From assembly GCA_964436805.1 (NCBI GenBank), contig CAYTEG010000002.1, forward strand, positions 1,916 through 41,012: a stretch of 39,097 nt of DNA, given 5' to 3'. A program made the translations under genes and the position numbers. The DNA is from an uncultured Candidatus Saccharibacteria bacterium (GTDB taxonomy: Bacteria; Patescibacteriota; Saccharimonadia; Saccharimonadales; EFPC-124). Below the pieces are notes generated by a model. The model saw only the letters and a program-made list of their open reading frames with translations, did no database searches and was not told where the DNA came from. Shown piece by piece: positions 1 through 39,097 of this stretch (position 1 is its first letter; the number at the start of each line of letters is the position of its first letter).

Positions 1-1812
1 CTCGGCGGCTGGGAACGAGCGGTCGGTGGAGCTGGCTGTGTTTTTGCCAGAATCGTAGGTAAATAATGACGTTTTGTCTTCGATTCGCCAGCTGTCGGCA
101 AAGGCTGGGTAGAGTTCTTTAAATGTTGGCTGGATTGTTTTATCGCTGCCGCGCGCGTGCAAATCGTTTTTGGTGTCGCCGTTTGCGTCGCCCAGCAGGC
201 CTTGTAATTTACCCACAAGTTCGTCGCTGGCGTCGACCGCTAGGTGGATGCCGTAGTTGCCAATTGGGTAAAACGTGGCGGTCGATTTGTTTGGCCAGGT
301 CACCGCCGCCACGTTGCCGGTGAGGTCGATGTTGCCGCCGCCAGGCAGCGCCATAGCCTTAAGCTCTTGGTCTTTGCCGTTTACCAAAAGCTGCATGGTG
401 TTGTAGTCGCGGGCGCGGATTTCTACTTTGTCGTCACCCACCTTCATGGCAATCGCCGTGTTGACGCTGACATCTTTTAAGCCGGGGAATGGCTGCTGGC
501 GGACTTGTAGCTCAAAATCGCCGTTGTCGGTGCGCGCGCCAACAAATTCGCCGACCGCCTGAAAGTCGTAACGCAAACCATCGAACGTTTTTAAGTGTGG
601 GTCGCCGTTAGAATCGGCGCAGTGTTCGCCGGTGCAGGCCGTGGCGGGCGGCGCGTTGCAGTCGCCACTCGGCAGAGCGTCGCGGCCGTAGTGGCTGCGT
701 TCGGGCATACCAAGGCGGGCGCGCAAAATGTTTTGGGCGCGCGTAGCCATGACTTCTTTTGTTTCGATGCCGCTGCCGGCGCAGTCGTCGCGGCTAAATG
801 TGCCGTTTTGCAGGTCGAGTACGTGGTACATTTCGTGGTACAAACTGGTGCATGGGTCGGCGTTGCCGCCAGTGCCGGCGTAGGGGTGCGTGTCGTTTGG
901 GTTCCAGTAAATGCGGTAGGTGTTTTCGCCGTACTGCGCGGTTTCGCTGCCGCCGGTGGTGGGTACGATTTCGATGGTAATTGCCGGGTTATTGGCAACG
1001 TCGAGCACCGGCCCGGTAATATCGCGGTTGGCTTCGAGCGTCCCCATACAGGTGTCGAACGCGCCCTGCATGTCGGGCGGCACAACAAAGTCGGCTTTGG
1101 CAGCCGGCGCATTTTGCCATAAAACGCCAACTAAACCAAGTAGTACAATCGCCGCAACTGCGCCCTTAGACGTAGGCTTTTTGCGGTGCTTCCAAAAATA
1201 CCACACGGCAAAAATAACAGCCGCAACACCAACAATAACAGCGATGATTTGCGCAATTAACACAAACATATTTGTGGTTGGCTGCACGGTGCTGGCGTAA
1301 GCGATGCCGCACGACGGCGCGCCACTTTCGGGGATGAGCGGCACGGTGTAGGTAAGCTCTAGCTGCAGCGGTTTTTTATCCTGCAGTTTATAAAACATGC
1401 CAAGGGCGCTAGCGCCGGGCGACCACGTAATCGTTTCGAGCCCTCGCCCAATGTTACGGTAATTGTCGGCGCGCAGTGCAATGTCGGCCGATTCGCCAGG
1501 TTTAAGCGTTTGCCAGTGGCGCGCGAGTTCTACCTCTACCCCATCGTCAAAACCGACGTTCATGGCGCTGGGTTCGACGTTTTTGCCGTCTTGCACAAGC
1601 TTTGTAATCGCCACCGTGCCCAGCGGCGAATTGATTATTTGGCAAGCAGCATTTGTTTTGTTGGTAAGCTTGATTGTTGGTTTTGCCGGGTCGTTATTTT
1701 GCACCACAGCCTCGAGGCCCGACGCCGCGGCCTGCGCAGGTTGCGTATATAAAAAGCCGCCCAAAAGTGCGGCGCTCACAACAATAAAACGAACCATTTT
1801 TGTGTATTTCAT
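1..1812 (-). CDS. Secreted/membrane-anchored multidomain protein: signal peptide + unknown domain, TM hairpin, HExxH zincin-like metallopeptidase domain, von Willebrand factor type D (VWD)-like domain with GDPH motif; 3' end runs off the window
   Basis: Own codon-by-codon translation of the minus strand gives an open frame from ATG at 1812 to nt 1 with no stop. It is absent from the supplied ORF track. N-terminus MKYTKMVRFIVVSAALLGGFLYTQPAQA is signal-like. Hydrophobic hairpin FVLIAQIIAVIVGVAAVIFAVWYFW-KHRKKPTSKG-AVAAIVLLGLVGVLW lies at about nt 1266-1110. HEMYH (nt 837-823) is followed by ETKEVMATRAQNILRARLGMPER. GDPHLKTFDGLRYDFQAVGEF (nt 606-541) is a typical VWD start. Confidence 0.8.
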   Translation of the reverse strand, partial: MKYTKMVRFIVVSAALLGGFLYTQPAQAAASGLEAVVQNNDPAKPTIKLTNKTNAACQIINSPLGTVAITKLVQDGKNVEPSAMNVGFDDGVEVELARHWQTLKPGESADIALRADNYRNIGRGLETITWSPGASALGMFYKLQDKKPLQLELTYTVPLIPESGAPSCGIAYASTVQPTTNMFVLIAQIIAVIVGVAAVIFAVWYFWKHRKKPTSKGAVAAIVLLGLVGVLWQNAPAAKADFVVPPDMQGAFDTCMGTLEANRDITGPVLDVANNPAITIEIVPTTGGSETAQYGENTYRIYWNPNDTHPYAGTGGNADPCTSLYHEMYHVLDLQNGTFSRDDCAGSGIETKEVMATRAQNILRARLGMPERSHYGRDALPSGDCNAPPATACTGEHCADSNGDPHLKTFDGLRYDFQAVGEFVGARTDNGDFELQVRQQPFPGLKDVSVNTAIAMKVGDDKVEIRARDYNTMQLLVNGKDQELKAMALPGGGNIDLTGNVAAVTWPNKSTATFYPIGNYGIHLAVDASDELVGKLQGLLGDANGDTKNDLHARGSDKTIQPTFKELYPAFADSWRIEDKTSLFTYDSGKNTASSTDRSFPAAE

Positions 1813-1898
1813 AAATAACCCTGTCATTAATAATAGCACCGCTTATATTGCATATGCTAGTTTACGCCTTTGCTTAATTCGGTTACTATACAAATAAT

Positions 1899-3068
1899 AT
1901 GGATAAGCTACGCACTGCGTTTTTGCTGACAATCACCATTACTTTGGCCGGGGTTTTGGCCTCGATGTTACTGCCGACGCCGGCAACCTGGATTGGCTCC
2001 GACCAGTCGTACCACTTGCGCCTGGCGATCGCACTTTTTATACCAGCCCTGCATGTGCTGGCTGCCATCTTCTTTTTTAGAGGTTTGACCGGCTTTAAAG
2101 AAGAATTTAGGACGGCATACAGCCTTATCGCCGTTGGCGTCATTATTATTGGTATCGCGCTGCTGGCTTCGCCAATGGTCACAATTTTCGACTTGTGGGA
2201 TTCGTGGGCGATGGAGCTCGGCGTCATTAACCTGCCATTTGTGTTTGCGGTGGTAACGATTTTTGCCGGTATCCGCACCTTTTACCGCAAGCTCGACGTG
2301 CAGACTATTTGGCGCTCGATGGGCTTTAATATTGCGTTTGTGCTGGCCGGTTTGGTGCTCGCCGTGTTTATGCCGCACGCGCGGTCGCTTTTGCCCGAGC
2401 TGCGCTACGACATCGGCAGCGTCTTTTTTGCGCTTAGTTCGCTCACCTTGCTTGTTACCGCGTTTAATATTCTTCCGATCCGCAAGCAAATCGCGCCAAA
2501 TTATGCCCGCGTTTTAACATGGCTTGGTGGCGGGCTGATTTTTGAGGCGGTTTTGGTTGGCATGTCGTTGGTGCTTAAGGCGTTTGGCATTGATGTGCGC
2601 CAGGCTTCGGGCGGCTTGCAGGATACGTTAATACTGGCGGCAATCCCCTACCTTGTGTCGGGCTATTTGTTTTACCAGCTTACGGCCGACATCCGCAGGG
2701 GCCTTACAAAGTCTGGCGGCGAAGTGATCGATGTGGTTATGTATGTTTCGTCGCTGGTTTCGAGCCGCAAAGCGATCGACACAATTTTAGACGAAGTGCG
2801 GCTTATTACTGCCCGTCGTCACCCCGGTGATCCAATCGGCGACGCTGACAAAGCAAAGTTGGCCGATGTGTACCTAAAACTCGAAAAATATTTAGCGACC
2901 GAAGAAAAACTGCGCTCGTTTACCGCCGAACAACTGCGCAGGCAAATGTATACCCGTTTTTATAACCAGGCGAGCGCAACGGTAGACACCGCATTTTGGC
3001 AGAAGCTGCCGCAATTAAAGGCTACGGCGCCGGTCGCACCGGTGCAAACGCCTGCAGCCCAGCACTAA
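1899..3068 (+). CDS. Polytopic membrane protein (about 8 TM) with soluble C-terminal domain, function unknown
   Basis: 389-aa ORF with repeated hydrophobic helices through about residue 270, then a charged helical tail (KAKLADVYLKLEKYLATEEKLRSF). Divergent from the VWD gene. Backbone-like composition. Confidence 0.7.
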   Translation: MDKLRTAFLLTITITLAGVLASMLLPTPATWIGSDQSYHLRLAIALFIPALHVLAAIFFFRGLTGFKEEFRTAYSLIAVGVIIIGIALLASPMVTIFDLWDSWAMELGVINLPFVFAVVTIFAGIRTFYRKLDVQTIWRSMGFNIAFVLAGLVLAVFMPHARSLLPELRYDIGSVFFALSSLTLLVTAFNILPIRKQIAPNYARVLTWLGGGLIFEAVLVGMSLVLKAFGIDVRQASGGLQDTLILAAIPYLVSGYLFYQLTADIRRGLTKSGGEVIDVVMYVSSLVSSRKAIDTILDEVRLITARRHPGDPIGDADKAKLADVYLKLEKYLATEEKLRSFTAEQLRRQMYTRFYNQASATVDTAFWQKLPQLKATAPVAPVQTPAAQH

Positions 3069-3223
3069 GTTTATTTTGGGGCGCCGCCGATGGCCGCTTG
3101 CGCGCTTAAGCATAATCTTTTTAAAAAATATAATTGCTAATAACGAAATATTGTGATAAAAATATACAGGCTAACAACGCCGTTTTTAATAATTACTTAA
3201 CTTTACAATAAGGCAAAATCCTC

Positions 3224-4186
3224 GTGGAGATTTTCTGGAGTTCCATCGACCTAACGCGGATTATCTTTTTACTCGGTGCCGTTTTAGCGCTGGTGTATAA
3301 AAAGAAATTTGGCGTCACTCCTGGTGGCATAATCGTACCCGGTACCCTTACCGGCATGTTATTTGCCAGCTTTACGGCATTTTTAATCGTACTTGTTTCG
3401 GCGGCGGTTTGTTTTCTTTTATATAAGTATACTTTTGGGCGATATGCGCTGACAAAGCGTTGGGCGTCACTTATTACCGTAAGTATTTCGGTGTGCCTTG
3501 GCCTTCTGGCGATGGGTATTGTCGAAGTTACCCATGTATTTAGTCAGGAGTTACTACTGTTTACCCTGGTTGTGCCTGGCCTGTTGGCAATTAGCGCCCA
3601 AAAATACGGGCCGAGCCGCGTGCTTATTGGCGCCCTCAGCGTCACTGCCGTATGTTACCTTGCCGGTTGGGCGTTGGTGTTGAGCCTGCCTTACGACCTG
3701 CTTACCTCTATGACCGTACAACTTGGCAAATACACGCAATTAAGCTTGGTTAACCCATATGTGGTGTTACCGGTAAGCCTTATTACGGCGATTTTGGTGT
3801 ACTACAAGTTTGGTATCCGCGGCGGCGGTTACTTAATTATGCCATTTGTGGCGTCGGTTGCATTTAGTTCGCCCATTCAGGCACTGCTTTTAATGGTCGG
3901 CGTGGCGCTTAGTTACCTGGCAGTTAAAATGGCGCTCAAGTTCACCCTTATGATTGGGCTGGAACGTTTTGTGTTTAGCTTGTTTTGCGGCTACATTATG
4001 GTGACATTGATTGATATTTTGGCCATCAACATCGAAATCGCCGGCTACCGCCCCGCCCCACTCGTGCTGATTATCGCCATTGCAGTGCTCACCAACGACC
4101 TTTCGCTGCAATCGCTTAAAACCACGCTGCAAAAAGGCGCAAGTACGTCGCTTATTATGTCGCACTTGGCAAGGTTGGCGGTATAG
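3224..4186 (+). CDS. pgsC: Poly-gamma-glutamate biosynthesis membrane protein PgsC/CapC, tandemly duplicated (about twice the normal length)
   Basis: GTG start. First half has GVTPGGIIVPGTLTGMLF and LVVPGLLAISAQKYG, resembling Bacillus CapC GIVPAGLVVPGYLGLVF and GIIVPGLIANTIQKQG as recalled from memory. Second half repeats the pattern in degenerate form (FGIRGGGYLIMPFVASVAF ... IIAIAVLTNDLSLQSLK). Its stop lies 1 nt before the pgsB start. Confidence 0.75.
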   Translation: MEIFWSSIDLTRIIFLLGAVLALVYKKKFGVTPGGIIVPGTLTGMLFASFTAFLIVLVSAAVCFLLYKYTFGRYALTKRWASLITVSISVCLGLLAMGIVEVTHVFSQELLLFTLVVPGLLAISAQKYGPSRVLIGALSVTAVCYLAGWALVLSLPYDLLTSMTVQLGKYTQLSLVNPYVVLPVSLITAILVYYKFGIRGGGYLIMPFVASVAFSSPIQALLLMVGVALSYLAVKMALKFTLMIGLERFVFSLFCGYIMVTLIDILAINIEIAGYRPAPLVLIIAIAVLTNDLSLQSLKTTLQKGASTSLIMSHLARLAV

Positions 4187-4187
4187 C

Positions 4188-5417
4188 ATGATTATTTTAG
4201 CCATTATTTCTGTGCTGGTCGCCGCGTATTTTGCGTTTGGTGTATACACCAAATTGCAACATCACAAAGCGATGTTGCAATTCGAACACCGCATACATGT
4301 TAACGGTATCCGTGGTAAATCTTCGGTGACGCGTTTAATTGCGGCTGCGCTGCGCGAAGGCGGCATTAAAACCGCTGCCAAAACTACCGGCTCGGCCGCG
4401 CGCATTTTGGTCGACCACAACACCGACACTCCCGTGCCGCGCAAAGAAGCCGACATTGCCGAACAACGCCGCATGCTCAAATTTTACACCGGCGATCTGC
4501 ACCGCATGTACACCGGCGAAGATTACAAAGCGGTGGTGTTTGAGTGCATGGCGATCAACCCAATCTACCAACGTTACCTCGAAGAAAACATTATGCTTTC
4601 GACCATCGGCGTCATTACCAACGTGCGCGAAGACCACGTCGACGTTATGGGCGACACGCTGCCAAAAATTGCGCGCAGCCTTGCCAACACGATCCCTAAA
4701 AATGGCCACTTGGTCACCGCCGAAACAAACCCCGAGCTTTTGGCTGTGCTGCAACAAGAATGCGACCTGCGCGGCACCACACTGTACGCTGTTGGCAACG
4801 CCCGCATTAGCGACAAACACATGGCGCAGTTTGGCCACTTCGAATACAAAGCCAACGTCGCGATCGCCCTTAAAGTTGCCGCACTTGCCGGCGTCAGCCG
4901 CGCCACCGCTATTAAGGGCATGCACCGCGCGCTGCCCGACCCAGGCGCTTTTACGCTTAAAAAAGTTGAGCGCAAAAACAAAACCGTGCACTGGGCCAAC
5001 CTGTTTGCTATCAACGACCGCGAAAGTTTTGTATTGACGGTCGAGTCGCTGCATTCAAAAGTGGGCACAAAAGCTAAAAAAGCGGTGATCCTCAACAACC
5101 GCCAAGACCGCCCGGAGCGCGTCGTGCAGTTTTTGGACATTTGCTTAAACTCAATCAATGCCGACTACATTTTTACGTTCGGCGACTACGAGGCGCAAAT
5201 TCAGCAGGAACTTAAAAAGTACCCTGGCGTCAAAGTAAAAGTGGTGCACCTTGGTAATTCGACCGACTTTAAAGACGCCGAAGGCGAAGTGTTGTTAGAC
5301 AAAATCGCTGCCACCTTTAAGCAAAAAGAGTGCATTTTGTTTGGCGCGGTTAACATCCACACGCCGCAAGCCCAGGCGCTGCTTGGCGTATTAGAAGGCA
5401 ACGTACATGCGCATTAA
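4188..5417 (+). CDS. pgsB: Poly-gamma-glutamate synthase PgsB/CapB (Mur-ligase-like amide ligase)
   Basis: N-terminal TM helix, then NGIRGKSSVTRLIAAALREGGIKTAAKTTGSAARIL, ECMAINPIYQ, NVREDHVDVMG and LPDPGAF. These are colinear with Bacillus PgsB (GIRGKSTVTRL..GKTTGTDAR..ECMAVNPDYQ..NVLEDHMDVMG..PPDPGA). I chose the ATG at 4188. The track ORF start at 4080 would overlap pgsC. Confidence 0.9.
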   Translation: MIILAIISVLVAAYFAFGVYTKLQHHKAMLQFEHRIHVNGIRGKSSVTRLIAAALREGGIKTAAKTTGSAARILVDHNTDTPVPRKEADIAEQRRMLKFYTGDLHRMYTGEDYKAVVFECMAINPIYQRYLEENIMLSTIGVITNVREDHVDVMGDTLPKIARSLANTIPKNGHLVTAETNPELLAVLQQECDLRGTTLYAVGNARISDKHMAQFGHFEYKANVAIALKVAALAGVSRATAIKGMHRALPDPGAFTLKKVERKNKTVHWANLFAINDRESFVLTVESLHSKVGTKAKKAVILNNRQDRPERVVQFLDICLNSINADYIFTFGDYEAQIQQELKKYPGVKVKVVHLGNSTDFKDAEGEVLLDKIAATFKQKECILFGAVNIHTPQAQALLGVLEGNVHAH

Positions 5418-6069
5418 TAAGTGGCACCTTAGTGTGGCCGCCGCGCTTTTTGTGTTTTTTAGTTACCTTGGTTACCGCGAGTTCTTTTTTGACGACACGG
5501 CCAGCGCAAAGGCGGCGATCCAGCAGGATTTGGCGAAAATCGCTTTGCCATCGACGCCGACCGACGCAAAACCAGCCGAATATTACGGTAACAAACGTGC
5601 CGAAATCGCTTTGCAGGAATACGCCAAAAACGTGGTCGAAGTACCACGCGGTTGCAACTGCGGCCCCGAAGTCGACAAATACACCCAAAGCAGCCCCGGC
5701 CAGTGGTGTACTTCGTTCGCCAGTTGGATCGCCAACGAGGCCGGTTCACCGCTTATCGACGCGCACACCAAGGACTGGCGTATTTCTAACTCGCGCATTT
5801 TTACCGAAAACTTAAAGTTAAACGGCACGTTTTACACCGCCGACGAAATCATGGCCCAGGGGCTTAAACCGCGCATTGGCGATTTTGTGGTGTTTTGGCG
5901 TGGTAATTTAGAGGACAACCTCGGGCACATTGACGTCGTGGTAAAAGTAAACGACGACGGTTCGGCCGGTTTGATTGGCGGTAACATCCGCGACCGCATT
6001 GCGTACCGCGAAGATTTTCCGTTTTTGCACTCTTACGGCTTTTTAGGCTTTGGACGGCCAGAAAAATAA
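5407..6069 (+). CDS. Membrane-anchored CHAP / NlpC-P60-like cysteine amidase embedded in the PGA locus
   Basis: N-terminal TM anchor (LSVAAALFVFFSYLGY). Candidate catalytic Cys in GQWCTSFASWIANEAG and His in NLGHIDVVVKV, then GGNIRDRI. Overlaps the pgsB stop by 11 nt. Confidence 0.65.
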   Translation: MRINKWHLSVAAALFVFFSYLGYREFFFDDTASAKAAIQQDLAKIALPSTPTDAKPAEYYGNKRAEIALQEYAKNVVEVPRGCNCGPEVDKYTQSSPGQWCTSFASWIANEAGSPLIDAHTKDWRISNSRIFTENLKLNGTFYTADEIMAQGLKPRIGDFVVFWRGNLEDNLGHIDVVVKVNDDGSAGLIGGNIRDRIAYREDFPFLHSYGFLGFGRPEK

Positions 6070-6077
6070 GGTAATAT

Positions 6078-7307
6078 ATGAAGTTTTTAAAAAAATCCCC
6101 CAAATTTAGGTTGCCCGCATTTAAAAAGCCGCGCATAAGTACAAAAGACAAAGTGTGCCTGGCTATTTTTGGCGCCATTATTGTGGCCCTTGGCATTTAT
6201 GGCTGGTACCAGCACCGCCCGGCCGCCGCTGTGGTGTACAACAAAACGTTGCCAGCAACAACCGCGCTCGAGAGCCACATGCTGGTTGGCGGCGACATTT
6301 ACTGGGGTCGTCGCATGAACGACTGGTCGCAGCAAAGCCCGCTTAAACAGCAGTATCCGTTTTCGCGCCTGAGCGAACTGCAAAAAGACAAGTACGACGC
6401 ATGGGTTGCTAACCTTGAGTGCCCGGCTGTCGAAGGTATCCACCAACCAATCGGCTTTGTGCCGCAACTTTGGGAATTTAACTGCGACACCGATTACATG
6501 CAGTACGCCGCCAAGTGGTTTGATGTGTTTGGCCTGGCCAACAACCACATGGCAAACCAGCACCGCGAACAAGGGTTAGAGGCCACGCGCCAAACGCTTA
6601 ACAAATATGGCATCCAGCATTTTGGTGGATTCGACCCGCACCGCACCAGCGAGATTTGCAGTGTTGTGGCTATGCCCGCCCGCGCCCGCATCGACGGTAA
6701 GCAGCAAGACGTTAAGCTGCCGGTTGCCATGTGCGGCTACCACGGCGTGTACTACACCATCACCGACAAAGCGATTGCCGAAATGGAAAAATACGCCAAA
6801 TACATGCCAGTTATGGCCTTTAGCCACATGGGCCGCGAATACACTGCCGGTGCCGACGACAAACGCCGCAACCTATACCACAAAATGATCGACCACGGCG
6901 CCGATGTTGTGTTTGGCAACCACCCCCACTGGGTACAGCCAACCGAGGCCTACAATGGCAAGTTAATCACCTATTCGCTCGGCAACTTTATTTTTGACCA
7001 ACAATTTAGCCCCGAAGTTATGCGCGCTGCCGCCGTTGACACCACCTTTACGGTCGACGAAAACGCCGTCACGCAAGACCAGCTCCGTGCATGGGTCGAG
7101 CTTGGTAAAGTCTGCGGTACGCCCGATGACGACTGCCTACAGCAGGCTGAAGCTAAACAACTTGCGCGTTTGCCGGGCAAATTTAAGTACGACATTATTG
7201 GTATCGACTTAAGCCAGCAAATTACGCACCTCGCCAACCAGCAGCTCAAAGATCAAATCCTTACCCGCCTTAACTGGCAAGATACGCTCTCTAAGCTCGC
7301 CAAATAG
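6078..7307 (+). CDS. pgsA: PgsA/CapA-family poly-gamma-glutamate biosynthesis protein (metallophosphatase-like PGA_cap domain), membrane anchored
   Basis: N-terminal TM (VCLAIFGAIIVALGIYGW). Motifs GGDIYWGRR, ANLECP, GLANNHMANQ, CGYHG, SHMGREY, GADVVFGNHPHWVQP and YSLGNFIFDQ are typical of the CapA family. Confidence 0.85.
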   Translation: MKFLKKSPKFRLPAFKKPRISTKDKVCLAIFGAIIVALGIYGWYQHRPAAAVVYNKTLPATTALESHMLVGGDIYWGRRMNDWSQQSPLKQQYPFSRLSELQKDKYDAWVANLECPAVEGIHQPIGFVPQLWEFNCDTDYMQYAAKWFDVFGLANNHMANQHREQGLEATRQTLNKYGIQHFGGFDPHRTSEICSVVAMPARARIDGKQQDVKLPVAMCGYHGVYYTITDKAIAEMEKYAKYMPVMAFSHMGREYTAGADDKRRNLYHKMIDHGADVVFGNHPHWVQPTEAYNGKLITYSLGNFIFDQQFSPEVMRAAAVDTTFTVDENAVTQDQLRAWVELGKVCGTPDDDCLQQAEAKQLARLPGKFKYDIIGIDLSQQITHLANQQLKDQILTRLNWQDTLSKLAK

Positions 7308-7328
7308 CGTTTGGCATAGTTACGCGCC

Positions 7329-7853
7329 CTAGTTGCTAAGTATAACCGCCGACTGCAGGTGTGCGACGTCGGTAACCTGCTGCACCATAAACTTGCCAAA
7401 GTCTTTGGCCGATACGGCAAGGCTTGGATGATCCTGCAAAAAATCGGCGTTTAGCAGCGCCGCAGACGCCGAATGGACGACCGTCCAGTCGAGTGATGTT
7501 TGTTGCAGTACCTCGGCCACGCTGGGCTCGTTTTGTGCGGGCTTAAGGGCGTCAAGGTGGGTCGCGACAATAAGCCGTTTAAGGTCGTAGGCATACATAC
7601 ACGCCACCAGCATATGCAGTGTATGGGGAGTAAAAGAAGTGTCGGGGAGGCTGATTACCGCGTGCGCGTTTGCAAGCGCTTGGGTGACATCGGCCTCGTT
7701 TTGTGGCGAACCCACAACAACAGATAGGTTTTCGTGAATAAGATTAGGTGCAGGCTGCCCGGTAAGCATTGTTACCTCGTAGCCGTGACGTAGCGCCTGC
7801 CGTACAAACTGCCGGCCGGTTTTGTCTGATCCGCCTAACACTGCTAGTCTCAT
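7329..7853 (-). CDS. NAD(P)H-binding (NmrA/atypical SDR-like) oxidoreductase
   Basis: MRLAVLGGSDKTGRQFVRQALRHGYEVTMLTG is a Rossmann GxxGxxG-type N-terminus. I chose the ATG at 7853 over the track start at 7901. Confidence 0.7.
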   Translation of the reverse strand: MRLAVLGGSDKTGRQFVRQALRHGYEVTMLTGQPAPNLIHENLSVVVGSPQNEADVTQALANAHAVISLPDTSFTPHTLHMLVACMYAYDLKRLIVATHLDALKPAQNEPSVAEVLQQTSLDWTVVHSASAALLNADFLQDHPSLAVSAKDFGKFMVQQVTDVAHLQSAVILSN

Positions 7854-8012
7854 GCGTATCCCCCTTTTTGCGATACTACACCAAACATAAACAGGCGGCA
7901 AATTGCCGCGCGGTTGGCCACTGTGAGCGTTGTATTTTCTGCTTTCACGAGTGTGATGCTAACGCACGTTGCCTCGCGAGTCAACACTATTTTTTAAATC
8001 ACTCCTACGGCG

Positions 8013-8225
8013 CTATCGTCGAACCTTCAACATCAACCGTAAATTAGACAAATACCCTTCGGGCGTCACTAATTTATGCGTGCGCACATACTGCACGTGG
8101 TATGCCACAAACGGCATTTGGTTATTTGGCCAATCCGTTTTATTGGTGGTAAATGACGGCTTGGTAATAAGGTTAGGGTCGCGCTCCATGGTAACAAGGG
8201 CGGCGACCAGCTCTTTTTCGGTCAT
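8013..8225 (-). CDS. Hypothetical 70-aa protein
   Basis: ORF with balanced composition (MTEKELVAALVTMERDPNLI...). No family recognised. Lies downstream of the histidine kinase on the same strand. Confidence 0.4.
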   Translation of the reverse strand: MTEKELVAALVTMERDPNLITKPSFTTNKTDWPNNQMPFVAYHVQYVRTHKLVTPEGYLSNLRLMLKVRR

Positions 8226-8353
8226 GACGAACCTATTTTTTAACCTTAGGTTTCTTTTTTTCGCGCCCGGTTTTATTTTTTGAGCCCATAATGTTGTTGT
8301 CTTTCGTTAGTTATATTAATAGTATGCGCCAGATGAGGCAAAAATCCTAATTT

Positions 8354-9688
8354 TTACCGCGGTAACGTTAGGGTGAAGGTTGTGCCTTTGTCTTGTTGTG
8401 ACGCAAAACTGACGCTGCCGCCGTGCCTTTGCAGCACCGTTTTAACAAGGTATAGCCCAAGGCCGGTGCCCGGAATATCGCTTTTAACGGCGTTGCTTGC
8501 GCGGTAAAACCCTCGGAACACCTTATTTTGCTCGCTGGCCGGTATGCCAATGCCTTGGTCGGTAACCAAAATATTATGGGTTTTGGCGGCCTGCTGGTAC
8601 GAAATAGTCACGGCCGTGCCGTTTTTGGTGTATTTTATTGCGTTCGAAAGTACGTTGTGTAGCGCGCGCCGCATTTGGTCGGGGTCGCAGTTGATGGTCA
8701 GTTTTGCCGGCCAGTATTGGTCGAACACAAGCGTCACCTCTTTTTGCTGGGCGCTCAGCGCCTGGGTGTCGACGATCTCGTGCATCAGCGCCGAAAGGTC
8801 GGTTGGCTTAACCTTTAAGCTGCGGCCATTGGTGGCGTGCGAAAGTTCCAAAATGTCGTTGGTACTGGCTTGCAGCCGCAGGGCGCTGTCTAAAATCGCC
8901 TGTATCATTTTTTTGATGCGCGGTTCGGAGGTGCCCAGCGTCAGCACACTTTCGGCCGCCCAGCGGATGCCGGTGATTGGGCTGCGCAGCTCGTGCGATG
9001 CCACCGAAACAAGCTCCGACCGCAGCGCCAGCAACTGCGAGTTGTGCCGCCTAATGCGTTCGAAAACAAGCAAAATAAGGATGATCGTCGTGCCAATAAG
9101 CAGCGGGATGAGGCTCGACATTACAATACTCCGCCAGTAGGTTTCGGAGTCGATGTCGATGCCGACAACCGCCAAAACACTATGCGATTTTTCGTCGAAA
9201 ATAGGCGCGATCCCAGATATAAACGAGCCGTAGCTATCGGTTGTTGGGCCTTCGACAAACGCTTTGCCGTCGTTAAAAATGGCGCTGTCTTCGGCGGTGC
9301 CGTCGTCGTATTGCTCGCCGGCGGCCGAATATTGGTCGCTCGTGGGTTGCTCCGAATCGACGTAAAAGAACAGTTGGTCGTCACGCTTGCCCATTATATA
9401 AACGCTGCGGGCGTCGGGGTTGGCGGCTTTAACTTCGGCGAGCGTTGTTTTAAGCCCGCTATACACTGCCGTTCCGGCGTCGCTGGCGTCACCATTTAGC
9501 TGGGCGATTTGCGATGGCCCCAAAGCGGCGGCAATTGACTGGCTACGCTCGCCCAGTTGGGTGCGCAGCGCCAGGCGCGCGGCGTTACCAAACCAAAACG
9601 CGCCCACAATGCTTGCAATGCCAACAAAAATAACAAGAATAATAGCAACAATATGGAACGTGTCTTTTTCGCGAGGCGTCAAATGCAT
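8354..9688 (-). CDS. Sensor histidine kinase with extracytoplasmic Cache/PDC-like sensor domain (no adjacent response regulator)
   Basis: TM1 (IVAIILVIFVGIASIVGAFWF), an extracytoplasmic domain of about 170 aa (YIMGKRDDQLFFYVDSE...GPTTDSYGSFISGIAPIFD...AVVGIDI), then TM2. H-box SHELRSPITGI, N-box LSNAIKYT, G-box GTGLGLYLV. Confidence 0.85.
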   Translation of the reverse strand: MHLTPREKDTFHIVAIILVIFVGIASIVGAFWFGNAARLALRTQLGERSQSIAAALGPSQIAQLNGDASDAGTAVYSGLKTTLAEVKAANPDARSVYIMGKRDDQLFFYVDSEQPTSDQYSAAGEQYDDGTAEDSAIFNDGKAFVEGPTTDSYGSFISGIAPIFDEKSHSVLAVVGIDIDSETYWRSIVMSSLIPLLIGTTIILILLVFERIRRHNSQLLALRSELVSVASHELRSPITGIRWAAESVLTLGTSEPRIKKMIQAILDSALRLQASTNDILELSHATNGRSLKVKPTDLSALMHEIVDTQALSAQQKEVTLVFDQYWPAKLTINCDPDQMRRALHNVLSNAIKYTKNGTAVTISYQQAAKTHNILVTDQGIGIPASEQNKVFRGFYRASNAVKSDIPGTGLGLYLVKTVLQRHGGSVSFASQQDKGTTFTLTLPR

Positions 9689-9757
9689 AGGCCACCAAAG
9701 TTATAAGTGCTTACGATTAGCATACTTTGTTTTGCCTTGGCGCGCTAGTGGAACGGT

Positions 9758-9792
9758 CGCCGGCACCCTACGGTCGTGGTAGGATGCCGGCG
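9758..9792 (-). terminator. GC-rich 14-bp-stem hairpin 3' of the SLOG pair
   Basis: cgccggcaccctac / gtaggatgccggcg arms (one G-U wobble) with a 7-nt loop, starting 7 nt past the stop of 9799..10575. No U-tract. Confidence 0.55.
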
Positions 9793-9798
9793 TGATGT

Positions 9799-10575
9799 CT
9801 ACGAGGCCTGGCGTACAAAGCCGTTGCGGCCGAGCCAGGCCTGCGTGTCGGCCGGCGAATCGAGTATGTCGATGCGTGAAACGTCGGCGATTTGGTCGGC
9901 AACGCCGCCCGAGCCGCGCACGACGGCACAGGGGTGGCCGCGTTCGACCGCTTCGGTGATCTCTTGCAGCGTTACGTCGCCGCCGCCAAACACCCACAGC
10001 CCGGTCGCCATGCCGCCCGCCCGCAACAGATCCATCAGATCCATATACAGTGGGATATCGAGCGTGTACGAGTGCCGTTGCTGGCTGGCTGTGGCCTGCA
10101 CGTACCAAAACAGGTCGCTGCCGGGGTGTACGGCGGTGCGCGACTGGGCACTGTCGCTGGGCACAAACCGCGAATCGCCAACCAACGATGAGGTCGGCTT
10201 GGTGCGCGGCGCGCTGCCCATGGTGCGGCATTTGGAGTGCCACTTGCGGATCAGCCACGGCAGTTCCAAAACCGTCATGGCAACCCGTTCGTCGGTGTCG
10301 ATCAGCCGGGTGCCGCCGCTCATAAGAACGGTGGGCACCAGTGGTACTGGCTTAAAGGCGGCTTCGATGTGTTCGTACAGCCGCCGCCGTTCGGGTGGCG
10401 ACAGCCCGGCAACGCCGCCCGCAAACCGCAAAATGGCCCGCATGCCGAAGCACTGCTCGACCACCTGGTTGGGGATGCTATCGCTGGCGTTGGCGAACAC
10501 CAGTGCTACCCGGCCTTCGGGCGTGTCGACGACGTACTGGCGGCCGGGTTCGAACACACGGTCGAAGTTTGTCAT
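9799..10575 (-). CDS. SLOG-superfamily (LSDAT/LOG-like Rossmann) protein, paralogue B, 258 aa
   Basis: Start ATG at 10575 overlaps the stop of the upstream gene (ATGA). Motifs RFAGGVAGLSP, LMSGGTRL, VFGGGDVTLQEITEAV (GGGxxTxxE) and VVRGSGGVADQIA, the last like the TRPM/LSDAT SGxxAD as recalled from memory. The 169-aa N-terminal extension in the track ORF is Arg/Pro junk overlapping paralogue A. Confidence 0.7.
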   Translation of the reverse strand: MTNFDRVFEPGRQYVVDTPEGRVALVFANASDSIPNQVVEQCFGMRAILRFAGGVAGLSPPERRRLYEHIEAAFKPVPLVPTVLMSGGTRLIDTDERVAMTVLELPWLIRKWHSKCRTMGSAPRTKPTSSLVGDSRFVPSDSAQSRTAVHPGSDLFWYVQATASQQRHSYTLDIPLYMDLMDLLRAGGMATGLWVFGGGDVTLQEITEAVERGHPCAVVRGSGGVADQIADVSRIDILDSPADTQAWLGRNGFVRQAS

Positions 10576-11351
10576 CGGCGGCTGCCTTTGGTAAAGTCGC
10601 GCGCGGCCAGTACACTGGCGATCTCGGCTGCAGTGCACACCACGAGGTTGTCTTGGTAGCGCGTGCAAAATTCGCGGTCGCTTGCGTATTGCCCGGCCAC
10701 GCCGCCGCTGTCGGAGACCAAAATCACCCACCAGGGGTTGTCGGGGTCGTGCGGCAGGTTGACGACGTGCAGCAGTTCGCGTTCGGTCGTTTTGCCGCCG
10801 CCGTACAGCAGGTGTGCCGTGCGAAAGCGGCGCGGCGATTCGCGCAGAACTTCGAGGTAATCGAGCGCCACCATCCATTCGGCGTCCCAGTCGGGCGCGC
10901 CGCGGTCGGCCGAGTACTGCAGCACAAGGCAAAACTGAAGGCCAGGGTGCACGGTCGTGACGTATGGGTTTTCGGGCTGGTCGTCGATAACCAGCAGGTC
11001 GGTGCCGGGCAGCCACTGCATGGCAGTCTGGCGCGGGGCGACTCCCACAACGACAACTTCGGGATGCGCGTCGTGGATCCATGGCAGCACCTCGGTAATG
11101 CCGGGTAAGACCACGTTTGTCCCACGAATCCGCATGCTTGTGCCGCCGCCGATAACCGTGCAGGCTGCGCCTTCAAACGCTGGCACGATCGAGTCGTACA
11201 TGGCGTTGACAGCACTCGGCGTGAGGCTCGCGCAGCCGCCGCAAATCTTTACCGCAGCGGCAGTCGGCGACGATGCCAACTGCAGCGCCGTCAGGCGCGA
11301 GTTGGGGAACTGCATGTTTTCGATCAAAAGGCGCACGCCATTTCTGGCCAT
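10572..11351 (-). CDS. SLOG-superfamily (LSDAT/LOG-like Rossmann) protein, paralogue A, 259 aa
   Basis: SD-like gagggggtgaagg precedes the ATG at 11351. Motifs KICGGCASL, TVIGGGTSMR, VVVVGVAPR, LLYGGGKTTERELL (PGGxGTxxE-like) and LVSDSGGVAGQYA. Colinear by eye with paralogue B. Confidence 0.7.
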   Translation of the reverse strand: MARNGVRLLIENMQFPNSRLTALQLASSPTAAAVKICGGCASLTPSAVNAMYDSIVPAFEGAACTVIGGGTSMRIRGTNVVLPGITEVLPWIHDAHPEVVVVGVAPRQTAMQWLPGTDLLVIDDQPENPYVTTVHPGLQFCLVLQYSADRGAPDWDAEWMVALDYLEVLRESPRRFRTAHLLYGGGKTTERELLHVVNLPHDPDNPWWVILVSDSGGVAGQYASDREFCTRYQDNLVVCTAAEIASVLAARDFTKGSRR

Positions 11352-11409
11352 ACCTTCACCCCCTCGGTGCTACATGCTGGCACACTTGTTGCGCCAGGAC
11401 ATCCAGGCG

Positions 11410-11438
11410 ATTATAAAATTGATTTGTGTTTTTGTCGA
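11410..11438 (-). promoter_or_regulatory. Predicted sigma70-type promoter of the SLOG pair
   Basis: On the minus strand: TCGACA (11438-11433), 17-nt spacer, TATAAT (11415-11410). About 59 nt upstream of the ATG at 11351. Confidence 0.5.
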
Positions 11439-11440
11439 TG

Positions 11441-11470
11441 TTGCGGGCGCGCACAAAAGTCATATAGAAT
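11441..11470 (+). promoter_or_regulatory. Predicted promoter of the KwaB-like gene, back-to-back with the SLOG promoter
   Basis: TTGCGG (11441-11446), 18-nt spacer, TAGAAT (11465-11470). Its -35 box is 2 bp from the -35 box of the divergent promoter. Confidence 0.4.
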
Positions 11471-11511
11471 ACGGCTAATGGTTAACACGCCTGCCGCCGG
11501 CAGGTTTATAA

Positions 11512-12525
11512 ATGGAGTATCGAAGCATGGATCCAGACAGCGCCGCCGCCCCCGCCGCCCCCACCGCCCCTCAGCCCAAACCCGAAACCGACATTTTTGC
11601 CTGGGCGAACAACCTGTTTTTGCACAAAGATAAACTACAAATCGAGATTTTTTTGCTTAGCAAAACAAATGTGCTGTACCGCACGCGCTACGCCGAGGCG
11701 TTGGGCCGGCAGACGCATCCGCTTTTAATTGACAGCATGCTAGAATTTATTGTCACCGGTGCCGGCGCGGGTTTGGTGGTGAGCACCTTCGAAGAAGCCG
11801 AAAACGAAGAAAACGTGTTGCAAAAAACAGCGGTCGCCAACGTCGATAAGTTGGTCGAAGCCATGAGCTGGCTCGGCAAACAAGAAGCCGACATGGAGCA
11901 ATTTAGCGAAGAAGACCACGATCTCAAGCGCATAAAAGGCATAATTGTGCGCGTCACCCATCCCGAAATCACGCCGTTTTATGTGATTAAAGCGCTCAGC
12001 AGCTCCAACATTTTAAAGGGTGTCGGCGCCTGGATGATTAGCGGCAACAAGTTTGACGCGCTCGACAACGGCGCAGCGCTACGCATCCCTAACGACAGCC
12101 AACTTTTGATCGTCGACGACGAACTGTACGTGTTTAACCAAAGTAAATTGGAGCGCCTGTTTGGCTACAACGCCAAAAAGAACGCCATTGCCGACAAAAA
12201 AGTGCGCGAAATCGAAGCCAACTTTAAGTTGAGCTTCGCCGACGACTTAACCCTGCAGGCCATGGTAAAAGAAAGCAAGCCGCTTATTAACAAACTGCAA
12301 AAAATCGACCCCAGCGCCATTAAGCAAGATGCGCTGCTCGACCACAGCGAAGAAATGGGCTTAGGTTTAATGACCGACCTCGAGGGCGCGATTATTATTA
12401 TGGACAACAAAGACTTGTCGAAGTTTGTTAACCTGCTTAACGACGACTACGTCGAATCAAACCTCACCGGCAACCGCTACGAAATTAAAAGCAAAAGGTT
12501 GTTAAAACCCGAGGGTGAAGAGTAG
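11512..12525 (+). CDS. DUF4868 / KwaB-like (Kiwa defence component B family) protein
   Basis: 337 aa. Segments RIKGIIVRVTHPEITPFYVIK, LRIPNDSQLLIVDDELYVFNQSKLERLFGY and the C-terminal SKFVNLLNDDYVESNLTGNRYEIKSKRLL parallel E. coli KwaB segments recalled from memory (..FIKLMSDDYLQSDLTK.IY.S.AKDRL). An alternative start at ATG 11527 has a better SD (ggag, 9 nt upstream). Confidence 0.6.
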   Translation: MEYRSMDPDSAAAPAAPTAPQPKPETDIFAWANNLFLHKDKLQIEIFLLSKTNVLYRTRYAEALGRQTHPLLIDSMLEFIVTGAGAGLVVSTFEEAENEENVLQKTAVANVDKLVEAMSWLGKQEADMEQFSEEDHDLKRIKGIIVRVTHPEITPFYVIKALSSSNILKGVGAWMISGNKFDALDNGAALRIPNDSQLLIVDDELYVFNQSKLERLFGYNAKKNAIADKKVREIEANFKLSFADDLTLQAMVKESKPLINKLQKIDPSAIKQDALLDHSEEMGLGLMTDLEGAIIIMDNKDLSKFVNLLNDDYVESNLTGNRYEIKSKRLLKPEGEE

Positions 12526-12537
12526 TATATAAATAAG

Positions 12538-12942
12538 ATGCATTTTATTAAGCGTTACCCCATTATTGCGGTCATAACCATTGCCATACAGTTTGTGCTT
12601 GGCACAATTGCCAGCATGTACGTTGAGTTTCCGGAGGGCGCTGACAGTGCCGCCCAGTGGCATTTTATATGGACGAGCCCGATTGTACTGGCGCACGTGC
12701 TGCTTGGCGTCGCCATTGCCATTGGTGCGGCGCGGTTTTTAATAGCGGTGTGGCTTAAAAAGCAAAAAGATTTGTTGCCTTACGCGGCCTCTGGCGCCGT
12801 TGCGGTATTTTTGGCAGCGCTTGGTGGCGAAAGGTTTGTCGCTACGCAGGACGACCTGTGGTCACTACTTATGGCACTCGGATTTTTGGCTAGCATTATT
12901 ATTTACATGGCAGCGCATTTTGTTACCAGCAAACGTACATGA
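12538..12942 (+). CDS. Small 4-TM membrane protein (134 aa), function unknown
   Basis: Four hydrophobic helices at roughly residues 8-27, 46-70, 80-97 and 108-128. Starts 12 nt after the KwaB-like stop. Its stop overlaps the next start (ATGA at 12939-12942). Confidence 0.65.
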   Translation: MHFIKRYPIIAVITIAIQFVLGTIASMYVEFPEGADSAAQWHFIWTSPIVLAHVLLGVAIAIGAARFLIAVWLKKQKDLLPYAASGAVAVFLAALGGERFVATQDDLWSLLMALGFLASIIIYMAAHFVTSKRT

Positions 12943-14288
12943 AGCGTTCGCCTCGCCTCTCCCAACATTTTTTGGTTAATCCGCAAATCGTAAAGACACT
13001 GCTTGGCCACGCTAGTATTGGCAAGCAAGATGTTGTATACGACATTGGCGCTGGCTCGGGCGTAATTACCAGCGTGCTGGCCGGCGCGGCTAAAAAAGTG
13101 GTGGCGGTCGAGGTTGACGAACCGACTTTGGCAAAACTGCGCCAAAACGTTGGTGCACTTAAAAATGTAGAAGTTGTGGCGGCAGACGCTACAAAAATGC
13201 CGCTGCCGCGCACGCCGTATAAAGTACTCGCGAATATTCCGTTTCACCTAAGTTCGCAGATTGTGCAGCGCTTTTGCGACGCGCCAAACCCGCCAAGCGC
13301 CATGTATTTAATTGTGCAGGAACAGTTTGCGCGCAAGCTGTTGCCCGACAACAAAGGCTTTACCAACCAATTGGCCTTGCAGTTGGGGCCAACCTTTGCT
13401 ATTCGCATTCGCCGCAAACTGCAGCCCACTGATTTTTACCCGCGCCCCAATGTGCCCACAGTGTTTATCGAAATCGCCAAACGCCCCACGCCGCTGCTTG
13501 CCAAACCGCAACAACGCCGTTTTACCCTGCTTGTAAAAAACGCCTTTGCCGACCCGCGCAAGTTTTGGCGGCTGCCGCTGGGCGAGCTGGGCATTTCGCC
13601 AATTGCCGCGCCGTCGAGCTTAACGCTCGACCAGTGGCTGCAGTTATTTGCCGTACACGAAGCCGCACCCGAAAAACAAGGCATGGCGCTCATCGACCCC
13701 ACAAATCCATTATTAAATATGGTCATCGAGCCGGTCGCGCCCAACGAAATAAACGCCCCGCACACCCGCTATATTATTGAGCGCATGCTGCAGCTGGCCG
13801 CCGGCGCTGGCAAAACAAAAGCCGACACGCGCCAAATGGTTGGCCTGGCCGCGCCGCAAATTGGCGTGAACAAACAAATTGTTATTATCGATACCGCCGC
13901 CACCGGCGCTAACCAAAACCAGCGCCATCAGGTGCTTATTAACCCGCGTATTGTCTGGCAATCGGCCAAAAAAGTGCTTGGCCGCGAGGGGTGTTGGTCT
14001 TGTGGCAATATTTGCGGGGCGGTGGAGCGCGCCGAAAGCGTAAAAGTACAGGCGCTCGACGCCAGTGGCAAGCCCATTGCATTGACGCTCAAAGATTTTC
14101 CGGCCCGCGTTGCCCAGCACGAAATCGACCATTTAAGCGGCATTCGGTTTCCCGACCGCATTACCGACGACAAAGAACTGCACTGGGTCGAGCCGCAACA
14201 GTTCGAAGATTACCGCAAACAGTGGCAAACCTGGCCGCACATATGCCCGCGCAGCAAATGGCTCGAGCTCAAAGCCAGTTCTCATTGA
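12939..14288 (+). CDS. Fusion protein: KsgA/Erm-family rRNA adenine N6-methyltransferase (N-terminal about 245 aa) + peptide deformylase (C-terminal about 190 aa)
   Basis: N-terminal part has LSQHFLVNP, VYDIGAGSGVIT (SAM motif I), VLANIPFHLSSQIV (N-I-P-F/Y motif IV) and LIVQEQFARKL. C-terminal part has all three PDF motifs: VGLAAPQIGV (GxGxAAxQ), EGCWSC (EGCLS) and QHEIDHLSG (HExxH). One uninterrupted 449-aa frame. Confidence 0.8.
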   Translation: MKRSPRLSQHFLVNPQIVKTLLGHASIGKQDVVYDIGAGSGVITSVLAGAAKKVVAVEVDEPTLAKLRQNVGALKNVEVVAADATKMPLPRTPYKVLANIPFHLSSQIVQRFCDAPNPPSAMYLIVQEQFARKLLPDNKGFTNQLALQLGPTFAIRIRRKLQPTDFYPRPNVPTVFIEIAKRPTPLLAKPQQRRFTLLVKNAFADPRKFWRLPLGELGISPIAAPSSLTLDQWLQLFAVHEAAPEKQGMALIDPTNPLLNMVIEPVAPNEINAPHTRYIIERMLQLAAGAGKTKADTRQMVGLAAPQIGVNKQIVIIDTAATGANQNQRHQVLINPRIVWQSAKKVLGREGCWSCGNICGAVERAESVKVQALDASGKPIALTLKDFPARVAQHEIDHLSGIRFPDRITDDKELHWVEPQQFEDYRKQWQTWPHICPRSKWLELKASSH

Positions 14289-14354
14289 TTCATCCCACAT
14301 TTTGTTATAGAATTCCTAAGGCCTTTACTCACTTAGCATTGTTAACTACGACTT

Positions 14355-14702
14355 ATGTCACAACTTACAACTGCCCCACTACCGCCTGAGTTTCATGCGC
14401 ACCTAAAACTTTTTGGTGACGCCTGGATGCTTATTATCGTCAGTGAGTTACTTGCCGGCACCTGCCGGTTTAACGAACTCCAGCGCCGGGCGTGCGGCAT
14501 CTCGCCGGTTACATTAACAAACCGGCTTAAAAAACTCGAACAACTGGGCATTGTTACCCGCAGCGCCAAGGTGCAAGACAAGCTGTCGGTCAGCTATTGC
14601 ATGACCGAAAAAGGCGAGGCTATGCGCCCGGTGCTTACAGCCATCCGCGACTACGGCAAGCTGCATTTTCCAGACTTTACCGATTGCCCCGACGCCGCGT
14701 AA
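14355..14702 (+). CDS. HxlR-family winged-helix transcriptional regulator
   Basis: FGDAWMLIIVSELLAGTCRFNELQRRACGISPVTLTNRLKKLEQLGIVTR ... YCMTEKGEAMRPVL is the typical HxlR layout. Confidence 0.8.
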   Translation: MSQLTTAPLPPEFHAHLKLFGDAWMLIIVSELLAGTCRFNELQRRACGISPVTLTNRLKKLEQLGIVTRSAKVQDKLSVSYCMTEKGEAMRPVLTAIRDYGKLHFPDFTDCPDAA

Positions 14703-14714
14703 AATGGTACGTAC

Positions 14715-15926
14715 ATGAAACGCGAAATTTTTCCGCTGTGGCGACACCGCACTGTCGCGATGTATTATGTGCTGGCGCTTGTGTACAGCTCGTGGATTGT
14801 CGCCGGCGTGTGGGTGTTTATTTGGGGCCGGTTTATGAGCAGCCAGCAAATTGGTATTTCTGACGCCCTTACGTTTAGTTTGGGCTTTTTAGTTGAGCTG
14901 CCGTCTGGCCTGATCGCCGATGTTTTAGGCCGCAAACGCACGGTTATTTTTGGCAATATTATGTTGGTAGTCGGCAATATCATGATTGCATTTAGCACAT
15001 CGTTTTGGGCAATCACCATTTGGTATGGCTTGTGGACGATTGGGTACGCCTTTCAATCTGGCGCGACCGAAGCGCTGGTGTACGACTACCTAAAATCCAA
15101 AAAGCTCGACGACCAGTGGGCGCGCGTGCGCAACACTTACAATATTATCGGCATGATCACTTACCCGGTCGCGATTGTCGTTGGTGGCATGCTGTACGCC
15201 GCGGCCTATTTTTTGCCGTACATGGCGTCGGCCGGCATTGGCGTGGTTGGTGTCATTGCCGCCTGTTTTTTGATGGAAGGCCGCGTGCACACCAAGCCCG
15301 AATTTTCGCTGGCACTGTACGCCGCGCATATTCGTGACGGCGTGGGCGTGCTATTTCGCAAAGCGGTCGCGCCGGTCAGCCTCGCCGCCCTTTTGGTGCT
15401 CGGCATTAACATTGTGTTTTCGTGGGGGTTGCTCAAACTGTATACTATCCACCGCTTTGGCTATAGTGACGAGCTAACGCCAATGTTGGCCGCAGTGCTC
15501 GGCGCGGCCAGCACGATTGCCTTGTTTGCGTTTAACCCACTGCGCAAAAAGATTGGCACGGTGCGGCTGCTTTTTGCTTGCACCGCTCTTTTTGGCCTGG
15601 TGTTTACCTCGCTGTATTTGCCGTACGACTGGCTGTTTGGCGCGCTGGCACTGGTTGTGGTGACGGTTACTGCCAACTACACCGAACAGTTATTTTCGGT
15701 GTTTATTAACAAACATGCGCACGAAAGCCACCGCGCCACCACCCTCTCGGCCGTATCACTGCTTACCCGCACACCGTACGCACTTTTGGCGGTCGTTATG
15801 GGAGCCATGGCCGAACGCAACGCCTTGCCGCTGCTTTGCTTGCTTTTAGGAATTGTCGCGGTTGGTGGCGTCGGCTGGGCATTGCTTTTGCGCCGCACGC
15901 AACCCACGGCCGAACGCGCCAATTAA
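14715..15926 (+). CDS. MFS transporter (12 TM)
   Basis: 403 aa, polytopic. MFS loop motif GLIADVLGRKRTVIFG between TM2 and TM3. Confidence 0.8.
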   Translation: MKREIFPLWRHRTVAMYYVLALVYSSWIVAGVWVFIWGRFMSSQQIGISDALTFSLGFLVELPSGLIADVLGRKRTVIFGNIMLVVGNIMIAFSTSFWAITIWYGLWTIGYAFQSGATEALVYDYLKSKKLDDQWARVRNTYNIIGMITYPVAIVVGGMLYAAAYFLPYMASAGIGVVGVIAACFLMEGRVHTKPEFSLALYAAHIRDGVGVLFRKAVAPVSLAALLVLGINIVFSWGLLKLYTIHRFGYSDELTPMLAAVLGAASTIALFAFNPLRKKIGTVRLLFACTALFGLVFTSLYLPYDWLFGALALVVVTVTANYTEQLFSVFINKHAHESHRATTLSAVSLLTRTPYALLAVVMGAMAERNALPLLCLLLGIVAVGGVGWALLLRRTQPTAERAN

Positions 15927-15929
15927 CAA

Positions 15930-15953
15930 AAACCGCCCTGTTACAGGCGGTTT
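15930..15953. terminator. Bidirectional rho-independent terminator between convergent genes
   Basis: aaaccgcc (15930-15937) / ggcggttt (15946-15953) with an 8-nt loop. Flanked by an A-run upstream and a T-run downstream. Confidence 0.6.
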
Positions 15954-15982
15954 AAGCTGCGCGGAGTGCATCGGCTAAACGT

Positions 15983-16246
15983 TTAGGCATGTTCGGTAAC
16001 AGCCACCAGCGTCCAGTTTTGGTCGGCATCCGTACATTGCAGGCGGAAGCTGCTAAGGCCATCCGTCATGTCAAAAATACGGGTCGTGCTTCCAGCTTTA
16101 GAGATGCTGTATTGCAACCCCTCGCTAAAAGTATAGCTGCGGCCGCCCCACTCCATGCGCTTTGGGTACGTACTAAGCTGCCGACGATTTCTAAAGTACC
16201 AGGCCGTAATGTTTACGCCCTCGTTAATGTGTTTGCGACTTCCCAT
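15983..16246 (-). CDS. Hypothetical 87-aa protein
   Basis: A good SD (caggaggac) sits 8 nt upstream of the ATG at 16246. Balanced composition. No family recognised. Confidence 0.5.
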   Translation of the reverse strand: MGSRKHINEGVNITAWYFRNRRQLSTYPKRMEWGGRSYTFSEGLQYSISKAGSTTRIFDMTDGLSSFRLQCTDADQNWTLVAVTEHA

Positions 16247-16524
16247 AAGGTTAGTCCTCCTGTTCGTTTCTTTTAGTAAATAAAAGAACGGATTTTGACA
16301 GGAGCATCCTGGTTACGAAGGTTCGGGCCGTCCACCGATTCTTCTGCCAAGAGGCTAAATGTAGCCAGATCGCTCTGGCGCAAAGTACCGGCTAGTGCCG
16401 GCGTACTTGTTAAGGTCTGGATGTAAGAAGGTGTTCCCACCAGCACACACATGACTAACCATAAGTATAGTCTTATATATGCGGGCGCGAAAGACTTGAT
16501 TTTTGGGTGCAATATTTTGCCAGT

Positions 16525-16555
16525 GCGGCCGACCCCCGCAGTGGGAGCCGGCCGC
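16525..16555 (-). terminator. GC-rich hairpin 3' of gene 16563..17120
   Basis: gcggccgac / gccggccgc arms (one mismatch) with an internal CCC/GGG extension. Starts 8 nt past the stop codon. No U-tract. Confidence 0.4.
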
Positions 16556-16562
16556 AGTGACG

Positions 16563-17120
16563 TCACACGAACGCGCCGGCCAGGTTGGTCAGCGGCTCAG
16601 TGGCCGCGGGTAGGGGTATCGGCTTCTTGAGCCGAACCTCGACCTCGCTCTTGACGAACCGTACTTCTGCGGCCAGGCCGGTGGCCAGCAGCCGCCGCCT
16701 GATCGTCGCGCGGCGGCGTGGCCGGCGGCGCACCCACTTGCGGTAGCGGAGTTGGGGTTCGATGCTGAGCCAGTGCTCTGGCTTGGCGATGATCGTCATT
16801 CCCACGTAGTGGCCGGTGGCGAAGGTGTAGCCGAGCGCCAAGTCCCAAGCCTCGACCCCTGCGGGAAGTGTTGCGGTGACGCGCTGGACGGCGTCGAGCG
16901 CCGAGCTGGCGCCCTCGACAGGGATGTTCTTGCTCTTGCTGGGGCGGGGTGACGGCTTGCGCCCCTCGCTGGCGTATAGTCCGACCAGCCTCGGGTGACC
17001 TTTAATGCTGCAATCGGTCACGCCGTCATGGTAGAACGTGAAGATCGTGGCGTGGTCATTCCCCGCCCCGATCGTCAGGTGTGCTTCTGTAAACACCGCA
17101 TTTCCCTTCGACGGTGACAT
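16563..17120 (-). CDS. Hypothetical protein (185 aa) with Arg-rich segment; possible paralogue of the next gene
   Basis: GC-rich ORF. ATG at 17120 chosen; the track extension to 17204 lacks support. Sequence PQLRYRKWVRRRPRRRATIRRRLL. TATTAT lies 7 nt upstream of the ATG with no SD, suggesting a leaderless transcript. Confidence 0.55.
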   Translation of the reverse strand: MSPSKGNAVFTEAHLTIGAGNDHATIFTFYHDGVTDCSIKGHPRLVGLYASEGRKPSPRPSKSKNIPVEGASSALDAVQRVTATLPAGVEAWDLALGYTFATGHYVGMTIIAKPEHWLSIEPQLRYRKWVRRRPRRRATIRRRLLATGLAAEVRFVKSEVEVRLKKPIPLPAATEPLTNLAGAFV

Positions 17121-17210
17121 CTTGCATATAATAAGTGCAGGGTGGTGTAAAAGTAAATAGCTGAGCTTTTGCACGGCCAGCCCGGTGTGGGGCCGGCCGT
17201 GCATGGGCGC

Positions 17211-17780
17211 CTAATTAAGGATACGCGCAAACCTTTTGCAGCTCGCCAGAATCGAATCGGTGCTGGCCACCGCCGCGTCGGTCATGGCGATAATGATGGT
17301 GTGGTCGAGCTTGCAGTAACGCACCAACTCGGTTCGACGGATGTTGCTCAGCCGCCGCCTCATTCGCCTGCCGCTGTAGAGCCAGGGGGTGAGCTTGACG
17401 CTGACCACGTTGTCGGCGTAGAACGTCATGCTCATCCGTGGGCGCGTGTGCAACCGGCTTACGTGGTAAACCAGGGTGACCGGTGCGTGCTCCAGGTCGG
17501 CCATCCCGCGCAGTACGTCGCAGAACCTGGCGAGGTCGTCGAGTATGTTGCCGGCCACCGCTGCTTCGTAGGTCAGCATGCGGGTGGTGGTAAACGGTTC
17601 ATCGTACGTGGGCTTGCCCAGCGCCGCGATGAACTTTTTTGCTTCGTCGGTATTGCATTCGATACTGAACTGTCGTTGCCCACCCGAGCCGATATACGCC
17701 GTAATAGTGACGTTGGGCAAATCGTCGGTGGTTACCGAAGCGCTTTTAAGCAACATGACACCATCCCATCTAGACGTCAT
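17211..17780 (-). CDS. Hypothetical protein (189 aa) with Arg-rich segment
   Basis: ORF with balanced composition in this frame only. Sequence TPWLYSGRRMRRRLSNIRRTELV parallels the neighbouring gene. No SD. A TATTAT-like box lies 4-6 nt upstream of the ATG. Confidence 0.6.
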   Translation of the reverse strand: MTSRWDGVMLLKSASVTTDDLPNVTITAYIGSGGQRQFSIECNTDEAKKFIAALGKPTYDEPFTTTRMLTYEAAVAGNILDDLARFCDVLRGMADLEHAPVTLVYHVSRLHTRPRMSMTFYADNVVSVKLTPWLYSGRRMRRRLSNIRRTELVRYCKLDHTIIIAMTDAAVASTDSILASCKRFARILN

Positions 17781-17942
17781 ACTGATAATAACAAAAAAGT
17801 ATTGCCGGATGTTTGCTTTGCGCAGCCGTATAGTACCAATATGTGGTTTTGATGTAAAGGCAAACTATACAAAAGTTATCTTTTGTGATATAAATATTTT
17901 TTAGTAGTCTCTGCAAGAGGAGACTGAGTGAGAGGGCATGAA

Positions 17943-18986
17943 ATGGATCCCCTCAGCAAGGAACAAAAGACGTTCAAGAAGGTCGTCGAAGACCGGAAGG
18001 CCACGAGCGTCGCCGCGTCACTCGTCGTCGCCGTCTTCGCGCTCATTACCGCGATCTTCGGTGTTGGAGTCACCCACATCCCGTACTACGCCTCTATCGC
18101 GACGTTCTGGGCTGACGCCGGGATTGTCCTGGCTGGGTTCGTGGTCGCGGCGGCGCTGTCGGTGCTGGCGTACAAAGCGACGCGTCGCAAGACGGTCGTG
18201 AGTACGGTGGCTCTGCACCTGCTCGCGGTGTCGACGTTGGTTGCGGCCCTCGTGGCCGGCTTCCGCTACGACTCGCCCGAGTGGCATGCGGCGGCTGCGG
18301 CGCGCGAACAGGTCTACGCCGACCTCGAGGTCGACAAGACCATCGAGCACCCCAGGGACTACAGCGGCATTGTCGTGCCCTGTGTTGTTGGGGCGCATGT
18401 CGGCGTTTGCAAGAACGCCGTGCGCCAGTCGGTGTACTTCGACAAGGGTGGTATGTCGGGAACGCTCGGTGTACCGCGCAAGGGAATCGTTTCTTTTCCG
18501 ATCCGCAAGGTGACGATCGGCGACGGTGCCGCGACGCGCTGGGCCATCGGCTGCACCTACAACGGCACGTGGCACAACTGGGATGAACGGCAGGCGTCGG
18601 GCATTCCGCTGGGCGTGCATGTGCTCAACCACCACGCGTGCCCCGTCATCTTCGAGCCGGCTTCGCCCGCGGTGACCGAGGTTGCCAAGGACATGGAGGC
18701 TCAGGGTATCGGCTACATGTACAAGACGGGTGAGCGGCCGTCCTTCTATGAGGGCGGCGTGGCTGTAACCGCACCCGACCAGGCAACCGCCTGGGTGACC
18801 GGTTTCGGCCTGCACGCGCCCGCCATGTTCCCGCTCCGCAAGGTCAACGGGCACTGGTGGCTCGGCTGCGTCTTCACTCCGATGGAGGGCAAGCCGTTTT
18901 GGCTGCCCTGGACGGCGCCGTTCCCCGGTACAACCCAGCTCGTCGGCGACTTCGTCGCCCAGCACGGTGCCTGCCTCGGCGGGTAA
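17943..18986 (+). CDS. Membrane protein: 3 N-terminal TM helices + Cys-containing extracytoplasmic domain with internal repeat
   Basis: ATG at 17943 preceded by gagaggg 8 nt upstream. TM helices SVAASLVVAVFALITAIFGVGV, ADAGIVLAGFVVAAALSVLAY and VALHLLAVSTLVAALVAGF. Repeat FPIRKVTIGDGAATRWAIGCTY / FPLRKVNGHWWLGCVF. GC-rich. Confidence 0.65.
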   Translation: MDPLSKEQKTFKKVVEDRKATSVAASLVVAVFALITAIFGVGVTHIPYYASIATFWADAGIVLAGFVVAAALSVLAYKATRRKTVVSTVALHLLAVSTLVAALVAGFRYDSPEWHAAAAAREQVYADLEVDKTIEHPRDYSGIVVPCVVGAHVGVCKNAVRQSVYFDKGGMSGTLGVPRKGIVSFPIRKVTIGDGAATRWAIGCTYNGTWHNWDERQASGIPLGVHVLNHHACPVIFEPASPAVTEVAKDMEAQGIGYMYKTGERPSFYEGGVAVTAPDQATAWVTGFGLHAPAMFPLRKVNGHWWLGCVFTPMEGKPFWLPWTAPFPGTTQLVGDFVAQHGACLGG

Positions 18987-18995
18987 CCTGCACTA

Positions 18996-19049
18996 CCCCG
19001 GCCTCGCTACTTCGGTAGCCTGGCCGGGTTTCAATTTTGCCCTTTTTTC
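18996..19049 (+). terminator. Rho-independent terminator
   Basis: Nested stem ccccggcc..gctac-TTCG-gtagc..ggccggg, followed by tttcaattttgccctttttt. Confidence 0.7.
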
Positions 19050-19071
19050 GGCCGGCGAGTATGCTAATGAT

Positions 19072-19818
19072 ATGGATAAACTTAACCAAGATACTCAAAA
19101 AGAAGAAAAACAACCAAAAAATAAAAGTACATTGTTCGCTATTTTGTTTGGCATTGCGGCGCTGGCTGCAATTGGCCTGGCGATTGCATTGTGGTGGTGT
19201 TTGTGGGGGCACGCCTCGCCGCCGGCTAGCAGTGGCGCGCCAACAACCGCCGCGGCAACTGGCCCTTGTGCGGCTGGCGCCAACAACGATTTGCCCGCCG
19301 GCTTTAGCTGGTACGAAAACACCAGTTTAGGCTACAAGTTCGCCTACCCAACAGCGTGGGGCGCCGTAACGGTTGCAACCTCGCCCATGGGTGGCACGGC
19401 CGGGCATTACGTTTTGGGGAGCTTCGCCAGCAACCACGACGTTACCTTTGGCGGCAACGGCACCGATTATATTGTGAGCGCCCGCGACGGCATCCCTACC
19501 GATAACCCGGGCTTTTTACAAGCAACCAGCAAGTTTTACGCCGTTCAAATTTGGAAGTTGCACGGCGCGACCGATGAGCCGCACTATGCGCTCTACCCGC
19601 TCGACGATCCAACAGTTGCTAAAAACACCTGCAACACGAAGGCGGTTGTTACGCAGTATCCGCTGACCGAATTTTACGGGTATGCATACGACGTCGCGCG
19701 CGTAAACTTGCAACCGAGCAACTTATATTATGGCGTTAATGTGGTATTAAAAAATCCGACAGCGGATTCGCGGGCGGATTTGGATAAGTTAGTCGCGTCG
19801 TTTCAGTTAATTCCGTAG
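19072..19818 (+). CDS. Single-TM-anchored extracytoplasmic protein, function unknown
   Basis: Start at MDKLNQDTQKEEKQPKNKS, then TM LFAILFGIAALAAIGLAIALWW and a Pro/Ala/Ser/Thr linker. Backbone-like composition. The track start at 18967 would run through the terminator. Confidence 0.6.
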   Translation: MDKLNQDTQKEEKQPKNKSTLFAILFGIAALAAIGLAIALWWCLWGHASPPASSGAPTTAAATGPCAAGANNDLPAGFSWYENTSLGYKFAYPTAWGAVTVATSPMGGTAGHYVLGSFASNHDVTFGGNGTDYIVSARDGIPTDNPGFLQATSKFYAVQIWKLHGATDEPHYALYPLDDPTVAKNTCNTKAVVTQYPLTEFYGYAYDVARVNLQPSNLYYGVNVVLKNPTADSRADLDKLVASFQLIP

Positions 19819-19825
19819 TGTTGCT

Positions 19826-19863
19826 GCCGCCCCTCCCCGCGTGACCAAGGCGGAGGGGGCGGC
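19826..19863. terminator. GC-rich bidirectional hairpin between convergent genes
   Basis: gccgcccctccccgc / gcggagggggcggc arms with loop gtgaccaag. Confidence 0.5.
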
Positions 19864-19871
19864 GATTGCCG

Positions 19872-20444
19872 TTACAACTTGAAACAGCTGAACTTTTGCT
19901 GGCCGACCGGCAGGTCGAATGATTTTCCATTGGCGTGCGCCATCACCTTGGCCGGCAGTTGTTTCAAATCGTCGGCCGTGACCGGTTTGTCGGGTTCGAT
20001 GCCGGTACTGCACTGATAGTGCGGCTGCGTCAGCCCCGACGGCCGGATAGTGTCTGTGCCCGGCCAGTCGTCGCCGTACACGATGAGCGCAGCGTTGAAG
20101 TTGCGCCAATCGGCTGCCAGCGTCGGAACTTTCTTGAGCGACCGCGACACCCACGGTTCGGCCGTGCTGCCGTGCCCTTGCTTGATGTTCGAGCCCGGCT
20201 TGCCGTAGTAGATAACGGCAAATTCGTCCTTGCCATCGCGGTCAGGCAGGCGGTACTGAATCCCAAACGGCCTGTAGCCGGCCGCCCCGAGCGCCTTGGT
20301 CGTGGCGTCGGGCTCGGCGGTGACGGCCGTTTGTTCTGACGGCTGCAGGTTCTTGTACTCGGTTGGCATTGCTGGCGCAGGGGCCAGGCCGCATCCAACA
20401 AGTACTAAGAGCGCCGCCACAACAATCCACAAACTTTTCTTCAT
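19872..20444 (-). CDS. Lipoprotein, function unknown
   Basis: MKKSLWIVVAALLVLVGCGLAP is a signal peptide with lipobox L-V-G-C. GC-rich. SD ggaaggga. Upstream TTGACG, 17 nt, then a TTTAAT-like promoter. Confidence 0.7.
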   Translation of the reverse strand: MKKSLWIVVAALLVLVGCGLAPAPAMPTEYKNLQPSEQTAVTAEPDATTKALGAAGYRPFGIQYRLPDRDGKDEFAVIYYGKPGSNIKQGHGSTAEPWVSRSLKKVPTLAADWRNFNAALIVYGDDWPGTDTIRPSGLTQPHYQCSTGIEPDKPVTADDLKQLPAKVMAHANGKSFDLPVGQQKFSCFKL

Positions 20445-20512
20445 GCTATCCCTTCCGGGGCTAGGGTCAACTTATTAAAACGTTTTGCTAGGCATTCGTC
20501 AATAGAGGGCAA

Positions 20513-20540
20513 CAAAAAGCCCGCAGCGGTTGCTTGCGGG
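20513..20540 (-). terminator. Rho-independent terminator of gene 20603..21202
   Basis: On the minus strand: cccgca-agcaaccgc-tgcggg followed by ctttttgtt. Confidence 0.6.
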
Positions 20541-20602
20541 TTGCGGTCGTATGGCCGGCGCGGCACGCGTAATGCGTACCGGCCGGCCAATACCGACGTC
20601 TT

Positions 20603-21202
20603 TCATGCCGGGAACTGGTTGACCAGCTCCATCATGGCGGCGAGGCCGACGTTGTCGTAGAAGGTGACCTCCACGGCTTCGCCGTCCTCCAGATCCACCC
20701 GCTCGTAGCGCGACAGGCGGTCGTCGTGATCGGCCTTGGCGGCCAGCAGGACGGTGGCGTACGTGCTCCAGCGCTCGGCGTCGAAGAACTGCGCGCCACT
20801 GGCCAGCGTCTGCCGCACGGACAGCATCTGGTCGCCCAGCACGGTGATGCCCAGTTCGGGCTGCGCCGAGTCGGCGGATAGCGCGAACTGGTGTTCCGTG
20901 AGCGAGCAGCGCTTGTTGTTGAAGGCGGAGGCGATGACCGCGTCGGCCTCGTAGAGCTCGACGGCCCCGAGGTCGGCCGTGAACACCATGCCGTCGTCAC
21001 CCTCTCTGAAGGTGAACGACAGATTGGCCTTCTGCAGCGTTTGGGCGACCGACAGATAGTGCCACTCCTCCGTGAGGTGGATGGCGGCCGTGCAGTTCCC
21101 CTGCGGGTCGGTGCTGATCGTCACTTCGGCCGAGACCTTGTCGGTGTTGGCCTCCATGTAGACGTTCAGGAACAGGCTACGCAGGGTCGGGTTTTCGGAC
21201 AT
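20603..21202 (-). CDS. Hypothetical cytoplasmic acidic protein (199 aa)
   Basis: GC-rich ORF (39/60 GC in line 20641-20700). SD gaggag at 21214-21209. Perfect consensus promoter upstream. No family recognised. Confidence 0.65.
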   Translation of the reverse strand: MSENPTLRSLFLNVYMEANTDKVSAEVTISTDPQGNCTAAIHLTEEWHYLSVAQTLQKANLSFTFREGDDGMVFTADLGAVELYEADAVIASAFNNKRCSLTEHQFALSADSAQPELGITVLGDQMLSVRQTLASGAQFFDAERWSTYATVLLAAKADHDDRLSRYERVDLEDGEAVEVTFYDNVGLAAMMELVNQFPA

Positions 21203-21236
21203 GTTCGACTCCTCAAGGGGTTGGGACGTCTTGATT

Positions 21237-21265
21237 ATTATACTAAATTATTTCATAATTGTCAA
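21237..21265 (-). promoter_or_regulatory. Perfect sigma70 consensus promoter for gene 20603..21202
   Basis: On the minus strand: TTGACA (21265-21260), exactly 17 nt, TATAAT (21242-21237). Confidence 0.7.
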
Positions 21266-21287
21266 TACGAACAGGCTGTGCTATACT
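21259..21287 (+). promoter_or_regulatory. Predicted typA promoter sharing its -35 region with the divergent promoter
   Basis: TTGTCA (21259-21264), 17 nt, TATACT (21282-21287). The -35 hexamers of the two strands occupy the same near-palindrome aTTGTCAAt. Confidence 0.5.
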
Positions 21288-21325
21288 GTTAAAAAGCGCT
21301 AAAAAGGCGCGTTATTTTTTACGCT

Positions 21326-23152
21326 ATGCAAGACCAATCCAAAATCCGCAACATCGCCATTATCGCCCACGTTGACAACGGTAAAACTACCTTGGTGGAC
21401 GGGCTGCTTAAGCAATCTAAAACGTTCCGCGACAACCAGGCCGAGATGAGCCAGGATTTAATCATGGACAGCGGCGACCAAGAGCGCGAGCGCGGCATTA
21501 CTATCACCGCTAAGGTGACGGCGGTGCAGCACGGCGATTACCGCATTAATATTATCGACACGCCGGGCCACGCCGATTTTTCGGGCGAGGTTGAACGCAC
21601 CCTTAATATGGCCGACGGCTGCCTGCTTATTGTCGACGCCCAAGAAGGCCCGATGCCGCAAACCAAGTTTGTGCTGGGCAAAGCTTTGGGTGCCGGCTTA
21701 AAACCAATCGTTATAATCAACAAAATCGACAAACCGGGCAACCGCCTGGGCGAAGTCGAAGACGAACTTGCCGACCTGTTTTTGGAACTCGCCGTGCACG
21801 AAGATCAGTTACACTACCCCGTGTACTACGCCATTGGCCGCGAAGGCAAAGCCTGGCAAAACATCCCGGCCGACCCAACCGAAGCGGGCGATCTCGATCC
21901 TATTTTCGACGCTATTATTAGCGATATTCCGGCGCCAAAAGTTGAGCTCGACGCGCCTTTGCAGCTGTTAGTTACGGCACTCGCGTGGGACAACTACAAG
22001 GGTAAATACGCCATCGGTCGCATTACCGCCGGCCGCGTAAAAGGCGGCGACCAAGTGGTGCTTATTAAAAAAGACGGCTCGCAGGTAAAAGCCAAAGTCG
22101 AGCTGGTATTTATGAGCCACGGCGTCAGCAAATTCGAAGTTAAAGAAGGCGTGGCTGGCGACATTGTGCAACTTACCGGCATTGCCGACGCGCATATTGG
22201 CGACACCATTGCCGACGCGGTTAACCCTGTTGCGCTGCCAACGATCGAAGTCGAAGCGCCAACGCTTAAAGTGTATTTGGGCCCCAACACCAGCCCATTT
22301 AAAGGCCAGGAAGGCCAGTTTACCACTGGCCGCCAAATTGGCGAGCGCTTACAAAAAGAGCTCGAAACCAACGTTGGTTTGCGTGTCGAAGACAGCGGCA
22401 TTGGCTATTTGGTGAGCGGCCGCGGCGAACTGCACCTTTCAGTTTTGATCGAAACCATGCGCCGTGAAGGCTACGAATTCGAAGTCGGCCGTCCGCAAGT
22501 GGTAACGATCGAAGAAGATGGCAAAACAATGGAGCCACTCGAAGAACTTATTATCGAAGTCCCAGCCGAACACACCGGTGCGGTGCAAATGGAACTCGGC
22601 GCCCGCCGCGCTACCTTAAAAGAGCAGTTTTCCTCGGCCAGCAAGGGTGTCACCAAACTGGTGTACGAACTGCCGACCCGCGCGCTTTTGGGTTTGCGCA
22701 ACATTTTGATTACCCAAACCAAGGGCACGATCGTTATGAACACCTTAATGGTCGGCTACCAACCGCTTGGCGCGCCGCTGCAACAGCTGCGCAATGGTGC
22801 ATTAATTGCTTTTGAGCAAGGCGTCACTACTCCTTACGCGCTCGAAATGGCGCAAGCCCGCGGCACAATTTTTGTAAACCCCGGCGAAAAGGTATACGCC
22901 GGCGAAATTATTGGCCTCAACAACCGCGGCGAAGACCTTGAAATCAACGTGTGCAAAGCAAAACACCTTACCAACATGCGCAGCAGCTCCAGCGACGGCA
23001 TTGTGCAAATTACGCCGGCCACTATTTTAAGCCTCGAGCAATGCATCGATTTTATCGAAAACGACGAAATGCTCGAAGTCACCCCGCAGCACCTGCGCCT
23101 GCGCAAAAAAGAGCTCAACCCCAACCTGCGCAAACGCCAACCGCGCGTATAA
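21326..23152 (+). CDS. typA: Translational GTPase TypA/BipA
   Basis: AIIAHVDNGKTTL (G1), DTPGHADF (G3), NKIDK (G4). 608 aa with the typical BipA C-terminal region. Confidence 0.95.
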   Translation: MQDQSKIRNIAIIAHVDNGKTTLVDGLLKQSKTFRDNQAEMSQDLIMDSGDQERERGITITAKVTAVQHGDYRINIIDTPGHADFSGEVERTLNMADGCLLIVDAQEGPMPQTKFVLGKALGAGLKPIVIINKIDKPGNRLGEVEDELADLFLELAVHEDQLHYPVYYAIGREGKAWQNIPADPTEAGDLDPIFDAIISDIPAPKVELDAPLQLLVTALAWDNYKGKYAIGRITAGRVKGGDQVVLIKKDGSQVKAKVELVFMSHGVSKFEVKEGVAGDIVQLTGIADAHIGDTIADAVNPVALPTIEVEAPTLKVYLGPNTSPFKGQEGQFTTGRQIGERLQKELETNVGLRVEDSGIGYLVSGRGELHLSVLIETMRREGYEFEVGRPQVVTIEEDGKTMEPLEELIIEVPAEHTGAVQMELGARRATLKEQFSSASKGVTKLVYELPTRALLGLRNILITQTKGTIVMNTLMVGYQPLGAPLQQLRNGALIAFEQGVTTPYALEMAQARGTIFVNPGEKVYAGEIIGLNNRGEDLEINVCKAKHLTNMRSSSSDGIVQITPATILSLEQCIDFIENDEMLEVTPQHLRLRKKELNPNLRKRQPRV

Positions 23153-23161
23153 TCTGCAAAT

Positions 23162-23198
23162 AAAACACCCCGCTGACCACACAACAGCGGGGTGTTTT
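23162..23198. terminator. Bidirectional rho-independent terminator (perfect 14-bp stem); member of a repeated terminator module
   Basis: aaaacaccccgctg (23162-23175) / cagcggggtgtttt (23185-23198), loop accacacaa. Confidence 0.8.
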
Positions 23199-23214
23199 GT
23201 GATGAGCGGGGTCG

Positions 23215-23634
23215 TTACTCGCCGGGCTTGCCGGGGTCGGGAATGGCCAGCGCAGCCAGATCGGCGACGTTTTGTGTGGTGGCGCCGCTTGGCAGGCCAG
23301 CTTCGAGCAGCGCGTCGACCAGGGCTTGGGTGAGCCCGGTGGCGATGATGTGCGCGTACACATTGCTGTTGGCGGCCAGTTCTGCCGCCAAGTCGCGGGC
23401 GCGCAGCGCGTCGGGTATCGCCACTGTTTCGCGTGCCGAGGCCGGTGTGCTGGCGTCCAGGACGACCACATCAAGTTGATTGTCGCGCGCAATCGTTTTG
23501 CGCGCCGTAACCTGGTTGTTGACCTGCATGATCGCCGGCTGCGGCAATTGCAGCTGCCTTGCCCGCGCCCGCAACGCCCTGACCAACTCATTTTTGAAGG
23601 TGGTCGATCCGCTTACGAGCAGGATTCGTGCCAT
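23215..23634 (-). CDS. Stand-alone CheY-like receiver-fold protein lacking the N-terminal acidic pair (pseudo-receiver 1, 139 aa)
   Basis: MARILLVSGSTTFKNELVRAL...QLDVVVLDASTP follows the beta1-alpha1...beta3 pattern of REC domains. SD aaggag 5 nt upstream of the ATG at 23634. GC-rich. Confidence 0.5.
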   Translation of the reverse strand: MARILLVSGSTTFKNELVRALRARARQLQLPQPAIMQVNNQVTARKTIARDNQLDVVVLDASTPASARETVAIPDALRARDLAAELAANSNVYAHIIATGLTQALVDALLEAGLPSGATTQNVADLAALAIPDPGKPGE

Positions 23635-23689
23635 GTCACTCCTTGGGGTCGATGCGTGGCATATATTTAACCATGTTTTATTAAAATTG

Positions 23690-23726
23690 AACACCCCGCC
23701 TTGACCACCAGGCCACGCGGGGCGTT
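23690..23726 (-). terminator. Terminator hairpin, repeated module copy 2
   Basis: aacaccccgc (23690-23699) / gcggggcgtt (23717-23726). On the minus strand it is followed by ttcaattttaat. Confidence 0.65.
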
Positions 23727-23747
23727 CTGGTAGGTTGACGGGGTGGG

Positions 23748-24140
23748 TCAGGCGCACAGGGCGAGGACTTGCCGGCTGATCTTGGCCGGGCGGTGCGACC
23801 CGAAGGCGCAGCCGCGCTGAACCATGATGTGCCGCGCGTAGGCCGATCCGATGCCGAAGATGCGCGCGTTGCCGCAACGCTCCATCAGCTCGGTGATCCA
23901 CTCGGCGGCCTGCAGCTTGGCGTCGGGCTCACCGCCCTGCATGCGCGGAGTGGCCGTGTGCACGACGATGGCGTCGAACTCGTGCTGGCCGAGCTTGGCC
24001 ACGGCGGTCTCGTACGAGTCTGCCATGGCAATCATCGAGTCGGCGTCGAAGCCGGCATCGGTGGTCGGCCAGCTGGCCGTCAGCGCATCCTTGATGGCGC
24101 CGCGCAGCTCCGCGGAGGAGCTGACGATCAAGATTCTCAC
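23748..24140 (-). CDS. Stand-alone CheY-like pseudo-receiver 2 (130 aa)
   Basis: GTG start. MRILIVSSSAELRGAIKDAL...EFDAIVVHTATP has His at the phospho-acceptor-equivalent position. ARIFGIGS and SHRPAK stand in for the KP motif. GC-rich. Confidence 0.5.
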   Translation of the reverse strand: MRILIVSSSAELRGAIKDALTASWPTTDAGFDADSMIAMADSYETAVAKLGQHEFDAIVVHTATPRMQGGEPDAKLQAAEWITELMERCGNARIFGIGSAYARHIMVQRGCAFGSHRPAKISRQVLALCA

Positions 24141-24248
24141 GAAAGTGACTCCAATCTGGTGAGCGATCTTTAAAGTATAATACCATTTTTATGCATTTTT
24201 GTAAATGTAAGGGCGACCTCAGCCTGCGGGTGCTATACTAAAGCCATT

Positions 24249-25235
24249 ATGGCCACACAAACAAACACCTTCCCTGCCGAAACCGTTGGCAGCGTTATGA
24301 CCACAAAAGTGCTTACTATTTCGCAGCACCACGAACTAAAAGATGTATTTAAGGCAATTGCCGAGCAAAGTTGGGCGGATATTCAGTATGCCTATGTGGT
24401 CGACGCCGATAAAAAATTAATTGGTACGGTCGATTTGGCCAGTTTTTCGAAGGCGCAGGCCAGCCGCCGCGTGGCCGACCTCATGGTGGCGCCGGTTGTC
24501 ACGCTGCACCCCATGGCCGACCAAGAAAAAGCCGTCATGGTCGCGGTAAAAGACGACATCACCGCCGTGCCCGTGGTTGGCGATGACGGCCAGTTTTTGG
24601 GCGCGGTGGTTGCACACGAACTTATCGACGTCATGCACGCCGAACACCTTGAGGACGCGCTTTTGACCGCTGGTGTGCGGCGCGGTAAATCTGGTTTGCA
24701 AATTGCAAAATTGGCGTCGGCGCGTATTAGTTCGGTGTTTACAATACGTGCGCCGTGGCTGATTGTCGGGCTTGTGGCCGGGCTCGGCCTTGGGCTTATT
24801 TCGAGCTTTTTCGAAAAACAATTGCAAGAAACCGTGGCGCTCGCCTACTTTATACCGGTGGTCGCCTATATTGCCGATTCGGTGGGCACGCAGTCCGAGG
24901 CGATTACGGTGCGCAGTTTAGCGCTGCTAAAACTCAATCCGATTACGTATGTTTTTCGCGAATTTTTAGTCGGTACATTGCTCGGCCTGCTGGTTGGGGT
25001 GCTTGGCGGTTTTGGCGCCTTTGCCATTAGCCAATCGGCAATTATTGGCCTGATTGTCGGGCTTTCGCTATTTGTCGCCAGCGCTGTGGCGGCGGCAATT
25101 GCGTCGCTTATCCCGATGGTATTTAAGGCATTTGGCAAAGACCCGGCGCTGGGCAGCGGCCCGCTTGCGACCGCAATCCAAGATGTTATAAGCGTACTTA
25201 TTTACTTTTTGTTCGCGGTTATATTTTTGAGCTAA
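24249..25235 (+). CDS. mgtE: Magnesium transporter MgtE, short form (CBS pair + TM domain, no N-domain)
   Basis: CBS-like VMTTKVLTIS...VVDADKKLIGTV and LMVAPVVTLHP...VVGDDGQFLGAV. The TM domain has FIPVVAYIADSVGTQSE and GSGPLATAIQDVISVLIYF. Confidence 0.85.
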   Translation: MATQTNTFPAETVGSVMTTKVLTISQHHELKDVFKAIAEQSWADIQYAYVVDADKKLIGTVDLASFSKAQASRRVADLMVAPVVTLHPMADQEKAVMVAVKDDITAVPVVGDDGQFLGAVVAHELIDVMHAEHLEDALLTAGVRRGKSGLQIAKLASARISSVFTIRAPWLIVGLVAGLGLGLISSFFEKQLQETVALAYFIPVVAYIADSVGTQSEAITVRSLALLKLNPITYVFREFLVGTLLGLLVGVLGGFGAFAISQSAIIGLIVGLSLFVASAVAAAIASLIPMVFKAFGKDPALGSGPLATAIQDVISVLIYFLFAVIFLS

Positions 25236-25238
25236 ATT

Positions 25239-25275
25239 AAACACCCCGCCGACCACCAGGCCGCGCGGGGCGTTT
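25239..25275. terminator. Terminator hairpin, repeated module copy 3 (between convergent mgtE and pseudo-receiver 3)
   Basis: aaacaccccgc (25239-25249) / gcggggcgttt (25265-25275). The loop cgaccaccaggcc nearly matches copy 2. Confidence 0.65.
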
Positions 25276-25290
25276 AAGGTGGGGCGGGGT

Positions 25291-25695
25291 TCAGGTGCCG
25301 ATGACTCCACCGGGGAACCGCTGGTTGACCATGTAGGCGAGCGACTCGTCGACTTCGGCGGCCAGCCCGTTGAGGCTGCACTCGCGCAGGCCGACAGGCA
25401 GCGGGCCGTAACCGCTCGCGTTGTAGCCCATCACCACGATCTTGTCGAGACTGCTCTGCGGCGTGGCCGGCGAGCGGGCGATGCTTGCGGCGAACGCCTG
25501 CCCGGATGCGAAGTCGCCATCGACGACCAGCATCATGACGTTGCGGTTGCGCAGGTTGCGCTGCGCCGCCAGGATGTCGGGCATCTCCAGGACGACGATG
25601 TCATCGAGATCGCTGGCACCAATGGCGTCGCGGATGATTTGAGCCATCTGTTGCCGGCGCTGCGTCTTGTCGCACAGCACCAAGATGTCGTACAT
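25291..25695 (-). CDS. Stand-alone CheY-like pseudo-receiver 3 (134 aa)
   Basis: MYDILVLCDKTQRRQQMAQIIRDAI...VMMLVVDGDFASG...KIVVMGYNAS. ATG at 25695 with SD gagagagg. GC-rich. Confidence 0.45.
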   Translation of the reverse strand: MYDILVLCDKTQRRQQMAQIIRDAIGASDLDDIVVLEMPDILAAQRNLRNRNVMMLVVDGDFASGQAFAASIARSPATPQSSLDKIVVMGYNASGYGPLPVGLRECSLNGLAAEVDESLAYMVNQRFPGGVIGT

Positions 25696-25728
25696 GAGAG
25701 TCCTCTCTCGTGGGCGGATCTTAAGTGC

Positions 25729-25757
25729 ATAATATAATAAAACCATAATTTTTGCAA
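25729..25757 (-). promoter_or_regulatory. Predicted promoter of pseudo-receiver 3
   Basis: On the minus strand: TTGCAA (25757-25752), 17 nt, TATTAT (25734-25729). Confidence 0.5.
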
Positions 25758-25896
25758 GTTTATGCTAGACACAAACGTTTTAATGTGCTATTATACCGGT
25801 AACCTGTTAATGAATACCGAGTAGTTACCCTAATAGTTTCTCGCTATTCATTCCAAATAAGTAGTGAGAAACAGGTATAACGAAAGGTATTTTTTA

Positions 25897-27105
25897 ATGC
25901 AAAATTCTTTTAAGTCGCGCCGCGTTGTAAAACCGCGCCGCTTTAACGCTGGTAACCGCCAGCAACCCCGCGGCAACCGCATGGGCCAGTACATCGACCC
26001 TAGCCGCTTTGTAAACCAAGCAAAACCTGTGGCCGAAGAAGTTCCGTACGAATCAGCCCACAAATTTGTTGACTTTAACTTTTCGCCTGCTTTGCAGCGC
26101 AACATCGACGCCAAAGGCTACGAAACCCCAACGCCAATCCAAGACCAAGCCATTGAGCCCGTTTTGGCCGGCCGCGACCTAATTGGCCTGGCTAACACCG
26201 GTACCGGTAAAACGGCTGCCTTTTTGCTGCCCCTTTTGCAGCGCCTTGTTGAAGACCCAAACAGTATTCGCACGCTTATTATGGCGCCAACGCGCGAACT
26301 TGCCGTGCAGATCGACGAAGAATTCCGCCAGTTTAGCAAAGGCCTTGGCCTGTACAGCGCCTTATGCGTTGGCGGCGTCAACATTGGCCCACAAATTAAA
26401 CAGCTACAGCGCGGCCCACACATTGTTATTGGTACGCCCGGGCGCCTTAAAGACCTGGTAAACCAAAACAAACTGCGCCTTGGCGGCGTTGACGTGCTTA
26501 TTTTAGACGAAGCCGACCGCATGCTCGATATGGGTTTTGTGCGCGACATTCGCTATTTGGTAGATAAAATGCCTACCGAGCGCCAATCGCTGTGCTTTAG
26601 CGCAACAATCACGCCCGAAATTAAGCCGCTGATTAACGAAATGTTAAAAGATCCTATAACGATCTCGGTTCGTACCAGCGAAACCAGCGAACACGTCGAA
26701 CAAAACGTCGTGCACGCTCATTCTAAAGAGCACAAAGTTGAACTGCTCGAAGATTTACTTGGTAAAGAAGGTTTTGACAAAGTTATTGTGTTTGGCCAAA
26801 CCAAGCACGGTGTGCAGCGCCTGGCCGAAAAGCTGAGCAAAAGTGGCATTCCGTCAGAAGCTATTCACGGTAACAAATCGCAGGGCCAACGCCAACGCGC
26901 GCTCAACGACTTTAAGGCCAACCGCGTGCGCGTGCTGGTTGCGACCGATGTTGCTGCCCGTGGTTTGGACATTCCAAACGTCAGCCACGTGATTAACTTT
27001 GACCAACCAACTACCTACGAAGATTACGTGCACCGCATTGGCCGAACCGGCCGTGGCGGTAAGCGTGGCCACGCCCTCACCTTTGTTGACGCTCCGCGCC
27101 GCTAA
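25897..27105 (+). CDS. DEAD-box ATP-dependent RNA helicase
   Basis: Q-motif region TPTPIQDQAI, ANTGTGKTAAF, PTRELA, ILDEADRML, FSAT and HRIGRTGRGG. ATG at 25897 preferred over the GTG at 25864. Confidence 0.9.
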   Translation: MQNSFKSRRVVKPRRFNAGNRQQPRGNRMGQYIDPSRFVNQAKPVAEEVPYESAHKFVDFNFSPALQRNIDAKGYETPTPIQDQAIEPVLAGRDLIGLANTGTGKTAAFLLPLLQRLVEDPNSIRTLIMAPTRELAVQIDEEFRQFSKGLGLYSALCVGGVNIGPQIKQLQRGPHIVIGTPGRLKDLVNQNKLRLGGVDVLILDEADRMLDMGFVRDIRYLVDKMPTERQSLCFSATITPEIKPLINEMLKDPITISVRTSETSEHVEQNVVHAHSKEHKVELLEDLLGKEGFDKVIVFGQTKHGVQRLAEKLSKSGIPSEAIHGNKSQGQRQRALNDFKANRVRVLVATDVAARGLDIPNVSHVINFDQPTTYEDYVHRIGRTGRGGKRGHALTFVDAPRR

Positions 27106-27743
27106 GGTAAACGACCGGTAAATTCGTCCCAGATTAGTTTTTCGCGGGTAACGCCCGCAGCCAAAAGGCCAGCAGCAAGACTGCTGGCCATTTTGGTTGA
27201 GCCGGCAAGGTATACAAAATCTTTGGCGTGCGGCAAAATATCGTCGGTTGTTATGCGCTGGTTAACATACTGTACGCTTAGCCCGTTTTTTTGCCACGCG
27301 TCGAGTTGCGCTTTAAATGCAAAGTGCTCGTCGTGGCTGCTATATAAAAGAGTGGCGTTTAGCGGCAGGTTTTGCGCGGCGCGCTCGGCAAACAGCGCGT
27401 AAAATGGCGTAATGCCAATGCCGCCGGCCACAAATACGTGCGGCGTAGGGCCTTCGCGCCAGGCAAAATCGCCTTCGATGCCGTATATGGCCGCTTTGTC
27501 GCCAGGGGTAAGCGCGTCGAGGCTGTTTTTGTAATCACTGCCGCTGAGGCGGGTTGTAACAGTTATAACTCCCCTGCTTGGCGGCGCCGCAATCGTAAAA
27601 CGCTTTTCGATTGGCCCATATGGCCCGGCGATTTCGAACCGCGCAGACTGCCCGGCCTGCCACAAAACTGGCTCGCCCGGCGTAAAATCGAACGACCAAA
27701 TATCGCCTGCCTCGCGGCGTTTACCTGCAAAAATAGCTAGCAT
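27102..27743 (-). CDS. FNR-like FAD/NAD(P)-binding oxidoreductase
   Basis: RFTIAAPP (RxYS-type FAD motif) and VFVAGGIGITPF (NAD-binding GGxGxxP). ATG at 27743 lies 6 nt downstream of TATAAT (27755-27750) with no SD, suggesting a leaderless transcript. 3' end overlaps the helicase stop by 4 nt. Confidence 0.75.
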   Translation of the reverse strand: MLAIFAGKRREAGDIWSFDFTPGEPVLWQAGQSARFEIAGPYGPIEKRFTIAAPPSRGVITVTTRLSGSDYKNSLDALTPGDKAAIYGIEGDFAWREGPTPHVFVAGGIGITPFYALFAERAAQNLPLNATLLYSSHDEHFAFKAQLDAWQKNGLSVQYVNQRITTDDILPHAKDFVYLAGSTKMASSLAAGLLAAGVTREKLIWDEFTGRLP

Positions 27744-27829
27744 GCACCTATTATAATCCACAAAAATCTTGCATGTTGAGGGTAAAGCCCTTATGCTAAC
27801 AACAAGTAACCCTTAAGTGTGATAAAAAT

Positions 27830-29644
27830 ATGGCAAAAAAAGAACTCAAAGAACACGAAAAAGAAGAAGTAAAGCCAGAGGTGGTGGCGCACGATCCGCT
27901 ACTCGACGCGCCGGATGAACCAGAAGAATCAACGTCAGTAGAACCGCCCGCCCCAAAGCCGAAGCCAGAGACCAAACCCGCCAAAAGCCACTGGTTTAAG
28001 CGGTTTATAAGCACTAAAAAAGGCAAAATAATTGTAGCGGTTGCGGCCGTGGCATTGGTTATTGGGCTTGTTTTTGCTATTCCTGTTTCTCGTTACGCTG
28101 TGGCTGGCCTGGTTGTTAAAAAAGACTTAAACGTCGAAATCGTCGATAGCGAAACCGGCAAGCCGGTAAGCGCCGCACAGGTAATGGTGAACGGCCAAAG
28201 CGCCAAAACAGACGCCAAAGGCAAGGCGACGGTACATAATGTGCCGGTGGGGCCGTGGGAAGTCGCGGCTAAAAAATCGTATTTTAAAGACGCAAAAGGC
28301 ACGACGCTCGTACCGATTTTAAGCAACCAAACGCCAGTTGTCATAAAAATGGTTGCCACCGGCCGCCAGGTACCAGTGGTGGTGACCAATAAAATATCGG
28401 GCGCTGCTTTAGCGGGCGTCGAAATCACCGCAGGCGACTCAATTGCCACAACCACCGACGAAGGCCAGGCAACGGTTATTTTGCCAGCCGACAAGCCAAC
28501 CGTGAGTGCCACGTTTAAACTCGACAAATACAACACAACTACCGCAGACATTACCGTGACCGAGCAGCCTGACGCAAAAAACAACTTTACGCTTACTCCG
28601 GCTGGCAAAGTGTACTTTTTAAGTAAGCGAACCGGCAAAATAAATGTCATGAAGTCCGACCTCGACGGCGCCAATGCCACGGTTGCTGTTGCCGGCACCG
28701 GCAAAGAAGAAGAAACTCAAACGGTGCTGCTCGCCTCGCGCGACTGGTCGCACCTTATGCTGCAGGCCAAGCGCGATGATGGTGGCGCCAAATTGTACCT
28801 TATTAACACCGCCGACGACAAACTGTCGCTTATCGACGAAGGCAGTAACATTTACTTTACGCCAGTTGGCTGGTCTAACGAGTATTTTGTGTACCAGGTG
28901 ACGCGCAATAACGTGCACAGCTGGGAATCAAAACGCATATCACTCAAAAGCTTTAACGCCAACACCGGTAAAATTACGACTATCGACGACACCGAGGGTG
29001 CGGGCTCGGGCGATTATGCGTGGGCCAACGAAAACTACACGTCTATTTACATTATTGGCGACCGCGTGGTGTACGGTAAATACTGGAACAACTATTTTGC
29101 CGCGCCTGGCTTGATTGCCGACAAGAAAAACACAATTTACAGCGTTAAGTCGTCTGCAGAAGACAAAAAGTCGCTAAAAGAAGTTGCGGCGGCCACCAAC
29201 GGTTATCTCGAGGCGGTGCTGTACCGGCCAGACGAGATTTACTTTAGGCTCGGCGGCTCACCCGTTACCTTTTACGAATACGCCGACGGCAAAGTAGAAC
29301 CCACGACCGATGTAAACGACACTAATTATTACAACCAAACATACGCCACCTACCTTGTTTCGCCGAGCGGCAAATACACTTTTTGGTTCGAACAGCGCGA
29401 CGGCAAAAACATCGCCTTTATCGGCGACGCCCACGGCGCCAATGGCAAAGAGGTCTTAAGTGACAACGACTTTAAACCTTACGGCTGGCTTACCGACGAC
29501 TACCTGTTATTCTCTAAAAAAGGCAGCGAATTGTTTGTCTTACCGCGCGATAACGCCAAAAAAGTAACGCCGCTTAAAATAACCGATTACCACAAACCGG
29601 CAGTCAGCTTCCCTGGCTACGGCTATGGCTATGGCGGCAACTAG
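27830..29644 (+). CDS. Single-TM-anchored surface protein with Ig-like (carboxypeptidase-regulatory-like) repeats and a beta-propeller-like C-terminal region
   Basis: Charged N-terminus, then TM IIVAVAAVALVIGLVFAI. Repeats VEIVDSETGKPVSAAQVMVNG...TDAKGKATV and VTNKISGAALAGVEITAG...TDEGQATV. TolB-like stretches (LSPSGKYTFWFEQRDGK). Predicted promoter TTGCAT (27769-27774), 17 nt, TATGCT (27792-27797). Confidence 0.65.
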   Translation: MAKKELKEHEKEEVKPEVVAHDPLLDAPDEPEESTSVEPPAPKPKPETKPAKSHWFKRFISTKKGKIIVAVAAVALVIGLVFAIPVSRYAVAGLVVKKDLNVEIVDSETGKPVSAAQVMVNGQSAKTDAKGKATVHNVPVGPWEVAAKKSYFKDAKGTTLVPILSNQTPVVIKMVATGRQVPVVVTNKISGAALAGVEITAGDSIATTTDEGQATVILPADKPTVSATFKLDKYNTTTADITVTEQPDAKNNFTLTPAGKVYFLSKRTGKINVMKSDLDGANATVAVAGTGKEEETQTVLLASRDWSHLMLQAKRDDGGAKLYLINTADDKLSLIDEGSNIYFTPVGWSNEYFVYQVTRNNVHSWESKRISLKSFNANTGKITTIDDTEGAGSGDYAWANENYTSIYIIGDRVVYGKYWNNYFAAPGLIADKKNTIYSVKSSAEDKKSLKEVAAATNGYLEAVLYRPDEIYFRLGGSPVTFYEYADGKVEPTTDVNDTNYYNQTYATYLVSPSGKYTFWFEQRDGKNIAFIGDAHGANGKEVLSDNDFKPYGWLTDDYLLFSKKGSELFVLPRDNAKKVTPLKITDYHKPAVSFPGYGYGYGGN

Positions 29645-29690
29645 GTAACCTCTCAGGTACGTTTCAGCCAATCTGTTTTACAATACAAGT

Positions 29691-30362
29691 ATGCGAATAC
29701 TTGTAGTAGAGGACGAACACAAAATTGCCCAAGCCCTTAAGCGTGGGCTAGAGCAAGAGCATTACGCGGTTGATGTTGCGTTTAATGGCGACGACGGCCT
29801 GGCCTCGGCGCGTGCCGAAACCTACGACCTTATTGTGCTTGACCGCATGTTGCCTGGCAAAGATGGCATTGCCATTTGCCGCGAGCTCCGTAAAGACGGC
29901 AACCATGCCCCGATTTTAATGCTCACCGCTAAAGACCAAGTGCGTGACCGCGTCGAAGGCCTTGACGCCGGCGCCGATGACTACGTAGTAAAACCGTTTT
30001 CGTTCGAAGAACTATTGGCACGCGTCCGCGCCCTGTTGCGGCGCCCGCACGAGGCGGCCGACACGGTATTAACCGTCGCCGACCTCACGCTCGACCCGGC
30101 CAGCTTTAGCGTTAGCCGCGCCAGTACGCCAATTTTGCTTTCGGGCAAAGAGTTTGCGCTGCTCGAATACCTTATGCGCAGCGCCGGCCGCGTGCTCTCT
30201 AAAGACATGATCATGAGCCACGTGTGGGATTTTGACGCCGACATCTTGCCTAACACCGTCGAAGTCTACATTGGCTACCTGCGCAACAAAATCGACAAAC
30301 CCTTCCCTGCCCCAAACCTTATCCATACCCGCCGCGGCTTTGGGTATACACTAAAGGCATAA
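29691..30362 (+). CDS. OmpR-family response regulator
   Basis: MRILVVEDE, DLIVLDRMLPGKDG, LMLTAKD and KPF, then a winged-helix output domain (LSGKEFALLEYLM...VEVYIGYLRNKID). Confidence 0.9.
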   Translation: MRILVVEDEHKIAQALKRGLEQEHYAVDVAFNGDDGLASARAETYDLIVLDRMLPGKDGIAICRELRKDGNHAPILMLTAKDQVRDRVEGLDAGADDYVVKPFSFEELLARVRALLRRPHEAADTVLTVADLTLDPASFSVSRASTPILLSGKEFALLEYLMRSAGRVLSKDMIMSHVWDFDADILPNTVEVYIGYLRNKIDKPFPAPNLIHTRRGFGYTLKA

Positions 30363-31339
30363 TGTTTACCAAAGCGTCGTTGCGTTTGAGTGCCTGGTAC
30401 GTCGCTATTTTAATGGCGCTGAGCGTTACTTTTAGTGTGTGGGTGTACACCGAAGCCATGAACGAAGTACGTTCTGGCCTTAACGCCCAGCTGCTGCGGC
30501 CGTTCGCCAATTTGTTGCCCAGGCAAGAAGTAGTTAATTATTTAGACCAACAGTACGACGCCAGCCGGGTGCGTGTTGCGGGCAGTTTGGTGCTGCTTAA
30601 TATTGGCGTGTTGCTCACCGGCAGTGTGGTCAGTTATTTTTTGGCGCGGCGGACACTACAGCCAATCGAAGACGTGCTTGAGGCGCAAAACCGTTTTACG
30701 GCCGACGCTTCGCACGAACTCCGCACACCGCTCACGGCCATGAAAACCGAAATAGAAGTTGCCTTGCGCGACAAAAGCCTTTCGGCAACCGAAGCGCGCG
30801 CATTGTTGGCCAGTAATAGCGAAGAAATAGACCGCCTAAGTAACCTCGCCGACGGCCTGCTTGTTTTGGCGCGTACGAGCGAAAAGCCGGCGCTCGAACG
30901 CGTCGAGCTCGACGATTTGGCTGCAAAAGTAGTCAAAAGGCTCAGGCCGCTGGCACAAAAAGCAAATATGACAGTACAGCTCGATGCCGTACCGCTCGCC
31001 GCCCAGGCCGAGCCTTCGCATGTTGAACGTATTATTTGCATTTTGGTCGAAAACGCCATAAAATACGGCGAACCAAAGAGCACTGTTATATTGGCACTCG
31101 CCAGCCAGGACGGCCAGGCTTGTGTGAGCGTACACAACATCGGCGAACCGATTGCCGCGGCCGATCTCCCCCATATTTTTGAACGTTTTTACCGCGCCGA
31201 CGCCTCGCGCGGCAAAACAAGTGGCCATGGTTTAGGGCTGGCAATCGCCCAAAAACTGGCAGTTAGTATAGGTGGCACTTTGGCGGCAAAGAGCGACAAA
31301 ACAGGTACAACCTTTACGCTCAGGCTCAGTCGGGTTTAA
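30362..31339 (+). CDS. Sensor histidine kinase (cognate to 29691..30362)
   Basis: Two TM helices. H-box ASHELRTPLTAM, N-box ENAIKYG, G-boxes HNIGEPI and GHGLGLAIA. 1-nt overlap with the regulator gene. Confidence 0.9.
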   Translation: MFTKASLRLSAWYVAILMALSVTFSVWVYTEAMNEVRSGLNAQLLRPFANLLPRQEVVNYLDQQYDASRVRVAGSLVLLNIGVLLTGSVVSYFLARRTLQPIEDVLEAQNRFTADASHELRTPLTAMKTEIEVALRDKSLSATEARALLASNSEEIDRLSNLADGLLVLARTSEKPALERVELDDLAAKVVKRLRPLAQKANMTVQLDAVPLAAQAEPSHVERIICILVENAIKYGEPKSTVILALASQDGQACVSVHNIGEPIAAADLPHIFERFYRADASRGKTSGHGLGLAIAQKLAVSIGGTLAAKSDKTGTTFTLRLSRV

Positions 31340-31365
31340 GGCGGGTAGGAATAATAGATGGGTCT

Positions 31366-31396
31366 CCCGGGGCGACGCGCATGACGTCACCCCGGG
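31366..31396. terminator. GC-rich hairpin between convergent HK gene and GC-rich cassette
   Basis: cccggggcgacg / cgtcaccccggg arms (one mismatch), 7-nt loop. Confidence 0.45.
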
Positions 31397-31403
31397 TGCT
31401 GGG

Positions 31404-31832
31404 CTACAGCCCGGCCTTGTCGACGGCCGCCTTGATGCGGTCGAAGACGGCGCGTTGCGCGGCCTGTGCGTGTTCGGACGACGACCCAGCGGCCGTCACC
31501 GCGACGCGTGCGCCGCTGTGCAGCTCGAACCCCATGACTCCAGCTTCCAGGGTTCCTTGGTATAGGTACGCCATGGCCGCCGTTTTCATTGCGCTGCTGG
31601 TGGCATCGGTCGTCTGCGCCGCAACAGCGCCCTTCGTGTCGCCGCCAAGCAGGCTCATGATGCCCAGCTTGTCTGCGCCCGGGGCGGGGCTGCAGTAGCG
31701 GGCGCTGAGTATCAGGTAGCCGTCAACCGGCGCCCGTTGCGCGTGGATTGCCGCCTCGGCGACATCGGTAAGCAGCTCCAACGTTTGGGATGCGCTGCCA
31801 GGCACGGCCGTCGGTTGTCCCATCATCGGCAT
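31404..31832 (-). CDS. Hypothetical 142-aa protein (very weak GlcG/HbpS-DUF336-like pattern)
   Basis: GC-rich ORF. SAMKTAAMAYLYQ and ARVAVTAAGSSSEHAQAAQRAV loosely echo the DUF336 KArTA and GAIGVSG..D..A motifs, from memory only. Confidence 0.45.
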   Translation of the reverse strand: MPMMGQPTAVPGSASQTLELLTDVAEAAIHAQRAPVDGYLILSARYCSPAPGADKLGIMSLLGGDTKGAVAAQTTDATSSAMKTAAMAYLYQGTLEAGVMGFELHSGARVAVTAAGSSSEHAQAAQRAVFDRIKAAVDKAGL

Positions 31833-31877
31833 GGGTTTTACTCCTTTGGGTTCGATGGTGCAAATAAAACTATATGA

Positions 31878-32846
31878 TTATTTTTGGGTGTTGTAAAGGT
31901 CTGCAATAATCACTTCGAGCGGCACTTGCTCGATGGTTATATCTTGTAGCGGGAACTCGTCGGCGATCGTTGATGCCTCGTGCATTGTTTTTGATTTTTG
32001 CACGCCAATGACCGCGACGCCATCTTTTAAGCTCACCAGCTTGCCGTGTTTTTTAAGGTAGTCGGCGGTGGGAGTTTTGCCGGCGAATTCCATGCGCGCA
32101 TAGCGGATGTCGGCGTATTGCTCGTTAAGGCTGGCCATCGAATCGTCGTACATAATTATGCCGTGGTTAATAACGACCACGCGGTCGCAAATACCGGCGA
32201 TATCGTCCATGTCGTGGCTGGTTAGCAGCAACGTTTTGCCTTCGTTTTTGTGCAAATGGCGCAAAAAATCGCGCACGTTATTTTTGCTGGCGATGTCGAG
32301 CCCAATGGTTGGTTCGTCTAAAAACAAAATTTGCGGGTCGTGCAGTATTGCGGCGATCAGCTCCAGCTTCATGCGCTCGCCCAAACTTAAACGGCGCACC
32401 TGGGTGTCGAGCACGTGGCCAACGTTAAGCATGGCAGTCAGCTCGGCGACACGTTTTTTGGCCGTGGCTTCGGGGATGCTGTAGATTTTTTGCAGCAGAC
32501 CAAACGATTGGCGGGCGCTTAAATCCCAGTTTAGGCCGGCGCGGTTGCCCATTACCAGGCCAATTTTACGCAAAAAGTCGTAGTTGCGGTCGAACGGAGT
32601 GTACCCGAGCACGCTGACTTCGCCGCCGCTTGGGTAAATAAGCCCGGTCAGCATTTTTGTGGTGGTTGTTTTGCCGGCGCCGTTGGGGCCTAAAAACGCT
32701 ACCGACTCGCCTTTTGCAATCGCAAAACTTACGTCTTCGACGGCGTGTTTATATTGCCAGTCGGGTTTAAATATGCCGCTGATTACTTTTTTGTTGCCGC
32801 GGCTGCGGTATGTTTTGCGTAGGTTGGTGACGGTAATTGCTGACAT
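31878..32846 (-). CDS. ABC transporter ATP-binding protein (ABC-2 exporter type)
   Basis: Walker A GPNGAGKTTT, signature LSLGERMKL, Walker B ILFLDEPT, H-loop TSHDM. Confidence 0.9.
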   Translation of the reverse strand: MSAITVTNLRKTYRSRGNKKVISGIFKPDWQYKHAVEDVSFAIAKGESVAFLGPNGAGKTTTTKMLTGLIYPSGGEVSVLGYTPFDRNYDFLRKIGLVMGNRAGLNWDLSARQSFGLLQKIYSIPEATAKKRVAELTAMLNVGHVLDTQVRRLSLGERMKLELIAAILHDPQILFLDEPTIGLDIASKNNVRDFLRHLHKNEGKTLLLTSHDMDDIAGICDRVVVINHGIIMYDDSMASLNEQYADIRYARMEFAGKTPTADYLKKHGKLVSLKDGVAVIGVQKSKTMHEASTIADEFPLQDITIEQVPLEVIIADLYNTQK

Positions 32847-32854
32847 ATAATCCT

Positions 32855-33658
32855 TTACGATGACACCGAAGTGTAATTACGAAGCGCATGTTTCCATAAT
32901 AATTGGGCGGCGATGGCCGAAAGTATAGCAGCGCCGACAATAACGGCCACAACTTCAAACCCGCCGGCTTTCATAAGTATAACCTCGCTCGACGCGCCGG
33001 CAATAATAATTTGCGGAAACACCACAAGCGCGCCGATTTTAATTGCCAGCGGCAGTTTTGTATACGGCACTTGGCTCATCTGCGTGATCGAATAAAAGGC
33101 GTTAAGCGTGTCGGTCGCCTCGCCGCTTTTAAATACCGGCAGGGTGAGCGCCAGCAAAATGGTGTTGCAAATGACAATACCGCTGAGCCACACAAGCACG
33201 CCAAACAAAAGCGACAGCGGGCTTATGGCGAGCGCCGTCCAATTAATTATGACGCCCAAAATAAGCATGCTCGGCAGCGCGGTTAAAAGCAGTTCGTACA
33301 TCGACATGCCGCTAATGTACAAAAACGCGCGGTGCGGCACTGGTTTAAGCAACATTAAGTCAAAGTTGCCGTTACGCACAGTGCGCATGATATTTTGCAT
33401 TGGGTAAAAAATGCCGTAATAACAGATGTAAAATCCAAACTGCGATATAAAATATAAAAACAAAAAGTCGTTTTTAGAATAGCCCGCAAAATGCCCGATG
33501 CGCGCATACAGTTGGTCGATAAAAAGCAAAAACATTACGTTATATACGAGTTTTGTCAGTATCCCAAGCCAAAAGTTACCTAAGTAGGCGCGCTCTGCAC
33601 GGATTTGTTCGGCGAAAGCGGTGCCTATAAGCTGGCCGGCACGGGTGAGGCGGTTCAT
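32855..33658 (-). CDS. ABC-2 family permease
   Basis: 267 aa, 6 predicted TM helices. ATG at 33658 overlaps the upstream permease stop (ATGA). Confidence 0.75.
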   Translation of the reverse strand: MNRLTRAGQLIGTAFAEQIRAERAYLGNFWLGILTKLVYNVMFLLFIDQLYARIGHFAGYSKNDFLFLYFISQFGFYICYYGIFYPMQNIMRTVRNGNFDLMLLKPVPHRAFLYISGMSMYELLLTALPSMLILGVIINWTALAISPLSLLFGVLVWLSGIVICNTILLALTLPVFKSGEATDTLNAFYSITQMSQVPYTKLPLAIKIGALVVFPQIIIAGASSEVILMKAGGFEVVAVIVGAAILSAIAAQLLWKHALRNYTSVSS

Positions 33659-34443
33659 ATGCCGGTCGCCTCGTAGTGGCGCAGGCCCGACTTCCACAAT
33701 TTAATGCTCGCAAATAATAGCGCCACCGCCCACAGGCTGCCAACCAAAATGTCATTCCAATCTGGCAAATGCCTGCCCTGCAACACAACCGCCAAATGGT
33801 ACATGCTTGCCGGGAATGGCGTGAGCATTAAAATATGCGCAAAGCCGGGGTGCATAAGATAAATCGGCATGCGTTCGCCGCGCAAAAAGCTGGCCAAATG
33901 CAAAAAGGCGTTCTTTAAGTTGCGGGCGTCAGTTAAATAAAACGCGGCGGCGCTTAGCATAATGTTAAATGCGGCGTTTAGCGCGGCGGCGTTAAAAAAT
34001 ACCGGCAGCAAAAATGGCAGCGACTGGGGTTTTAGGCCGCCCATAACTATAATGCCGATCACAATTTGGACAACGCCAAACAAAATGTTTATAACGTTGC
34101 GGCCGGTGCGCAGCGCCCACGGGTATAAAATTGGGTTGATTGGCCGAATAAGCGTTTGGCTCAGCTCGCCCGATTTTATAAGCTCGATTGTCATGCCAGC
34201 AATTCCAAACCCGGCATAAAAAAATGGCGTGAGCCCGGTGATAATAAGATAATAGCCAATAATATCGGTGGCGCTGACGCTGCCAGGCGCGGCAAATTGT
34301 GATACGACCAACCAAAATGTGCCGTATAAAATCGCCTCAGAAAAGCGCGAAAATACCCCGGCGACAATCTCGAGCGGATACGCCTTAAAACGCTGCGCCT
34401 CAAACCAGCACATATGCGCCCACAACTGCATTTGGTTCAACAT
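33655..34443 (-). CDS. ABC-2 family permease
   Basis: 262 aa, polytopic. First gene of the permease-permease-ATPase operon. Confidence 0.75.
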   Translation of the reverse strand: MLNQMQLWAHMCWFEAQRFKAYPLEIVAGVFSRFSEAILYGTFWLVVSQFAAPGSVSATDIIGYYLIITGLTPFFYAGFGIAGMTIELIKSGELSQTLIRPINPILYPWALRTGRNVINILFGVVQIVIGIIVMGGLKPQSLPFLLPVFFNAAALNAAFNIMLSAAAFYLTDARNLKNAFLHLASFLRGERMPIYLMHPGFAHILMLTPFPASMYHLAVVLQGRHLPDWNDILVGSLWAVALLFASIKLWKSGLRHYEATGI

Positions 34444-34512
34444 ACAAAGGTATTATAGAGGTTTGGCCGCACATGCGAAAGCTCGGTGCTATAATGAGTG
34501 CGGAGGGAACCC

Positions 34513-35094
34513 ATGATAACTATTAAAATTATTATCGGCTCGACGCGCCCCAATCGTTTTGGGCCGCATATCGCAAACTGGTTTATGCAGCTCGCCGCAA
34601 AGCGCACCGACGCGCAGTTTGAACTTATCGACCTTAAGCAAGTGAACCTCCCGTTTTTAGATGAGCCAAAACAACCGTCCGAAGGTAATTACGAGCTTGA
34701 GCACACCAAAGCCTGGGCAAAAATTATTGGCGAGGCCGACGGTTTTGTGTGGGTGCACCCCGAATATAATCACGGTATAAACCCGGCGCTTAAAAATGCC
34801 ATCGATTTTTTGTGGGCCGAATGGCACAACAAGCCCGTCGCCCTGGCGGGTTACGGCGCCGAGGCTGGCGCTGCGCGGGCAGCCGAACAATTACGTTCGG
34901 TGGCTGTCGCGGTTAAAATGTTCCCGCTGCGCTCGGCGTTTACGCTTGCGAGCTACCGGCAATTTGTCAATGACGCCGGCGAGTTTGTGCCGACCGACGT
35001 ACACACTAACATCGCAAATGGTATGCTCGACGAACTTGTATTTTGGACAGGGCAGTTTAAGCGCGCCCGCGCCGAGCTCGCTGATAAAAAATAA
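34513..35094 (+). CDS. NADPH-dependent FMN reductase family protein
   Basis: IKIIIGSTRPNRFG, WVHPEYNHGINPALKNAIDF and KPVALAGYG. SD ggaggg 6 nt upstream of the ATG at 34513. Confidence 0.8.
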   Translation: MITIKIIIGSTRPNRFGPHIANWFMQLAAKRTDAQFELIDLKQVNLPFLDEPKQPSEGNYELEHTKAWAKIIGEADGFVWVHPEYNHGINPALKNAIDFLWAEWHNKPVALAGYGAEAGAARAAEQLRSVAVAVKMFPLRSAFTLASYRQFVNDAGEFVPTDVHTNIANGMLDELVFWTGQFKRARAELADKK

Positions 35095-35136
35095 CCGCTT
35101 GCGCTTGCGGGCACGAGTTGTCATACTGAAGTTATT

Positions 35137-36261
35137 ATGAAAGTTACCGTCGACGTCGAAACAAAAACAGTTGTGCGCGTGCTCATGGCCGTTGGGGTGT
35201 TTGTCGGCATCATATTTATGGTGTGGCGCATTTGGCCGGCGTTAATTTTGGTGCTTATTTCGATGATTCTGGCGCTGGCGCTTAACCAGCCCATAAGCAT
35301 GATTGCCAATAAACTGCCGGGTAAAAACCGCATACTCGCCACGACTGCCGCCTTTTTGGTGGTACTTGGCATTTTGGGCACATTTATTTATGTTGCCGTT
35401 CCGCCGGTTGTCGACCAAACGACAAAATTTGTCGAAAACCTGCCGCAATATGTTGCCCAGCTGCGTGAGCGCGGCGGCCCTGTTGCCGATTTTATTAACC
35501 ACTATGGCCTGCAAGACCAAGTAAACCAGCTGGTTGTCGGGGCGCAGCAACAGGCTGGCAACATCGCCCAGGGTGTGGGCAGCTCGGTGGTTAATGGTAT
35601 TGCGTCGTTCTTTAACGGCTTTGTGACACTGCTTACTATTTTGGTACTTACCTTCTTAATGCTTGTCGAAGGCCCGCGCTGGGTCGAGCGTTTTTGGAAC
35701 CTCTACACCGACGACGACCGCCTTGCGCGCCACCAACGCCTTGCTGGTAAAATGTACAAAGTGGTGAGCGGCTACGTGAACGGCCAGGTTGTGGTTGCCG
35801 GTATTGCGGCTGGCCTGGGGTTGGCGACACTTCTTATATTAACGTCGTTCTTTAATGTGCCAGTGACGGCGGTGATCCCGCTTACTGGGGTTATATTTAT
35901 TACCGACCTCATCCCGCTTATTGGCGCGACTATTGGCGCGATCATCATTATTATTGTGCTGCTGTTTAGCGACCCCGCCGCGGCGCTTGCCTTCTTAATT
36001 TACTTTGTGATTTACCAGCAAGTCGAAAACAATTTTATACAGCCATTGGTACAGTCGCGCACAGTGGCGCTGAGCGCACTTTCGGTGCTTGTGGCGTTAA
36101 TTTTAGGCATTACATTGTTGGGGCTGCTCGGCGGTATTTTAGCAATCCCGCTTGCTGGCTGCATACGGGTGTTGTTGCTCGACTACATGGAACACCGCAA
36201 ACACAAAGCAAACACCAAAAAAATGGGTTTGCTGGCGCGGTTGACCAGCCAAAAATCTTAA
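35137..36261 (+). CDS. AI-2E family transporter (PerM/UPF0118)
   Basis: 374 aa, about 8 TM. Typical TDLIPLIGATIGAIIIII and FIQPLVQSR segments. Confidence 0.8.
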   Translation: MKVTVDVETKTVVRVLMAVGVFVGIIFMVWRIWPALILVLISMILALALNQPISMIANKLPGKNRILATTAAFLVVLGILGTFIYVAVPPVVDQTTKFVENLPQYVAQLRERGGPVADFINHYGLQDQVNQLVVGAQQQAGNIAQGVGSSVVNGIASFFNGFVTLLTILVLTFLMLVEGPRWVERFWNLYTDDDRLARHQRLAGKMYKVVSGYVNGQVVVAGIAAGLGLATLLILTSFFNVPVTAVIPLTGVIFITDLIPLIGATIGAIIIIIVLLFSDPAAALAFLIYFVIYQQVENNFIQPLVQSRTVALSALSVLVALILGITLLGLLGGILAIPLAGCIRVLLLDYMEHRKHKANTKKMGLLARLTSQKS

Positions 36262-37661
36262 AGGCTTCTAAACCAAATGGTAGCGATTGGGGTGTCGCGC
36301 AGTTCAATTTTTTGCGTGCTGAGTTTTTTGCGTAGTTCGTCGGCTTTGGCAAAATCTTTGTCTGCGCGCGCTGTTTCGCGCTGGGCAATAAGCGCTTTTT
36401 GTTCGGCGGTAATATCGCCCCCTTGGCCAAGGCGCAGCCCAAATACGCGGTCGATGAACGCTATAAAATGGTCAAATACTTCGCGCGCTTCGGGTGCGAC
36501 GAGCCGTGACTCTGCTGCGCCGACAAGATCGCTCAGCGCTGCCAATGCTTCGGGCGTGTGTAAATCTTCTTGTAACTCTTCGAAGATAACTTGCTTTGTT
36601 TGTACAAATGTCGAGGCGTCAATCTCGCCGCCATCGACGGTTTGAAACCGTAAATCGGCAAACGCCTGCAAGCTTTGGCGCCGCTGCCGCGCGGCTTCGA
36701 GCCCGCCCATGGTAAAATTGGCCTGGCTGCGGTAATGGCTTTGCAAAAGGAGCATGCGTAAATCGAGTGCGTCAAATCCTTTTTTTGCGAGGTCGTGCAG
36801 CAAAATATTTTCGCCTGCGCTTTTAGATATTTTAGCGCCGTCGATCATTAGGTGGTTGCCGTGCAGCCAAAAACGGGCAAACTGCTTGCCGGTAACGGCT
36901 TCGGATTGTGCGATTTCGTTTATGTGGTGCACGGGCAGGTGTTCTTTGCCGCCGGTGTGGATATCGAGCGTTTCGCCCAAATATTTCATGGCCATCGCCG
37001 AACATTCAATGTGCCAACCCGGGAAGCCTTTGCCCCATGGGCTCTCCCATTCCATGTCGCGGTGTTGGCCGGTTGGTGTGAACTTCCATAAAGCGAAATC
37101 GGTAGCATTACGCTTTTGTGGGTTCATGGCCACACGCGCGCCAGCCTGCAGGTTTTTAACATCGAGCCGCGCCAGCTCGCCGTAGTGCGCAAATTTTGAG
37201 GTGTCGAAATACACACCGTCGTCAATAATGTAGGTGTAGCCTTTTTGTTCGAGTTTTTTTACCAAGTCGATTTGTTCGGCAATGTGGTCGGTGGCGCGCA
37301 CTACGTGGCTCGGAGATTGGATGTTAAGTTCTTTTATACCTTCTAAAAAGTCGTCCATGTAAAACTTGGCGACATCCCAGGCGCTTTTGCCTTCGCGGCG
37401 CGCGCCTTTCTCTAACTTATCTTCGCCTTCGTCGGCGTCGCTCACCAAATGGCCGACGTCGGTGATGTTCATGACCCAGTCGACGGCAAGGCCGGATTCT
37501 TGCAGCGTGCGCACCAAAGTATCCCAACGCACATATGCGCTGTAATTACCAATATGCTGGTAGTTGTAAACGGTCGGGCCGCAGGTGTACAAACTAACTT
37601 CGCCAGGTTCTTGCGGCGTAAAATGTTCGAGTTTTCGGGTAAGGCTGTTGTAGAGTTGCAT
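36258..37661 (-). CDS. cysS: Cysteine--tRNA ligase
   Basis: CGPTVYNYQHIGN (HIGH-class motif), GWHIECS (zinc/cysteine site), KISKS (KMSKS variant). Confidence 0.95.
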   Translation of the reverse strand: MQLYNSLTRKLEHFTPQEPGEVSLYTCGPTVYNYQHIGNYSAYVRWDTLVRTLQESGLAVDWVMNITDVGHLVSDADEGEDKLEKGARREGKSAWDVAKFYMDDFLEGIKELNIQSPSHVVRATDHIAEQIDLVKKLEQKGYTYIIDDGVYFDTSKFAHYGELARLDVKNLQAGARVAMNPQKRNATDFALWKFTPTGQHRDMEWESPWGKGFPGWHIECSAMAMKYLGETLDIHTGGKEHLPVHHINEIAQSEAVTGKQFARFWLHGNHLMIDGAKISKSAGENILLHDLAKKGFDALDLRMLLLQSHYRSQANFTMGGLEAARQRRQSLQAFADLRFQTVDGGEIDASTFVQTKQVIFEELQEDLHTPEALAALSDLVGAAESRLVAPEAREVFDHFIAFIDRVFGLRLGQGGDITAEQKALIAQRETARADKDFAKADELRKKLSTQKIELRDTPIATIWFRSL

Positions 37662-37717
37662 GATTAAAGCTCCGTTACTTTTATAGTAGCAAAAGTCGAG
37701 GCTTTAACACGAACCAA

Positions 37718-38710
37718 TCACGCCTTGTGCTCCCGCAAAATTTTGTCGACTGCGCCAATAAGTTCGTTTTTTACTTCTTGGTAGTTGTCGCTGTAGGTGC
37801 GAAAGCCCGCAACATACGGGTGGCCGCCGCCGCCAAAAAACCGCGCGATGTCTTCGGCGATTTTATACCCAGGGTTGGCACGGATTTTACCAGTAATTTT
37901 GCCGTCGGGGTACGATTTTGTGCAAATCGCCACTTTTACATCGTCGACCAAGCGCATTTCGTCGATCACCAACATGCTTGGGTTGTATTTGGCGCTGTAT
38001 TTGGTGATTTCTTCCCAGGGGATGTGCACCAACGCCAGCTGGCCGTCGGCAAAATATTCGACCCGCTGCAAAAGTTCGCCTTTATAGGCCAAAATTTGCG
38101 GGGACTTTTTCATGAATTCGCGGCGGCGGGAGTCGATGGTCGCTAAGCTGGCGCCGCCTTCAACAAGTTCGGCCACGACGCGAATGCTATTGGCAGTGGT
38201 GTTTTCGGTGATTAACCCTAAACTGTCGGCCATAATGCTGATTGCCAGGTTTTCGCAGGCTTGGGGGTTTAGCTTCCAGCCGTTTGCTTTGGCCATGTCG
38301 TAAATAAGTTCGCCGGTCGCAACTTTTTTGGCGTCGATAACGGCGACGTGGTCGAACGGAATCGTGCCTTCGGTGGTGTGGTGGTCGATCACAACACTTG
38401 GCTTACTGCTAAGCTGCGCCAAATTTGCCGGCACAATGGCGCGCTCAAGCAAAGTTGCGCTGGCGGTGTCGACGACAATGCTCAGGTCGAAATCGCGCGG
38501 CAATTCGTCGACGACTCTATCCCAGCCTTTTATATACCCCAAATAACTGCCAATTTGCACCGGGCAGTACATAATGACTTTTTTGCCCATGTCGCCTAAA
38601 ATTTCTTCGAGCGCGACCGAGCTGCCAACACTGTCGCCGTCGGGGTTTTCGCCCTGAATGACGACGATTGTGCCTGCTTGTTCGATAATTTCTTTTGCTT
38701 TGCTAAACAT
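37718..38710 (-). CDS. nrnA: DHH/DHHA1 phosphoesterase, NrnA-type oligoribonuclease/pAp phosphatase
   Basis: GENPDGDSVGS, VVDTA, VVIDHHTT (DHH) and FGGGGHPYVAG (DHHA1 GGGH). Confidence 0.85.
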   Translation of the reverse strand: MFSKAKEIIEQAGTIVVIQGENPDGDSVGSSVALEEILGDMGKKVIMYCPVQIGSYLGYIKGWDRVVDELPRDFDLSIVVDTASATLLERAIVPANLAQLSSKPSVVIDHHTTEGTIPFDHVAVIDAKKVATGELIYDMAKANGWKLNPQACENLAISIMADSLGLITENTTANSIRVVAELVEGGASLATIDSRRREFMKKSPQILAYKGELLQRVEYFADGQLALVHIPWEEITKYSAKYNPSMLVIDEMRLVDDVKVAICTKSYPDGKITGKIRANPGYKIAEDIARFFGGGGHPYVAGFRTYSDNYQEVKNELIGAVDKILREHKA

Positions 38711-38754
38711 GTCGCCTTATTGTACCAGTTTTTGGCGGCTGCGTCTTGAGGGGT

Positions 38755-38782
38755 GCCCCGCCCATGTGGTGACGGGCGGGGC
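38755..38782 (-). terminator. GC-rich hairpin 3' of the right-edge cassette
   Basis: gccccgccc (38755-38763) / gggcggggc (38774-38782), loop atgtggtgac. The reverse complement of this loop resembles the loop of the 23690 and 25239 modules. Confidence 0.45.
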
Positions 38783-38792
38783 GACCGAGCGG

Positions 38793-39097
38793 TTAATCGA
38801 TGCTGATGACTGCGCCTTCGGCGATGACTCTGTGCAAGACCTTGCCGATGGCCCGGTTGTTCATGTGCACGACTATCCATTTGGGCCAGTCGCCGCCCAG
38901 CCGGAACCAACCATCCACCCCTGTTTCGTCGGTTACTTTGCGGGCCTCTCCTTCGTTGTTGCGACGCGCGATAACCGTGAATTCGCCGCGCAGGAGGTAA
39001 AACCGCACCATTTCTTTGTCGTCATCGAACACTGGGCTTTGGCGGGTGAGTATGCGCCACACGTTCTCGTGCTCGATGAGCTTCAGCTGGCGTGCCG
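38793..39097 (-). CDS. Hypothetical GC-rich protein, 5' end outside the window
   Basis: The frame stays open upstream of the GTG at 39062 to the window edge (..ARQLKLIEHENVWRILTRQSPVFDDDKEMVRFYLLRGEF...). No family recognised. Confidence 0.5.
   Translation of the reverse strand, partial: ARQLKLIEHENVWRILTRQSPVFDDDKEMVRFYLLRGEFTVIARRNNEGEARKVTDETGVDGWFRLGGDWPKWIVVHMNNRAIGKVLHRVIAEGAVISID

Follow-up and report, generated by a model that had tools for sequence, protein, structure and literature searches.

A two-gene module of predicted TRPM-type SLOG paralogues from uncultured bacteria, with a possible role in NAD homeostasis

LSDAT_prok (Pfam PF18171) is reportedly the prokaryotic "SLOG in TRPM" family of Burroughs et al. 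(NAR, 2015). The family is described from the context of conflict systems, alongside effectors that include SLATT, and to date genome context is the only basis for reading prokaryotic LSDAT/SLOG proteins as conflict-system sensors. We know of no prokaryotic LSDAT/SLOG protein that has been characterised. Among other SLOG proteins, the ADP-ribose (ADPR) contacts of TRPM2 include Y295 and R358 (PMC6759353), and the SLOG domain of ThsA binds a NAD-derived signal, a cADPR isomer (PMC9503650). Here, two adjacent genes, A and B, were analysed in a 39,097-nt stretch of contig CAYTEG010000002.1 from an uncultured Candidatus Saccharibacteria bacterium. This stretch is called the window below.

Features of the locus are listed in Table 1. 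The two minus-strand genes and the ATGA that joins them were borne out at the positions of the initial annotation, and the overlap is predicted to couple translation of B to that of A. Stop/start overlaps of 4–8 nt are also found in L003, L005/6, L016, L019, L020, L040, and L045.

Table 1. Positions, in window coordinates, of the A-B cassette, its expression signals, and the divergent neighbour
Feature	Position	Strand	Basis
GC-rich hairpin just past the B stop codon, 14-bp stem	9758..9792	-	Folding
Gene B, B-type TRPM-like SLOG protein, 258 aa	9799..10575	-	ORF call and Pfam LSDAT_prok
ATGA stop/start overlap (TGA of A, ATG of B)	10572..10575	-	Sequence reading
Gene A, A-type TRPM-like SLOG protein, 259 aa	10572..11351	-	ORF call
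Gene A ribosome-binding region, GAGGGGGTGAAGGT	11352..11365	-	Sequence reading
5'-UTR element: GATGYCC, hairpin, CGTAGYA	11368..11403	-	Alignment of six loci and folding
Sigma-70-type promoter of the A-B operon, TCGACA-17 nt-TATAAT	11410..11438	-	Consensus scan and orthologue alignment
KwaB-like (DUF4868) gene, divergent neighbour (context only)	11512..12525	+	Pfam KwaB

Sequence comparison identifies A and B as full-length paralogues. BLASTP aligned them at 28% identity over 196 aa (E=6e-14), profile-profile alignment with hhalign gave 99.3% probability (E=2e-20, 233 columns), and all five motif pairs that had been quoted for their paralogy are present in the translations. The two diverged anciently within the TRPM-type SLOG domain (Pfam LSDAT_prok). 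B matches LSDAT_prok with E=1.6e-8 and 34.5 bits (cut-off 25.4), over profile positions 111–172 of 195 only. A has no direct match in Pfam. Across the family, 102 of 143 representatives match LSDAT_prok, and the family profile was aligned to human TRPM2 residues 147–367 with E=1.7e-7. TRPM MHR1/2 was the best match in a PDB sequence search, where the sole non-TRPM match was the SLOG protein 1RCU (E=0.007).

AlphaFold2 models of A and B have pLDDT values of 95.5 and 95.8, respectively. Both are single-domain proteins with a Rossmann-like three-layer alpha/beta fold near TRPM MHR1/2, and the best 50 Foldseek matches in the PDB are all TRPM channels, with E-values down to 1e-10. The best matches are MHR1/2 of TRPM3/4/2 for A (E about 1e-8, TMq 0.64) and MHR1/2 of TRPM2, including ADPR-bound forms, for B (E=1e-10). 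In a set of 140 A-type and 71 B-type sequences, the motifs RxTGG, GGTR, GGxxTxxE, and GSGR are conserved, and the SLOG motif order (Gly-rich loops, GGxxTxxE, then a GSGR-type motif) is kept family-wide. Profiles and predicted structures together place A and B among TRPM-type SLOG (LSDAT) domains, in agreement with the initial annotation. Membership in the housekeeping LOG enzymes, also considered, was rejected: the Pfam search of A and B gave no Lysine_decarbox (LOG) match at E<=1, the NCBIfam model TIGR00725 matched weakly (13.4 bits against a cut-off of 106.9), and TRPM channels were the best PDB matches by both sequence and fold.

Pairing of the two genes extends far beyond the window genome. 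An exhaustive family search returned 504 clusters at 50% identity, which divide into A-type and B-type. Of 45 informative metagenome loci, 43 have B directly after A on the same strand, as do the window and eight more loci that were retrieved by other routes. No pair with B first was found, and an NCBI metagenome-assembled genome has the same pairing under consecutive locus tags. A-then-B is an old two-gene module. An A:B hetero-oligomer would suit this arrangement, as tight stoichiometric coupling is typical of the subunits of one complex, and LOG-family proteins are dimers with sites at the interface. Alternatively, A and B could be two independent SLOG proteins that form separate homo-oligomers with their own ligands, co-expressed for the same pathway with no heteromer. 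Both subfamilies keep the complete set of signature residues, and therefore each could have its own functional site. In addition, A was cleanly lost and B kept in L002, A is present without an adjacent B in L044, and no A-B fusion protein was found among the 150 best representatives. Against this stand the invariant order and the frequent overlaps, and we consider separate homo-oligomers unlikely.

Expression signals point to a single transcription unit. The promoter has 11/12 matches in the consensus scan, and the region contains three promoter-like sites, where shuffled sequence would give 0.7. Its boxes, annotated from the window sequence, are kept in orthologous loci: the -35 (TxGACA) and -10 (TATAGT or TATAAT) align across five to six of them. 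In the leader, the GATGYCC and CGTAGYA blocks that flank the hairpin are invariant in six loci. Each leader sequence was folded singly because automatic alignment was not structurally consistent, and the hairpin has the same fold in each of the six loci with different stem letters. Rfam gave no family match to the 5' leader at gathering or permissive thresholds, so the leader holds no riboswitch known to Rfam.

The hairpin after B has a folding energy of -28.8 kcal/mol (z=-3.9), and each of the six orthologous loci has a GC-rich hairpin, of differing sequence, after the stop codon of B. In the window the hairpin lacks a U-tract, and intrinsic-terminator prediction was negative. The annotated 14-bp-stem hairpin is therefore present and recurrent but is not called an intrinsic terminator. 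With its own promoter, ATGA overlap, and 3' hairpin, and with no effector, the pair forms the self-contained, translationally coupled bicistronic cassette that had been proposed.

GC content is 0.635 in A and 0.647 in B, against 0.556 (sd 0.053) for the average gene and 0.503 for the KwaB-like gene. The GC-rich character noted at first is real and common to every orthologue of the cassette; about eight further window genes are just as GC-rich, so it is not unique. Recent horizontal acquisition was rejected as the source of the high GC, as syntenic orthologous cassettes at the same site are GC-rich too. Among lineage orthologues, dN is 0.26–0.63 for A and B and 0.06–0.13 for the KwaB-like gene, a four- to fivefold difference. 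In every comparison dN is below dS, at roughly 0.2–0.5, a ratio that is only rough because dS is saturated. The fast dN would also fit a conflict role or decay.

Gene content around A-B varies, and the neighbours mostly lie on the opposite strand or over 100 bp away. No fused or recurrent effector was found in the family or its neighbouring genes, as the initial annotation had stated for the window. No SLATT, TIR, or SMODS-type partner occurs among recurrent neighbour families or 30 individually scanned neighbours, and outside the window lineage no adjacent same-strand gene has a two-helix (SLATT-like) membrane pattern. Within the window lineage, the gene after B encodes a two-TM histidine kinase. 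An apparent third conserved gene, "F1" (14 loci), was dismissed as an ORF-picking artefact: it is a shadow ORF antisense to B at GC-rich loci.

The sole recurrent functional neighbours of A-B are NAD-salvage genes. In a set of 141 neighbours, the families seen most often are NUDIX, NMNAT-like, NAD kinase, NAPRTase, and NrtR. Among the 24 non-redundant loci with flanks of 3 kb or more, the pair lies within or next to a NAD-salvage cluster (NrtR, NMNAT-NAD kinase, PncB, Nudix, NadE) in 7. Gene orders include NrtR ... A-B-NMNAT/NADK-Nudix-PncB-x-HisPhos-NadE (L024), NrtR ... A-B-NMNAT/NADK-PncB-Nudix-x-NadE (L030), NADK-PncB-A-B (L020), and NrtR-A-B (L014). A proteins of the NAD-linked loci are 47–61% identical to one another, and gene order varies. 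The association is seen in one sub-clade only, the one from which the scan patterns were seeded. NAD-gene neighbours are absent at the window, at the loci of its lineage, and at Collierbacteria loci.

The pair had initially been framed as a conflict-system sensor. PADLOC gave no match for A, B, or family members, and the neighbourhood census recovered NAD-salvage genes as the only recurrent functional neighbours. For the 141 neighbours, PADLOC matches were limited to at most two proteins each among the best 25 of 46 families, mostly of the Ser/Thr-kinase type PD-T4-6; a defence island was rejected. No TIR or Thoeris match was found in A, B, the KwaB-like gene, or the histidine kinase. Pattern scans of IMG/VR and searches of GenBank phages, PLSDB plasmids, and BFVD folds found no relatives, and a mobile-element origin was rejected as well. 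The pair lies in or beside NAD-salvage clusters at 7/24 loci, and therefore the conflict-system sensor reading is not supported.

A more specific defence role would have the SLOG pair sense a phage-induced nucleotide signal and work with the KwaB-like protein, in a form of Kiwa with the pair in place of KwaA. All six lineage loci have the KwaB-like gene next to A-B in divergent orientation, the shared intergenic region has conserved blocks, and evolution is much faster in A and B than in the genes beside them. SLOG domains elsewhere are sensors in Thoeris-type systems (PMC9503650). However, the adjacency adds little because the entire region is syntenic in these genomes, and the KwaB-like gene adjoins A-B in this lineage only, being absent at all other A-B loci examined. 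At 85–94% identity among lineage loci, on par with BipA, the KwaB-like protein has the pattern of a core gene and not of a variable defence gene. It matches Pfam KwaB with E=1.2e-14, and NCBIfam KwaB with 62.9 bits against a cut-off of 200. No KwaA partner was found; an adjacent 134-aa protein with four TM helices matches no KwaA, PADLOC, or NCBIfam model, and four of the six lineage loci lack it. With neither PADLOC matches nor phage or plasmid copies of A and B, a Kiwa variant appears very unlikely, and a module for NAD homeostasis remains the preferred reading.

Residues of the predicted ligand site are strongly conserved family-wide. The signature Trp is conserved in 94% of A and 91% of B proteins, an acidic residue in 99% and 100%, the Glu of GGxxTxxE in 100% and 98%, and the Arg of GSGR in 83% and 92%. 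This Arg aligns with TRPM2 R358 in the profile alignment. The Trp corresponds to TRPM2 Y295 by motif match only, not by structural superposition. The window pair retains an aromatic residue (W155 in A, Y170 in B), the acidic residue, and the GGxxTxxE Glu, and has Gly in both proteins at the position equivalent to R358. It is the sole pair among 42 with the GSGR Arg missing from both subunits. Window A departs at four of seven signature positions (K35, C37, S72, and G217), with R35, T37, and R72 lost, and the GSGR Arg is missing from all A proteins of the window lineage. The window copy is the most derived: it is fast-evolving, has no NAD neighbours, and lacks the R358-matching Arg in both subunits. 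Its ligand or activity is probably altered or weakened.

The same losses, along with the high dN and the deletion of A in L002, would fit a decaying relic, in which the lineage pair has lost its original ligand binding and is under weak constraint or has an unrelated new role. Yet both ORFs are intact with predicted folds at pLDDT 95–96, all of the expression signals (promoter, UTR hairpin, coupling, and 3' hairpin) are conserved, dN stays below dS, and the W/Y, acidic, and GGxxTxxE Glu positions are kept. We regard a relic as quite unlikely.

The preferred reading, which we hold tentatively and at slightly less than an even chance, is that A-B is a hetero-oligomeric TRPM-type SLOG module for NAD homeostasis that binds or processes a NAD-derived nucleotide. 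Translation of A and B from one bicistronic mRNA is directly supported by the conserved promoter, 5'-UTR hairpin, ATGA coupling, and 3' hairpin; the two would then assemble as an A:B hetero-oligomer. In each subunit, the Rossmann-like cleft would be that in which TRPM2 MHR1/2 holds ADP-ribose, and may bind a NAD-derived ribose-phosphate nucleotide, for example an ADPR-, NMN-, or NaMN-like compound. The module would serve NAD homeostasis and not phage defence. It might act as a LOG-like N-glycosidase, releasing base and ribose-5-phosphate, or as a ligand-binding regulatory subunit. An enzymatic role is weakly favoured because the GGxxTxxE Glu, lost in TRPM2, is invariant and no output domain is present. 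Non-catalytic SLOG sensors, ThsA among them, retain this Glu as well, and it is therefore no proof of catalysis.

A bolder proposal, which we consider possible but rather doubtful, is that an ancient hetero-oligomeric A-B performs or regulates an unassigned step of NAD salvage in small-genome uncultured bacteria, for example as a candidate NMN/NaMN or ADPR N-glycosidase. The ADP-ribose-sensing domain of animal TRPM channels would then derive from a bacterial protein of NAD metabolism and not from an immune sensor. The A-B family, with hundreds of sequence clusters from uncultured bacteria, is a strict, effector-less module of two paralogues; one of its clades has the module inside NAD-salvage operons that also carry NrtR, the ADPR-responsive regulator. 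Should the pair bind or cleave a NAD-derived nucleotide, it would be a new component of NAD metabolism in salvage-dependent organisms, give an evolutionary rationale for the ADPR gating of TRPM2, and provide a small, soluble, well-folding model of the TRPM ligand pocket. Stakes are lower for the window copy itself, a divergent member with eroded signature residues.

Among described systems, Kiwa (KwaA and KwaB) resembles the locus in that the neighbour matches KwaB/DUF4868 models; it differs in that the neighbour falls far under the NCBIfam KwaB cut-off, lacks KwaA, and has core-gene-like conservation and synteny. The SLOG domain of Thoeris ThsA belongs to the YpsA-like clade, carries a fused effector (SIR2 or other), and is encoded beside a TIR gene, whereas none of this holds for A and B. 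LSDAT_prok proteins share the motif order (Gly-rich loops, GGxxTxxE, SGR); A-B differs from them in being a strict, effector-free pair of paralogues that at some loci lies in NAD-salvage operons. LOG/PpnN phosphoribohydrolases are likewise stand-alone SLOG-superfamily proteins with no output domain and a GGxGTxxE-type motif that includes the Glu. The LOG catalytic Arg motif is not evident, and LOG proteins are homo-oligomers in contrast to the A/B paralogue pair; by analogy, LOG/PpnN chemistry would be the most plausible if A-B is an enzyme. TRPM MHR1/2 (LSDAT_euk) is the best structural match for both models and the best PDB sequence match. Unlike TRPM2, A and B are stand-alone 260-aa proteins without a channel, MHR3/4, or NUDT9H, the family has the GGxxTxxE Glu that TRPM2 is missing, and the window proteins carry Gly for R358; like TRPM2, the A-B family consensus has an aromatic residue that corresponds to Y295 by motif match and a GSGR Arg that aligns with R358.

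Genes A and B, overlapping minus-strand genes of the window, form a two-gene operon with coupled translation and conserved expression signals of its own; it has no effector or defence context. The ATGA start/stop overlap, the promoter and the hairpin after B reported in the initial annotation were all recovered, as were its five quoted A/B motif pairs (5/5 in the translations). Paralogy, also proposed there, holds over the full length: BLASTP aligns A and B at 28% identity across 196 residues (E=6e-14), and a profile-profile comparison between their orthologue sets yields a probability of 99.3% (E=2e-20, 233 columns). High GC content was likewise real (A 0.635, B 0.647; gene mean 0.556, sd 0.053), but not singular to the cassette, as about eight further window genes equal it. 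Window GC is bimodal, with predicted ORFs at 0.61–0.67 (GC3 <=0.92) and the remainder at about 0.52.

Features of the A-B operon, its surroundings and homologous loci (window coordinates unless a locus is named)
Feature	Coordinates	Strand	Description
Gene A	10572-11351	-	ORF, 259 aa
Gene B	9799-10575	-	ORF, 258 aa
ATGA overlap	10572-10575	-	B ATG / A TGA, four bases in common
Promoter-like site	11438-11410	-	TCGACA-17-TATAAT, 11/12 matches
A-B leader element	11368-11403	-	GATGYCC + hairpin + CGTAGYA
Hairpin 3' of B	9758-9792	-	14-bp stem, -28.8 kcal/mol, z=-3.9, without U-tract
Near-invariant 22-nt block	11463-11484		TAACCATTAGNGCTATTYTATA; divergent intergenic region common to six loci
GC hairpin	11490-11504		Immediately before KwaB-like start codon; covarying stems, six loci
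134-aa 4-TM protein gene	12538-12942		Stop overlaps 449-aa ORF start by 4 nt
449-aa ORF	12939-14288	+	RrnaAD N-part + peptide deformylase C-part (Pfam matches of L003 orthologue)
High-GC predicted ORFs	16563-17204, 17928-18986, 19872-20444, 20603-21202, 23215-23901, 25279-25737, 31404-31832
NMNAT-like/NAD kinase fusion	L021 2805-4196; L024 7667-9121; L030 9711-11099; L048 1538-2923
Locus L024			NrtR ... A-B-[NMNAT-NAD kinase fusion]-Nudix-PncB-x-HisPhos-NadE, co-directional throughout
Locus L030			NrtR ... A-B-NMNAT/NADK-PncB-Nudix-x-NadE
Loci L021, L048			A-B-NMNAT/NADK
Locus L020			NADK-PncB-A-B
Locus L014			NrtR-A-B
Locus L025			NrtR, four genes upstream

B passes the Pfam LSDAT_prok profile (34.5 bits, gathering threshold 25.4), covering only positions 111–172 of 195; A had no match in the Pfam scan. 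LSDAT_prok is also matched by 102 of 143 family representatives. By sequence, TRPM2 and TRPM8 are the only solved relatives. A 143-sequence family profile searched against the PDB matches human TRPM2 residues 147–367 (MHR1/2 region, E=1.7e-7), and its sole non-TRPM match is the SLOG protein 1RCU (E=0.007). AlphaFold2 models built from the same alignment reach pLDDT 95.5 (A) and 95.8 (B). Their best 50 Foldseek matches in the PDB are TRPM channels throughout (A, E ~1e-8, TMq 0.64; B, E=1e-10, ADPR-bound TRPM2 included). That A and B are TRPM-type SLOG paralogues within LSDAT_prok/SLOG, as initially assigned, is nearly certain. An A-type SLOG domain also ends five proteins of 640–801 aa (P0078, P0080, P0092, P0131 and P0148), preceded by a long helical region and a GNAT-like segment; only P0131 matches Acetyltransf_1, weakly.

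Word-indexed searches returned a handful of relatives, and the census was made by exhaustive profile search. This gave 504 clusters at 50% identity (E<=1e-3; 70 with E<=1e-30), nearly all stand-alone proteins of 240–300 aa. The sequences split cleanly into A-type and B-type subfamilies. Both retain complete signature residues (RxTGG, GGTR, GxxPR, HP, Q, W-x-x-[ED], (Y/W)NGGxxTxxE, GSGR); the duplication is ancient, with both copies kept. Typically A-type directly precedes B-type on the same strand, the two overlapping slightly or lying up to about 110 bp apart. This arrangement was found in the window, in eight loci identified by look-up or genome scan, Collierbacteria MAGs included, and in 43 of 52 metagenome loci. 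Sequence stops less than 250 nt from A in seven of the other nine, which are uninformative, leaving as true exceptions L044 (A alone) and L051 (truncated A, then nrtR). In L050 and L055 a single ORF lies between A and B. The A-type gene of L051 (2783–4060) is cut off after about residue 182 and continuous with an nrtR homologue; a pseudogene, a gene fusion and an assembly error are the candidate explanations. Every named member comes from a MAG or metagenome and is annotated as "hypothetical protein". Contigs of 1.0–1.2 Mb carry several of them, which with the Collierbacteria matches suggests small-genome, CPR-like hosts.

The conserved pairing pattern suggests that A and B may associate physically. 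Two independent homo-oligomers are an unlikely alternative, though one that locus L002, closely related to the window, speaks for: gene A is precisely deleted there (9807–10001) and promoter, leader, B and 3' hairpin are kept, so that B is able to persist without A.

Six loci (the window, L001–L004 and L007) share a syntenic block of BipA ... HxlR, rRNA methylase, KwaB-like gene, A, B, histidine kinase ... GreA, Crp. Their A-B -35 and -10 boxes are conserved. In the leader, invariant GATGYCC and CGTAGYA flank a hairpin whose stem letters vary; it matches no Rfam family and might act as a regulatory RNA in cis or as an operator bound by a protein. A hairpin just downstream of the promoter also occurs at other A-B family loci. 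Immediately 3' of B, all six carry a GC-rich hairpin of differing sequence. Since the cassette is GC-rich in every one (A 0.58–0.64, B 0.59–0.66; loci overall 0.51–0.56), high GC is a stable property, and recent transfer was rejected as its source.

No other gene of the block evolves nearly as fast as A and B (identity 41–67%, dN 0.26–0.63); histidine kinase identity is 64–76% and that of BipA fragments 87–97% in the six-locus comparison. The window pair is the most derived of 42 pairs compared. Window A departs from the family's R, T, R and R with K35, C37, S72 and G217, respectively, and window B has Y170 and G224 for W and R. Only this pair lacks the GSGR Arg in both subunits. That Arg aligns to TRPM2 R358 in the family profile alignment, and a conserved family aromatic corresponds to Y295 through the motif W/Y-x-[LV]-[DE]-[IV]-P-L, a motif match and not a superposition. 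In TRPM2, R358 touches the ADPR phosphates and Y295 is the ADPR clamp (PMC6759353). Because these predicted ligand contacts are partly lost, specificity or activity of the window pair has probably shifted. Such losses could also mark a decaying relic in the window lineage; with A/B dN below dS (dS saturated) and the operon signals conserved, we consider this improbable.

The divergent KwaB-like neighbour (11512–12525, plus strand) matches KwaB/DUF4868 models, scoring 62.9 bits against an NCBIfam equivalog cut-off of 200. KwaA was not found: the next gene encodes a 134-aa 4-TM protein that matches neither KwaA nor any PADLOC model and occurs in only two of the six lineage loci. KwaB-like genes are absent from every A-B locus outside the lineage. 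Across the six diverged genomes the protein is 85–94% identical, on a par with BipA, and its flanking genes are 45–75% identical; only its first ~24 residues, Pro/Ala-rich, vary. In the comparison that gave the A and B dN values, the KwaB-like gene has 81–91% identity and dN 0.06–0.13. This is a core gene's conservation, odd for a supposed defence gene. For these reasons the gene is treated as context, and a defence sensor acting with it, as adjacency might suggest, is the least probable reading of A-B. The intergenic 22-nt block and GC hairpin may be the promoter or operator of the KwaB-like gene.

Elsewhere the A-B flanks are variable, with flanking genes mostly on the opposite strand or more than 100 bp away. 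An apparent third conserved family was rejected as an antisense shadow of B. Among 141 neighbouring proteins at 28 loci, the Pfam families seen most often were NUDIX (4) and, with three each, CTP_transf_like, NAD_kinase and tRNA_Me_trans/MnmA, the last through Collierbacteria synteny; NAPRTase and NrtR_WHD came up twice each. PADLOC models, among the best 25 of 46 families, each matched at most two neighbours and were mostly Ser/Thr-kinase-type PD-T4-6. Individual scans and tblastn resolved the arrangements tabulated. Of the 24 non-redundant loci flanked by 3 kb or more, seven are NAD-linked. Their A proteins share 47–61% identity and gene order differs, so the linkage exceeds inherited synteny; this context was seen in one clade. 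In four loci an NMNAT-like cytidylyltransferase-NAD kinase fusion of 462–485 aa lies immediately downstream of B and would unite two NAD(P)-synthesis steps in one protein. NrtR represses NAD genes and responds to ADP-ribose (PMC2330246). For Streptomyces, Frankia, Kineococcus, Proteus and Hahella, Rodionov et al. 2008 (PMC2330246, Table 1) also list as NrtR-regulated a two-gene operon without known function, nrtX-nrtY.

The initially predicted conflict-system setting was not borne out: A and B have no PADLOC match (nor a meaningful NCBIfam match), no effector, and NAD-salvage genes in one clade. The absence of a fused effector was confirmed, the family being mostly stand-alone, and same-strand neighbours outside the window lineage include no 2-TM effector-like gene. 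Within it, a two-TM histidine kinase follows B. IMG/VR pattern scans, GenBank phages, PLSDB plasmids and viral folds yielded no A/B relatives.

We propose that A and B would form a hetero-oligomer whose cleft, homologous to the TRPM2 ADPR pocket, would bind an NAD-derived ribose-phosphate nucleotide. The module would act in NAD homeostasis as a LOG-like N-glycosidase or a ligand-binding regulatory subunit; the former is weakly favoured on account of the invariant motif Glu and the lack of an output domain. The heteromer and the family's NAD link are probable. The whole explanation, a hetero-oligomer binding or processing such a nucleotide in NAD homeostasis, is plausible but tentative, and its extension to the window's own copy, an atypical family member, is rather doubtful.

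No account of a paralogue pair of LSDAT/SLOG type turned up in full-text literature searches (LSDAT/SLOG and NrtR/SLOG). The pair, its mechanism inferred, offers a sound and testable way into the prokaryotic relatives of the TRPM ligand-sensing domain. It departs from the usual description of LSDAT_prok/SLOG proteins in being a strict paralogue pair, without an effector and, in one clade, in an NAD-salvage operon context.
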